A program made the translations under genes and the position numbers. A stretch of 63,848 nt of DNA, filler included, from Stramenopiles sp. TOSAG23-3 (Eukaryota): NCBI GenBank assembly GCA_900128585.1. It is 8 parts of 8 records of this genome, joined end to end, with 100 filler letters (N's around TTAATTAATTAA, not from the genome) between each part and the next. Parts side by side here need not be neighbours in the genome. Positions count along the whole stretch, not along the records: positions 20,236 to 30,250 come from LT642858.1; 7 more parts are not named here. One strand, given 5' to 3'. Within the stretch, counting starts at the first letter, position 1. Every line of letters begins with the position of its first letter. The notes beneath the pieces are model-generated. The model did not search any database, had not been told where the DNA came from, and was given only the letters and a program-made list of their open reading frames with translations. This document shows, piece after piece, positions 1 to 63,848 of this stretch.

Positions 1-75
1 CAATTAAAAAGTGCAACAAATGGTTGTTTATTCTTGCGTGGGCTGGTAAGTGTGAGAGTAATAATAGTTTAAGAA

Positions 76-873
76 ATGAGGGGAAGGCTAATTGCTGGTA
101 TTTTAGCCATTGTACTCTTCGCTGTGCGTTCGTTTGCTGAAGAATGCCCTGCTGGAAAATATGGAAACCCTGCACTAGATATCGGTTGTGAATTTTGCCC
201 TTTAGGGAAATATACGAATCAAACGGGGCGTCGTTTCCAAGTTCCTGCTTGCTTCATTCATCGGTCACGGTTTTCTTGATTTCTGGCCCATCTTTAAGAG
301 TTGGGAATGGACGCGCGCGCTTGCTGCTTACGTTTGCGTCAGCATTGCTGGCATCTACGTATACTCCACATGGCCTGGTGTGACCATGATAGTCTTCATG
401 TTATCATCTGCGTACCATTTCGGCTCCGACTGGGAACAGGCTTCAGAGGCCATGTTTCTGGGTTCTACTATGCTCGGGTTGGCCTCGTATGCCTCCCACG
501 ACATTTACTCGAAGCTAGGGATTCCGAACGATGGGCTTTTTTCGATCGTGTACTGCTCCGTGGGCTTTGTATCCCTCTTGACTGCGTGGTCTCGCAAGAA
601 GATTTCCTTGCTTTTCCTGGTCATGGGTATGGTGGGTGGCTACTTGCTCAAAAATACGGGCGTACAAGCATTTACCTGGGATGGGCCGTATTTACTGCTC
701 TTGTGTACGCCGGCCTGCATGTTTCAGACGATATTCCGTTTGAATACACCACTGGGGCCGTTCTTGGGATATTATTTGCCCACATTATATTGACGGCTTG
801 CATACGGGAGAAGGGAGGACAGGTTTTGTTTAAGGTTGCATACAAAATCGACTCTCCCCTGGTCAATGTGTAG
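76..873 (+). pseudogene. Fragmented membrane/secreted protein: signal peptide plus Cys-rich (TNFR/GCC2-like) start, then TM segments split over three frames
   Basis: MRGRLIAGILAIVLFAVRSFAEE-CPAGKYG...CEFCPLGKY start. Hydrophobic segments continue in overlapping ORFs 195-383, 380-793 and 301-873, with no clean intron model found. Confidence 0.4.
558..659 (+). repeat. Direct repeat, copy 1 (about 100 bp); copy 2 at 2432-2543
   Basis: ccgtgggctttgtatccctcttgactgcgtgg...tggctacttgctcaaaaatacgg occurs twice. Confidence 0.95.
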
Positions 874-1376
874 TGATACAAAATAATTTTCCTAAAAAAT
901 GTGTGTCTGTTATTACACCAGTTCCGAACATTCGTAATTCTTAAAACAGCTACCCACCATTTCTACACCACCACGCTTTGCCGCACTTTTCTGCCCACAG
1001 TTCTTTCGCAAACGTCCATCCATATAAAAAGAAAAAATATATACGAGGAGTCTAATAAAAAGAGCGATTTATCTCCTCGTACTCCTCGTATTATTATGTG
1101 GTATAGTCTAATAAGTAGTATTTTTATTTTTTAATAAATCTCCACACAACAGCAGCAGCAGCAACATATATTTCTGAACCCCTTGATGATTTTAACGTGA
1201 GTGGTGAGTGGGATGATAGTTGGTTTGTTGTTTAATGATAATAATTATCTATTCTTATACAAATTTCCAGTAAGAACCTTCCAAGGTCGTTCCAGCGACA
1301 GCATATTAAGAATCATTTTCATATAGTCCGTTTGCATAGAAACATTTACCGTGCAAACCGTAATTGCGTGCACTCC

Positions 1377-2282
1377 ATGACGTCGACGCAACCTCTGCAA
1401 CTGAAAGACTCACCTGATGGTTTAGAACTGGCACCGGATTCAGAAGTATGGATTGACGCCGGTATCTTGCCATGGGAAAGAGAGCCTGGCTTTCTTTTGT
1501 CCTTTGAGATCGACAGCAAGGGGGTTCAAGACTTTCTGTCAAATGCCCTCTACAAACGATTCTCAAACTTGACGGTATTTGCCTACTGCCTTACTGGACC
1601 TTACGTCATTTTTCCTTTACTAGTGCCGTGCGTGGTTAGTCCGTGTGCTGAATGCTTCCTTCAGCACCCTAAGTTTAAGAAGCGCTTGACTCAGCGCCAG
1701 GTCGCTCTTACGACGCGTGGGATTGTCATCCGGGTTCCTACAGATGCACTTCAACCATGTAAATCATGGGACGCAGATAACCCCAAGCTTAATTGTCACC
1801 CCTTGGACCAATTCAATATGGACGTCAATTTCGACGAGAGCACGGACGGGCCCTACTCCGTTCGCCGCCTCTATTTTGACGAAATACGTAGCGCGAACAT
1901 TGTTCCCAATCCGACATATAAAACTAGTTGCTGTCTTGCGGTCTGTTTTGGCAGCGAAGTGGCCTCACCGGTCAGTTACGTTCAGATTGATATTGGTAAG
2001 GGAAATGAAACAAAACGTGGGAAGGTTACCAACCCTGTCTTAGTTGGGTTGAAAGACCCACAGAGGTTTTGTAAAGAGGTCAACAAGTGCGCAAATGGTG
2101 TAAAGCTCGGGGAAATTGCATTGCAAGTGGCACCGGCTGCGACCAGCATGGAGCGAAACGATGGGGCCTCACTTTCGACCGAGCTGAGTAGACTTGCAGA
2201 ACTCCACGATAAGGGATACCTAAAAGGCGAGGAGTACTCTGCGGCAAAAATGGCGATCATAAAGAAGTTCAACACAAAATGA
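1377..2282 (+). CDS. Hypothetical protein with C-terminal SHOCT-like domain
   Basis: ORF from ATG 1377; one hydrophobic segment; C-terminal LSTELSRLAELHDKGYLKGEEYSAAKMAII fits the SHOCT pattern. Confidence 0.7.
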   Translation: MTSTQPLQLKDSPDGLELAPDSEVWIDAGILPWEREPGFLLSFEIDSKGVQDFLSNALYKRFSNLTVFAYCLTGPYVIFPLLVPCVVSPCAECFLQHPKFKKRLTQRQVALTTRGIVIRVPTDALQPCKSWDADNPKLNCHPLDQFNMDVNFDESTDGPYSVRRLYFDEIRSANIVPNPTYKTSCCLAVCFGSEVASPVSYVQIDIGKGNETKRGKVTNPVLVGLKDPQRFCKEVNKCANGVKLGEIALQVAPAATSMERNDGASLSTELSRLAELHDKGYLKGEEYSAAKMAIIKKFNTK

Positions 2283-2431
2283 ATTATTAACAACATCAAG
2301 GCCTTCCACGTTCCCGTCTGCAGCCGCCCGATGAAGCGATTCCCCGTACTTTTTCTTGGCCAGACTAAGTGACAAGGGTGTATTGATTAGAATGGACAAA
2401 AGGAGCAGATTAATTTTCGCGGTACAAGAGG

Positions 2432-2543
2432 CCGTGGGCTTTGTATCCCTCTTGACTGCGTGGTCTCGCAAGAAGATTTCCTTGCTTTTCCTGGTCATGG
2501 GTATGGTGGGACGGTCCGTTTGGCTACTTGCTCAAAAATACGG
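2432..2543 (+). repeat. Direct repeat, copy 2, with a 10-nt insertion (acggtccgtt, 2511-2520)
   Basis: Identical to 558-659 apart from the insertion. Confidence 0.95.
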
Positions 2544-2545
2544 CC

Positions 2546-3238
2546 ATGCTGGAGGGAAAATGGCCAAGTGAAAATGTGGTAATTGAAATTATTACATGGT
2601 TTGGTGTAATAATATTTTCGTTTGCTCTCCTAATGTTTCTTAAAGATGTGGCGTACTTAACTCGCGCGTACTTTAAGTTATCGCGCGCGTTCAAGAGAAG
2701 AAAAAGAAACCAACATGGTTGTTTCAAATCAATGAAACAAAAGATCTGTTTTTGCAGAGCAAGACCTGATAGAAGTAATGGACGGATTGATCAAACGAAA
2801 ATTGTGCCTTCAACGCGCAAACCCAGTAGGGGACGCAGTTTAACATCCATACTGTATGATGATAACATAGAAGCATCTGCTGTGGTGCAATTAAACCTTA
2901 GCGATGCAAAACGAAAGGCGTCGGCAAGATTAGAACGCAGACGAACATCAAAACTGCGAGGATTCCCTGAAAACAGCGATGTAGGGGAAATTAACCCACC
3001 GGGTTATACTAGGAGCCCCATACGGGACAGAAGCTTCACGTCTCGTTTTATCACCCAGCACCTTGCACAAGAACAAATACTCAATAAGCGAATTAATCGT
3101 GACCGCCGCTCGTCAAGAACACGGCTGATGAAACGGATTAATGGAAGCAAGGCCGTGCTGCCTCCTGATCACAAACCGACAGAGGGGGAAATATTGCAGA
3201 ACAAGAAATCGAAAGAAACTGATTTCGATTTCGTATGA
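2546..3238 (+). CDS. Single-TM protein with basic cytoplasmic tail, possibly the 3' remnant of a larger gene
   Basis: TM segment IITWFGVIIFSFALLMFL followed by an Arg/Lys-rich tail. Confidence 0.45.
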   Translation: MLEGKWPSENVVIEIITWFGVIIFSFALLMFLKDVAYLTRAYFKLSRAFKRRKRNQHGCFKSMKQKICFCRARPDRSNGRIDQTKIVPSTRKPSRGRSLTSILYDDNIEASAVVQLNLSDAKRKASARLERRRTSKLRGFPENSDVGEINPPGYTRSPIRDRSFTSRFITQHLAQEQILNKRINRDRRSSRTRLMKRINGSKAVLPPDHKPTEGEILQNKKSKETDFDFV

Positions 3239-3500
3239 AAGTAGAGACACTTCATATTTATTATTTACGAAAGTTATAATACATTATTTTAGCTTCGAAG
3301 TCTATGATAATAGGAAATATTTTGTATTGTAAATGAATTTAACAACTACAAACATTGTATCCTTACCATTTTACCTTCGCTTCGGGACACAACCGTTATA
3401 AAGTATTTTTTAAAAGTATCGTATCCCTATATATTATATTATTAATAATTCAAACGTGTAATGATTGATATATAATAATTAATGAGATAGTAGGTTTTGA

Positions 3501-6500
3501 ATGAACGAAGAAAAGAAAAAATTCAGAGAATCGGACAAGGAACCGTCTCTGGTTTGCAAATTTGTACTGCCTCCTTTCCCTGCCGTCTTGAAGACCATTT
3601 TCATTGCTCAGTACATTCTTATCCATCCTTGGCACGGGATGGATTCTTACATCGATGACCATGACCTTTTCCACACCCACCAGAACTCGCATGCGAATGC
3701 TCACAATATGGACGACGCAAAGTTGCAGAATGGAATATACAAGACGCTGAAACGTTACGATTTGTCTTCGAGTGCGATTTACGAAGAAATGTTTAAAATA
3801 GAAGAAGACCTCCTCAATGGAGGCAGCAAGCGCGTGCGGCGCATGAACGATAATGCAACAGCAGGTGCATCACCCCGAAATAGACGCTCACGGTCGAATA
3901 CAGTAACGACCAGCCTGTCGGCAACGGAAAACTTTGATACAGACATGATACAGACACGTACGACAATGATCATGATTCTTTTAACGATGCAAATCATGCA
4001 GCGCAAAACCATTTGAGGCAAGTCTTGGTGAACATGTGCAAGGTGCACGGTCTTCATCACGATAAAACGTTGGCCGTCAAACGCCACCTGCAGACATTTT
4101 ACAGGGCCACCAACCAGTCCGGTATGGCTTTAGAACTAGAGTCCTGCGCCGGAGTCCACGTTCATAAACTCACGCAAATTTTTGAAGAACAGAAACGGAA
4201 AGCAAGAATGAAGAAGACGTGTCCCCCCGAAGAAGATCGGGGGAAATCGTCGCCTTCGAGGCGTGGTCTAAAGTTGAAGCCGATAAAGTACGGGCGAAAG
4301 TCTCCGTCGAAGCAATCGTTACAGGCCCAGGACAAAGCTTTTGTTGCTTCCCAAGCAACCCCGTTTCCGTTAACAAAAATAAAGGCAAACGCGCTTACGA
4401 AGCTAAGACTGTATCCATCGTACCGAGACTACAACGCAATTATTTCCCTGAATGGCCCGAGTACAATCGTCATAGGAGACTCCATGTCTGTCGAATTTAC
4501 CATGTCATTTCCCGAAAACCGACTGTCAAAGCAATACCCGCATCCGACGGACACCATTGCCATCGTCCCTGCAGACGTGTTCGATGGGGTCGACCCCTTG
4601 AACGAATTTCATGAAAATATTCTGTGCTCAGAGATTGTCCCTTCGATGCAGAACAAAGGCAAAGTTCAGTTCCAGGGTACGATGAAATTGAGCAAGGCTG
4701 GAGAGTACAAAGCTTTGTACGCATTCCGGGGCCGGTACCCGCACCAGTGCTTCCATAAATTCACCGTGCGCTTGGTGGATGCAAGGATCACGGTTATGAC
4801 GTCCAACGTGCGTTGCGGCTCAAAAATTTTGATCAGCTGGTACAGAGCACCGTACGAAGCTGGGCCGAGCGACGTCGACTGGATAGGGCTGTACCATATT
4901 ACCGGGGTGGGAAAGAAGAAGCTGATCAGTAGAAAGGACGTGCCAAGCGCGCCTACGGCAGAGGGCCAGCTCAGTTTTCATATGCCAGGGTTGGTAGGAC
5001 AGTTCCAATGCCTTTTTCACATATCAAAATTTGATAACCAAGTTATTGCAGCGTCGGAACGTCTGGTAGCAAAAATGCGCTTGCACGCAATGACCGGAAG
5101 AATTACTCCAAAGACAGAAGTCCGATTGATCCTGGCAAGTGCCCACGGAGATTGCTTCAGCGAAAGGCAGGCATTTCAAAAGCACGCGGTTCCCCACCTT
5201 GAAGAAATTGCCTCGCTGAAAGGCATGTCCTTCACGTACGTGAACTTCACGAGAGAAGATTACAATAATGTTACGGACGAATGCCTGATACAAATGCTGC
5301 AAACCGGGCTTCGTGAGTGCAGCTGCGCCACCATATTTGTCATGCTGCTCGGCAACCGGTACGGAATTATCCCCCCGAAAAAGCTTCTGTCAAAGAGGTT
5401 CAAGGAAATGCACCCGTGGGTCATGGAAAAACTTAATTATTCGAGCAGCAAAAGGCTTCAAGGGGTTGGGGCAGGGGCCTCCGTTCTGGAAATGTTCGCC
5501 CACCAAGCATTTTTTGCTCCCCTCGCAAACAGCGGCCCGTCGGAGGTAAAAAATGCGTATTTTTACCTCCGCACCCCAAGCGTCGTCAGCACAGAACCTT
5601 TCTCAAAGATGGAGCTGGACAGTTTTGAAAACGAGGCTGCCAACCAAGACCTCAGGGGCAGGATAGTGCGCTCCGGTGCAGGAAATGTCTGCCTCTCGTA
5701 CAGCGATGCCAAAGACTTCTGCTCCATCGTAATGAAAGATCTCAGCGAGGCAATTAAAAAAATTGCAGGAAAAAGCGACGATCTTACGGGAAGCAGACAT
5801 GCGGTGGAGTATCGTCGGTTCTACACGAACGAAAAGCACAAATCCTTGTTTTCAGAAATGTGCGCGTACCAGAAAAACATTTTTTCGAAATACTTGGACA
5901 ATCTGCAATCATCGCGTATGGTCTTTGTTGACAACGCGATTGCCAGCAGTTCCGGAAAGTTTCAGGACGACATCTTGATCGATGCGTGGTTGCTACATGC
6001 CATCATGCAAGATAAACCTCGCCCCCGGAAGAAGGAAAATGGTGACCCGGGGGATGCCAAGGGTCAAGTGGGTGGCCATACAGACGATTTAGAAAAAATG
6101 ACCGAAGAGCTCTTGGCAAAGACGTGCCAAAACATCGAGGTGCACGAAGGGGACCAGACGGCCATGGGTGCGCTCAACTCGATGGTGCAGGATATTATTA
6201 GCAACAAAGTCACAGCGAAAGATATACCGTTTATAATTATTGGGTGCCACGGCGTTGGAAAAAGTTCCATACTCGTTCGATGGCTCAAGCAGTTGTTCCG
6301 AAAATACGACCAGGACACAGACAATGCAATTGTCTCCACTTCTCTAAAACTTCCATTCTCGGAACCAAAGTTCTCCAAATTGCACATTGTCTGTGTCCAC
6401 CCAGGAGAGACCTCTACGCGACTTCAGAGTATAAACGAAGTTTTGCGCTTCATTGCCTACGAGCTGGCGGCCCTGATGCCTGACTTGCCCAGAAAATTGG

Positions 6501-8548
6501 TCCAAAACTACATCAACCAATCCAACCCTGACCTGATCCATCATTTCCCGCACTTTCTGCGCAATGTTGGTGAGTACGGGAAAGTCTTGCTGTGCATCGA
6601 CGGTCTGGACAAGCTGACGCCGTGCACGTTGGACTGGTTGGACTTGAAATTGCCACCGAACGTGTCTGTAGTTCTTGTTGGGGCAATCAAGGGTTCGTTT
6701 GCGTCGAAACCAAGGGAATCCAATCCCTTGCTCGCGGATGACATCTACAAGCTGCTAAAGAAGCGACAGTGGTTGGTTTCGGGGCACATGCTTTTGTTGA
6801 AGAGAGTAGACAAGAATGACGTCAATAAAATCATGCTGGACTTTGTGGACGCGTTGGAGAATACTAGCAGGTCCGACGTCCTGGCCGCTTTGCACGGTCC
6901 GGGGGCACTTGCGTTCGTTGAATTGGAAGAAACGCCGGGCGACGCATCGTCGTTGCTCCCTATATTTTCTCGTGTCTCCCATGCCAACCTGGCAACGAAT
7001 CTAAGGGCGCTTCGGTACTTTATTGCCAGCTTTGAGCCGTACGACGCGGTGGAAAATATCGAGCAAAGAATCGACGAATTCGATGGTTTTCAAAGCATTG
7101 AAGAGGCCTACGACGACGCCCTCAGCGACGTCAACGTAGTGTATGCGCGGGGGTGCCAAATACTGCAGTTGATCCTGGTGAGCGCCAACGGTCTTTCTGA
7201 AGAAGAGCTCAGGGAGTGCATTGTAGAGAAGAACACCACTCGGTGGTCGGAGTTTGTCTTTGCGGTGGAGCCGCACATACTGACCAGACGCGGTGCGTAC
7301 CTTGTCCTGACCAACGTCGATGTGGCGGCCGCGGTTCTCCGTAGCTTTGATAATGAAGTGGAGAGGTGCGAGCGATACCAACGCTTGATTTATTACTGGG
7401 AGCACAAACGCAACAACCCGGAGCTCGTTGATCGAGCGACCCATGAGCTAGGCCATTTATACTTTTCCATGTGGCATGGTAAACCAAAAATACAAAAGTT
7501 CGATGGTGAAGGCGAGGAAATTCCATTGGAATTTGCGACTCGGCAAGCCCTGCAGCATTTCCGAGTCGAGGGGCGGAAGAAGATGTGGGAATTCCTCACG
7601 AACTACGATTCGTTCTGCAACAATTTTCGGAACAAAATAGGCAGGCACCGGCTGCACGAATACTTCAAAGTCCTTCCTCCGTTGAAGGGGTGGAAAGACG
7701 GCTTGACTGTCCTTCAAGACCGCTTTTTGTCGCACTTCAAGATAAACCGAAAGTTTTTCAAGTCTGGCAGCTTCCAGGGTTTTCAAATTTCCGAAGTCTC
7801 GGACGTGTGCAAGTCCAAAAACATCGCTGCCATGCCTCACAGCTTTCAGATCGCTTCGGGCCTGGTTCTGATCTACCTTTGGCTGGTGGATCTGCAACTT
7901 CCCATGTTTAACCAGTGCTGGGCTCGACCGCCCACGCGAAAGGACAAGCGTGTGTTCAACCTGTGCATGGATAATGTAGGAAGGGTGTGCTCCGGGTCGG
8001 TGTGGCCGGAAGAGCCCCTGTTTCTGTTAGAGCGCGCTTTTGTTCTCTTGATGGGAAAGATCTCCTTCAATGGCATAGACGATAGTTCGGAAATGCTTGA
8101 GAAACGGTTTTTTGGCAAGCGAAGGCACGTATTCAACCAGACCAGTCCCATGTACATGTTTGCAGTAATTTCCGAAGCAACCTCGGCGTTGTACTGCACG
8201 GAGCTGTTTGCATGCGCAGAATTGCTTCTAGGGTACGAGCACCGACTGCCCGTGGACGAATTCCCGAAGAGTATGAAAAACCGTCAGTACAGGCTTGGAC
8301 AGTACATCACCAGGATGTGCTTCACCGTTTTGATTGACGAAAACAGTGCACGGATAAAAAACATTGTTTCGAAAACGAAGTTCAAAGCCTCAGTGATCAG
8401 TAAACTGACAGAAAGTATCCTCACGTACTACGCAAAACATTTCTCGGGGTGGCACTCGAATGGTGGCAACGAGGACGAGGTCAAGTGCATCAGCATGTTG
8501 AAACGGGCGATGACTAAGTTCGACGTCATGGGGTTGAACAACAACTAA
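3501..8548 (+). CDS. STAND NTPase: two SKICH/Ig-like domains, DUF4062 and NACHT (NPHP3/TEP1/NWD-like core). ORFs 3501-4016 and 4013-8548 join via an intron or a frameshift.
   Basis: DWIGLY motif; EVRLILAS...SER...FVMLLGNRYG (DUF4062 pattern); Walker A GCHGVGKS; Walker B LLCIDGLD; GLSEEEL motif. Confidence 0.75.
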
Positions 8549-8775
8549 AAAAGTGACATCTTCAGAAAGCATAATCGCCCCCCGCGCGCGTAATATTGTA
8601 ATGAACCCAGTGAAACCATGAACCATGAACCCTCTTGAATTTAAAAACCTCGACTGGGTGTAAGATGTATAAAAACACAAAAATAGTTATAAAAAAATAT
8701 ATAGTAAAATAGTTATATTCTGTTATTTAGAAACCGTAACGAACCCGTGCTTTATCAAAGAGCGAAGATTCTCTT

Positions 8776-9657
8776 TCACTGAATAATTGTTTCCGAGACT
8801 TTCGTCGCAACCTTCGACGCTGCCTCTGCAGATATTGTTTGAAGCTCTTCCCTTACCCAGTCATGGATAGTTTTCCAGTGGGGACAGTCCGCCATCAATA
8901 GGAACCGTTTTCCCCAAATCTCCGAGTCGATCGAGCTTTCCATTGCCAGAATGTGCGCACGTGATACGTCACGAACATCTACAATCGCTTTACAGGAATT
9001 GTTAATTTCGTCCTGGAAGCCTGTGGCGCAGCCCACGATTGCTTTGCAGCTCGTGTTCAAAACTGGCTGAAGCATCGGTCCGAATATCAAGCATGGATTC
9101 ATGACGGCCATACGAAAAGAGCAATTTTCTTTCTTTGAAAACTCCCACGCCATTCTTTCGGTCTGAATTTTCGAGTGACTGTACCAATTCTTCGCCTCCA
9201 CTATTTTTTTCTCCTCGCTCCAGTCTTCCTCGGAAAGAACATGCTCTTTGTCCTTTGTTCCATACCAAACGTACATGCATGCAGTGCTCGCGGTAAGAAC
9301 AACCTTTTCAATCTTTGCCTTGTTGCAAGACTCAAGCACATTCCTAGTCCCGTCCAATGCCGGTTTCAAGAGTTTTTCCATTTTGTAGTCTTTCCCGCCG
9401 ACGAAGAAAGGAGAGGCGACGTGAAGTACCGCCTTGCATCCTGCGATAGCTTCGTCGAACGACCCTGGGGTGAGCAAGTCCGCAACATACACGTTCAGGT
9501 TTGATTCAGCGTTCGGAAGCTGTTTAAGGTGGTTCGCTTTCTCCACACTTCGCACCGTTGTGTTCACGACGTACCCTTTCTCCAGTAGTTGAGCAACACA
9601 CCAGCTGCCTAGAAATCCACTACCCCCAGTGACGCATACAGGCGAAGCAGAGGACAT
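8776..9657 (-). CDS. Cinnamoyl-CoA reductase/dihydroflavonol reductase-like extended SDR; C-terminus appears disrupted
   Basis: VCVTGGSGFLGS Rossmann motif, HVASP, catalytic YSHSK, VDVRDV. Confidence 0.9.
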   Translation of the reverse strand: MSSASPVCVTGGSGFLGSWCVAQLLEKGYVVNTTVRSVEKANHLKQLPNAESNLNVYVADLLTPGSFDEAIAGCKAVLHVASPFFVGGKDYKMEKLLKPALDGTRNVLESCNKAKIEKVVLTASTACMYVWYGTKDKEHVLSEEDWSEEKKIVEAKNWYSHSKIQTERMAWEFSKKENCSFRMAVMNPCLIFGPMLQPVLNTSCKAIVGCATGFQDEINNSCKAIVDVRDVSRAHILAMESSIDSEIWGKRFLLMADCPHWKTIHDWVREELQTISAEAASKVATKVSETIIQ

Positions 9658-9670
9658 TATTTTTGGGACT

Positions 9671-9922
9671 TTGGAAAGAACTGGAAGGAGACAGCTGAAA
9701 GGTATTTTTTAGTTTAGGTGTCACTGAGATATGTCGCAAGCGTATGTTTGCGTATAAATCTTTGATGGGATGTAGACCAGGCAGGCTGACTCAATCTTGG
9801 AAAGAACTGGAAGGAGACAGCTGAAAGGTATTTTTTAGTTTAGGTGTCCCTGAGATATGTCGCAAGCGTATGTTTGCGTATAAATCTTTGATGGGATGTA
9901 GACCAGGCAGGCTGACTCAATC
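9671..9922. repeat. Tandem duplication, 2 x 126 bp with one mismatch, just upstream of the SDR start
   Basis: 9671-9796 equals 9797-9922 except gtcact/gtccct. Confidence 0.95.
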
Positions 9923-10020
9923 ACAGTGATTATATAATCGACATGTGGAAGGTGGAACAAAAGAAGAACAGTGGCAAAATGGGCGGGGTGGACGGACGGA
10001 AGAAATTGTATTTTTGTATA

Positions 10021-10120
10021 NNNNNNNNNNNNNNNNNNNNNNNNNNNNNNNNNNNNNNNNNNNNTTAATTAATTAANNNNNNNNNNNNNNNNNNNNNNNN
10101 NNNNNNNNNNNNNNNNNNNN
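10021..10120. other. Artificial contig linker (N44-TTAATTAATTAA-N44)
   Basis: Six-frame stop linker flanked by Ns. Confidence 0.99.
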
Positions 10121-10122
10121 AG

Positions 10123-13005
10123 CGGGACTCGTCCGAAGAGCCGGAGGTGGAGAACGCGGAGGGGAGCAACAACGAAAGCGACGACGAGAGAAAGAGGCGC
10201 CGAAAAGAGCGCCGAAGGAAGAAGAAGCAGCGGGAGGAAAACATAGACGACGGCGAGGCGGGGGAGGGCGAGGGGAGGGAGGACGACAGTAGAGCGGCCC
10301 ACCGGCGCCGGCGCAGGAAGAAGCAGCAGGGGGAGGCCGAGGAGGGGGGCGCTGGCGGGGAGGAGAACGAGGAGAACGATGCCAGCAGCGAGAAAAAGAA
10401 GAAGAAGAAAAAGAAGAAGCGGGACAAGAAGAAGAAGGGTAGAAGCGACGACGAGGACGGGGACGACGCGACGGAGCGACGGACGCAGACCACGTCCGTG
10501 GCCAAAAGCAAGGCCAACTTTGACTATCGCCAGGTCCTCGGCTCGCTCGTCAAGTTCACCCGCAAGTTTCGCAACCCGGAGAAGCCGGAGATGCCAGACT
10601 TCAAACTCGACTTTCGCCGGGTCAAGGATCCCGTCCTGATGGTCCAGATGCACGGGACCGACCAGCTCGCCCAGGACCCTTACGTGTCCCACCCCTTGGT
10701 GAAAGTGCACATCGTCGACTCGCAGACGGGCGAGTACATCGAAAAGGAGGACGCCCAGGTCCCGTCCGTGAGCCTGCTCGAGCGGCAGACCACGATACAG
10801 GTGAACCGGGCAGACGGCCTGAGCGTGACACGCTCGTCCGACTCGTGCCGCCACGTGGTGCCCATGATGACCATGCCCTGCGACCTGGGGGCGCAGGGGC
10901 GACACGGCGCAAAGCTTGTGTGGGACGAGGAGAAGGGCAAACTGCTATTTGGGGAGACGTACAAGACGTTCTTGAACGCCAACGTTCTGTTTCTGTTCGA
11001 GGTCCTCGACTTCGTCCCGGGCGCACCCCAGTCCAAGCTGCGCGATGGAAAGGGCTGGTACCGGATTGCGTGGGCGTTTCTCCACGCCGTCGGGAGGAAT
11101 GGCGGGGCGAACATTGGGAAAACGGACACGCAGGTCCCGAAGAAGCTCCGCCTGCAGCTGTACCGCCACACGGACCAGAGCCTCGCCAGCCAGGCCCACG
11201 CCCGCGCCTGGCACAAGAGCAAAGTGACGAAGGGCGGCATCGTCCCCGACGTCTTCTTTTCGTACATGGCGCAGGACAGGGCCGTGTACCCGTCGACGAT
11301 CTACTGCACGATCACGGGCGTCCGGGCGCCGAAGAAGGCCCGGGTCGAGACCCCGCCGATGCACTTCAACCAGAAGGAGCGGCACCAGCTGAGCTTTGCC
11401 CAGGCGATCGCCGCCGGGGAGGTGGAGCCGGAGAGCAAGACGTTCGGCGGAGAGGTCGACGAGAAGGCGAAGCGCGTCCTTCGACGGTCGCGCGGGAACG
11501 GGGAGGCGTGCCTCGTCCCGGACACCGTGTCGGCGAGAATACCCTGCGGCAACGGCTGCTTCGCCCTGTCGTTCTCCAACAGCGGCAAGTACTTGGCCGC
11601 CGCCTGCCGTGACGACCTGCTGTACCCCATTCGCATCTTCGAAGTGGACAGCGGGAAATCGTGGCCCTGGGGCGACTTCCTCGGGCACCACGCCATCGTC
11701 TACACGCTGAAGTGGATGAAGGGGGACAAGATGCTGGCCTCCGCCTCCGGGGACGGCACCGTCCGGCTGTGGATGACCCCCTCCAAGGCCTGGGTGGATC
11801 AAGGCCCCGCCGAAGCCGCCCCGGAGGCCGTGGAGGCCGACGGCGGCCTCAGCCCCCGCACGGCCCAGCGGACCGCCGCCGCGGAGGCGAGTGCGCAGGT
11901 CGTCACCCTGCTCCATTCCCCGCCCTGCTACGTATACAGCGCCGTCTTTCACCCGATGGCGGACCCGCCCGTGGTCGTGTCCGCTGCCTTTGACGGCAAT
12001 CTTCGGGTGTGGGACGCCCGCGCCCAGGACGAATTTTCGTCCTCGAAGCGGGACCGTTTCAAAGGCCTGATTAAGAGCGGGATCCACAAGACCAGGGTGA
12101 ACTGCCTGACGTTTGACAAGCGGGGGCTGAAGCTGTTCTCGGCGGACGCCAACGGCATCGTGATCGTATGGCGCTGCCACGGGGACATGAGCGACCCCCT
12201 GTCATACAGCCTCCTCAAACGGGTAGACATCATGGGCTCGAAGCCCATCCACTCCATCGATTTTTGCCGAGAGCACCTTCTGATCCACGCCGAGTCCAAC
12301 ATCCTCCGAGTCGTGGAGCTGAAGAAGTACCAGCAGCTTCACGATGGCTTCAGTGGCGTGCAGAGCGGCTCGTCAAACATTGGCAGCTGCCTCAGCCCCG
12401 ACGGCCGGTGGGTCCTGGCCGGGTCAGAGGACGGCCGCGCGCACACCTGGTACACGCGAAGCTCCGCTGCCTACAAGAATCCCCTCTCCTCCCACTGCTA
12501 CGGGGGAAAGCTTTGCGGGGTCGCGTGGCACCAGACGCAGCACGTGGTGGCGCTTTGCAGCTACGCCGACGGGTCTCCCATCTTGCTGCTGGAGGCCGAC
12601 CGCGACAAAGTGGCGAACCCGATCGACGACCAGGCCACGGCCTTGCCCGAGCACGGTGCCACGAAGAAGGACGGAAAGTTGGACGCGACGGCGATTTTCG
12701 ACGGCGTCGAGTTTACCGAAGACCAAATGAGGGAGGTCGAAGCGGAGCGCATGGAGACGCGGAAAAATTTCGCAACTTCGCTGCGCGAAAGTTTGCAGGA
12801 AAGCAACCCAGCGCTGCAGCGGCTGTTCAGCAGCCCCGCTGCCAATGGGAGGCGTGGCATGGGAAGTAGCCTGGATACTTCGCTGAGAAAGACGAACACG
12901 GACCCCGACATGCTAAATGAGAGCAGTGCGATGGAGAGAATCCGCGCCAGGCGCCGGGCAAAGAAAGAACGTGCGGAGGCCTTGCAGGCGTCCATCGGGG
13001 AATAA
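10123..13005 (+). CDS. AHI1: Jouberin-like ciliary transition-zone protein (C2-like domain plus WD40), 5'-partial
   Basis: HPLVKVHIVD, PMMTMPCDL, FLFEVLDF, WYRIAWAFL, LRLQLY, YPSTIY, then WD40 repeats (GHHAIVY, ASASGDGTVRLW, CYVYSAVFHP). Confidence 0.88.
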   Translation, partial: RDSSEEPEVENAEGSNNESDDERKRRRKERRRKKKQREENIDDGEAGEGEGREDDSRAAHRRRRRKKQQGEAEEGGAGGEENEENDASSEKKKKKKKKKRDKKKKGRSDDEDGDDATERRTQTTSVAKSKANFDYRQVLGSLVKFTRKFRNPEKPEMPDFKLDFRRVKDPVLMVQMHGTDQLAQDPYVSHPLVKVHIVDSQTGEYIEKEDAQVPSVSLLERQTTIQVNRADGLSVTRSSDSCRHVVPMMTMPCDLGAQGRHGAKLVWDEEKGKLLFGETYKTFLNANVLFLFEVLDFVPGAPQSKLRDGKGWYRIAWAFLHAVGRNGGANIGKTDTQVPKKLRLQLYRHTDQSLASQAHARAWHKSKVTKGGIVPDVFFSYMAQDRAVYPSTIYCTITGVRAPKKARVETPPMHFNQKERHQLSFAQAIAAGEVEPESKTFGGEVDEKAKRVLRRSRGNGEACLVPDTVSARIPCGNGCFALSFSNSGKYLAAACRDDLLYPIRIFEVDSGKSWPWGDFLGHHAIVYTLKWMKGDKMLASASGDGTVRLWMTPSKAWVDQGPAEAAPEAVEADGGLSPRTAQRTAAAEASAQVVTLLHSPPCYVYSAVFHPMADPPVVVSAAFDGNLRVWDARAQDEFSSSKRDRFKGLIKSGIHKTRVNCLTFDKRGLKLFSADANGIVIVWRCHGDMSDPLSYSLLKRVDIMGSKPIHSIDFCREHLLIHAESNILRVVELKKYQQLHDGFSGVQSGSSNIGSCLSPDGRWVLAGSEDGRAHTWYTRSSAAYKNPLSSHCYGGKLCGVAWHQTQHVVALCSYADGSPILLLEADRDKVANPIDDQATALPEHGATKKDGKLDATAIFDGVEFTEDQMREVEAERMETRKNFATSLRESLQESNPALQRLFSSPAANGRRGMGSSLDTSLRKTNTDPDMLNESSAMERIRARRRAKKERAEALQASIGE

Positions 13006-13041
13006 CAACTCCTTTTAGAAACAGTAAATTTTAATTGACTT

Positions 13042-13156
13042 AAAAACAAGAAAAATTGGCTGTTATTAGTTTTTCATATATTAAGATATTGTGCGTATGA
13101 ATAAATTATATATAATATTTTTTTTATAAAATAACAGAGCCAATTTTCTTGTTTTT
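13042..13156. repeat. Inverted pair of the AAAACAAGAAAATTGGCTGTTATT motif (MITE-like)
   Basis: Forward copy 13042-13067, reverse copy 13130-13156. Confidence 0.75.
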
Positions 13157-13219
13157 TAAATTTAGATATCATGTCGCGCGCATACGTGCGTCCACCCTTG
13201 TCCCCGTTCTGGGAGATCC

Positions 13220-14124
13220 TCAATTGATTTTCAAGAGCTCGACGTCAAACACAAGGTCCGCGTTGGGAGGGATGACGCCCCCTGCGCCCCTGGCCCCATA
13301 TCCCATCACGGCTGGAATCCTCAGCTCAGAGCGTTCGCCCAAACTCATTTGCATAACTCCGGTATCCCACCCTTTTATAACTTGCCCAACTCCGATTTGG
13401 AACTGGAATGGCCGGTTCTTGTCTCTGGAGGAATCAAACTTCTTCCCGTTCGAGGCCAAAGTGCCCGTGTAGTGCATGGTGAGCTTGTCACCACGTTTTG
13501 GGAACGATTTTCCATCACTGCGAAGAAAGAAGCGACGAAGACAGGGTTAGCCGTGGAAGAACGGACGAGAGGGGAGGAAAGAGGGAAGGAAAGAGGGAAG
13601 GAAAGAGGGACGACCGGCGGACGGACGGACGGAGGTGCACACTTACCCGGCTTTGAGTACTTTTTTTTCCACGGCCATAATCTTGAGAAGTTCGACCTAA
13701 GAAGAGGTGCGTTGGTGGTAAATAGTGTTAGTCGATGCAATTTAGAGGGGTACGTGTGTGATGATTGCTACGGTTTAGCGGGCCAGCGGGAGGGTAAACT
13801 TACATCGAATACGAGGTCTGCGTTCGGTGGGATAACGTCACCGGCTCCGCGGGCACCATAACCCATGGAGGACGGGATGTGAAGTTTGACTCGTGATCCC
13901 ACGGACATCTTCATAACCCCTACATCCCAGCCTTTGATAACTTCTCCTACCCCGATGGTAAACGAAAATGGCTCTCCTCGGTCTCTCGAGGAGTCAAATT
14001 TTTTCCCATTCGATGCCAAAGTACCGGTGTAGTGCATGGCAAGGTAGTCCCCTTTCTTTGGGAACGTCGTTTTGTCCCCTTCTTTGAGAACCTCTACTTT
14101 GAGCTCAGCGGCTATTGCAGACAT
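13220..14124 (-). CDS. Tandem two-domain FKBP12-type PPIase; exons 14124-13804, 13696-13647, 13517-13220
   Basis: Two MHYTGTL...FDSSRD...VIKGWD...[16 protein letters not shown] domains. GTAAGT..AG introns at 13803-13697 and 13646-13518 join them in frame. Confidence 0.9.
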
Positions 14125-15354
14125 GATTGATTATTGATAATAACGGGGTGGGATTCTTTTCGTTGGTAATGATATTTTTTGTAAGAGTTGTTTTGAAGTT
14201 CAAATATTGCTCACATCTTCAGACAGGTCACAAAAACTTTACAAACAAGTATACTTTTCTTGTTTTGTTCTTTATTCAAGAATCATTTCTTTCTTCTTGG
14301 TTTTCTGTTGTAGTTATCTTTCTTCTTCTTCTAATAATAAATAATAATAAATAAAATTAAAAAAATAATAATATAATAATACAGTACTATTATAAATATA
14401 GACTGTAAGTAAAAAAAAAAAATTATTTAAAAAAAAAAAATTAAAGAAGAAGAAAGGAATAGAATAGAGAAAAAAAGAAGAAGAAAAAGAAAAGAAAGAT
14501 ATTTATATTTTCATAGTGGTGGGGTGATGATGTACAATCGACACAGCATCTGTAAAACTGACAGCTATATTTTAATAGGATTATGATATGTATTATAAGT
14601 ACATATATAATGTAGTGTAATGTAATTTCATGCCATATGAATATATATAAAGATGATTAAATAAGAAGAAGGAAGTGAACTATTTATAATAGAGCCTACT
14701 AGATCCTAGACTCCATATAGATAGAATCAATCATCTTATAATAATAATAATTTGAAGTTGTATGGTATGATATTACATTATATATGATTTACATTATATT
14801 ACATTTATACACCTTCTTTCTTCCTTGGGGTGTGGTTTACAATAATTTGTATTTTTTGTTTTTTTTTAAAAGATCGAAAGATCGAAAAAAGAAACAATTT
14901 TTTAAAATATATTATAAATAAAGAACAACAGGAACACAACAACAACAACAACAAAAGAAAAACAACCAACTGCAATCTAGTCATCAAGCTGGGTCAATCA
15001 ATAACTATTATAATATGCACAGCAGGATTTATTTAATTAATAATATACCTATATACAACATAGACACAACAGCTTTAAAGAAAAACGAGGACTGACTGAC
15101 TGCTATGCTGCGGGTGGTGTGTTGTGGTGGTGGATCGGGGTGGTTGGTTAAATAGTTGGTTACTATATACTTATTACTGGTTTAGTAAAAGCAATGGATG
15201 GATTTGCATTGTTTGAACTAAAAAGGAAAATACAAGAAGGTGTTTTTAAAAGTCAATAATATGATCTGCACGGGTTAGTTCGAGTGAAACATATGCACAC
15301 GATTGAGCAACGTATTTGTGGTTTGTAGAGTAACTGTGTAGAAGGGGCACCACC

Positions 15355-17136
15355 ATGGCAACTGCAGAAGGCAAGCACTCTGGGCAGACAATTCTTTCCA
15401 CGCCCGCTGCGACACAAGGCGTCCAAATCCAGTTCGCGGAGCTGAAGAAGGGTACAGAGCGGAACTCAATGGACGATACGGAGGTGAACGAGGAGTTTTT
15501 GGCCCAAATAGTAAGCAAAATTACGTATGAAAATGGAGCTTCCGCGAGCCACCGCTCTGTACGCCGTTGCCACTACAAACAAGCGTTCCAAGCTTTCTAT
15601 ACACACGTCATTGCACTGCTGCTGGGGTCACCGTTGTGCGGGATAATTCTTGTCCCCTTGTTGGGGTACCGCACATGCATAGAGCGCGCGTTCATACTTT
15701 TACCACGGAAATCAAGCATCGGTTCTCGCGCAGTACATATGATACTTGCGCATAGCTACGGCATCCCCGTCTGCGTTTATATCACGCTGTACAAACTGTA
15801 TATTGGAACTGCGCGTTCCCTTTCGTCGTGGGGCGACGTATTCCTGGTCTTCTTTCCAGTCCTGATGTATTTGTGGTTTGTTACTTTGAAATACGCAATG
15901 ACGGAACCGGAGCACTTTAGGGTGCTTTATGGAAAAAGCAAAGGCAAAATGGTGGGGTCGTTTGCGCCAATGCTTGCACGGAGTGGTTTGCTGGGGGGAG
16001 AGATGGCCCTGGAGGTGTACCTCAGCGAGTTCATGAAAACGACGGACATCGTACAGGGGCTCTTGGGGGACTACTTTTGCATGCCAGTCGCAGTGGTAGC
16101 CAGTTCGCCCAAGAAAGGAGGCGATGTCCACATCATTCACAACGAAGAGACATTCTACACTGCCCGAGAGTCACACAGCAAGATCGAGGAGTCTTCCGTT
16201 CGGCACGTTAAGTCGGTCACGCTGGGCCGCGCCATCCTTCGCAGCTTTGCCTCTCACCTCCGCTCAAAACAACCCTTGAACAGAATTCACCAAGTGGCAG
16301 ATGTAGTGTCGGGGGTGTACATATTGGGGAGAATAATTATGGCTGCCGGTGACGGCTCGATCAGCACCAGCTGGGTCGAATGGGTGAACTTTCTGCTTCT
16401 CATGACCATAAAGGTATTTGCGCTGCGACAGTGGTACCGCCACAGCGGCATGGCATTGGCGCTGTTCCAAAAGATGAAGTTCCTAGAAACCCGCCTGGGG
16501 AAAATCATACACCAATTGCACATAGCTTGCGCAGAGGACGTACAGTCGTGGTCCCGCCTTCGATTTGCCATGCACATGATGGACAGCAAATCACTTTACT
16601 ATTGCGTGGTTTACAGCGGCGCGTCATTGCTTGGATCGGGTGTGTTTATCATTTGCGTAACGGGTGTGACTTACTTTGCACCGGAGGATCCGATCATTAT
16701 CGGACACTTTTCCCTAGTCCTTTTGCATGTGTTTGTCGTTCAAGGGCTCACCCTCTATGCGATTAAAATTGGGGCAAAGACCAACTGGTACGCCTCAAGA
16801 CATGTCGACGAGTGGTTAAAAGAAAAATCTTCGATTGGAATTCGAATGAACGCCCTGAATGTTCAGTTGCACTGTCAGAAAGGCGGAAAACAGCCAGGGA
16901 AAATCCTCGCAGACATCGCCCGGCTCGATGGGGCCATGACGGAAATCGATATACTTTGCAAACGGTTGAAGAATGAGATAGATTTTGGTGGCCTGCGCTT
17001 TTTTTCCATGCGCATAACCAAAGTCCTGTTCAAAACCCTGATGCTCCTGTTCCTGTACCAAGTGCTTTATCTCACGGTTTGGATTATCAGAAAGAGCGAG
17101 ATCAAGATTTCCGACGCTTTCCTTGTGGCGCTATAG
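15355..17136 (+). CDS. Multi-pass membrane protein, PHTF/7TM ion-channel-like
   Basis: About 7 hydrophobic segments. EDVQSWSRLR, IGAKTN and LRFFSMRITKVLF resemble the PHTF C-terminal region (by-eye comparison). Confidence 0.55.
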   Translation: MATAEGKHSGQTILSTPAATQGVQIQFAELKKGTERNSMDDTEVNEEFLAQIVSKITYENGASASHRSVRRCHYKQAFQAFYTHVIALLLGSPLCGIILVPLLGYRTCIERAFILLPRKSSIGSRAVHMILAHSYGIPVCVYITLYKLYIGTARSLSSWGDVFLVFFPVLMYLWFVTLKYAMTEPEHFRVLYGKSKGKMVGSFAPMLARSGLLGGEMALEVYLSEFMKTTDIVQGLLGDYFCMPVAVVASSPKKGGDVHIIHNEETFYTARESHSKIEESSVRHVKSVTLGRAILRSFASHLRSKQPLNRIHQVADVVSGVYILGRIIMAAGDGSISTSWVEWVNFLLLMTIKVFALRQWYRHSGMALALFQKMKFLETRLGKIIHQLHIACAEDVQSWSRLRFAMHMMDSKSLYYCVVYSGASLLGSGVFIICVTGVTYFAPEDPIIIGHFSLVLLHVFVVQGLTLYAIKIGAKTNWYASRHVDEWLKEKSSIGIRMNALNVQLHCQKGGKQPGKILADIARLDGAMTEIDILCKRLKNEIDFGGLRFFSMRITKVLFKTLMLLFLYQVLYLTVWIIRKSEIKISDAFLVAL

Positions 17137-17299
17137 AAATGAGACACTCTTATCTTCTTCATATATACCGTGAATGTGAATTTCTCTGCTCCTTTTGTCT
17201 ATTAAAAGTTTACGTAAAGAGAGAGAGCATCAAAACTAAAACTTTATATTTGCACTTTTTCGCGGGATGCAACGTGTTACGAAGTTCCTACGAAACGTT

Positions 17300-17335
17300 A
17301 AAAACAAGAAAATTGGCTGTTATTTAAGTAATTAA
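17300..17335 (+). repeat. Dispersed repeat family copy
   Basis: aaaaacaagaaaattggctgttatttaagtaattaa. Confidence 0.85.
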
Positions 17336-17539
17336 CGTTACACTGCTGCTAAGAGTTCGTAAGAATTTACGAAATTGCCTTTAAGTGTTTGTCTTGCCTT
17401 GCTAATCATTGTCGCTTAACTGTACATAAATATCTAAATAAACAACAGCCTAGATATTTTTGACTTTAATCATTTTCACTTAAGCTCACGTCGTGCCGAC
17501 CTCTTCTCTTCAAAATTAATCTTTTATCCCTTTCTCCTC

Positions 17540-19582
17540 TCAGTTCTTGCGCACGACCTTTTCCAGCAAATCGTTCACTCGGGGAATCATCGAGCGAGGA
17601 TCGTCCAGTATACCGGCAGCAACCATTGCGTTGTCAAAAAGTTGTTCCGCTACTAATTTTGCAAGTGCCGGGTCGTCGTTTCGCCGCTCAAACATCCCTT
17701 TTGTAACAGGGTGGTTCGGGTTGATCTCTAATTTTTGTTTAGACATCGTGTCTTTCTCGCCGAGATTCTTCATCATTTTTTGGATCGACGCAGAGTGGTG
17801 GTCAACTATAATTGCCGGGGAGTCCACGAGGCGGGTGGTCACCTTGACGTCCATCACAGTGTCCGCAAGGGTGGTCTTCATCCAGTCGACCATTTCGGCC
17901 TGAATTTTCGTCTCCTCTTCGCTTGTTGCCGCGTCTTTCTTTCGCTCTTCGTCCGTCTTTCGGCCGCCCTCCGTCTTCAGTTCTAGCCCACTCGTTTCGG
18001 CCGACACAAACTTGCGGCCCTGGTACTCTGCGACGTTCGACATGACGAATTCGTCGATCACGTCGTACAAGAATAGCACTTCGACCTTTTCACGCTGGAA
18101 CTCTTCGTAGTACGGCGATGCCATCGCAAGCTCTCGCGTTGGCGCCGCCAGAAAATAGATTTTCTCTTGCTCCACGGGCATTCGACCGATGTACTCGTCC
18201 AGGGATGAAACCTCGCCTGGAAGGCTCGACGAGGTCTCAAACCTCAAGAGCTTGGACACGTCGTCCCGACGCTCGAAGTCCGTCACCGCGCCCTCCTTGA
18301 GGAAGTGGCCAAATTCTTCAAAAAATGTCTTGTACTGGTCCGGGTTCTTCTCCGATTCTTCCTTCAACAGACGAAGGATTCGGCGGGTCAGGACGTTCCC
18401 AATCTTTTTGATAAGGGCGGAGTCTTGGATGCCCTCTCGCGAGATTTGGAGGGGGATGTCTTCGCTGTCCACGGCTCCCTTGACGAAGCGAAGCCACCCG
18501 GGAAGCAAGTTCTCGGAGTTACCCTCGATGAGGACTTTCTTGGAATACAAGTTAACGCCGGGGTCCATACGGGCTGCGCCAAATTTCTCCGAGTGCATGT
18601 TTCCGACGAAAAACACCGCTTTTAGATCGATCGGGACATCCACTCGAAAGTGAAGCTTGTACTGCGGCTCGTCCCACGCGCCGGCGATGTACTTGTAGAA
18701 TTCGTTGTACTGGTCCTCTGTCACCGAGGACGGCTCCATGGCCCAGATGGCCTGCACCGTATTCACTTGTTCGCCATTCAGGTCTATTTGGAACGGGACG
18801 AAGTTCGAGTATTTGTTGAGCACGCCACGGACGTTCGCGGGGTCCGCGAACTCTTCGCATTCCTCTTTTAGGTGCATCACAATCTTCGTGCCCCTAGCAT
18901 TGTCGGACTCGCCCAGCTCTTCGATATTGTAGGAACCGACGCCCTCGGAGGTCCACTTATAGGATGGCTGCGCTTTCCCATCGTCCCCGAGCGCCGCGGG
19001 CGTGCTGACGACTTCAACCTTGTGCGCCACCATGAAGGCCGAGTAAAACCCGACCCCGAACTGCCCGATGATGTCTGCGGACTTCCCGTCCGCATTGGCA
19101 CCCGCAAGAAACTCTTTCGACCCCGACCGGGCTATCGTGCCCAGCGTCCTGACCATTTCGTCCTTGTTCAGTCCTACGCCAGAATCTTCGATGGTAATGG
19201 TCTTTGCGTCCTTGTCCGTCGTTATCGTAACCCCAAGCTTTGCATCGTTGCTGTGCACTTCCTCTCCGAGCCTTTGCATGTACCGCACTTTCTCCAACGC
19301 GTCGGAGGAGTTGCTGACTAATTCGCGGATGAAAACCTCTTTGTCCGTGTACAGGGAGTTGATCACAATGTCCAGCAGTTGGCTGGTTTCCGCGCCGAAC
19401 TCGAACGCTTCCGCCTCCGCAAGCCTCGACCGGGAAGGGGCAACGCTGAACGAACGAAGGCTGTCCGCCACGCTAACACCAGTTGCCCTGATGCATGCAT
19501 TGCTAAGTCGAACGCCCCTCGCCATCCGAGGGGCATGGGCCGCTGCCCGTTGGACCACCCGTTTCAAGCCTCGAGAAAGCAT
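17540..19582 (-). CDS. TRAP1: Mitochondrial Hsp90 (TRAP1/Hsp75)
   Basis: Arg-rich transit peptide; KEVFIRELVSNSSDALEK, LGTIARSGS, IIGQFGVGFYS, GAVDSEDIPLQISRE, LEINPNHP; no MEEVD or KDEL. Confidence 0.95.
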   Translation of the reverse strand: MLSRGLKRVVQRAAAHAPRMARGVRLSNACIRATGVSVADSLRSFSVAPSRSRLAEAEAFEFGAETSQLLDIVINSLYTDKEVFIRELVSNSSDALEKVRYMQRLGEEVHSNDAKLGVTITTDKDAKTITIEDSGVGLNKDEMVRTLGTIARSGSKEFLAGANADGKSADIIGQFGVGFYSAFMVAHKVEVVSTPAALGDDGKAQPSYKWTSEGVGSYNIEELGESDNARGTKIVMHLKEECEEFADPANVRGVLNKYSNFVPFQIDLNGEQVNTVQAIWAMEPSSVTEDQYNEFYKYIAGAWDEPQYKLHFRVDVPIDLKAVFFVGNMHSEKFGAARMDPGVNLYSKKVLIEGNSENLLPGWLRFVKGAVDSEDIPLQISREGIQDSALIKKIGNVLTRRILRLLKEESEKNPDQYKTFFEEFGHFLKEGAVTDFERRDDVSKLLRFETSSSLPGEVSSLDEYIGRMPVEQEKIYFLAAPTRELAMASPYYEEFQREKVEVLFLYDVIDEFVMSNVAEYQGRKFVSAETSGLELKTEGGRKTDEERKKDAATSEEETKIQAEMVDWMKTTLADTVMDVKVTTRLVDSPAIIVDHHSASIQKMMKNLGEKDTMSKQKLEINPNHPVTKGMFERRNDDPALAKLVAEQLFDNAMVAAGILDDPRSMIPRVNDLLEKVVRKN

Positions 19583-20055
19583 AGTATTCTTCTTTTCACG
19601 GGGCACAAAAGTACGTGCGTATGTGTGTAAAAATATGTGTGTAAACAACCCAAGGGTTAAAAAAACGTCAATAAAATAGTACCGACTTACAAATTGTTGG
19701 GTGACATTTGAATCGTAATTAATATTTTTATATTGTTCCGTTGCTATCTTTTCTTTCTTGCTCTAACTTTATTTTCTCAAACACATATAGAAGGGATGGT
19801 GTGAACGGAGCAACAAAACACACACGTGGCGGCGCGGAGGACCAACGAACAACCACAAAAAAATTTAATTTTTTTTTATTATTTATTTTAATTAATAATA
19901 ATAAAAATAAAATGTATACACATACATAATACAGCAGGGAAGTATAGGAAGGATAATTAATTATTCGCGAAGAAAAAGAAGAAGAAAAAAGAAGAAGAAA
20001 GAAGAAGAAAAAGAAGAAGCTTTGATTGTATCATAGACTTCGCGGTGTCATTTTT

Positions 20056-20130
20056 AAAACAAGAAAATTGGCTGTTATTTAAGTAATTAAAATTAATGTA
20101 CTGCGAACTGAACTCTAAATTTAGACATTC
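20056..20130 (+). repeat. Dispersed repeat family, long copy at contig end
   Basis: aaaacaagaaaattggctgttatttaagtaattaaaattaatgtactgcgaactgaactctaaatttagacattc, near-identical to 49157-49231. Confidence 0.9.
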
Positions 20131-20135
20131 GAGGT

Positions 20136-20235
20136 NNNNNNNNNNNNNNNNNNNNNNNNNNNNNNNNNNNNNNNNNNNNTTAATTAATTAANNNNNNNNN
20201 NNNNNNNNNNNNNNNNNNNNNNNNNNNNNNNNNNN
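20136..20235. other. Artificial contig linker
   Basis: N44-TTAATTAATTAA-N44. Confidence 0.99.
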
Positions 20236-20237
20236 TT

Positions 20238-20309
<72 letters not shown>

Positions 20310-20345
20310 TCCTTGTTTCTTTGTTTCTTTGTTTGTTTGTTTGTT
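20236..20345. repeat. (TTTC)n/(TTTG)n microsatellite
   Basis: Read directly from the sequence. Confidence 0.95.
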
Positions 20346-21221
20346 TCTTTTTTTTATTCGAAGCAAAAACCAAAGTGAAATACTTTATAATTAATTATAG
20401 GTAATAATAATAATTAGTATACAAATAAATTATAATTAACGTCCATAAAACAACCTTTTTCTATAGTAATTCTAAACACAAAACATAACGTTTAGTTTTT
20501 CATTTCTTATTTAACAGGTACATAGCATTTAAAATAAATAATTATTTAATAATCGATCGATCTGTTTACAACCACCAGAAGATAGAAGCAGCAGCAGCAA
20601 GGCAACAAGGTCATTCATCATAAATAAATAATTATATTTATTTTTTTTATTATTATAGGATGGTAGTTACATCACCTTCTTCGTTCTTATTATTACATTG
20701 TATTTAGTTATAAGCTAAAAAAAATATATGAGCTATAATTTTTATTAATAATAAATAAAATCTCTTCTTCGTTCTTCTCTTCTTTCTTCTTTCTTCTTCG
20801 TCTTCTTCTTTTTTTCCTCTCCTCTATCTATATATAATAAATATGTAAAGTAGTACTTTTTACAATTCCAAGTTACAAGTGAAACAAACATTTCAATTGT
20901 TCAAAATTTGTGCAACAATCGAACAAATTAAGCTTACCATTTCAGAAACATCATAGTACACCATTAAACTTTTCTATTTCACTAAATTTCTCCCCCGTTT
21001 ATTTATTCTTTTGACTTTTCGACAGTAAGTAACCGACCGACCGTCCCTGGCCCGGGCGCGCGCCCCGCAAAGTGCAACGTTTCTCTCTCTTTCTTTCCCC
21101 CTCCCGCCGCCTTGCCGAGCGCTGCCAACGCCCTGCCCCCTCCCCATCCCGAAATAACACACACCCGCTCTAACACACGAACCACCCCAAATTATAAATA
21201 ACCGCAGGCCGTTAACGCACA

Positions 21222-22364
21222 ATGTCTGGTATAGCTAGTAATAACGCAAAGGGTGCCGAGCACGACGCGTTGAACCAACCCACGGGCCCGGCGGGCTTGC
21301 TGGAGTACCCCGACTCGCCCACGAAGGAGTCTGTGCGGTGGACACCCGAAGAAGACGAGATGCTGAGGGCAGCCGTTGCATTGTACAAGGGAAAGAACTG
21401 GAAGAAAATTTCCGACTGCTTTGGGACGAAAAAGACCGAGGTCCAGTGCCTTCAGCACTGGCGGAACGTCCTGAACCCGTGCGTCGTGAAAGGGAAGGGC
21501 TCGTGGACCCCGGAGGAGGATCACAAGCTGCAAATGCTTGTGCAAAAGTATGGGAAGACAAAGTGGTCCTACATTGGAAAATTTTTGCCCGGTCGGATTG
21601 GAAAGCAGTGCCGTGAGCGATGGCACAACCACTTGAACCCAGACTTGACGAAGAAGCAGTGGACGCAGGAGGAGGAAACACTTATTATAGAACAGCGCGC
21701 GAAGCTTGGAAACCGTTGGGCGAAAATCGCGCGAATGCTGCCAGGACGGAGCGACAACGACGTCAAGAACAGGTGGTACGCCTCCCTCCGAAAGAAAGTA
21801 GAAGGGGGAGGCGGCGTAGACAAGAAAGGAAAAGACGGCGCACACAAAAAACAAAAGAAACAAAAAGGTCCGAAGAAAGGGAAAACGGGGGCGAAACGGA
21901 GCGGGAAAGGCGGGCTCGGAGCAGGGGGGAAGCGGAAGAAGAAAACGCCTGCCGGGTTGAAATTGAAGGCCGTCGACACGGGCGCGGCGCGGGAGAAGAA
22001 GTCTTCCCCCACGACCGTCCACGACACTCCAGAGGCGACGGACCACCACCTCCCACCGAGGAAACGATCCCGAATGATAAACGCGCAGCTGGTGTCTAAA
22101 ACGGGAACGTCCACCCCAGTGCGGCGGTCAAAGGTCTGGGACCGGCCAACCATCCCGGGACTAGAAGACAACGTGTTTTCGCCCCCAACTAGCAGCGCCC
22201 TCAAGGAAATGGAAGGTGTTGCGTTTTTGCTGGCTGGGCTAGGGGGAGAGAACATGGACCCTTTCTCCTCCCCACAGCTTAAAATTTCTTCCAAAAAAGA
22301 AATATTTCGAACTCAAATGAAACAGGAAATGCTAGAATACTCACCATCAGCGTCAACGTACTGA
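21222..22364 (+). CDS. R1R2R3 (3R) MYB transcription factor
   Basis: Three repeats: WTPEEDE..., GSWTPEED...GRIGKQCRERWHNHLNP, WTQEEE...GNRWAKIARMLPGRSDNDVKNRW. Confidence 0.95.
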   Translation: MSGIASNNAKGAEHDALNQPTGPAGLLEYPDSPTKESVRWTPEEDEMLRAAVALYKGKNWKKISDCFGTKKTEVQCLQHWRNVLNPCVVKGKGSWTPEEDHKLQMLVQKYGKTKWSYIGKFLPGRIGKQCRERWHNHLNPDLTKKQWTQEEETLIIEQRAKLGNRWAKIARMLPGRSDNDVKNRWYASLRKKVEGGGGVDKKGKDGAHKKQKKQKGPKKGKTGAKRSGKGGLGAGGKRKKKTPAGLKLKAVDTGAAREKKSSPTTVHDTPEATDHHLPPRKRSRMINAQLVSKTGTSTPVRRSKVWDRPTIPGLEDNVFSPPTSSALKEMEGVAFLLAGLGGENMDPFSSPQLKISSKKEIFRTQMKQEMLEYSPSASTY

Positions 22365-23584
22365 AGAAAGGAAATGATGAGGAGAGAAGGAAAGAGAGTA
22401 GTAAGAAAGAAAAAGGAAAAAAAAAAGAAGAAGAAGGAGGAGGACAGAAGAAGAAGGAAAGAAAGAAAGAAAGAGCAAATTAATTGCCTTCGCCTTCGCG
22501 CACTTTTATATATATTGTTATACTGTGTATATGTATTTAAATTATTTCCAATTTCTATCGTTTCATATTTTCCCTCCTTGATTGAAGCTGTAAGATGTCA
22601 TGTTTTAAGAGCGTTATTAGAGAGAGAGGCATGTTATATATATAGATACAGTAGTAAGAGCGCCTATTATTATTATAATTAAAATACACTGTAACTGTTT
22701 ATTATCAGTACAGCACAGCAGTACAAACAGCTCCTTCCTTTAAAATAATATAGACTCTTCCATACTGTTACTGGTCCTGTTACTGTATTATCTCCAATGT
22801 ATTACATTATTTTTTGTTTTTTTTACTCAAAAGCTAAAATGGCGACGAGACGACCACCGAACAACAAAAAAGATTTGAATGAAACCAAATAAGTCATAAT
22901 TAAGGATATATATATATATGTAATAATTACATATGCTATTTATATATATTAGAGGTATATTGTATCACTTTTTTAATTATATTTAATATTGAGAAAGGAT
23001 TTCATCTAAATTCCTATATACACAATGGTATAATACTTCCAAAAGATCTCATACCATTATCTCTATAAACACATATCCTTAATTGTAGATGGTTTCTCTT
23101 CTCTTTCCTCCTTTCCAGCCCAGCCCTCGTCTGTGTAATTAATTATTGTGATATTTTATAGGAATTATTAATTAATAGTCCGTCCTATCTCTTATTGTAT
23201 TAATTATAAATCACTCGCTGTCTTCTCTTGCTTCTTCTTAAACAGTATAGTAGTAACATTCTTCTTCATTTTTTTATTATATTTTTTTAAAGTTAGTAAT
23301 AATAATAATAATAATAATATAATAATATTATTATTTTTTTGATTTTCAATTTTTTATTATTACATATTTTTAATATAATATACTACACGATAAACATTAA
23401 TTATTTTTTTATCATTCATACATCATTTGCGTCAGAGATAAAATTGAATGCATTTCTTATCAAAGTACCATCCAACCGAACGACGAACGAACGACTGACG
23501 TTTTGGACCGTGTTATTGTTTGTTTCTTTTTGTTCAACCAACAGAGACGTCCTTCCCTCCCCCCCCCCCCTCCTTCCTTCGCCC

Positions 23585-26374
23585 ATGTCCAACAACGTGC
23601 GCCCGACGGGGAACCAGCTGGACGCCCTGTTGAACAAGTCCAAGGACTTGTTGTCAACCACAAGCGCGCCAAGACTGAAACGCGGGCTTGCTCAGATCGA
23701 GCTGGACTCGGAGAACTTTTATGGCCAGCAGATAAACAGTTCGACGAACAGGGACGAGGCGGCCCGGCGGAAGGGCCTGATCCTCCTGGCGCAGAAGAAG
23801 ATCGACACGGAGGCCCACGAGAAGGCCCATGAGCTCGTCGACCTGAAGAACAACACCGTGTCCATGGAAAGCTACGTCGCGGACACTGACATCGAGGGGC
23901 ACCTGAAGCAGTACCACGACACCGTAATCGTTCAGGCGCTGAGAGACAGCATGAAAACGACCAACGTCCAGTACGAGCGCCGCGTCAGCCGGAAGCTGGG
24001 GGAGGACTGGAAGGCGGCCCAGAACGAGCTGCTGTCCGCGCTCGGGCAGCGCCAAGGGACCCTGTCGAACGTTCCCACGAACCAGCACTTTCAGCAGTCG
24101 TACGGCGGCCAGCCGCAGCTCGGCGACCGGCCCTCCTCCCTGGGCGCGCACCGCGTGCCCACCACGCCGCAGCCGCAGCAGCAGCAGTCGATGGCCCTGC
24201 TCGGGGACGGGTTCTCCTCCAATCCGCCGCGCCTGTCCCCGCGCGAGGGCGCGTACTTCGAGGTCGTCAAGCGGATGAACCGGATGCGCGTCCCAGGGAA
24301 GAACCTTCGGTACCCGATATTCACCCAGCTCTTGGACGCGGAGCCGAACCACCTCGACAGCGAGGAGGACATCCAGCGCACGGAGTGCTGGGAGTTCCTG
24401 CAGTCGCTCGTGGGCGAGTCCGGGCACGCGACGAGCGTGCACGGGTACAACGGGCCGTCCCAGTCCGCGTACTTGACGAAGCGGAAGGACTGCCGGAACA
24501 AGCCGGAGGACCTGGTCTTCGTGACGCTGGACGAGGAGGGCGGCATGGGCCGGGTCCAGCAGAACTCGATAATCGAGAGAAACATTAGATACCTTGAGAA
24601 GTCCTGGCGGGCGGCGTGCCTGGACGACGATTCGGACGGGATCGTCCCCCAGGACAAAATAGTTACGTACCTGAACAGCCCAGGAAAGCGGGACCCCTGG
24701 GGCATGGTCTACTGCTACCTCCGCTGCGGGGACGTCACGTCCGCGATCGCGCTGATGGACAAGATCAAGCTCCACCAGGCGGACACGAACATCGACACGC
24801 GCTACTGCTCGGACGACGAGATGGGGGCCGTGGTGACCGCCCTCATGGTCTGGAAGGCCAAGCGGGAGGGGCGCGGCCCCGCCGTGCTCGAGGAGAAGCA
24901 CATGAAGCAGATCGAGGAGGGGATCAACCAGGCCCGGGACTACAAGAAGGCGGTGCTGATCTACATCTGCCAGATCAACGGCGGCGGCCGGCAGACCAAC
25001 ACGGGGACGATGCCGAAGCAGCTAAAGAGTATCGAGAAGGAGATGCACGTGGAGGACATCATGTGGCGCCACCTGTGCGTCATTTTTGCGGACAAGCGGA
25101 CGGTGTCGGAGTCCAGGGAGCCGTTCACGCTGGCGGATCTGGCCAACCTGATGACGAACCACTACGGCCCGGACCAGTTCCCGAACTACTTCATGGTCCT
25201 CCTGCTGTGCCTGAAGTTCGAGGATGCCCTGGCGCACCTGTACGTCATCGGGCGGCGGATGGACGCTATTCATTTCGCCATCGCCCTGGACCACTACGGG
25301 CTGCTGCGGCGGGTGAACGAGGGCTCCGCGCTCACCCGGAGGATCGCCAGCGGGGCGTACATCGATGAGCGGGAGAACTTTCAGCTGGGGCAGATGCTCT
25401 TCGACTACTTCGAGCCGCACTTCGGGTCCGAGCTCGGGGTCGAAATGGCGGCCGAGTACTTTGCGTTCCTCTCCCAGCCCTCGACGGGGACATCGGCGAG
25501 CATGCTGGGGACGGGGTCGATGTCGCACCTGAGCATGTCGTCCGGGCACGACGAGCGGAACCGCTTCATGTCCCACCTGCTCGTCAAGGTGCCGGAGCGG
25601 CTCTTGACAAAGATGCTGATCGGGGACATCTTCGACCGGCAAAACTCGTACCCCATGGAAGCGTACATCAGCGACAACGCCTCCGGGGGCGGGGTGGACC
25701 GGATCATGCGAATGGCCGCCCGCATTGCGGATGAACAGGGGGCGTGGAACCGGGCAATCGTGCTCCACATGCGCTGCAAGCAGTACAATCGGGCAGTGGA
25801 GCTGGTCAACAACCAGCTGGGCCAGTCCATCGTAGAGCGGAGCAGCTCGGAGGCGAAGAAGACACATTTGCGCCTGGCGGCCGACATCCTGCAGTGGCTG
25901 GCCGAATCCGGCACCAAAGAGAAAGTCGACGACCGCAAGCTTACCACCCTGCACCTGCTGCTCGACATGGAGGAATTTTTCCAGCTTGCGTACAACCAGA
26001 ACTACGACCAAGCGCTGCAGACGAACACGGCCGTCCTGTTCCCCATCAGCGGGGACGACGTCGAGCGCAGCGCCAAGCGCCAAAAGTTCAACCAGCTGGA
26101 AGAGCCGGTGACGAAGAACCTGGACGTCCTCTTGGTCTCGTACATGGGCTGCCTGGTCAAGTCCTACGAAGATGCCGTACAAAAGGTCCAAGGCGGTGGC
26201 GGGGGCTGGGGTACGACGACGACCAGGGCCTACAACGACAAGCGGGACGAGACCATGCGAAGGGCAAAGGCGCTCATGAACTTTGCAAACCACGAGCTTC
26301 CCCAACAATTTAGACTGAAGCGCGAGACGCACGAAGAGCTGACCAATTTAGACATGAGGATTCAGTACGGTTGA
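23585..26374 (+). CDS. NUP93: Nucleoporin Nup93/Nic96
   Basis: PRLKRGLAQIE, DTDIEGHLK, WGMVYCYLRCGD, YFMVLLLCLKFEDA, DAIHFAIALDHYGLL. Confidence 0.9.
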   Translation: MSNNVRPTGNQLDALLNKSKDLLSTTSAPRLKRGLAQIELDSENFYGQQINSSTNRDEAARRKGLILLAQKKIDTEAHEKAHELVDLKNNTVSMESYVADTDIEGHLKQYHDTVIVQALRDSMKTTNVQYERRVSRKLGEDWKAAQNELLSALGQRQGTLSNVPTNQHFQQSYGGQPQLGDRPSSLGAHRVPTTPQPQQQQSMALLGDGFSSNPPRLSPREGAYFEVVKRMNRMRVPGKNLRYPIFTQLLDAEPNHLDSEEDIQRTECWEFLQSLVGESGHATSVHGYNGPSQSAYLTKRKDCRNKPEDLVFVTLDEEGGMGRVQQNSIIERNIRYLEKSWRAACLDDDSDGIVPQDKIVTYLNSPGKRDPWGMVYCYLRCGDVTSAIALMDKIKLHQADTNIDTRYCSDDEMGAVVTALMVWKAKREGRGPAVLEEKHMKQIEEGINQARDYKKAVLIYICQINGGGRQTNTGTMPKQLKSIEKEMHVEDIMWRHLCVIFADKRTVSESREPFTLADLANLMTNHYGPDQFPNYFMVLLLCLKFEDALAHLYVIGRRMDAIHFAIALDHYGLLRRVNEGSALTRRIASGAYIDERENFQLGQMLFDYFEPHFGSELGVEMAAEYFAFLSQPSTGTSASMLGTGSMSHLSMSSGHDERNRFMSHLLVKVPERLLTKMLIGDIFDRQNSYPMEAYISDNASGGGVDRIMRMAARIADEQGAWNRAIVLHMRCKQYNRAVELVNNQLGQSIVERSSSEAKKTHLRLAADILQWLAESGTKEKVDDRKLTTLHLLLDMEEFFQLAYNQNYDQALQTNTAVLFPISGDDVERSAKRQKFNQLEEPVTKNLDVLLVSYMGCLVKSYEDAVQKVQGGGGGWGTTTTRAYNDKRDETMRRAKALMNFANHELPQQFRLKRETHEELTNLDMRIQYG

Positions 26375-26520
26375 AAGGCCTGGTCTGCGTTGGTGAGAAA
26401 TTCATTTTATCATTACTCATAAAATGTGCTAAATAAATTCGTAGTATTATGATATAGTTGTTAATAATAATATGAGCCAATTTTTTGTTATTAGTATAAA
26501 TTACCGCCGGTTTTATTAAT

Positions 26521-26546
26521 AATAACAGCCAATTTTTTCTTGTTTT
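26521..26546 (-). repeat. Dispersed repeat family copy (reverse)
   Basis: aataacagccaattttttcttgtttt. Confidence 0.8.
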
Positions 26547-26725
26547 ATTAATTTGACCGTAGTGCACACACCGTCAATTTCCTATAATACCAGTACGGGT
26601 ACCTTACCCAACAGGTATAAAACCGTAAGCATACCGTTTTTAATTTTATTTTAACTACGAACATGGTTACTCCTAGAGATGAGAGGGCACGCTTTTTCTT
26701 AAATTAGAGCGTACCCGTTTTGAAC

Positions 26726-27964
26726 TCAAACATACCCGGTGAGTGCAAAGTTCCATGTCACGCCAACCACAATCCCGCCTGCAAACATCGCCGGAACCCC
26801 AATGAAAGACTGAATCATCCCAATAGCGCAACCAGATATTCCGTGGCCAGAGGTACATCCGGCTGCCATTCGTGCACCAAATATCATCAAGAACCCGCCA
26901 AGAATGGACGATGCAGGGGTAACACCGGGTGATTTGCCAAAGTCGCCGACCAAACTCTCCCAAAAAAAGGACCCGATGATTGCAAACCCACAGTATCCAA
27001 GCTGCCACCATTTTGCCACGCTCGGAGAAGCAAACGATGCGATGTACGGGAAGTTTTTGCGCACACTTTTTGCGAAAGGAATGGCCCAGACGCTGGAGCA
27101 TACTTGGTATGATGTCGCCGACCCCAGGAATGTCCCAATGACCAAAACTGCGGGAATTTGAAGAAGCCCAAGCAAAATTCCACAGGCAGACGACGGCAAC
27201 GCAGGGCAGAGTAACGGATTGAACGATGACGGGTCGCAGATATCGGATGCCAGCGCACTTTGCAGACGCTCCGGAAGGTCTTTTCTCCAATCAACCAGAA
27301 TCTCGAGGATAATCGCAAAAAGGATGCAGCCCACACCCAGGCTCGTGGCAAACAGGTGGTAAGGTTTGTTGATAAACTTATCAAAATACACAAATTTGGT
27401 AGGGCCCTGGGGGCCTCTACGGAGCCAATACACCTCTATCCGTTGCTGCAACAAGCCATATATTAACGCGCCCAGTAAGCCCCCAGCAACCGTCAGCCCG
27501 GAGTTTTCAACCCCCGACCCAACCTGGGACAGAACCATACCAGGGCACGCGCCAGCAATCGCCATGCCCATTCCTAAAACGAACGTCCCCGTGATAGTCC
27601 CAGTAAGCCAACCACGCGTGCGGGTCACGGACTCCCATGCTCTCCTGCAATCATCAAACTGTTTTGTGCAGGTACGCGACAGCACAGCAAGGCACAACGC
27701 TCCTGTGCCCATTGCTGCAAGAAACATTTTTAACATGATGAAGTTCGTAAAGATGAACTGTTTTCGAATGATCAACGGCTCAAACACGTGGCTTTTAGCA
27801 AACGTTGACCCAAACACAAGCCCCATGCACACGGTGGTGACTGTAATCTGTAAAATCTGGCATGTTGTACGCTTGGCCTCGGGTTCGCTGTCGTCTTTGG
27901 AAGAGTCCTTGACGACACTTTTTTCTGTGTATGATTCGTGTTTTTCCATCGTTCTTTGGCGCAT
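26726..27964 (-). CDS. YeeE/YedE (DUF395) sulfur/thiosulfate transporter family protein
   Basis: About 9 Gly-rich TM segments with both signature motifs, GMAIAGACPG and FGARMAAGCTSGHGISG. Confidence 0.92.
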   Translation of the reverse strand: MRQRTMEKHESYTEKSVVKDSSKDDSEPEAKRTTCQILQITVTTVCMGLVFGSTFAKSHVFEPLIIRKQFIFTNFIMLKMFLAAMGTGALCLAVLSRTCTKQFDDCRRAWESVTRTRGWLTGTITGTFVLGMGMAIAGACPGMVLSQVGSGVENSGLTVAGGLLGALIYGLLQQRIEVYWLRRGPQGPTKFVYFDKFINKPYHLFATSLGVGCILFAIILEILVDWRKDLPERLQSALASDICDPSSFNPLLCPALPSSACGILLGLLQIPAVLVIGTFLGSATSYQVCSSVWAIPFAKSVRKNFPYIASFASPSVAKWWQLGYCGFAIIGSFFWESLVGDFGKSPGVTPASSILGGFLMIFGARMAAGCTSGHGISGCAIGMIQSFIGVPAMFAGGIVVGVTWNFALTGYV

Positions 27965-28447
27965 ACCTGGTCCTGGGGATAGGGATAATATGCTTCTTTA
28001 AAGGTCAGAATTAGAATTAATGACCAATGTCTCCAAGGCGAAAGATATCTTTGGGATTATAAACGTAAACGGTCGTAACAACGGTTGGGTATAGTTTACG
28101 TGATTATATTGATCTAGTTTAAATTAGTCAAGGAGGTTCTTGGTTGTTCTTCTCTTCCTTTGTTTGTGTTTCTTTTATTTCGTTTCGTTTCGTTCTTCTT
28201 TTTTTTTTTTTTTTAAAGAGGGGAGGAGAGGATAGAGAAGAAGAAAAAGAAAGAAGAAGAAATTAATGATGATGGATGATGATGTGTATTACTTTTTGTC
28301 ATTTGCTACATGAACACAGCATTCCACCCACCCACCTGTCACCCGTCGTATGATTAAAAAAACATTTGGTCACAGCAGGTGGCACTCAGGATTCAGGTTC
28401 ATTTTTTTAATATGATCGAAATAAATTAAATCTTTCTTTCTTTCGAC

Positions 28448-28449
<2 letters not shown>

Positions 28450-28507
<58 letters not shown>

Positions 28508-28510
28508 TCC
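28450..28510. repeat. (TTTC)n microsatellite
   Basis: Read directly from the sequence. Confidence 0.9.
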
Positions 28511-28975
28511 CCTCCCTCCTGCCTCCTGTGATGATGCTCTGCTGCAAATGTACACTTGATGACAGCTGCCGTTTACTTCTTCGGTGTTGGTCTAAAAGCT
28601 GCCCCCTGGCTTTACAATTGTTTCATTCTATTTTTATGCTGTGTTATGTATAATGTTAATTATTTTTCAATAATGGGGCAAATGCATCATGAAATTATAT
28701 TATTTCTTTTTTTAAATACCCACAACACCATCACGAGGAGGGGGGTATAATATTATAACAAAAGATGATGATGATAGTAATAGTAGAAGAGAACAAGAGA
28801 ACAAAGGATGGACAATTAAATTACATCATGTCTTCTTTCCCACAGAATAAATGTATGAAACAATAAAGTTAAAATATACAGGTAAGAAACGGGAACAAGA
28901 ACAGAATCAATATACAAAGAGAATATTTACTGCAGAAGAATAGGAAATACAACAAAACGAATCAACAATTGCAAG

Positions 28976-30028
28976 ATGAGTTGCGAAGAAGAAGCATTTC
29001 CCAAATTAACGAAAGCGTCGATTGCCAGGGTAGAGAACCCCATCGTCGTTGATACTCGCAAAACGGAAGATAGGGCTAGCGCCACGGAAGCCAATGTTGT
29101 TCCTGGAAGCCTTAATATTCCGTATGATAAAGAAAGCGATGCATTTGATGTAGACCAGTTAGAAAATCTTGGGGTTGCGAAAGACGCCGCCGTACTCGTT
29201 CACTGCTACAGAGGTAATAGTGCGAAGTTGGTCTGCAAGCACCTGACCGCTGCAGGGTTTACCAACGTGTCGAACGGCGTGAACGCTGGCGCGATTCTAG
29301 CGGCCAGGGCACACGATAACAACGTTTTGATTCGTCAGTTTTTTGACCGTGAATCCTGCACATACACTTACCTACTAGTGGATAAAGCGACCCGTGATGC
29401 AGTCCTCATTGATCCAGTCATTGAGCTGGTGGACAGGGACATTGAGGCGCTTGAAAGTGTTGGCGCAAAGTTATTGTACGTTTTGAACACCCACGTCCAC
29501 GCAGACCATGTTACCGGGACCGGAGTGTTGAAACAAAAGTACGCAGAGAGGGATGTGGCAGTGAAAAGTGTAATATCCAAAGCCTCTGGTGCGCAGGCGG
29601 ATTTGCAATTGGAAGACGGGGACGTGATCTCGTTCGGGCACCAGACTCTCGTGTCGAAGAATACCCCAGGCCACACACCCGGGTGTGTGACGTACATGCT
29701 GAACAACAACACGCACGCCTTTTGTGGCGATACGTTGCTCATTCGCGGGTGCGGAAGGACAGACTTTCAAGGTGGCGATCCTGCCACGCTTTACGATAGC
29801 GTGTGGGTAAACCTGTTTTCGATGCCAGACTCTACCGTGCTGTACCCCGCCCACGACTACAACGGAAGGCTTTACACGACAGTAGGGGAAGAGAAAAAGT
29901 TCAACCCACGCCTTTCTAAATCAAAAGATGAATTCGTCGAGCTCATGCTGAAACGATTTGATGGGTCGAAGTATCCAAAGAAAATTGACGCGGCGCTGCC
30001 GGCCAATATGCAATGCGGCGTGTATTGA
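28976..30028 (+). CDS. ETHE1: Rhodanese-persulfide dioxygenase (ETHE1-type) fusion
   Basis: N-terminal rhodanese (VVDTR, VPGSLNIP, VHCYRGNSA, GFTNV). C-terminal PDO (RQFFDRESCTYTYLL, THVHADHVTG, TPGHTPGC, GDTLLIRGCGRTDFQGG, PAHDY, PANMQCG). Confidence 0.95.
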   Translation: MSCEEEAFPKLTKASIARVENPIVVDTRKTEDRASATEANVVPGSLNIPYDKESDAFDVDQLENLGVAKDAAVLVHCYRGNSAKLVCKHLTAAGFTNVSNGVNAGAILAARAHDNNVLIRQFFDRESCTYTYLLVDKATRDAVLIDPVIELVDRDIEALESVGAKLLYVLNTHVHADHVTGTGVLKQKYAERDVAVKSVISKASGAQADLQLEDGDVISFGHQTLVSKNTPGHTPGCVTYMLNNNTHAFCGDTLLIRGCGRTDFQGGDPATLYDSVWVNLFSMPDSTVLYPAHDYNGRLYTTVGEEKKFNPRLSKSKDEFVELMLKRFDGSKYPKKIDAALPANMQCGVY

Positions 30029-30175
30029 GTCTTTGAACAGTGTAAATATTTGAAAAGGAGGCGTAGGACCTCCCAGGCGCGGTCGTCGTCGTAGGCGCCT
30101 GTTCTTTAGGCCTCATCCGGTGTTCCACTCGTAGATGGTTCGTATTTAAAAAATTATATATCATAAGGAGATATT

Positions 30176-30219
30176 ACAAGAAAAATTTGGCTGTTATTTT
30201 TTATAGTAATTAAAATTAA
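30176..30219 (+). repeat. Dispersed repeat family copy (degenerate)
   Basis: acaagaaaaatttggctgttattttttatagtaattaaaattaa. Confidence 0.75.
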
Positions 30220-30250
30220 AGAAAAAAAGAAGGTGTCAGTTCAAGAACAA

Positions 30251-30350
30251 NNNNNNNNNNNNNNNNNNNNNNNNNNNNNNNNNNNNNNNNNNNNTTAATT
30301 AATTAANNNNNNNNNNNNNNNNNNNNNNNNNNNNNNNNNNNNNNNNNNNN
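30251..30350. other. Artificial contig linker
   Basis: N44-TTAATTAATTAA-N44. Confidence 0.99.
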
Positions 30351-30513
<163 letters not shown>

Positions 30514-32676
30514 TCACAAATAAAAAATCTTTTAATGAATTGATTTCTGTATATAACATTTGATCGTTCACGTTCCTACTGTTCAATCATCCTTTTTCAT
30601 CTCATTCATCATACATTCTCAATGTGTTCATTCCTCGTCGTTTGGTTTGTTTACTTATACTGTAGTAATAAGGTTAATAAAAGATGTTGTTTTTTTATTA
30701 TTATTATTTTTTTAGTATTTAGAAGAAGAGAGTTTTCTTGAGTAATTCTTCCCTCTTCTTCATTGTATTTCCCTTCTATTTACATTATTAAAAACTAAAA
30801 AAAAAAAAAGAATTATTTATCATCCTTCTGCTAGCTAGCTAGCTGGGTAGGTAATTGATTCATTTTTTGGATAATTTTCTATACTGTGTACCTGTTGATA
30901 CAAAAATTAAATTAACTGAAAACTGTAAAAAAGGGGGATTTTGAATACTAGACTATGTACCTGTTTTCTTTTCTATTTGTGAGTAGTAGTAGTAGTAGTA
31001 GTAATCTTGTGCGTGAAAGAAAGAAAGAAAGAATGAATAATGAATAATCCAAAAAAAAAGACATCTTGTTGTTTTACCTTGAATTATTTTAGTATCAAAG
31101 TAGTACTGAAATAGAATTGTTGTAGTGCCTTCTTTTATTTTTCTCAATTTAATAAAGAAGAAAAGAAGAAGATTCTCGAATATAAATATAAATCCCAATT
31201 GTATTGTAATCCCCTGATATAGTTTTTTCTCTTTGTTATTCAATGTACATCAACCTCTCCTCTGCTGTTTGATTTTTTTTTATGAAAGACACCTTTTAAG
31301 TTAAGGTTATATGTAATATAATACATCAAATAGAGGGTCAATTATAGAATATAAATAGTATTAATATATCGTAAATATATTATTGGAAACTATACTTAAA
31401 TATCAAAAAATTCTAAAAGGGTACTCACTCGTAGTCTGTGTGTGTGTGCATAGCATAGAAAAGAAGAGTTTCTTCTTCGTTTTCGAATTTCGAATTTCCA
31501 AAGAAGCGAAGCAAGTGCGGGTCTTGTCTTGTTACAAAAAGCCCTAACATCAACACAGCGAAGAACTTGGTTAAATTTTTCTTTTGCACCCAAAATTGAT
31601 TGTTTGTATTGTTAATAGGCAAAAACAAAATAAGTATAAATTCTAACAAGTACATAACATAAACCATTTGTATTGTATTGGTATCATGAATAGGGTTCAA
31701 TAAAATACAAGTACACTAAACTCCATCGCCCTTATCGTAATAAAATAAATCACAATCTATAGAAACCACACTCATATGAAAATAGTTATTAAAAGAATAG
31801 AAAAAGGGGAGTATGGTTCATTATAATATATATATTTATAATGTAGTATGAAGCACCACTCATTTTCAGATTTTACGTTGGTTAGATTTCAGATTTCTGA
31901 TTTCAGATCGAACCCATTCTTAATAAAATAAGTACATTAATACTATAGTCTTTCATAATCATCGTGCTTATATAATCTATAAATAATAGACCTAGCTATA
32001 ACCATATAACAACAACAACAAAAACAACAAAAACAACAAAAGAAAACAAAACAATAAAAAGATATTTTATTTTTAATATTAAAATTAAATAAAAAAAAGA
32101 ACGAACGAACGAACGAACGAAATCAATATTAAATAATAAAAATAGAATGTTTTTTTTTTGTTTGTAGAAAATTTTGTTCATTTTATTTATTTATAAATTC
32201 TTTTACTTACAGGTAAATAATAGCATATTGAATTTTGGTTAGATGGTGTCTTCTTTTTTTTTTTATTCTTTTTTTTTATTCTTTCTTTCTTTCTTTTTTT
32301 TCTTCGCGTTTTTTTTTTTTTATACTTCTTCTTACTTTTTACCTAAAAAAAGAAAGAAGGGATGATTAATATACAGTATTAATAAATAAATAAATAAAAT
32401 ATTACGTATAGAGTCGTCGTCATTTTTTTATTTTAATAGTCCTATTAACAGCTGAATAGTAAGGAAATTAAGAAAAAAAGAAAAAGATTTTTTATTTATT
32501 TTTTATTATTATTTTTTATTATTTTATTATTTATTTATTTATTATTACCAGTAGTATTATTATATAAAAAAATAATATTGAAGGAGAGAAGAAGAAGAAG
32601 GGGAAAAAGAAAAAAGAGTGTGCTTTTTCAGAACAAACACCCAAGTTAGGTATCTTTTTGTACATTAAACTTAACA

Positions 32677-34749
32677 ATGGAATGCAAAGCAGCAAAGGAA
32701 GAGGACCACGTTACACATCAAACAAACAAACAAAACGGATCTGAAAAAAAAGTATCAAAACATACATCCCCGTATAGTCGAACGCATACTACAGTATTGC
32801 TCCACCAAAAGAAGACGCAACCAATGCTGCTCTCTTCCAGTCGGACGGTTCCCTTGAGGGCGTCGAGTCCTGCGATACCAGATAACATCCGTGTAATAGA
32901 AACGTCTGCGTCGGTGACCCTGCAGAAACGGTCCAAGACTCCGTCGCCAAAGCAAAACGGGGAGAAGGAAGTGGACTTCCATACACCTACAAAAGGGGAA
33001 GCGAACTTTGCAACCCTTCCCCCGCGTTACGTGTGGAACACAAACGGGAGCGCGGCGGCGATGACCGCCTCCTCGGCCGCGTTGAACAGCACCAATAGTA
33101 GCTATAGAGCAAATCCCCGCAGTTCGGCACAGAAGGAGATCGAAGTGTCCCCCGCAAAGCAGGCAAAACCAGCCCACTGGCAGGCCAAAATCGGCGGGGG
33201 GCGCGCAGGCCTCAGCCGTTCGTTTAGCTTTTCGACAGCCCCGAAGGCCCCGGGGGCCGGGCTTCGGTCGACCTTGCGGCTGTCCGAACTAGTCGGGGAG
33301 AGCAATGGGAACGGTGATGCGGGCAACGATGAGGAAATTAACTCGGCGATGGTCGCCACTTTTCAGACAGCGACGGTGGCAGGCGCCGCGGCGCCCAAGA
33401 AACGGGGCAGCGTTGCCCTCCGGCCCGCCAGCAAAGCAAAGGGGGCGAAGACTTCCGCTGCCGGGCGCAAAGTGGGAAATAGGAATAGTAGAACCACAAA
33501 GGCCGCCCAAAAGTCCACGGCGAACCAGGCCAGTGCCCCCCCGGGCAACCTGAGAATGAAAAAGCCTGCGTCGAAACGCGACATCAACAGCATTTCCTCG
33601 GACGGCTCCCAAGTTCGAAAAGTCAGGTTGCTCATGTCGCCCGTGCACTTCGACGACAAGGGCAGGTTCGTGCCCCAAATGGACGGGCAGCACGCCATGC
33701 CCTTGAGCAGCGAGATAGGCTCGGGGGCCAGCCGCCTGTCCGTGGCAAACAATGCGCGCTGCATGAACTCGCCGACCATGGGGCTGAGCGACTCTTTCGG
33801 AAGCAAAATGTTTACAGTCTCGATGAACAATAGACCGTGCTCCCCTTTTCAGCTCGTGCGACCGTTTGAAAAAGACTCGAACAAAATGATCAAGCTCTTG
33901 ACGGTGAAGGAAATTAACGCGCGCATCAACTCCGGGCGCCCGGGGTCCCCGATCGTCAACGTAAACAAGGCGGTCGCGCTGAAACACGAGGAGGACTCCA
34001 TGAAGGCCCGAGAGGACGACGACATGTACAACAACACCAGCGGGCGGACCATCACCGGGAGCGGAAAAAATTTTGCAGCGCACACCCCATCGCGGATGCG
34101 CAACTTGTCCGCGTCCCCTATCATGATGTCGGCCGCCGCGGCCAGCAAGGGGACCAAGTCCAAACGGGTCACCCTGAAGCCTACCGCGACGGTCAAGGTG
34201 GCCGTCGCCGCCTCTAGGCCCAGCGCTCCCGCGGTCAAGAGACGCGTGTCTGTGAAACGTATGAAAAGCTTTGTTGTCGGTGGGGGCAGGAACGTCGTCG
34301 AAAAGAGCAATTCAAATCTCAAGTCGGTAAAACGGCAGCTCAAAAAGACAGGGCCTGCGAAGAAGAAGAAGCCCACCGCGAGGCCATCCCAGAGCTCGGA
34401 CGCTTCCTGCGGGTACGGCATAGACGCAGCGATGATTTCGAGCCCAAAGATTAGCGAGCTTGCGTTTGAAGAAGTGCATGATGCGGGAGATTGGGTGTCC
34501 CAGGTGTTCGAAGACAAGGACGCCCCGAACTATCTGCCCAGTCAGACCCCAGCGTCGACAGATTCCATCATGATGGATCATGAGGCGGACAAAAACTTGT
34601 TCTGCAACGAGTTTATCGATTTAGGAAACGACGTGGTGCTGGCGAACGAGGGCAACGACCACAGCAGCGAGGCAATGGACTGGATGCAAACGGATGATTT
34701 GGTGTTGGCCGACGATGGTGTGACGGACGATTGGTTCGAAAACATATGA
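32677..34749 (+). CDS. Hypothetical low-complexity Ser/Ala/Lys-rich protein with acidic C-terminus (alternative start 32824)
   Basis: 690-aa ORF in a GC-rich island between AT-rich spacers. Confidence 0.75.
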   Translation: MECKAAKEEDHVTHQTNKQNGSEKKVSKHTSPYSRTHTTVLLHQKKTQPMLLSSSRTVPLRASSPAIPDNIRVIETSASVTLQKRSKTPSPKQNGEKEVDFHTPTKGEANFATLPPRYVWNTNGSAAAMTASSAALNSTNSSYRANPRSSAQKEIEVSPAKQAKPAHWQAKIGGGRAGLSRSFSFSTAPKAPGAGLRSTLRLSELVGESNGNGDAGNDEEINSAMVATFQTATVAGAAAPKKRGSVALRPASKAKGAKTSAAGRKVGNRNSRTTKAAQKSTANQASAPPGNLRMKKPASKRDINSISSDGSQVRKVRLLMSPVHFDDKGRFVPQMDGQHAMPLSSEIGSGASRLSVANNARCMNSPTMGLSDSFGSKMFTVSMNNRPCSPFQLVRPFEKDSNKMIKLLTVKEINARINSGRPGSPIVNVNKAVALKHEEDSMKAREDDDMYNNTSGRTITGSGKNFAAHTPSRMRNLSASPIMMSAAAASKGTKSKRVTLKPTATVKVAVAASRPSAPAVKRRVSVKRMKSFVVGGGRNVVEKSNSNLKSVKRQLKKTGPAKKKKPTARPSQSSDASCGYGIDAAMISSPKISELAFEEVHDAGDWVSQVFEDKDAPNYLPSQTPASTDSIMMDHEADKNLFCNEFIDLGNDVVLANEGNDHSSEAMDWMQTDDLVLADDGVTDDWFENI

Positions 34750-35397
34750 ACGGGGGCGGGGGGAGGGCGCTGTTCACGATCAAAAATTAAGAATTGTCAG
34801 AGTTGTTCGTCAAATTAATCAACAAGAAGTATGTTACTCTTACGTAGACTACCTCGTAGAAAAGATTTGCTTCGTTATCTTCTATTAAATTAATTCTTAC
34901 CATATTTAGCTAACATCAGCAGAAGGTGGGGGGTTGGTTTTGCCCAATGCTGCTGGATGCTGGATCCATCCAGCTGTGTGTGCTGTCTTATTATTTTATT
35001 AGATTATATAATATGATAGGACATTAGACTATGAATATATATAATTATTTTTTTTTATTTTGTCAATCTTATTTACCAGTCGTCTCGTATTATTATACTG
35101 TACACACTCTTCCTACGGTACCTTACAGGCTTACAGGTTAATTAATAAAATAAATATGAATAGATACCACCAAGAAGGGTAGTAGAGAGAGATGGAGAAG
35201 GCCCTGCTTGCCCTGCTGCTGCTGCTGCTCTGTTATAATATATTATTATTAATTCAGAGAACAAACAAAAAACAAAGATCAATACTTCAACTCTCTCTCA
35301 ACCAAATATTCACGACGAAAATGAAACGAAGGAAAACGTAATAAAAATTTCATCCGGGTAAGACAAATTAGAAACTTACGTGTACGTCAATGTTGGG

Positions 35398-37224
35398 ATG
35401 AAGTTTAATGTACCATGTAGAAGTAGGAAGGGGTTCGTTGCGGTGTTTTGGGCGGCGGTAGTAGTGGTGGTGGTTCCAAAGTGCCTCGGAGATAGCCCCG
35501 TGTGGACGTGCGTTAGTACAAAAACTTCCTCTAAAACTAGCAGTTCGTTCTGCAAAGATGTGTTGGTACCGCAGCCTGGCGTTTGCACTGACGATGGTAC
35601 ATTTGATGATAACCAACGCACTGAACATTATTACGAGAAACAACGCGGCCAGTGCAAAACCGCGAAAAGCAGAAAAGAAACCTGCCCCAACAGCCCGTCC
35701 CACTGCAGAGACGATGTGTTCAATAAGAGCACCTTCTGTGGTGGCCACAATCAGCGGTGCGTGCCGGGTCCTAATGATTCGTGTTTACCGTTCTGTTATG
35801 CAGATTGCTACCCGTGCAATTCCAAAAGCGATTGCGATATGCTAGTCTCGTTTGGCGTCGCCGCACCGCCAAGTGCGCCTTGCTTTTCGTTGGAAGGCCG
35901 GAGCATTCCACCGCACGTCGTCCAAAAATGGAAGTCGGCAGAGGGGGACGCCCCGCCGAGGCTGAATGATGTCCTGGAATCGATCGATGCGGCGGCCGCG
36001 GCCGCGCTGCACACCCAGTACCCGTCGGGGCAGGCAAAATGCGATTACCACGTCCTCCACTCTGATTTTTTTGATTACGAGCAGATCTGGCACTCGGGGC
36101 AGCTCTTAGGGGGGCTCCTCGCTTACGGAGAGTTTCGACAAAGTGCTTTACACATTTCTGCAGCCAAAAATGCGGGGGAATGGTGGGCGAGCCAATCGAT
36201 CAAAGTGGGGCCCACTGCTGGAATTGTTGCGTCGGTGGATACTAGGGAAGGGGGTCATGGGTGCATAACGGATGCGTGCGGCCCCACGGAAGATTTAACG
36301 GACGTTTCGGATGGCTCCACACCGCTGTTCCAGCTGACAAATTACACCAACAACAATCACTACGCGGACGCGGCATCCCGGTCAGCGCTGTGGCAGTTGG
36401 AGAACATGCCCGTTCAGGGCGTTCCTGGCCTGTACTTTAACGTGGTGAACATGACGACAGGGAAGCCCCTGAAGAACTCGTCGTCGGAGACGCTAGACGA
36501 CGTTTCCCGAAGCAACATTGAAGGGTCCCTGTTTCGCGATGCATGCCTTCACCTGAATGCCACCGGGGACACAACGAACAGTGCAAGGCTCTGCAAGGCG
36601 TTTTTGGAACAGGCCGACTACAGCATCAAACGGCAGCACCCCGTGACTGGGTTGTGGATGATGTGGACTCCCAACGACCCGTCGACAAACCGGTTTCACC
36701 CCAGGTTTAACGTTTGGTACGCCCTCTCGCTCCTTGAAGCGGCGGACCTGGTTGGAACGGACGTGGAGAGGAAAGAGAATTTCGTCCATGGGGCTCTGTT
36801 GACTGCAAGGACGATGGCAAAAGCGCAGCAAAAGTCAGGGACCATTTATTACTGGAACATTATTGACGACAAGACGGGGTCGAGTGTGCCCGTTCCAAAT
36901 GCAGCTTGCGGCTCGTCCGTTGCCCTGTCGATGAAACTGTGGCTCCGCCTGTACTACGACTTTGGCTACAAGGCCGAATTCTCCGTGCCAATCGTACGAG
37001 CCGCGTCTTGGCTTTTGGCTAACCAGTACGACAAACACCACGCGGACCCAAACCTCGCCGGGGCCTACTTTGAGCTCGGGTTTCGAAAGCTCGCAAAGTG
37101 GGACTCCCACCACGAGCTGGACGTGGTCCAAAGGGATCTGGCAACAAACATTGGCATCCAGGCCCTCGTTGATTTGTTAGAACGTTGCATCGTACGATTC
37201 GATGTCGATATATGCCCAGTTTAA
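35398..37224 (+). CDS. Secreted protein: Cys-rich N-terminus plus probable alpha/alpha-barrel (six-hairpin glycosidase-like) domain
   Basis: Signal-like VAVFWAAVVVVVVP; recurring helix motifs AAKNAGEWW, AASRSALWQL, RAASWLLANQ; WHSGQLLGGLL. Confidence 0.6.
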   Translation: MKFNVPCRSRKGFVAVFWAAVVVVVVPKCLGDSPVWTCVSTKTSSKTSSSFCKDVLVPQPGVCTDDGTFDDNQRTEHYYEKQRGQCKTAKSRKETCPNSPSHCRDDVFNKSTFCGGHNQRCVPGPNDSCLPFCYADCYPCNSKSDCDMLVSFGVAAPPSAPCFSLEGRSIPPHVVQKWKSAEGDAPPRLNDVLESIDAAAAAALHTQYPSGQAKCDYHVLHSDFFDYEQIWHSGQLLGGLLAYGEFRQSALHISAAKNAGEWWASQSIKVGPTAGIVASVDTREGGHGCITDACGPTEDLTDVSDGSTPLFQLTNYTNNNHYADAASRSALWQLENMPVQGVPGLYFNVVNMTTGKPLKNSSSETLDDVSRSNIEGSLFRDACLHLNATGDTTNSARLCKAFLEQADYSIKRQHPVTGLWMMWTPNDPSTNRFHPRFNVWYALSLLEAADLVGTDVERKENFVHGALLTARTMAKAQQKSGTIYYWNIIDDKTGSSVPVPNAACGSSVALSMKLWLRLYYDFGYKAEFSVPIVRAASWLLANQYDKHHADPNLAGAYFELGFRKLAKWDSHHELDVVQRDLATNIGIQALVDLLERCIVRFDVDICPV

Positions 37225-38599
37225 TTGGATAATTTATTATTTATAGTTTTAAAGAGTCAATACATTTGAGTGAGTGAGATGTGTGTGATTCGATCTCTAA
37301 GCTTTTTTTACAAATTTAGTACGAACGTAGTAGTAACTGTGCAAAATACACCAAATCAAAAATACGATGTTAGTTGATGATCTCTGCTCTATATATCATC
37401 GATCTACGTATTGTTTTTTCAAATAGAGTTATTCATAGGTTTCTTCTCATACTTGAATACGAGGAGTCGTCTATAATAATAATAATAAAAAGCTCTAGAA
37501 GACTACAATACAAGAGTGACCATAATATTAATAAAATTTAAGAGTAGAATTTAGAAAGTCAACTTGAAGAAATAAATTAATAAATATTTTATATTTTATA
37601 ACAGAAGAAGATACTACTATTTTTTATCTGTATTTATAATGCTATTCCTATTTAAAGCTTTGACTACTATTCTTCTCTCTCTGATCTCTGGATCCAATTC
37701 AGTTTTATCCACATTCCATTGTATTATTATATATATTATTCTTCTTCATGAATCATAAATTAATAATATAATTTTTAGTAGTACAGTACTGTAGCAAAGG
37801 CAAAATAATTATTGCTGTTGTTTCTTTGAGTACAAAACAAAAATAAAAAATCAATACTATTTCTATATTAAATTGTATTTCTTTTTTGTATTGGGTATTT
37901 GTACTATATACATACATACAAATAGCAGGTCAGGAATCGATGACGATATCATGACGGTCTGTTTTGAAGTTAACCTTCTATGGTATTCAATGTACTTATT
38001 CACGCACACTTTTATTCTTCTTCTAAAATTTTCTTTTTCTCCCTCCTTCTTCTTTCTCCCTTCTTTCTCCTTTCTTCCCCTTTTTTTTTTTTTTATACCT
38101 CCGTCCTTCTCATTTCCCTTGCTACTCAATGTACACATTTTATTTATAATTTATTAGGACTATCTCTTCTCCCGCCCCACCATCATCATCCTCCTCCTTG
38201 CTTCTTCTTCTTCGTTGTTGTTGTTAGTTGCTCTTTTTAGTTCTTCATCGAATGGTTTAAACCAATATATATAGGAATCGTATAACTCTTACTTTCGATG
38301 CATTCGTTTGACAAATAATAATACATAAACGATCGTATACAATCAAAGAGAGCGATTGATTTATGCGATCGTTGAACAGTGTCCACACAAAGTCCCGTCC
38401 TGTACAAAAGACAGTCCATCGCCTCGGGTGTGTGCCCCAACGTAGTATTGTGCCCCGCCGACACAAGCGCCCCCGTCCATTCCACCACTCTTTAGTGAAC
38501 CCGCCTGTTCTTCGTTGGACCCCAGCGAGTGCCCGTCAAACAACGCGCCGCACGACGATCGTAGCCGCCCTCTTGTAAAATTTCTGGTGCCCGTTCAAG

Positions 38600-39370
38600 A
38601 TGCCCCAACACAACCGTGCGTTGAGCCAAGAATCGAAGTCCGGGTCTGCAACAGTTGAAGATAGAGAAGCAGAGGCACTCTCCGCCCTTTTTGCCCTCTC
38701 CTCCAGCAATGCCGCCCGTTTCAAAAAGATGCCAATGATAGGATTTAGCAAAAAAAAGAGGCCCACGTACCGCAAACAGCCAAAGTCCCGTGAAAACTCC
38801 CATAGCGAGTCGAAAGTGTCGAAGAAGCACCCTGGTACCAAGCGGAAAGCGGCGGCTTCCGCCCTCTCAGACGATTACGAGCTGCGGCGCCGGGAGCAAC
38901 GGCGTTTGTCGGCTCAGGCAAGGCGCGAGAAGAAACGGAACACGCTGAGCGTTTCTGAGGACGCGAACAACGCCTTGAAGGAAAAGTTGGACCGTGTCAT
39001 GTCGCAGATGGAGGGTCTGGAGCCGAAAAAGCGCCAGGCGATCGAGCAGGCCTTGGCCGCCATTGCGCAGCGGGAGAAACGGCCCGACTACACTGCCATG
39101 CTCATGGACGCCAAAGAGAAACTGATGAACGAGGAGGACCTGGAACAGCCAAAAGCGTCAAAACCCAAACCAAAGGGGAAAGTGTCTCGTACAGAAAGCG
39201 AGACTTTCCGTAGAGAGCGCAATCGCCTGAGCGCAAAACTAAGCCGCTTGCGGAAACGAATTCGCTTAGAGTACTTGTGCGCCAGTCAAAATTTTATCGA
39301 GCACCAATTGCAGTACTTGCGGGAACACCTGTACGATTTTCCCACCATCAATTTTCCATCGCCAAGTTAG
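38600..39370 (+). CDS. Transcription factor with two bZIP-like basic regions
   Basis: RRREQRRLSAQARREKK and RRERNRLSAKLSRLRKR. Confidence 0.75.
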   Translation: MPQHNRALSQESKSGSATVEDREAEALSALFALSSSNAARFKKMPMIGFSKKKRPTYRKQPKSRENSHSESKVSKKHPGTKRKAAASALSDDYELRRREQRRLSAQARREKKRNTLSVSEDANNALKEKLDRVMSQMEGLEPKKRQAIEQALAAIAQREKRPDYTAMLMDAKEKLMNEEDLEQPKASKPKPKGKVSRTESETFRRERNRLSAKLSRLRKRIRLEYLCASQNFIEHQLQYLREHLYDFPTINFPSPS

Positions 39371-40274
39371 GGCGACAACCCATGCAGCATGGGGATTTTC
39401 CAGTTCCAGAAATATTTTTAAAAATTAGATACACACACATGTATCCATAATGTAACCTTGCGTGTGTGTGTGTGTTCTAATATATAACAAGAACAATCTG
39501 GTGCTTTCCTTGTAAGACTTAGTTAAAAGTGTTTCCGTTTTTTTATGTTCTTCGCTAAATGTGTTATCAGTTATTAAAATTAATTTTTATATATGATAAG
39601 CATATTAAAACAAATTTCTCAAGAGAAGACGACCGACATCTTCGATCAATAAATAAAAAAACAACGGAACGTACCTACTGTATACATACAGCACAATGCT
39701 GTATCCTGTTAGTAAAGTGGAGACTAGATGACTACTAAGAGGATAGTTTAAATTCTATTATTCTGATTCTGTATTATAGACTCCTTGTAGCTTGTAGTAG
39801 TCCTAATTAAGTATCCTACGTTTCTAGACGAATAGAATAGAAATATCGTAATAAATTATTTTGTACTCCGTAACTCTATGTACTCCTCCTCTTAAAAATT
39901 AATAATATAAATGTTGTGTGCCTCGCCTCCCCCCCGCCCCGCCCCCTACTTAAATCGACTTAAACCATACGTACACTCACTCTCCTTCCTTCCTATTTTT
40001 ATATATATTGCTATAGCTATTATAGGAGTATAAAAAATAGTTATTTTATTTCATTTTAGTTGTTGGCTTTTCGGTCTTTGTACAAAAGTACAAAAGTAAA
40101 CGAACGAACTCATCGAAAATAAATAAAATCCAAATCCAAATCCAATGCATCTAACCTAAATCCAATATCCAATGCTATTAAACTATTATAATAGTCTAAT
40201 TAAAATAATAAGTACTTCTCATATAGGATGTTACGATAGAGAATGAATTCTCAGATCATTTAGACGACTCCTCG

Positions 40275-40352
40275 AAGAAGAAGAAAGAAGAAGAAGAAGA
40301 AGAAGAAGAAGAAGAAGAAGAAGAAGAAGAAAGAAGAAGAAGAAGAAGAAGA
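40275..40352. repeat. (GAA)n microsatellite at contig end
   Basis: Read directly from the sequence. Confidence 0.95.
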
Positions 40353-40452
40353 NNNNNNNNNNNNNNNNNNNNNNNNNNNNNNNNNNNNNNNNNNNNTTAA
40401 TTAATTAANNNNNNNNNNNNNNNNNNNNNNNNNNNNNNNNNNNNNNNNNNNN
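40353..40452. other. Artificial contig linker
   Basis: N44-TTAATTAATTAA-N44. Confidence 0.99.
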
Positions 40453-40541
40453 AAAAAGGAGAGGCCGTTGCGAATTTGCCCGATAGGAAGTTACCCGTGT
40501 CAAAGGCTCTTTCTTTCACTTTATATATACAGAGTACAGAG

Positions 40542-41072
40542 ATGAGTGGCTGCTGTGAGAAAATTACCAACTGGCGTGGCCCAAACCGGTGCGTTCCCAT
40601 GTATGGGCACCCGGCCTCTGACATTGCCGTGTTTGTTGCGAACTTGTTTATGTTTGGTTTCGCCGTTGAAACGACGTACAGGGGGGTGGACAATAACGAG
40701 GTGTGCGAGTACCCGCTTAATTCATGGGTGCTCATGCAGGCCTTTATGATGTTTTTACTGCAAATTGTTGCTCCCCTCCTCCTCGTTATCCCGGAGAAAC
40801 CGAACGTGCTGGCACCCATGCTGTCGTTCACTTTATTTTTTGCGCAGTGGCTAATCCTACTGATCGGGTGGGTCTGGGTCTTCAGCCCTTCCAATTGCTC
40901 CTATAGTGCCCCATACTTGTACAGCGGTTCGTACTGGTTAGTAGTTGTTTACACCCTGGCGGTGTGTTTAGAGTCGGTTTGGTACGGAAGGATATACTAC
41001 GCCTTTCACAAAAACAACCCCAACCGGAACATGTTCGCACTCAACTTTGACGTTTGCAATTGCTACGCCTAA
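40542..41072 (+). CDS. Small 4-TM protein (TMEM272-like / TM module of RING ligases, no RING)
   Basis: C-x2-PLNSW...WLILLIGWVWVF...C...PYLY pattern. Confidence 0.6.
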   Translation: MSGCCEKITNWRGPNRCVPMYGHPASDIAVFVANLFMFGFAVETTYRGVDNNEVCEYPLNSWVLMQAFMMFLLQIVAPLLLVIPEKPNVLAPMLSFTLFFAQWLILLIGWVWVFSPSNCSYSAPYLYSGSYWLVVVYTLAVCLESVWYGRIYYAFHKNNPNRNMFALNFDVCNCYA

Positions 41073-41387
41073 GTGAGTCGGTTGAACCGCGTCCCGTTGT
41101 GTGTTGTACGATATATTTTTAATTAAATGCACCAACACTTAATTTACACCATACTATCATACATCCTTGTGAAAAACGTGTACAACTCTCTTCTTGCAAC
41201 CGTAATTGCGTTGGGCGTTCCGGTAGAAAAATGCAAATAATCGGGGTACTTTACGCGAGGGTTTCATAAATATCCCGTGTGGTGGTTTTATGTGAGATGT
41301 TTTAAAAAATATTATTATAGGAATCCATAAATTATCAAATATGCACTTCTCAATGCCGTTGCGCGTCGCCATCGATCCAATACACCC

Positions 41388-42062
41388 CTACACAAGTCGG
41401 AGGCCGAGCTGTCGCTGCCTCTGCCTCTTCCGTTCACCCTTCTCCATCCGGGTTTTATAGTTGCCAAAGTGCTTGTTGCGCTGTTCCCGGGTCCATGAAT
41501 GGTCGATCCGTGTGTCTTCCAACACACAAATGGTCAAATGGCACTGCGGTTTTCTTTTCACATCTATCCGTCCCCTGCCACGAAACCACACGCGCTTCAT
41601 GTACGTCCCTCGGCCAACATTCGCGCCAGCAACGTACAAATCCTCCGGCTTCAACCCGTGGTACCGCTTTGCCAAATCGCTTGCTTCCTTGACGGCCTCA
41701 GAAACGACTTTAGCCCGCCTCTTGTTCAAAAATTTCAGCTGGTCGAGCGCCGTCGGGACCGGCATCCCAACGACAAAGTTGGATACCATATTCATCTTGA
41801 ACACGCTCCCACGAAGGTTCTGCTTCACCGCCTGGGCACCCGCTTGCCCCGTCTTCCCATAAACTTCGTCCGTAGCCTCGATCTTTCGCTTCGCCCGGAT
41901 AACTTTGCTACTCCTATCCCTAGTCTGCAAAAATTGGGGGCTAAAGAACGGAAAAAATGGAACGGGTACCGTGCCAAGGCTACTTTGCACGTTCGTCGAC
42001 CGTGCAATGTGCCGTGAGAAGTTAACGGCAGCTGCCCCAACCGGATTCAGGGCTCGCAACAT
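41388..42062 (-). CDS. MRPL22: Mitochondrial ribosomal protein uL22m
   Basis: Transit peptide; GMPVPTALDQLKF, VGRGTYMKRVWFRGRGR, CHLTICV. Confidence 0.9.
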   Translation of the reverse strand: MLRALNPVGAAAVNFSRHIARSTNVQSSLGTVPVPFFPFFSPQFLQTRDRSSKVIRAKRKIEATDEVYGKTGQAGAQAVKQNLRGSVFKMNMVSNFVVGMPVPTALDQLKFLNKRRAKVVSEAVKEASDLAKRYHGLKPEDLYVAGANVGRGTYMKRVWFRGRGRIDVKRKPQCHLTICVLEDTRIDHSWTREQRNKHFGNYKTRMEKGERKRQRQRQLGLRLV

Positions 42063-42335
42063 GGTTAAAAATAAATACGTAAATGAAACGACGGTCAAAT
42101 ATCAACTCTACGCAGGTGAACAATAAACTACAATATGGTCGATCAAACCATGTCTAAATTCATTCATTAAATAAATGTTCCGTTTACTTTTTATTTACAT
42201 TACTGTTGATTAATAATAAACACAAATCGAATAATGAACGCCAAATAATAATAATAATAATATTTTTATTATTTTTTTTAAATAATAAGTATAACATGTC
42301 ATAATAATAATAGAAGAAGAAGAAGAAGAGGAGGA

Positions 42336-42375
<40 letters not shown>

Positions 42376-43157
42376 AGGAAAGAAAGAAGGAAAGAAGGAA
42401 AGAAGGAAAGAAGGAAGGACGGAGGAGGTCACATCGAAGAAGAAGAAGAAGAGAAAAAGGGAAAAAAATATTTATATTATATATAGGGATGGATTCATAT
42501 ATAATAGATACTATAAGTATATATATATAGGAACTTTAAACCAATGTCATTATATCACAGAACCACTGAATTAGAATTATATAGAAATACCATACAACCG
42601 ATTATTAAATATTACCCTATATCTGAACACTACGGTACCGGTACCAACACTCAAACAAAAAAAAGGTGGAGAAGAAGAAGAAGAAAGAAGAAGAAGAAAG
42701 AAGAAAGAAGAAGAAGAAAGAGAAGAAGAGAACAACAAAAAATAATTTAAGTCTAAGAAATGTTTTTAAAATAATTATTTTAATTCTATAATAAACTAAA
42801 TAAAATGTGGGTAAAAAAAAGAAGAAGAAGAAGAGCAACCGCAGCAGGGAATAGCAATAATAAAATAATTTAAAAAATAACAACACAAAAAAAAAAAGAT
42901 ATTGAATACATCATTCTTTCTTATACTTTTTTTAATCATTCTTTCTCTTCTTCTCAGAAGAAGAATGAGAACGCAAAACAACAATTTCAAAATTAATTTA
43001 GAAAAGTAAAAGTTTTAATATAGATGAACATTATTGATCCGTGGGATACAATTTAATCTTGGGTATTTTGTTTGTTTTATTTACTTGCATTGATAACTTT
43101 GAGACAGTCAGTATATTTGTAGACTATTGGAAAGTTTGTGCCACGCGTTCGAAGAAC

Positions 43158-44342
43158 ATGGCAGGTTATTATTGTAGTATCTTCTTCATAGCGGTCTGCG
43201 GCGTTTTGGTTGGCTGTGTCAGTGCGTCGGGGTTTTCTACGGATGTTTTTGTTTCGGTGGATGCTGGTGGTGTTGACTACCCTCCCTGTTATCGGCAGCC
43301 AGTATTGCTCGCTGTAGATAGTAGCACACTGCTGGCATTCAGTACTGGAAGGAACAAAACGGGTGAATCAAAATCACTTTGTAGCGATCCTGGCGACGGG
43401 TCACCGAACTATATGTGTCTGAAACGAAGCACGGACGGAGGGGTCTCATTTCATCCTCTGCAGATTCTGTTCGCGGGGTCCGGGGCCACACAACCAGACT
43501 TTTACGTATCTTACTACGACAAAGAATTGAAGCAAGTAGAACTGATCTTCAAAACTCCGAACGCATTGCTCAGAATGTATAGCAACGACGGGTTGCAATG
43601 GTCCACCCCAGAAGAAATTGTTCCTCTTTTCAATAGAACACGATTTCAAAACATTGGTCCTTCGGTAGGAAAAGGGATCGTGCTGAACCTGCAAGGGGGC
43701 CAGCGGACACTTCTACCGTTTATTTGCAGTTCAAAGAGCGAGACGGCCAATGGCGACAAGGGGGCTTGTCCAACTTGCCATAGTTGCATATTGTCGAAAC
43801 AAAAGGGTGGTTGGCAGATAGAAGCAGTTGCCTCTGGCGGAAGTAGAGAATCACAGCTGTTCGCTTTCGATACAGCAAGCGACGGCCCCGCCCCCCTCGT
43901 TGTTACCACGGAGCGAAACATGGGGAAACTGCCAGGGCACAGGAAGCAGGCGTACAGCTTCGACGGGGGCATGTCATTCGCAGACCAAACGGTGTCTACT
44001 GTACCAGAACCAGCCACGAAGAATTGGACGGGTATAAAAGCAGGTCTTGTGGGCCTTGCTAATGGGCTGCTTGTTCAAAGCCACCCAAATTCCACCTCTG
44101 CTCGCAAAGACCTTGTGCTTTCTGTGTCGGCGGACAAAGGCAAATCGTGGGAAGTAGGGAAGCTCTCCGTTTACCATGGACTCGCTGGGTACAGTGACAT
44201 TGATGTAATCGCCGACCTTACTGTGGGGGTGCTGTTTGAGAATGGAGAACATGGGTATGCTGACAAGATTAGCCTCGCCGTAGTGGACATGCGAGAATTA
44301 AGTTCGGCTTCGCGAGAACACCGTGTGAAGAAGGGCGTGTAA
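43158..44342 (+). CDS. Secreted sialidase (GH33, BNR repeats)
   Basis: Signal peptide; YRQP (RIP motif); Asp-boxes STDGGVSF, SNDGLQW, SFDGGMSF, SADKGKSW; GYSD. Confidence 0.88.
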   Translation: MAGYYCSIFFIAVCGVLVGCVSASGFSTDVFVSVDAGGVDYPPCYRQPVLLAVDSSTLLAFSTGRNKTGESKSLCSDPGDGSPNYMCLKRSTDGGVSFHPLQILFAGSGATQPDFYVSYYDKELKQVELIFKTPNALLRMYSNDGLQWSTPEEIVPLFNRTRFQNIGPSVGKGIVLNLQGGQRTLLPFICSSKSETANGDKGACPTCHSCILSKQKGGWQIEAVASGGSRESQLFAFDTASDGPAPLVVTTERNMGKLPGHRKQAYSFDGGMSFADQTVSTVPEPATKNWTGIKAGLVGLANGLLVQSHPNSTSARKDLVLSVSADKGKSWEVGKLSVYHGLAGYSDIDVIADLTVGVLFENGEHGYADKISLAVVDMRELSSASREHRVKKGV

Positions 44343-44679
44343 CGGGATTGGGAACCCTTTGAAAAACAAATTATATATAACCCTTTGATATTAAGAAATC
44401 TTTGGGGTCTTGAACGGTTTTACCTTCTTTTTTCTTTTCCTTTTTTGACTTATTAAAACATACCATATATAATTTGGTTTAAGAAATCTTTAAATTGTTA
44501 TCAGTAAACACTTTTAAAAAAACAAATTTATATAGTCCGCTTTATAATTTGTTTTATAGTCCGCTTATGACATACTATATAATTTGTTTTTTTTTAATGA
44601 TAATACGATTTTAAAAAATAGAAAATTCCTAAAAATTAATGAAAAAACAAAATTTACGAAAAACACAAGATCGACTAAT

Positions 44680-46257
44680 TCAGGATGAAGTCAGCTTGGG
44701 ACCTTTCTCGCCGTGCTTCGTCATTCCTTCCGACAACCTTTGCTGCTTTCTGTTATATTCCAATAGATGGTACTCCCCCGGACGTTTCATGTACCGTGCT
44801 ACTGGGAACGTGGGGGCATGTTCAATGTCCACCTCGGGTTGCAACCACGATACAATCTTGAGAAGGATAACATCCAGCGCGACCATCACAATTCCAAGAA
44901 TGCCGAAGAATTTTCCGATCTGCAGGTAATTGGTAAGCCGAACCCTCATTTTTGGCTTTGGCACCCCCATGATTCTCTCATACACTTTGACTGTTCGCTT
45001 TGCAACGGTGAGCCATCGGTACATTTTTTTTACTCTTTTATTGCTTTCTAATGGATCTGTAAACGTAGTCGAGTTGACTTTGGAGAGACCATCCTCCATA
45101 GCCAACGACACACTATCAGAGCTAACGCTCTCAGCCAATGTGATCATTTTATCCGGCAACACTTCCGGAAGCCCACCCACGGCCGTGCTGACCACGTGCA
45201 GGCCACATGCTGCCGCCTCCAAAATGGCAATGCAGAACGACTCGGTCAGGGAACAATTCAAAAATACGTGCCCGCGGTTGAGGACCGAGGGGACATTCCG
45301 ATGGGGCACCGAGCCCAAGAGCTCTACACGGTCGTGAAGATCGTGCCGTTCGATCATTTCTTCCAACAGCAACTTTTTCGGACCGTCCCCACCTACAATG
45401 AAGTTTACGTCTTTGTGCCTTTGGCAAATTATCGGTATGACCTCTGCAATAATGTCGATGCCTTTTCGGTAGTTTAACCGGCACAGAACGACCACGTTCG
45501 TTTTTCCTGTTTTTGCGACAGCGTTTCGCCTGGGCATGTCCGGTCTAAATTTTGTACAGTCTACGGCATTGGGGATAACCGAAACTATCTCCGGCTCTAG
45601 GCTTGCACGCAACACTAAATTTTCCCGGCACGTATGGGACACCCCGATTGCCGCATCGACCCCTGTAAGGGTCATTTTCAGGACTTTGTTCAAGTGTATA
45701 CCCGCCAGGTCATTGAACGAAAACAGAGAGTGGTCCGTATACACTGTTCTATACCCCATTATATTCGCATGCATCAAACACTGGTGGATCATTGCGGAAG
45801 ACGCTTGGTGGCCATGCACGATGTCTACCTTTTCTCGGACCAATATTTGTCGAAGCAATGGAAGCATTGTATAAAAGCTTGGCATGCTACAGCCGTCGTG
45901 CATGATCCACATGGGCAAGTAGTAGACTTTCAATCCGTTGGTCATGTAACGCACTCCCGTGCGATCCTTGTATGCATGGGTGATTACCACGACCTTGTGA
46001 CCAAGCTGGAGCAGACTCTGGCTCAGGCTCCAGATATGCATTTCTACCCCACCAAGTTTCGGATAGAAAAAATCACATATCATGCACAATGCAAACCGGG
46101 ACGGTCGCTTTTCTGGCTTCCGGGGGAGTCTAAACTCGCGAGGTCTCCCTGGAGAATGGCTTGGCCCTGTTATCCCATGCAAAGTAGGGACATACTGAGA
46201 CCCATCACTATCAACATCTGCAGGCGGAGACGGCGATGATCTGATCCAAGTATCCAT
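44680..46257 (-). CDS. PIGA: GPI-GlcNAc transferase catalytic subunit PIG-A
   Basis: CMICDFFYPKLGGVEMHI, RYMTNGLKVYY, YTDHSLF, FLNCSLTESFCIAILEAAACGL. Confidence 0.97.
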   Translation of the reverse strand: MDTWIRSSPSPPADVDSDGSQYVPTLHGITGPSHSPGRPREFRLPRKPEKRPSRFALCMICDFFYPKLGGVEMHIWSLSQSLLQLGHKVVVITHAYKDRTGVRYMTNGLKVYYLPMWIMHDGCSMPSFYTMLPLLRQILVREKVDIVHGHQASSAMIHQCLMHANIMGYRTVYTDHSLFSFNDLAGIHLNKVLKMTLTGVDAAIGVSHTCRENLVLRASLEPEIVSVIPNAVDCTKFRPDMPRRNAVAKTGKTNVVVLCRLNYRKGIDIIAEVIPIICQRHKDVNFIVGGDGPKKLLLEEMIERHDLHDRVELLGSVPHRNVPSVLNRGHVFLNCSLTESFCIAILEAAACGLHVVSTAVGGLPEVLPDKMITLAESVSSDSVSLAMEDGLSKVNSTTFTDPLESNKRVKKMYRWLTVAKRTVKVYERIMGVPKPKMRVRLTNYLQIGKFFGILGIVMVALDVILLKIVSWLQPEVDIEHAPTFPVARYMKRPGEYHLLEYNRKQQRLSEGMTKHGEKGPKLTSS

Positions 46258-46433
46258 AAATATGCTACTATTACTTTAATCTCCAATATTTTCCTAAATT
46301 CGCCCAGTCCGAGATCGTGAAATGGCTAAATAATCGGCCGTGGTATGGAAACAACGCGACAACCACTCAATCAATGACAATATGTACAAAACAGTAATGA
46401 AGACACAGTTTCGACTTTAAATTCTCTATATAT

Positions 46434-46486
<53 letters not shown>

Positions 46487-46560
46487 NNNNNNNNNNNNNN
46501 NNNNNNNNNNNNNNNNNNNNNNNNNNNNNNNNNNNNNNNNNNNNNNNNNNNNNNNNNNNN
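46487..46560. other. Scaffold gap (74 N, no linker) after (GAAA)n
   Basis: N run without TTAATTAATTAA. Confidence 0.95.
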
Positions 46561-46732
46561 GAAGTAGAAAATATTAATATATGTATCTATTGGGTTTATT
46601 GTCCTTTGATTTTGTACGTATTGCATCAGATTGTAATTTGGGGTAAAATTTTGATTGAGTCAAGGATTTCAGTTAAAGAGTTTTACTTATTGGTGTGCCT
46701 CTTCTTGGTTGAGTTCTCCGGCTTTTTTTACC

Positions 46733-48952
46733 ATGTCTTCAGGCCCCCTGACGGACTTGCACAGACTTCGTGCCTGTCAACTGTTCCGAGCTCTGAGGGG
46801 AACAGAACTTCAGCAAGTGATCCCGCTCTTTTTTCATGAGCTCCCAGAAGGAAGTAGCCCGAGAAAACCCGGAGCAATGCCTAGTGTGCGCAAGGGGAAA
46901 ATCTTCCAAGTAGATTTTAAATCTCTTTCCCCGTATAGCATTAAGCAACTGTTCGTCTATTTTAACTCCAAAGCTAAGCAGAGTGGAAGGGCCGCACCTT
47001 TCGATGAGGCACTTATAAAGTCTATTCAAAAGCCGGGGAACCGAACAACATCTTCGGCGGGGAGCCCATCGTTAACGGCACACCGTCCCGACCAAAGGGC
47101 GATGGAACTCGGGAGGTCCGGTCTCTCGGCGCTGCAGGCATTTCGCGCCGTGCCCGTTTCGTCCACAAAGCTAGGGAAAAGGCAGCGTGACGCCGACGGC
47201 AGGCCCGACCAGGACGCAGGCGCACGGAAAAAAACAAAAGCAGAAGCTCCCACGTCTGGGGAAAAGGGGGCTGAGGCCGCTGTGCCAGCGCCCGCTTCCG
47301 CAGCCGCGCCAGAATTAGTCAATTCGGGTGATGCGCAGACACAGGCAAATGTTTCGAAAGGCAATGCAGATAATTCCGCCGCCGCCGGAGTTGTTGCACC
47401 CCCGGAGCCTTCCAAGGTAACGGAAGGGCAGCAGAGCAAGAGCAATGCCCCTCGCCCCAGCAACGCCGCCCCCGCTGACCCGGAAAAGAAAGCGTTGGAA
47501 AAGAGCAGCATTCAAAAGCCCGACAAGGAAGTGAGCAATGCGCCAGATGCGATCAAGGCCGTGGCAAACGACCAGCCAGCAAAAGAGCCGAAAAGGGTTG
47601 AGAACAAACCGAAAGTTTCCTCCGCTGCGCCCACCACGAAAGAGGCGCCGAAACAAGAAAAACAGGGCGTCGAGCGCGTTGGGGACGAAACTCTGGCGCC
47701 AAAGAAAACGGCCGACAAGCCTGCGAATAAGATTGAGGGCAAAGCTGCACCACAGATCGCCAAAATGACGAAAGATAAACCTTCCAGCCCGGCGAAAACG
47801 GCGAAAACAAAGGTTGGAGCCTCCCAGCCGAAGCAAGACGCACCAAAACCTGCAGGGGCATCAGCCCCGTCAAAAAATAGCAACCCAAAAACTCCCAAAA
47901 AAACAAAGCCGGCGGCGGACGGGGGGTTTACGTTTGACGACAAGAAGTGGTGCCAAATTGTGCTCAACAAACTGCGAGGTCATGCATCGGCCGAAATATT
48001 TCTGTACCCAGTGCCTAGGACAGTGCCAAAATATTACGACATCATCAAATCTCCCATGGACTTGAAAACCATCGGAGACAAATTGAAAACCGGTAAATAT
48101 GGGTCCAAGAAGATTTTTTTAGAGGATTTGCGCCTTATAGTAAAGAACTGTACGTTGTACAACAAACCGGGGACCCCTGTCTACGCAATTGGCCAAGAAT
48201 TTGCTGAGTATTTGAAGGAATTTACTAGCGACAGTGATCCAAGTGTAAACCTCGGTCCACAAAAACCTGGGCAATCGACCACTCCAGGAGGAAAAAAACG
48301 CAAACGTCTCACCGGAGGAGACCACGCATGGTGCACCATGGCGATTGATACCTTAAAAACGCATGCGCTAGCCCTGCCATTTTTCGAGCCCGTCTCCCGC
48401 GCGATCAAAAACTACCACAGGGTCATTAAGCGCCCAATGGATTTCACAACAATGACGCGAAAGTTTGAACGAGGAAATTACGACAGCAAGGAAGCTTGCG
48501 TGAAGGAAATTCGACTCATCTTCAGTAATTGCAAGCTGTTCAATGCGGAAGGGACGACGCTGCACAAAGATGCGAAGGAAATGGAGAAAGTGCTAGATCA
48601 GCTATTAGGAAATACGTCGTCTCGGCGACGATTTACGACGTACAAAATGCCCCAAGATGATTATATATGGTGCACGGATATTTTATATAGGGTGCGCATC
48701 CATGACCTAGCTGGGCCGTTCACCTCTCCCGTAGATCCAGCCCTTAAAGAATATTTCAGGGTAGTGAAGAAGCCCGTCGACTTGTTGACCATGGGCCGTA
48801 AGCTGCACGAAGGAACATACACTTCCAAGGAATTGTTCCAGAAGGACATGGAACAGATCTTTATCAATTGCCGACTCTTCAACCCGGAAGGGTTAGAGAT
48901 CAGGGATGATGGCAACAAGTTGGAAGAGTACTATAGGAGTATTTCGAAGTAA
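46733..48952 (+). CDS. Triple-bromodomain protein with possible N-terminal ET-like domain
   Basis: Three F..PV...Y..IK.PMDL...NC.L(Y/F)N modules; FQVDFKSLSPYSIKQLFVYF near the N-terminus. Confidence 0.9.
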   Translation: MSSGPLTDLHRLRACQLFRALRGTELQQVIPLFFHELPEGSSPRKPGAMPSVRKGKIFQVDFKSLSPYSIKQLFVYFNSKAKQSGRAAPFDEALIKSIQKPGNRTTSSAGSPSLTAHRPDQRAMELGRSGLSALQAFRAVPVSSTKLGKRQRDADGRPDQDAGARKKTKAEAPTSGEKGAEAAVPAPASAAAPELVNSGDAQTQANVSKGNADNSAAAGVVAPPEPSKVTEGQQSKSNAPRPSNAAPADPEKKALEKSSIQKPDKEVSNAPDAIKAVANDQPAKEPKRVENKPKVSSAAPTTKEAPKQEKQGVERVGDETLAPKKTADKPANKIEGKAAPQIAKMTKDKPSSPAKTAKTKVGASQPKQDAPKPAGASAPSKNSNPKTPKKTKPAADGGFTFDDKKWCQIVLNKLRGHASAEIFLYPVPRTVPKYYDIIKSPMDLKTIGDKLKTGKYGSKKIFLEDLRLIVKNCTLYNKPGTPVYAIGQEFAEYLKEFTSDSDPSVNLGPQKPGQSTTPGGKKRKRLTGGDHAWCTMAIDTLKTHALALPFFEPVSRAIKNYHRVIKRPMDFTTMTRKFERGNYDSKEACVKEIRLIFSNCKLFNAEGTTLHKDAKEMEKVLDQLLGNTSSRRRFTTYKMPQDDYIWCTDILYRVRIHDLAGPFTSPVDPALKEYFRVVKKPVDLLTMGRKLHEGTYTSKELFQKDMEQIFINCRLFNPEGLEIRDDGNKLEEYYRSISK

Positions 48953-49116
48953 AAAAGGACGAGGTTGACCTCGTCCAAAATGCACCACCGCCACGCGACT
49001 GAAAATCTGAAATCGAGTACCACAGGTACACAGAAAGTAATTTTTTTTTAAATTTAAGTATAATATCATACCATAATATATTAAAACAAAACAAAACATA
49101 CTCTATATATAGTAGA

Positions 49117-49365
49117 TAAAAACAAGAAAATTGACTCCTATAGTAGATAAAAAAGAAAAACAAGAAAATTGGCTGTTATTTAAGTAATTAAAATTAATGT
49201 ACTGCGAACTGAAATCTAGATTTAGACATTCTAGACTATCATTGACTACTCTATAGAAAATATTAATTTGTTTTTTTAAAAACAAAAAATTGGCTGTTAT
49301 TTTATTAAAGCATACTCTAATTAATTTGTTTTTTAAAAACAAGAAAATTGGCTGTTATTTGTTTT
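49117..49365 (+). repeat. Cluster of four dispersed-repeat copies
   Basis: Motif at about 49119 (partial), 49157-49231 (long), 49278-49300 and 49335-49359. Confidence 0.88.
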
Positions 49366-49640
49366 TTAAAGTACAAAAATTATAAGATATTTATTAAGAG
49401 TATATACATTCATAAATTTGTTCGGATCATCGACAGTGGGAAACAAAAAGTCGTCTGTCTTAGTCCATCATCTGGCCATCCGCCAAAACGTCCATGCCTC
49501 ACGGAGCTGGAGGGGGAGCACCGCACTTATTTCCACAGCACATGTTCGCGGTCATCGTGCAAATTCCAGCATGATTGCAATGCTGGATGTTTACTTGCTT
49601 GCAGTTAATGGATTCTTTTTTTCCCCTTCTTAGTCGTCTG

Positions 49641-50399
49641 TTACTGAAGTCCATCGTCGGGTCGTTCCATAAGATCCATGGCTGGCGGCGGCGGTGGAGG
49701 TCCTCCTGGAGGTGGAGGACTACACCTATTTCCACAGCACTGGACCACGTCCATCGTGCAAATTCCAGCATGATTGCAATGCTGTATATTTTTTTGCCTG
49801 CAATCCATTTTGTATTTTTTGCGAAGTCGTCTGTTGGAGTCCAAAACCGTCCAAACAGCTGTCCTCCGCCCAAACAGTTGACGTGCGTCTGCGGAAGTGG
49901 CCTGCATATCGTCGTCGTCGTCGCCGCCGCCGTTTTGCTTGCCGCTGCCCACTGACTCTTCATCGGACCGCACCAAATCTCTTATCCCTTTGATTTTTTC
50001 TATGATGCCAGTGATTTTGTTGACGTCAAAGTCATCATCATCTTGGCCACCAAATGGATTACGGCTTCCCTTGCCCTGCATGTCGAATTGCGCTTCCATC
50101 TCGTCACGGGGTACTTTGGTAAAGAGGCGGGCACTGGCTGGACCCCCTGGAGTCGTGACCATAATCGGTGCTAACGGTGCGGCTATGGTATATCCACGGT
50201 TAACACAATTCCCATTGTGGAAATTGGGTTTCTTCACCATTGCCCTCGCAATAAAAGCGTCAACATTGAACTGGGCGCAAGTTTTCATGCCAGAACGCGT
50301 GTGCAAACTGTACACGGGTAGAACTACAGGCCCCTGCGCAGACACAGAGGTGGCTGTGAGTGCACAAGCGGCGGCGGAGTAAAGTAGTGCTCTTCGCAT
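49641..50399 (-). CDS. Secreted precursor with a 6-Cys peptide module; a second module lies out of frame at 49499-49645
   Basis: Signal peptide MRRALLYSAAACALTATSVSA; NRRL...C-x7-C-x5-C-x6-CC-x3-C-Pro-rich module, duplicated at the DNA level. Confidence 0.7.
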   Translation of the reverse strand: MRRALLYSAAACALTATSVSAQGPVVLPVYSLHTRSGMKTCAQFNVDAFIARAMVKKPNFHNGNCVNRGYTIAAPLAPIMVTTPGGPASARLFTKVPRDEMEAQFDMQGKGSRNPFGGQDDDDFDVNKITGIIEKIKGIRDLVRSDEESVGSGKQNGGGDDDDDMQATSADARQLFGRRTAVWTVLDSNRRLRKKYKMDCRQKNIQHCNHAGICTMDVVQCCGNRCSPPPPGGPPPPPPAMDLMERPDDGLQ

Positions 50400-50452
50400 T
50401 GTTGTTGTAGTTGCTGCTGCTGTTGTTTGTTTGGCTGGGTGGTTGTGTTGAA

Positions 50453-50552
50453 NNNNNNNNNNNNNNNNNNNNNNNNNNNNNNNNNNNNNNNNNNNNTTAA
50501 TTAATTAANNNNNNNNNNNNNNNNNNNNNNNNNNNNNNNNNNNNNNNNNNNN
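50453..50552. other. Artificial contig linker
   Basis: N44-TTAATTAATTAA-N44. Confidence 0.99.
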
Positions 50553-50650
50553 CGAGAAGTATTGATCAAATGTGTATATAGTAAAAATAACACGCATGGA
50601 GTACATCTGAGCGTATAATAATCAAGACCTAGGGTATATATTGATTACAC

Positions 50651-50759
50651 TTAAAACAAATTATATAGTAGTATAATATGTTTTAGACTAAGACTCTCAT
50701 TTTAAAAAATCAATAATTACTACTTCAAATCCAAACCTAATCCTATCTTGATCTTTTAA
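50651..50759 (+). repeat. Second AT-rich repeat; inverted copy at 53725-53820
   Basis: ttaaaacaaattatatagta...taagactctcattttaaa...tactacttcaaatccaa...taatccta matches the reverse complement of 53725-53820. Confidence 0.8.
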
Positions 50760-51015
50760 TTTGATTTTTAGTTTCGTTGTTGTTTCAATAAAAAAATAAT
50801 GATGTGATTGTTGATGATGATGTTTTTTTGTTTCTTCTACTACTTCATCTTTCTTTTTTCTTCTTTCGGGAATTTGTCCCTATTTCTGCATGTGGTTTTA
50901 AACGATTATTTAATACATGTGATCGGGATAAGGAATGAACAGAAAGTCTGAGAGATACAATATTTAACAATAAATCGCTTTAAGTTCTGTCTGCTTCGGG
51001 TATTTGTTGACAGGC

Positions 51016-53184
51016 ATGTTGAGGTCCGTGGCACGGAGGTTCAGTAGTAGCACCTCCGTTCGGACAACGACTGGGAGTCGTACTATATTGAATGGGGTTG
51101 CAACGCGCGAGACTCAGATAAAACGGCTGCAAAAGCATAGTGAGACGAAAGAAGAGTTTGACGTGCTGGTCGTTGGGGGTGGCGCGACTGGGTCAGGGGC
51201 TGCATTGGACGCCCAGCTTCGTGGTTTGAAGACGTGCCTGATAGAGCGTGGAGACTTTGCAAACGAAACGTCCAGCCGGAGCACGAAGTTGGTATGGGCG
51301 GGGATTCGTTACATTGGAACAGCAACGGGGCAGTTACTGCGTTTGAAAAATTTAAGGCGGCCATTGGCCGCATTTCGCGAGTTTTGGGAAGAGTTCACGA
51401 TGGTTTTAGGAGCCCACAGGGAGAGAAAATTTTTGCTGGAAACGCAAGCCCACCTAACCAAGTGGGTACCGATAGCAGTGCCTATCAAGGACTGGGTGAT
51501 CCAACCTGCCCCGATGGGGCACCCCCTTTTTTCCCTGATTCCGTTTGTCTTGCCCGTTGTGATGAGGTTTTACGATTCCCTAGGAAAGTTCTGCTCTCCC
51601 CCGTCTCATTTGATGTCGCGTAGTCGTGCCCTTCGTAAGTTCCCTCAGCTTGCCCAAGATTGCAAATACGTACAAGTTTTCTACGAGGGACAACACAATG
51701 ACGCCAGGACCAACGTGGCCATTGCGTTGACTGCTGCGGAGAAGGGCGCGACGGTCACCAACTACGTCGAAATGACAGGCTTGATTTTTGAGGATGGGAA
51801 AAGTGGCGGGAAAGCGATAGGCGTCAAGTGCAGGGATCATATATCTGACGACGATTACGAACTATACTCAAAGGCAATAATTTTTGCGGGGGGGCCGTTC
51901 ACTGACGAGCTTCGAAAAGCGGAAGATCCCGCCGCAAAGCCCGCAGTTTCCGGCGCGGCTGGCACACACATAGTTTTGCCAGGGTACTATTCCCCCGCCG
52001 ACATTGGGTTGCTTGACATTAACACATCGGACGGGCGTTTTTTGTTCTTTCTGCCGTGGCTAGGGTCAACGCTGGTGGGAACCACCGACAGGAAGGGGAC
52101 TCCCGTCTCGTCGACGTCACCACCCGAAGAAGAAATACAATGGATGTTGCGAGAAGTTGAAAAGTATTTGTCCTCGGATTTGCGCGTTCGCCGGTCGGAC
52201 GTGCTCAGCGCTTGGCAGGGCTGGCGCCCTTTGGCATCTGACCCTCACGCAGAGCCTGACGCCCCTGTTTCTCGGGACCACATTATATCGACAAATCCAA
52301 CAACAGGGGTCACGTTCGTGACGGGTGGCAAGTGGACAACTTACCGGGAGATGGCCGAAGACACTATTGACACAGTGTGCCAGGAGAAGGGGTTTGGGCA
52401 CGCAAAGCCGTGCTCTACGTTAACAACCCCCCTACTCGGGGGAAAAGGCTACAAGGCGAATACTCCTGTAAAACTAATACAGAAATTCGGCATTGACGAA
52501 GAGACCGCCAACCATTTGGCTAAAACCTACGGCCAGCGAGCTTTTGATGTGTGCTACCTAAGTAAACCAACGGGGAAGCGCTGGCCAAGGTTCGGAAACG
52601 TGCTGGTGGAAGGGTACCCTTATATTGAGAGCGAAGTCCAGTACGCCTGCCTAGAATACGTTCGGACCGTAAGTGACATGCTCTGTTTGCGAACCAGGCT
52701 GGCCTACTTGAATGTGGAGGCCGCAAGGGCGTGCGCGCCACGGGTGGCGGAATTGATGGCCGAGACTTTGGGATGGGACGATGCCGAGAAAGAGCGCCAG
52801 CTCGAGGAAGCAGTGACGACGCTTTCTGAGTTTGGCGGCCCCGTGCCGAAAGGCACCAAGGGGGCCAATTTTAACTTTGCGACCACCAAGCGGGATCTGA
52901 AAGTCCTGTTTAAAACCTTGGATATGGACGGGAACGGGTACCTGGATTATACTGAGATGAGCCGCGCCGCTGAAATGTTGGGTATTCCATTTGATTCAGA
53001 AAAAGAAGCCAAGGATTTCTTTGCAACGATGGATGCGGACAGCGCCGATGGCCGTGTATACCTGAACGATTTCATCAAATGGTGGAGCATGTCCAGCGAC
53101 AACGTCTTGGGGCGGAAATTAAACGAAGAATTTTCAGGTAGTCTTGGACAGCAGCAAGAAGGACCAGGGGCTTTCTTTGGTTAA
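51016..53184 (+). CDS. GPD2: Mitochondrial FAD-dependent glycerol-3-phosphate dehydrogenase with EF-hands
   Basis: DVLVVGGGATGSG, TSSRSTKL, DARTN, DGRFLFFLPW, GGKWTTYREMAED, EF-hand DMDGNGYLDYTE. Confidence 0.96.
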   Translation: MLRSVARRFSSSTSVRTTTGSRTILNGVATRETQIKRLQKHSETKEEFDVLVVGGGATGSGAALDAQLRGLKTCLIERGDFANETSSRSTKLVWAGIRYIGTATGQLLRLKNLRRPLAAFREFWEEFTMVLGAHRERKFLLETQAHLTKWVPIAVPIKDWVIQPAPMGHPLFSLIPFVLPVVMRFYDSLGKFCSPPSHLMSRSRALRKFPQLAQDCKYVQVFYEGQHNDARTNVAIALTAAEKGATVTNYVEMTGLIFEDGKSGGKAIGVKCRDHISDDDYELYSKAIIFAGGPFTDELRKAEDPAAKPAVSGAAGTHIVLPGYYSPADIGLLDINTSDGRFLFFLPWLGSTLVGTTDRKGTPVSSTSPPEEEIQWMLREVEKYLSSDLRVRRSDVLSAWQGWRPLASDPHAEPDAPVSRDHIISTNPTTGVTFVTGGKWTTYREMAEDTIDTVCQEKGFGHAKPCSTLTTPLLGGKGYKANTPVKLIQKFGIDEETANHLAKTYGQRAFDVCYLSKPTGKRWPRFGNVLVEGYPYIESEVQYACLEYVRTVSDMLCLRTRLAYLNVEAARACAPRVAELMAETLGWDDAEKERQLEEAVTTLSEFGGPVPKGTKGANFNFATTKRDLKVLFKTLDMDGNGYLDYTEMSRAAEMLGIPFDSEKEAKDFFATMDADSADGRVYLNDFIKWWSMSSDNVLGRKLNEEFSGSLGQQQEGPGAFFG

Positions 53185-53389
53185 ATCGGAAACATCCAAA
53201 AAAAAAATCAAATCGTGGTGCTTACGTAAGAACGACTGGGATGACAGTGATCTCAAGTGTGGGGTTTTTGCTACCTGAACGTGCATGGGATGCCAGTACA
53301 CCAGATACGACGAATGATCAGAGGGTAAAATCAAACCGACTGTTCAAAAAGCAAGAGTAATTTATACAGCTCGCCTTGTATATTATTAT

Positions 53390-53708
53390 TAAAAACAAGA
53401 AAATTGGCTGTTATTTAAGTAATTAAATTTAGCGTCATCATACCCTAATCCTAACTTGGTTCTGTAGTTTTGTTTCATTATTGGTTGTCAATCACCTACG
53501 AGTAGGGGATGATATAATTTCCAATGAACGATTTAAATCCATTTGTCCATTAACGTCCTTATCCGATATCTCACTCAGCAGAGATAAATCAATCCTTGTA
53601 CGATCTTCCAAGCAGCGGCTTAATTGTTTTTGAGGTGCTCGTTGTCTGTCTTGTAAAAATTAATTTACTGCGAACTGAACTCTAATTTATACAATTTTCT
53701 TGTTTTTA
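53390..53708. mobile_element. Putative MITE-like element with perfect 17-bp terminal inverted repeats
   Basis: taaaaacaagaaaattg (53390-53406) and caattttcttgttttta (53692-53708); family sequence split by an insert of about 230 bp. Confidence 0.55.
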
Positions 53709-53852
53709 TTATAAAAACCATCATTTAAAAAATCGAGTTAGGATTAAGGTTGGATTTGAAGTAGTATTTGATTTAAAATGAGAGTCTTAATTAAAACATA
53801 CTATATAATTTGTTTTTAAAACCATCAAGAGCCCCCAAGAAGATATGATATG

Positions 53853-56247
53853 TTACTGCATTCCAAATCCAAAACACTCCATTTGAATTGCACCGTCGAG
53901 GCACTGCCTTAAATCGTCTTCCTTCTTGTAAAGTGGCAAATCGATTCGATTAAAGCAGGTATGGGCCCGGGGAAACTTTGCCTCACTTACAGCGACGCTA
54001 TCAATCGTGAACGGCCGCAGCGTGCCGTCGTTGCCCTGCAGCCCCTGAAAGCCTTGGACGGGCACGCGAGAGGTGCCGGTGACAAACTGGAGGAGTCGAG
54101 CCCTTTGCTCTTGCGAAAAATTGTCGACGGCGTCCCAGAACCACTTCACGACTTTGTGATTGATTTTCTTTTTTGCATACTCGCCTTTATACACCGTACT
54201 TTTCTTCCAGTCGTTGACGTCAATGGTCGGAAGACCGCACGCCAACAGTTCCAGTTCCTGGAAATCAAAAATAGAGATTAAATGCTGAGGGATGATCTCG
54301 TAGAAACCTTTCAAGAACATTCCCAGCTGGTCCGAAACACGGTCTACCAGGACAAACTTTACCATCAGCTTCACGTACTCGTTCCTGTTTTCGGGAGTGA
54401 CCTCGATGTTCTCACCCCCCGATTTCAAGGGCCAGACCTCTGTAGACCCGAAACTCGTCACAGTCGTCGTAAAGTCGAGGCAAAGGTCAGCGACGGAGCT
54501 TTCGTCGATTTCCTCGACTTGGCGAAGCGTTTTCCCAAGGACAGCATCGACGTACTCTACGTCCGATATGTCCACAGGAAAGCCTATGATGTGCTTGTAT
54601 AAGGGCAAGCTCAAATGATGCGGGCAGGTAAACCCATCAAAAATCGCCTTTGCCATCATCCGCCCCGCAAATTTGAAGTACTGCAGGTGGGCCTCGTTGG
54701 CAACGCCGGAATTCGGGTTTATGCTGAACGACAAATTGCTCACCTCTGAGAAAAGAAACAGTCCAAAATCCACATTAAAGAGTTGTTCAAAAAGCAACGT
54801 GTAAAACTCCCGAGACACCCCACCGTAATCTAAGCCTTCCTCACCGACGAATTCGTACATGAACGCGCGCCGAAAGGCTTCCTTCTCCATTTGAAGCACG
54901 GTGTTGAAGGCGTCCTCCAACAACCTATCGCGGCGAATTTTCACTTTGATGACGCCACGCTCCCGGGGTATCTTAATCTTATGCTGCAGGAACAAATTCA
55001 TGTACCGCACCTTGTTTTCAAACGGGAGGGCGGCAGCCCCTTCGACATCATCCTCTTGAATGTTAAACATCTGCACTTCTCCTGAATGCACCTTTTGCCC
55101 GGCCGCCGCGACCAAGCTTATTTTTCCATCGACACCTATCTGCCGCACCCAGCCGGCTTCGGCCGCACTCTCTGCTTCCTCCCCTGACTTTGAGGACGCC
55201 ACCACCATTTTCCCCCGCTTCGTCGATTCCCTTCTGAGCTTTCGAACGAGGTCTTTCTTTTCGATGCACTTTGTGTGGTCAACTTGGAGATCGTCCAGCC
55301 GCTGCTTCAGCTCCCCCGAGCTTAATTTTCCTAGCTCACCGTGGGCAACGTTCAGCCTTCTCACTAGCTCAATCTTCTCGATGCAGTCGTCATAATCGAA
55401 CCCCATCGCGTCCAGGCGGGCCCGGAGCTGCCTGATCGGCAGCTTCATCAACTCCTCTTCGGTCTCAAGCTCGATGGTGCCGATGTCGATCGTCAGCTCC
55501 TCTTCTTCCATTTGGCGCACCCACGTGTACGTTCCATCCGCCCCACGCTGGCGCTTCCACTGCCGTTTCGATTTTCTCAACTGGTTTGCACGCCGCAAGC
55601 GAAATGCGTCCGCGGTAGACTCGCTCTTGGTGTGCCCTATCTGCTTTTGCGCGCCGCACATGACGCACGCTCCTATGCGAACAGAATTTGTATGGCTGCA
55701 CAGGTGGCACTGCCAACTTGTCAACTGACCCTGCCGACCTTGCTGGATCGCCAACAGAATGCCGCAGGGGCACCGAAACTGCGGGGCCCCAGGCGGGGCA
55801 CGGAGGAGTAGCGAGCACCGCGGGCAACGCACTAGCGTCGACTCTGCCGACTGTTCGGCCGGGTTGGGCTGGGAGGCCTGCTGCAGCAAAAAGTTGTGGC
55901 CCACTTGCATTTCCAGCACCCGCCCGCAGGGGCAACGGAAGCGGGGGGCACCCGGAGGCGGAATCAAATGCCTCCTGCAGTGGGGGCAACCTACCACGTT
56001 ACTCCTGTTTTGGCCCTGTTGTCGTCGCGCCCCCCCACCGCCACCTTGGGGGGGGGGAAGGGCCGTCCCCTCCCCTGTTGTTCCCTGCCGAACCTTGCGA
56101 TGAATGGACGACAATATTACCACAACTGGGGCATCCAATATTTACATTTGCTTGGACCCCATTGGGTATCATCAACTGCTGGTTGCATGCCGCGCAACTC
56201 ACGCGACGCCCCTGCCCATTTTGTTGGACGGACCCCGCCGCACCCAT
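53853..56247 (-). CDS. HECT E3 ubiquitin ligase with LSD1-type and RanBP2-type zinc fingers; apparent frameshift in the G10 run at 56048-56057
   Basis: EEGLDYGGVSRE, LLQFVTGTSRVP, RAHTCFNRIDLP; CPHC..FRCPCG fingers; WQCHLCSHTN...CVMC; upstream frame begins MGAAGS. Confidence 0.9.
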
Positions 56248-56979
56248 CGTCCAAGTCAGGTGAAGCTCCCTGTCGTTCAAGGAGAACGACGCCGACAACA
56301 GCCAACCGCCAAAAAAAGAAAGAAAACCAATCTAAGAAAACTAAAATCAAATGCCTCAAATGGTTTTCAAATAACAGATCAATAGAATATCTTCCAAGGC
56401 AATCAATCGGTAGGAAGAAAAACTCTCCCTCTCTCTCCCTCTCTCTCTGATTTTTCCCTTACTGTCCCAATTTATTTATAATGAAAGTAAGTGAAACAAA
56501 ATGATTCTCTTCTTTTTTTATAATAATAAATACCATAATACTTATAGTAAATAAAAATTACATAATGTATAATAATGGGGCATGGGGCGGGAAGAATGAG
56601 ATGATCATCCTCCTCCTCCCCTTCCCCATGCCCCCTCTCCTTCGATGTTATTCCTTATCTGGTATTATTTATATTTTAATACCTGTACGTACCATAGGAA
56701 ATAAAGACAACTTCACAAACTCGGCCTGCTGTGTGCCTTAATTAATAATAATTATTTTATTATTATTACCAAGGGAAGTAGTCGGTCTATTATTAAGAAA
56801 AAATACAAAAAAAGTTCAACCCAAAGAATGTATTGTATGAAATGATATAGTTTTATGAATACAGTGAAATTTCCTGTTATTTGAATTTTATAAAATGTAT
56901 ACGCCTTCTCTTATTTTTTATCATTGAAAAGAGATGGTGCAGCACACCGTCTCGTAACGCACGTGTCTACCCTGTTGGA

Positions 56980-57582
56980 ATGAACGCGAAGACCATTAGG
57001 CTTTTGTCAGGTGGTCCTGGTACGGTCCTAGAGCTGACGACACTGTTTTATACAAAGGTGTTCAAAGATCCGATACTGGCATGTCTTTTTGAAAGTAAAG
57101 GGGAAGAACATCCTCATCGAATGTGTTTATTTATTTTAGATACGTGTGGTTTCAACAAGCAGTACACAGTAGAACGAAGTTGCCGCTGCGGTGATTCAAA
57201 ATACAACGCGCTAATGCAAGCTCACGAACGGGCGAAAAGCTGCCCCCTTCGAAACAATAGAAAACGAAAACTTGACAGAAGGACAGGCGAATACGGGGGC
57301 CCATTCACAGAGAGCCAGAAACGGCATTGGCTTCGTCATTTTTTCGATGCCGTAGACGAGTTGGAACTTCACACGACGTTTAAAAAAGTTTTCAAGAATT
57401 GGTTAACTTTTAGTATGGGGAAATATGCCCCGTTTGCACCTGATCGGGTCGATGCCAGAAAGAAAAAATCGACTGTTGTTGACAAGAGGGCAAAAAAGCG
57501 CAAGAAACAATCAAATGCATCGCCGTTGATACCGTCAAGCACCCAAAAACCTGTACATAGCAACAATTGTGTGATTCATTGA
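56980..57582 (+). CDS. Truncated (2/2) globin-like protein with basic tail
   Basis: LSGGPGTVLELTTLFYTKVFKDPILACLF...H...AH...FTESQKRHWLRHFFDAVDE. Confidence 0.65.
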   Translation: MNAKTIRLLSGGPGTVLELTTLFYTKVFKDPILACLFESKGEEHPHRMCLFILDTCGFNKQYTVERSCRCGDSKYNALMQAHERAKSCPLRNNRKRKLDRRTGEYGGPFTESQKRHWLRHFFDAVDELELHTTFKKVFKNWLTFSMGKYAPFAPDRVDARKKKSTVVDKRAKKRKKQSNASPLIPSSTQKPVHSNNCVIH

Positions 57583-58317
57583 AAAGGATCCAAAAATGAA
57601 AAGAAAGAGAGAGAAAGAAGGAATTACTACCGTTTATAAAGTGTATTGTATACATACATACGTACAATGTAATAAAAAAACGAGAGAATTCCTTGCGTTC
57701 CCGTTTGGTATTATACAGGTACCAAGTACAAGTACCAGGTACAAGGTACCCGTACACAAAGTTTTAATTAATTATATCCGCGGCGGTCTCCTCGTACGTA
57801 CCAATATTACATTACATTACGAAGGGACGATACCGGTACGGGGAACCTGGTTTGGAGGAAGGAAGAAGTTGGAAGAGAAGAACTAGACGTTATTAAATAA
57901 AAAGAAGATAAAAGAAGAAAAAAAAAGTGAAGAAATAATAATAAATAATAATGAGATGAATGAATATTATTATAATTACTGAATGCTGTGTTTATGTTGT
58001 TGTTATATTTTAATCTTACAACGACGACGACTAACTATAAAAATTTAAAATAAAAAATTTCAACACATATTTTTTAACTAACGTGAAATGTGTTGGATGG
58101 AGGACTATTTTTTAAAAATTAGTATCACGTCGTCGACGATATCTCTCTTCTAGTTTTGTTCAGGGACACAAAAGATATTAGCAAGTAAGAAAGAAAAGGT
58201 CTTTTAAATACAAAGTCTAGTAACGTAATACAGGACGCGTTGGTTTTTCAGACGTACTGTTTCATAGGTTGCTATTTTTCAGGTCAACGGAGAGAGTGAG
58301 TGTTTGAAGAAAAAGTA

Positions 58318-60318
58318 ATGTCACGTGCGGCCGCTTTACTTCGTGCTGGTGCTGCGAAAAAGAAAACGGTAGAGGAGAATCCGATATGGGCAAAAACAGA
58401 CTGGGAGGGCAACACTATGGTAGAGTTCAAGAGCGATGGTTTATGGGGCTATAAAACTATGCCAGGGGTACCGAACGATAACTCTGCGATGAACGCCATA
58501 AAAAAACGGTTCGGGTCAAAAAAGGAGGAGCCGACTAAACCAGCACCAAAGTTTCGCGTCTGCTCGTTCAACGTCCTGGCCCAGTGTTACGTCAACCAGG
58601 TACGGTTTCCATACGTATTGAACCATGCGTTAAAGTGGCGATACAGACGCGTGCAGTTAATGAAAGAGGTTCTAAGTTATAACGCTGACGTTCTTTGCCT
58701 TCAGGAGTGCGATAACTACCGGGAATGGTGGCAAGGGAAAATGGGGTTGGCGGGCTACGACGGGGTCTTTTTGAAAAAGGATGGGAATTTTAAGGACGGG
58801 CTGGCAATATTTTACAAACGAGACCTGTTCCAGCTCTTTCGTACGAAAGAGATACATTTTAATGACATTGGAGGGTTTTTGGAAGGAGGGAACCCGGAGC
58901 GTGCACAGACGGATGATGTTGGGTTGATTCTTGGGCTTCAACCGTGGGAAGACTCGCCCCATCCCTCGGCTATCTGTGTTGCTAACGTGCAGCTGCAGGC
59001 CGACCGCACCCTTCGGGCGGTACAAAAAGCGCAGTCGCGCAAGTTTATGTTTGAGTGCGAAAACTTCAACGCCCAGTTCCAAGCACCCATGGTCATCTGT
59101 GGGTCGTTCAATTGCACTCCATCATCGGAAATTTATGGGATTATGTGCACGGGGAAAGTTCCTGAACGTCCGCAGCCCCCCTCAAAGATGAAGTACGCGC
59201 CGATAGTCAGCGAGCCGTCGCGGTCCACCATTAAAGTCGAGTGGGAAGCACCGTTTGAGGGCGATGCCCCGATCACCGGCTACAAAGTCAAGCGCAGAGC
59301 AGGGGGAAACACTGCGGTAGGTTTCACAAAAGAAATAGACGTTCCCGGAGAACACATTAGACACTTCATTGTATGTTTGTTAAGCAGCGGAACAACGTAC
59401 GAGTTTATCGTTGCTGCGTACAGCAGTGTCGGCGTTGGCGAATTTAGTGACCCCTCTTTGCCAATATCGACAAACTTTAATGCTGCCAATCCACCGTTGC
59501 ACATGCACTTGAAAAGCAAGGTAAAGCAGGACACCTTGGGGCGTGTTCGTGGAACAGACGATACAGATGACGCGAACAAAAAGTGCCCCTTTGACACTCA
59601 CGAGGCAGACGATTACGACAGTAGCGACGACGATGATGTTGGGTGGGGCTACGGTCACAGTACCGGGGCGTACGGTGTTGGGGAGATGGTGGCACCGAGC
59701 GGTCAGGGGTTGACTAATACAACGCCAAGGTTTGATGATGGGAGAGCAAACATGAGAATATCACCTGTGCGGAAACGATACGCAACCGGCACGGGCAGAA
59801 GACACCAGGCCCAAATTCACTGCATGTGCTTGGCATCGGCGTACGGCAAGTACAAAGGAGGGGAGGAACCTCGCTGCACGTTCATTCATGAGGGCCACCG
59901 CGAGACGTACGACTACATATTTTTCTCTCATGAGTCGCTTATTCCGACTCGTGTACTCAGTGTCCCTACTGGGACTGATTTACGAGACGTGGACCCCCGC
60001 CAACCGAAAAAAATTGACGATCCGTTCGACAAGAAGCCTCCTGGGTGGGACGATCGAAAGGAAATACCTGTCCCGGGCCAGGACGATGGGGAAATGATGG
60101 AGAACCCAGATTACAAAGGTGAATGGAAGCCACGCCGAGTCGGCAACATGAATCGCTGGCACAGTTTGCTCCCGAACTCCACATTTTCTTCGGATCACTT
60201 CGCACTCATGTCGGAATTGCAGTATTTGCCAAAGTACGTGAGTGGCAACGGTTGGAACAGCGACGTGGTTCTGAAGAGTAAATCGAAAGGAAACGAAGAC
60301 CAAGGTGGTCACAAATGA
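58318..60318 (+). CDS. CCR4/nocturnin/Angel-like EEP protein with inserted FN3 domain and calreticulin P-domain-like repeat
   Basis: FRVCSFNVLAQ, LKWRYR, ADVLCLQECD, DGLAIFYK, DYIFF, SDH; FN3 IKVEWEAP..ITGYKV..LSSGTTYEFIVAAYSSVGVG. Confidence 0.85.
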   Translation: MSRAAALLRAGAAKKKTVEENPIWAKTDWEGNTMVEFKSDGLWGYKTMPGVPNDNSAMNAIKKRFGSKKEEPTKPAPKFRVCSFNVLAQCYVNQVRFPYVLNHALKWRYRRVQLMKEVLSYNADVLCLQECDNYREWWQGKMGLAGYDGVFLKKDGNFKDGLAIFYKRDLFQLFRTKEIHFNDIGGFLEGGNPERAQTDDVGLILGLQPWEDSPHPSAICVANVQLQADRTLRAVQKAQSRKFMFECENFNAQFQAPMVICGSFNCTPSSEIYGIMCTGKVPERPQPPSKMKYAPIVSEPSRSTIKVEWEAPFEGDAPITGYKVKRRAGGNTAVGFTKEIDVPGEHIRHFIVCLLSSGTTYEFIVAAYSSVGVGEFSDPSLPISTNFNAANPPLHMHLKSKVKQDTLGRVRGTDDTDDANKKCPFDTHEADDYDSSDDDDVGWGYGHSTGAYGVGEMVAPSGQGLTNTTPRFDDGRANMRISPVRKRYATGTGRRHQAQIHCMCLASAYGKYKGGEEPRCTFIHEGHRETYDYIFFSHESLIPTRVLSVPTGTDLRDVDPRQPKKIDDPFDKKPPGWDDRKEIPVPGQDDGEMMENPDYKGEWKPRRVGNMNRWHSLLPNSTFSSDHFALMSELQYLPKYVSGNGWNSDVVLKSKSKGNEDQGGHK

Positions 60319-60506
60319 GGCAGAGCGTGCGTAGAAAAGTAAAATAGTAGTTGGTATGTGTGTGCAATGCCATATTTTAGAGTTAAAAAAAGATTTTACG
60401 ACTAAGATGTTGTTTAGTAGTGTATTACTCAACAAAACAATAATACCCACTGTCTCAAACAATTTTATGTTAGTTTGAATGATGAATACCAGAAGTCTTA
60501 TTCTGG

Positions 60507-60606
60507 NNNNNNNNNNNNNNNNNNNNNNNNNNNNNNNNNNNNNNNNNNNNTTAATTAATTAANNNNNNNNNNNNNNNNNNNNNNNNNNNNNNNNNNNNNN
60601 NNNNNN
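60507..60606. other. Artificial contig linker
   Basis: N44-TTAATTAATTAA-N44. Confidence 0.99.
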
Positions 60607-60607
60607 T

Positions 60608-62177
60608 AATGGGCCGTGTTGTGCTGGCAATACGTGTGATGCTGGTACTTGTGCTGCGTGCGGTACCATTGGAGATAATTGTGGGGGGGGTAATGGGCCG
60701 TGTTGTGCTGGCAATACGTGTGATGCTGGTACGTGTGCTGCGAGCTGCAGCGATACCAATTGCCCCAATAATAAAGACGATGAGTGTTGTGGTTCAAAGG
60801 TGTGCACAGCTAAGGTTTGTGGTCCAGCCCGCCGCCGTCGCCAGCTCCGTGCCCTGGAACCCCGGACGACGTTCTTATCGACGTTGCCCAAAAAATACCG
60901 TGCACTCTTTCAGGACGTGCCCCGCCGAAGATTGGCAGAATCCCCCCTCGGCATTGCCCGCCGAAGGCTGTTGGCTGCCACTGGCTCCACGTCAGATCCA
61001 CCAGGAACGTTCGTGAACTTCGTTAAAGGTGGCTTAGAAATTTCGGCAACGTTCCAAAAAAGCGTAAATTTTGTTACCATGGCCGCGCACAACAATTTGT
61101 CGGTGGCGACAATCCGTCCTGGCGATACAAACGTGATCAATTTCGTAATAAAAGAATCTGTCACGGGAAACCATTTTGAGCCGTTTTGTGCCAACGATCA
61201 GAAAGGGCTGCAGTCAGAATGCAATCAAGACAGTGACTGTTGCAACGACATGAAGTGCGAATCGATGGGGGGTCCATCAATGTGCCAGTACGATATGGAT
61301 GACAACAGTAAGCGGTACCAATTAGGCAATTTTACAAGCTCGTTCTTCTCGAGCTCACACGCCATTTGCGACAAATTTGAAGTGATGCAGCAGAACGGTC
61401 CACCGACGGCAATCAGTTTCGGAACAGGGTGCAATTCAACGACAAATCTTGCTCCATCACTCCCGTATGAGGATAGAAAAATTACTCTCTGCGTCTCCCA
61501 CGCCTTCGGAGATCCCAAGAATGTACTGAACCCATCGTGCATGCTGCTCAGCAATAATGGTGGGCAAGATATAGATTGTCTCACGGGGGTTAAAGTAAGT
61601 TACGACAGCCCGGGGAGAGAACAAATTTACGGAAACACCTACAGTATTCCCATTAAAACGGGCGCCCAAACGGACGTGGGGAAAATGTACACCGTCAAGG
61701 TGGTCGCATGTTCGCACCAGAGTGCTTGGCAAACCTCGGACCCATACTCTCGCCAGAGGAGAAGCGCCATTCTTGTGATTCCGTACAAATTCGACAACAC
61801 CGAGAGCACGTGCGTTCAAACAGACCCGACCAGGTGCCCATCCGCTGCGTGCGCAGTGGGTGGAAACGAAAGCTACGCCCTTGACACTCTGGCATCCTTA
61901 CCAGCGGACGATTGCGCGTTCACTGGTACCATAGGGACGGACAAGAACCCTGATTACCCGTACTGCAGCAAAGACTCGGACTGTCCAACAAAATCTTGCA
62001 TATTGGATGAGAATAATGAAGAGTTCATCCCGTACAACACCACCCTGGTCAACGTTACCAGATACCAAAACGGGATCGGGATCGAAAACTGTACCAGTGA
62101 CACCAAGTGCAACAACTCGCAATGCGAAAGCTTAATAAAAAGTAGCGAGTGCCCAGAGGGCGGGGTCTGCAGAGAAT
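60608..62177 (+). CDS. Cys-rich extracellular protein, internal fragment partial at both ends
   Basis: Open frame across the whole contig; NGPCCAGNTCDAGTCAA twice (84-nt period); RRRQL, RRRL and RRRLL motifs. Confidence 0.75.
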
Positions 62178-62277
62178 NNNNNNNNNNNNNNNNNNNNNNN
62201 NNNNNNNNNNNNNNNNNNNNNTTAATTAATTAANNNNNNNNNNNNNNNNNNNNNNNNNNNNNNNNNNNNNNNNNNNN
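62178..62277. other. Artificial contig linker
   Basis: N44-TTAATTAATTAA-N44. Confidence 0.99.
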
Positions 62278-62503
62278 TTTTTTCTTTCTTCTTCCCGTCG
62301 TTAAATATTATTCTTTTATGAATTGCCTTTCTTATCTTTCTTTTGAATGACTGTTATGAAACGTACAACGGAGATAGTTAACAATCGTGTAAAAAAGGAT
62401 GTTTGCCACGTTCTATTGGAACCATTTATCAGATATCAGGAATTGTCTATTTTTGGTTTTCGTTGTGTCAGCTAGCCGGTGTAAGTGCAACGAATAGGTA
62501 GTC

Positions 62504-63664
62504 ATGGCGTCTCCGAATAGTCAGGAAGAATTAAGAATGCAGAAAATTTTATGGGAAGATGAGAAGAGCTATCTAGAAGATGAAATCAAAACGTTAGAAT
62601 CGGCCTATAAAGAAGTTGCTGTGGAGAAAGGGAAGTTTCATAAGTTATACTTGGCACTGAAAGAGGAAAAAGAAGCAGCGAAGAGGGATGAAGAGAGTAG
62701 GTTGGACAATGTGACGCGGTCACCAACCGACTTGGGTTCAATGACGCGGGTAAAAGTCACCGAAGTTACGACAGGCGCAGATACGCCACCAGGCAATAAA
62801 TCAACGATAGTTTGCAAAGATGAAATACACGGCGACACGAACATTTCCCCCGCCACCGACGTAGCTGAACCCTTTAGCTATAGTTCCGCTGATCTAGAGT
62901 CCCCGGAACCAAAATTTTACTCCAAAGTCAACATATCCGGCTGGTTGAGCATATCTCGGGATACGGAGATGTACTCTGCCGAGCGTTGGGTGACTGTGAA
63001 AGGCAACATGATGTGTTTGTACATTGATTCGTTTGCCTCCGTGCCAGTATGTGGGTTCCAGCTGTTTAGTAATACTGTTGTTTCAATCCCAAAATCATCG
63101 CCCAAGAATCGTGCGCTTGGTGTTTCTCCCCACCAATTTGTTATCCAGAGCCCAGACAATTTTTTGCAATACCGTTTTGTCTGCAAAAACCGAAAAGACT
63201 TGGAATACTGGGTAGATTCTTTGAAAAATGTATGCAGTTGCACGAAAAGTGACGATGGAAACAATCCTAGCACTAGTTTGTTCCCCCCAAAAGAAAGTTC
63301 GGCGGAACAACGAAAATCACTTTTGGAAGATTGCCGCCAGCAATATGGGGGCGATCTCACCACCAGAATGGATCAGATTTTCTTAGTGATGGAGGAAGAA
63401 TACGAAGAATCTATTCAAAAGTTCATTACAGGTGCAGTCGAGAAAGGCACCACCCTGGGACCCGCTGATGTTGATAGCCGTGGTAGCAGCCGTGTCAACA
63501 CAACACAACGCGTACTCGCAGAGCTTGATAGCGAGGCGTTGATTAATGACGTACGAAACAACGAGAACAAGGCAAAGCTGATGGCCATTGGTCAACGCGT
63601 GAAAGCATTGAAATTGCTAAAATCTCGTGTCGCACAAATTAAAAGAAGCATTAAATCCCCATGA
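62504..63664 (+). CDS. Coiled-coil plus PH domain protein
   Basis: ISGWLSI..ERWVTVKGNMMCLY..HQFVI..FVCKNRKDLEYWVDSLK. Confidence 0.8.
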   Translation: MASPNSQEELRMQKILWEDEKSYLEDEIKTLESAYKEVAVEKGKFHKLYLALKEEKEAAKRDEESRLDNVTRSPTDLGSMTRVKVTEVTTGADTPPGNKSTIVCKDEIHGDTNISPATDVAEPFSYSSADLESPEPKFYSKVNISGWLSISRDTEMYSAERWVTVKGNMMCLYIDSFASVPVCGFQLFSNTVVSIPKSSPKNRALGVSPHQFVIQSPDNFLQYRFVCKNRKDLEYWVDSLKNVCSCTKSDDGNNPSTSLFPPKESSAEQRKSLLEDCRQQYGGDLTTRMDQIFLVMEEEYEESIQKFITGAVEKGTTLGPADVDSRGSSRVNTTQRVLAELDSEALINDVRNNENKAKLMAIGQRVKALKLLKSRVAQIKRSIKSP

Positions 63665-63816
63665 ATTTGGAAGTTATATGTATTCCTTTGAAAGGAATAC
63701 ACAATTTCGATTTTTGTACGAGTAAAACTATAAGACATTTTACTGAAGTACATACTGAAGGAAGTAATGTGCTTTTTTAAATAATTTGGAAAGTATCTAT
63801 CCATCATGATTTATCA

Positions 63817-63840
63817 ACAACAGCCAATTTTTCGTTTTTA
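63817..63840 (-). repeat. Dispersed repeat family copy (reverse, degenerate)
   Basis: acaacagccaatttttcgttttta. Confidence 0.65.
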
Positions 63841-63848
63841 ATAAAAAA

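Follow-up and report, generated by a model that had tools for sequence, protein, structure and literature searches.

A divergent gene pair for a YeeE-like membrane protein and a rhodanese-persulfide dioxygenase fusion in a marine protist, a eukaryotic version of a known bacterial pairing

Results

The window, a 63,848-nucleotide stretch of DNA joined from parts of eight records of the Stramenopiles sp. TOSAG23-3 assembly GCA_900128585.1, carries two genes in head-to-head orientation on LT642858.1. A sequence-only reading had described them as intronless genes about 1.0 kb apart, and both open reading frames were recovered with the same boundaries. The first (26726-27964, minus strand) encodes a 412 aa YeeE/YedE-fold membrane protein of a two-cysteine eukaryotic subfamily (ORF, PF04143 and structure model) and the second (28976-30028, plus strand) encodes a 350 aa fusion of a rhodanese and an ETHE1-type persulfide dioxygenase, here Rhod-PDO (ORF and Pfam). 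The ATG-to-ATG distance was 1,011 bp (27965-28975), bearing out the proposed spacing. In-frame stops were located 13 codons upstream of the YeeE-like ATG and 31 codons upstream of the Rhod-PDO ATG, the latter with no ATG between. RNA contigs from two studies (X11 and X9) were colinear with both genes and free of joints, confirming the absence of introns. They covered the YeeE-like gene from 26491 (X11) or 26516 (X9) to 28091 or 28105 and the Rhod-PDO gene from 28929 or 28954 to 30140 or 30147, respectively, and the two genes are apparently transcribed as separate units. The YeeE-like transcript has an approximate 5' untranslated leader at 27965-28105 and 3' untranslated end at 26491-26725 (both minus strand), and the Rhod-PDO transcript an approximate leader at 28929-28975 and 3' end at 30029-30147 (both plus strand), as RNA contigs cannot fix true transcript starts, ends or expression levels. 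The eukaryotic neighbours named in the earlier reading were verified as a Nup93/Nic96 gene (Pfam, E=1.5e-62) and a three-repeat MYB gene. An HSP90/TRAP1 gene is also among the neighbours. GC3 of the YeeE-like and Rhod-PDO genes was 0.56 and 0.57 with neighbours spanning 0.47-0.86, indicating no compositional anomaly. The source protist is marine and cosmopolitan, being present in runs of 14 studies.

Between the two transcribed regions lies a spacer (28106-28928) without RNA contig in either X9 or X11, the presumed promoter region of both genes. The RNA contig ends of the two genes lie 824-863 bp apart, a distance between contigs that cannot fix the true starts. The spacer contains low-complexity T-rich and purine-rich tracts (about 28140-28262) and a perfect (TTTC)15 microsatellite (28450-28509, plus strand), and a scan of the spacer detected low-complexity repeats only and no motif shared between the two genes. 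A false join of two loci at the microsatellite would also produce this adjacency, and in two independent DNA runs (X3 and X5) contigs stopped inside the tract from both sides with no contig crossing 28418-28524. However, an assembly using 31-letter words is unable to cross a 60-nt perfect repeat and a break is therefore expected. The flanks matched the window up to the tract in both of these independent metagenomes (X5 records 17 and 18; X3 record 10), with X5 record 17 covering the spacer up to 28417; X3 was without cover at 28280-28411, a hole that proves nothing. Contig depths were similar on the two sides (7.4/6.8 and 3.5/3.3), a weak hint against an artefact, and GC3 was alike in both genes. 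We consider an assembly artefact highly improbable.

The protein encoded by the minus strand gene matched the Sulf_transp profile PF04143 with E=1.8e-30 and 107 bits versus a cut-off of 27 (residues 65-398; profile positions 9-309 of 310). Its structure model had a pLDDT of 86.5 and a pTM of 0.85, and in a fold search all five matches with E<=0.001 were YeeE entries, with 6leo matched at E 3.9e-07 and TM 0.72 by target while the next fold reached a TM of 0.14. The CPG and GCTSGH motifs noticed earlier are present as C140-P-G and G369-C370-T-S-G-H374. Cys140 (G-A-C-P-G; codon 27545-27547, minus strand) and Cys370 (G-C-T-S-G-H; codon 26855-26857, minus strand) were invariant across 22 aligned sequences and align in 6leo with the cysteines of AGGCAS and GGCNIGH, respectively. 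By profile, fold and one conserved central cysteine per half, the protein is a member of the YeeE/YedE superfamily. Beyond these two, no cysteine was invariant or close to it in the alignment of 22 sequences, and the protein scored far below the cut-offs of the TsuA models (NF052577, 31.3 bits versus 400; NF041049, 21.1 bits versus 645); given both results, thiosulfate cannot be taken for granted as the substrate. In the YeeE tree cryptophytes, animals, choanoflagellates and stramenopiles grouped separately and the window protein was placed beside diatoms. The eukaryotic family was abundant in marine invertebrates (molluscs, annelids, echinoderms, amphioxus and Lingula). Many marine eukaryotes have proteins annotated as YeeE-family members, and a literature search of titles and abstract starts returned no eukaryotic study of them.

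In the Rhod-PDO protein the rhodanese domain (aa 21-100; 29036-29275, plus strand) matched PF00581 with E=9.9e-06 and 26.4 bits versus a cut-off of 22.2 and contains the catalytic-loop Cys77 (H-C-Y-R-G-N-S; codon 29204-29206, plus strand), which was invariant in 12 N-terminal fusions. The persulfide dioxygenase domain (aa 114-349; 29315-30022, plus strand) includes a Lactamase_B match (PF00753, E=5.2e-20, residues 131-293). In sequence, the domain matched human ETHE1 (4chl, E=3.3e-77), Arabidopsis ETHE1 (2gcu, E=1.2e-72) and BpPRF (5ve3, E=2.5e-69). The fold search of the whole model was dominated by this domain and ranked 4chl first at 53% identity. The residues H173-x-H175-x-D177-H178, H233 and D252 were invariant in 17 sequences; those among them that bind iron we take to be the ones assigned in the ETHE1 literature. 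Relatives of Rhod-PDO comprised 11 further full-length sequences at 55-79% identity and one cluster at 99%, and animal proteins named ETHE1 were 54-61% identical to the dioxygenase domain. In the dioxygenase tree the domain fell within 24 protist-type rows forming a clade with 100* support, itself part of a group that also held animal ETHE1 and nine metagenome rows. As judged by these sequence relationships, the domain is a type I persulfide dioxygenase of the eukaryotic ETHE1 group. ETHE1 of animals and plants bears a mitochondrial presequence, whereas none was seen in Rhod-PDO, where the rhodanese sits at the N-terminus, RNA contigs begin 22-47 nt before the ATG and an in-frame stop lies upstream. 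A literature search returned no work on the ETHE1-rhodanese fusion in diatoms.

The domain arrangement of Rhod-PDO was distinct from that of the bacterial fusions. The protein scored 99 bits versus a cut-off of 625 with the Blh model NF040641, a Pfam scan did not detect the DUF442-type domain PF04273, and the order was not that of PRF, with the rhodanese (21-100) preceding the dioxygenase (131-293). A C-terminal rhodanese was found in three bacterial loci (L051, L074 and L031) and in five protist relatives. A simple domain swap found no support, the Rhod-PDO rhodanese sharing just 27-32% identity with rhodaneses at the C-terminus of related fusions, which indicates no special kinship.

Linkage of the two functions was found repeatedly outside the window. 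Small YedE-type genes adjoined type I dioxygenase genes in at least 18 of the 80 listed metagenome loci, mostly bacterial, this count being a lower bound because many contigs were 1-3 kb. When metagenomes were scanned the best of the matches listed was 60% identical, the others were mostly bacterial dioxygenases, and none of those listed was a long contig from a near relative. A protein search with the chain from one of these loci, L046, recovered eight clusters with transporter and dioxygenase in one chain, one being its own; the others number at least seven, three of them from EukProt (eukaryote transcriptomes). Another locus, L078, held an open frame of the same kind. Five single chains were scanned, and a Pfam rhodanese was present between transporter and dioxygenase in two (P0250 and P0251) and absent in the other three. 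The order in the two rhodanese-bearing chains was transporter-rhodanese-dioxygenase, with the rhodanese ahead of the dioxygenase as in the window. In a further protein, P0165, a DUF442 rhodanese-like domain (PF04273) was joined to a full YeeE of the window's type. Because the pairing is a single fused protein in other eukaryotes, the YeeE-like protein and Rhod-PDO probably work together, and by this comparison a functional link between them is plausible. Other observations count against coupling. The single-chain fusions use the YedE1+DUF6691 transporter type and not the YeeE type of the window; a rhodanese or dioxygenase domain was found in none of the ten long members of the window's YeeE type that were scanned; and among the 80 loci of the nearest prokaryotic relatives of this YeeE type a dioxygenase-like gene lay within 6 kb in six. 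A complex prediction of the channel with the whole fusion returned a score of 0.00 with the alignments unused, and speaks neither for nor against binding.

The low frequency in those 80 loci would also fit two ordinary neighbours with no common pathway or regulation. The two genes have been seen side by side in a single genome, the spacer offered only low-complexity repeats without a shared motif, and the window holds six head-to-head pairs 0.4-2.2 kb apart by ORF coordinates; as divergent pairs are common here, orientation alone says little. Contig depth for its part cannot show co-expression. Against chance adjacency, the same two functions are repeatedly linked elsewhere as neighbours and as fusions, and with few family copies per genome we estimate that chance adjacency of a pair specified in advance would be rare. 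We regard ordinary neighbours as unlikely.

The sequence-only reading had left open whether the pair was inherited as a unit or assembled convergently, with bacterial blh-type operons as the model. Descent as a unit from a transferred blh/yedE-type operon would fit the bacterial operons that join YedE-type genes with dioxygenase fusions, both in the at least 18 of 80 listed loci above and in print (PMC10812762, in part). However, the dioxygenase groups with ETHE1 of protists and animals and missed the Blh cut-off, the N-terminal rhodanese is the reverse of the bacterial fusions seen in this analysis, and the YeeE tree follows eukaryotic groups. The channel is moreover a fused chain, whereas its closest relatives in prokaryotes, mostly alphaproteobacterial, are split gene pairs with the halves permuted in 79 of 80 loci, and neither gene is anomalous in GC3. 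Operon transfer thus appears very unlikely. The eukaryotic, divergent genes stand while descent as a bacterial blh-type unit finds no support, and with an ETHE1-group dioxygenase, a reversed domain order and a fused channel whose prokaryotic relatives are split, convergent assembly is the better reading over inheritance as a unit. The pair would then have been put together inside eukaryotes from old eukaryotic genes and not received as a bacterial operon.

Discussion

The window pair is a new eukaryotic version of a known bacterial pairing. The bacterial background invoked at the outset is in print: the passages of PMC10812762 drawn on here place yedE1E2 upstream of blh in Agrobacterium and describe PmpAB in Serratia and a yedE1-yedE2-pdo2 operon in Acinetobacter. 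The same passages report that YedE1E2 imports zero-valent sulfur that is next oxidised by the dioxygenase, that each half has one essential cysteine, and that pdo is present in 177 of 212 yedE1E2 genomes. The window resembles these proteobacterial systems (yedE1-yedE2-blh/pdo operons; Cupriavidus YedE1E2) in linking a Sulf_transp protein to a glutathione-persulfide dioxygenase. It differs in that the transporter is a single eukaryotic chain of 412 aa with the CPG half ahead of the GCTSGH half, the genes are divergent and not in an operon, and the enzyme is of the ETHE1 type with an N-terminal rhodanese. Blh of the Xylella/Agrobacterium BigR operon likewise has a sulfurtransferase-like domain N-terminal to the dioxygenase and a gene adjoining YedE-type genes, but that domain is DUF442, whereas the window N-domain matches PF00581 and not PF04273, and the NF040641 cut-off was missed.

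The YeeE(TsuA)-YeeD(TsuB) system (PDB 6leo, 8j4c and 8k1r) has the same fold, and its two central cysteines align with those of the window protein. In the portion of PMC11073785 used here, YeeE passes thiosulfate to a cysteine of its cytosolic partner YeeD, a small sulfur acceptor with a catalytic cysteine, and C22 of Spirochaeta YeeE is a third conserved cysteine at the YeeD interface. The window protein is in contrast 16-18% identical, has no third conserved cysteine and falls below the TsuA cut-offs, and its proposed partner is a rhodanese domain and not a TusA-fold protein. On the enzyme side, BpPRF of Burkholderia phytofirmans (PDB 5ve3-5ve5) also combines a type I dioxygenase with a single catalytic rhodanese (50% identity in the fold search) but in the opposite domain order, and the window host is eukaryotic. 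The BpPRF rhodanese converts thiosulfate to glutathione persulfide, as summarised in the section of PMC9163753 cited here. Mitochondrial ETHE1 of animals and plants (4chl and 2gcu) includes the closest solved relatives of the window dioxygenase domain, and differs in being a single domain where the window enzyme has an N-terminal rhodanese and no presequence was seen.

It is close to an even call, in our judgement, that both genes are nuclear residents of a marine protist, probably a stramenopile by the two gene trees, and act in one sulfane-sulfur or thiosulfate pathway. In such a pathway the YeeE-fold conduit would pass thiosulfate or zero-valent sulfur across the membrane via the buried C140 and C370. 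On the cytosolic side Cys77 of the rhodanese domain would take the sulfane sulfur and hand it to glutathione, and the attached ETHE1-type iron dioxygenase would oxidise glutathione persulfide to sulfite. The genes, their folds, the conserved residues, the colinear RNA contigs, the relatives and the fused forms are observations, while we infer the physical hand-over, the substrate, its direction, the cytosolic location and a putative co-regulation of the pair. Structural work on YeeE presents the bacterial relatives of the conduit as passive facilitators. With a conduit that is likewise passive, net direction would be set by the enzyme acting as a sink. We favour uptake with oxidation.

The same coupled pair could also run in the opposite direction, with internal persulfide detoxified and thiosulfate leaving via the YeeE-like conduit. 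Here the dioxygenase would make sulfite and the rhodanese would join it with persulfide from sulfide or cysteine breakdown to form thiosulfate. Marine invertebrates contribute many members of the eukaryotic YeeE family, and animals of those groups release thiosulfate as the final product when they detoxify sulfide, which counts for export; a passive conduit would work both ways. Human TSTD1 and the CstB rhodaneses catalyse the reaction of persulfide and sulfite to thiosulfate (PMC9163753, in part). On the other side, YedE1E2 is reported to aid import and not export (PMC10812762, in part). The rhodanese adjoins the transporter in single chains as an acceptor would, and to our knowledge the characterised family members are importers throughout, which counts against export. 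Export is in our view a doubtful but serious alternative to uptake and oxidation.

Taken further, it may be, though less likely than not, that eukaryotes have a hard-wired membrane-to-enzyme relay for sulfane sulfur, running from a YeeE-fold conduit through a rhodanese cysteine to an ETHE1 dioxygenase, as one polypeptide in some lineages and as a divergent gene pair here. If this relay is true, it would give a function and a partner to the orphan 'TsuA-like' family found in protists and marine invertebrates, and an ETHE1 pathway would lie outside the mitochondrion. Persulfide dioxygenase is central to sulfide detoxification and its loss causes ethylmalonic encephalopathy in people. The pair in the window together with the single-chain fusions elsewhere points to a testable partner and substrate route for the eukaryotic YeeE family, and both genes are transcribed in a cosmopolitan marine protist, which matters for the way plankton deal with thiosulfate and reactive sulfur.

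Two divergent intronless genes in a eukaryotic neighbourhood

The sequence-only reading placed a YeeE/YedE-fold protein (hereafter the channel) head to head with a rhodanese plus ETHE1-type dioxygenase fusion (the enzyme). Long open reading frames were found exactly there, 412 aa at 26726-27964 on the minus strand for the channel and 350 aa at 28976-30028 on the plus strand for the enzyme, with start codons 1,011 bp apart by the ORF coordinates. The two eukaryotic neighbours named in that reading, Nup93/Nic96 and a three-repeat MYB, were both present, and the pair is also surrounded by eukaryotic genes for a TRAP1-like HSP90, PIGA, a bromodomain protein and a HECT ligase. Base composition of both genes is unremarkable, with GC3 values of 0.56 and 0.57 as compared to 0.47-0.86 in their neighbours. 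GC3 differs strongly from gene to gene in the window, the WD40 and Nup93 genes (10147-13005 and 23339-26374) reaching 0.86 vs 0.47-0.70 in 19 other ORFs. Six head-to-head pairs spaced by 0.4-2.2 kb were counted within this window alone, and adjacency of channel and enzyme was observed in one genome, both of which count against a link between the two.

The stretch was present in 20 of the 24 public runs listed (14 studies; marine metagenomes and metatranscriptomes, 7 recorded as RNA), and contigs of four runs, two DNA (X3, X5) and two RNA (X9, an oligo-dT library, and X11), were aligned to the window. RNA contigs covered the channel gene (X11 26491-28091, X9 26516-28105) and the enzyme gene (X11 28929-30140, X9 28954-30147) colinearly with the DNA and with zero joints, and no contig from X9 or X11 was found at 28148-28807. 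The colinear, joint-free contigs bear out the proposed lack of introns in both genes and, together with the uncovered spacer, suggest that the genes are transcribed as two separate, divergent messages; as to transcript ends the contigs are no more than a weak hint, and they are silent on levels. In-frame stops lie 13 codons (channel) and 31 codons (enzyme) upstream of the ATGs, so the N-termini are sound as read and there is no room for a targeting presequence on the enzyme. About 280 bp beyond the apparent 3' end of the enzyme transcript (~30147) lies the start of a ubiquitin gene (30352-30429, minus strand), of which the first 26 codons are followed by an N block. Paired blocks of 44 N were found at 10021, 20136, 30251, 40353, 50453 and 60507, spaced by ~10.1 kb, with further N at 46487-46560 and 62178-62277 (690 N in the window in total); these blocks seem to be inserted masks, not gaps left in assembly.

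The spacer holds a perfect (TTTC)15 microsatellite at 28450-28509, where a misassembly would have joined the two genes falsely. DNA contig X5 record 17 crossed the spacer as far as 28417, and neither of the two independent DNA runs has a contig across the microsatellite, the contigs stopping inside it from either side. These assemblies were built from 31-letter words and breaks inside the repeat are expected. The flanks on either side match the window and contig depth was similar left and right, which is weak support for the join. A misjoin at this position is unlikely.

The channel is a eukaryotic YeeE-family protein

The channel matched nearly the full Sulf_transp profile (PF04143, E=1.8e-30). 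Its predicted model (22 sequences, pLDDT 86.5) matched YeeE structures only (6leo, 8k1r, 6lep and 8j4c; TM 0.72 by target) and the next fold scored TM 0.14. The CPG and GCTSGH motifs noticed earlier were located at C140 and C370. Only two cysteines are invariant in the channel alignment, and these line up with the pair of central cysteine motifs in the Spirochaeta protein. The third conserved cysteine, which faces YeeD in YeeE according to PMC11073785, was absent from the 22-sequence alignment. The channel scored far below both TsuA models.

At E<=0.001 the family counts 1,469 representatives, of which 202 reach E<=1e-30. The nearest named relatives were from diatoms, a labyrinthulomycete, cryptophytes, a choanoflagellate and many marine invertebrates tagged 'TsuA-like'. 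A 52-row tree separated cryptophyte, animal, choanoflagellate and stramenopile groups, and the seven-row clade of the window (support 99, starred) lay beside a diatom clade inside the stramenopile group (support 82, not starred), suggesting that the source organism is probably a stramenopile. The closest prokaryotic relatives were alphaproteobacterial in 71 of 80 loci and were split in two genes, the GCTSGH-half then the CPG-half, in 79 of the 80, an order permuted relative to the eukaryotic channel. Genes for flavoproteins of the SQR (sulfide:quinone-reductase) or flavocytochrome/FCSD type adjoined them in three of five loci examined. One cluster of relatives (P0294, 689 aa) is a double YeeE in tandem.

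The enzyme combines a rhodanese with an ETHE1-like dioxygenase

Pfam placed a rhodanese domain at residues 21-100 of the enzyme (26.4 bits vs a cut-off of 22.2) followed by a metallo-beta-lactamase-fold domain at residues 131-293 (E=5.2e-20). By sequence, the C-terminal domain is classed as a type I (ETHE1-like) persulfide dioxygenase, matching human ETHE1 (E=3.3e-77), Arabidopsis ETHE1 (1.2e-72) and the Burkholderia fusion BpPRF (2.5e-69), and it shares 54-61% identity with named animal ETHE1 proteins. No variation was seen in the HxHxDH motif, H233 or D252 across 17 sequences, and a fold search with the predicted model (pLDDT 76.7) ranked 4chl first. The enzyme falls short of the curated Blh model, at 99 bits vs a cut-off of 625.

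Eleven more clusters (55-79% identity over >=93% of the query) also have an N-terminal rhodanese, with Cys77 invariant. In five near relatives of the dioxygenase domain (P0014, P0018, P0020, P0026 and P0115 from Triparma) the rhodanese is C-terminal. Identity between N-terminal and C-terminal rhodaneses was 27-32%, and therefore no simple swap between the two domain orders is demonstrated. A tree of 68 dioxygenase domains, built by a quick method and without firm order in its deeper branches, placed the enzyme in a 24-row clade (support 100, starred) holding every N- and C-terminal protist fusion, a chlorarachniophyte sequence and six unnamed rows; both domain orders thus fall inside one well-supported protist clade. 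This clade is nested in a 49-row group (support 84) that also takes in every named eukaryote row (10) and 9 of the metagenome rows, and the other 19 metagenome rows (G+C 36-71%) lie on the opposite side of the tree. Another N-terminal rhodanese plus dioxygenase frame (48% identity) was found on a metagenome contig of 63% G+C (L006:5294-7129). Its dioxygenase groups with those of locus L058, the unnamed P0052 and the L046 fusion (support 88, not starred), apart from the clade of the window, suggesting that the N-terminal order probably arose or spread more than once.

Transporter and dioxygenase are linked elsewhere

With the enzyme fusion as query, small YedE-type genes adjoined the dioxygenase in at least 18 of the 80 loci listed, a lower bound because many of these contigs are just 1-3 kb. 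The set is mostly bacterial: RecA, LpxB and similar genes turned up on the long contigs inspected. Two loci (L046:17-2479 and L078:2845-5034) encode a YedE1-half, a DUF6691-half and the dioxygenase in single frames. The L046 protein had 36 relatives at E<=0.001, and eight clusters contained transporter and dioxygenase domains, one being L046's own protein and three coming from EukProt transcriptomes. Such chains, P0245-P0251 among them, run YedE1-half, DUF6691-half, (rhodanese) and ETHE1-like dioxygenase over 668-774 aa. Pfam detected a rhodanese at ~383-475, between transporter and dioxygenase (512-683), in P0250 and P0251, the same order of rhodanese then dioxygenase as in the enzyme, and none in the other three of five chains scanned. 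In four additional clusters the transporter is fused to a rhodanese but to no dioxygenase. P0165 (719 aa) carries a DUF442 phosphatase-like/rhodanese-like domain and a full YeeE of the window's type, and this YeeE groups with cryptophytes. We found no paper on YedE1 plus DUF6691 plus dioxygenase single-frame proteins.

The bacterial background invoked for the pair is in print: according to PMC10812762, Agrobacterium has yedE1E2 upstream of blh, Acinetobacter has a yedE1-yedE2-pdo2 operon, and zero-valent sulfur imported by YedE1E2 goes on to oxidation by a dioxygenase. This work fits a joint function of the pair. Counted against the link, the single-chain fusions use the YedE1 plus DUF6691 type of transporter, not the YeeE type of the window. 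Neither rhodanese nor dioxygenase was found in ten long members of the window's YeeE type, and a dioxygenase-like gene lay within 6 kb of the prokaryotic channel relatives in 6 of 80 loci only.

Proposed function and origin of the pair

We propose that the channel would pass thiosulfate or sulfane sulfur via C370 and C140 toward the cytosolic face, that Cys77 of the rhodanese would take the sulfur to glutathione persulfide, as has been reported of the rhodanese in BpPRF (summarised in PMC9163753), and that the iron dioxygenase would then form sulfite. We infer the substrate, the direction, the location and the contact between channel and enzyme. We assume that the conduit is a passive facilitator, as in structural work on YeeE; on that assumption the reverse use, in which the enzyme would make thiosulfate and the conduit would release it, is a serious rival to inward passage and oxidation.

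The pair had been thought either inherited as a unit or assembled convergently. Inheritance as a bacterial blh-type unit (YedE-type genes plus Blh, a sulfur transferase/dioxygenase) was not supported, as both the channel tree (52 rows) and the dioxygenase tree (68 domains) follow eukaryotic groupings and neither protein is close to its blh-operon counterpart. These groupings and the lack of close likeness suggest that the pair was most likely assembled within eukaryotes. No paper was found on eukaryotic YeeE-family function or on protist rhodanese-ETHE1 fusions in a search of literature outside the subscription journals. We rate the pair as a eukaryotic version of the known bacterial transporter-dioxygenase pairing, new as such.
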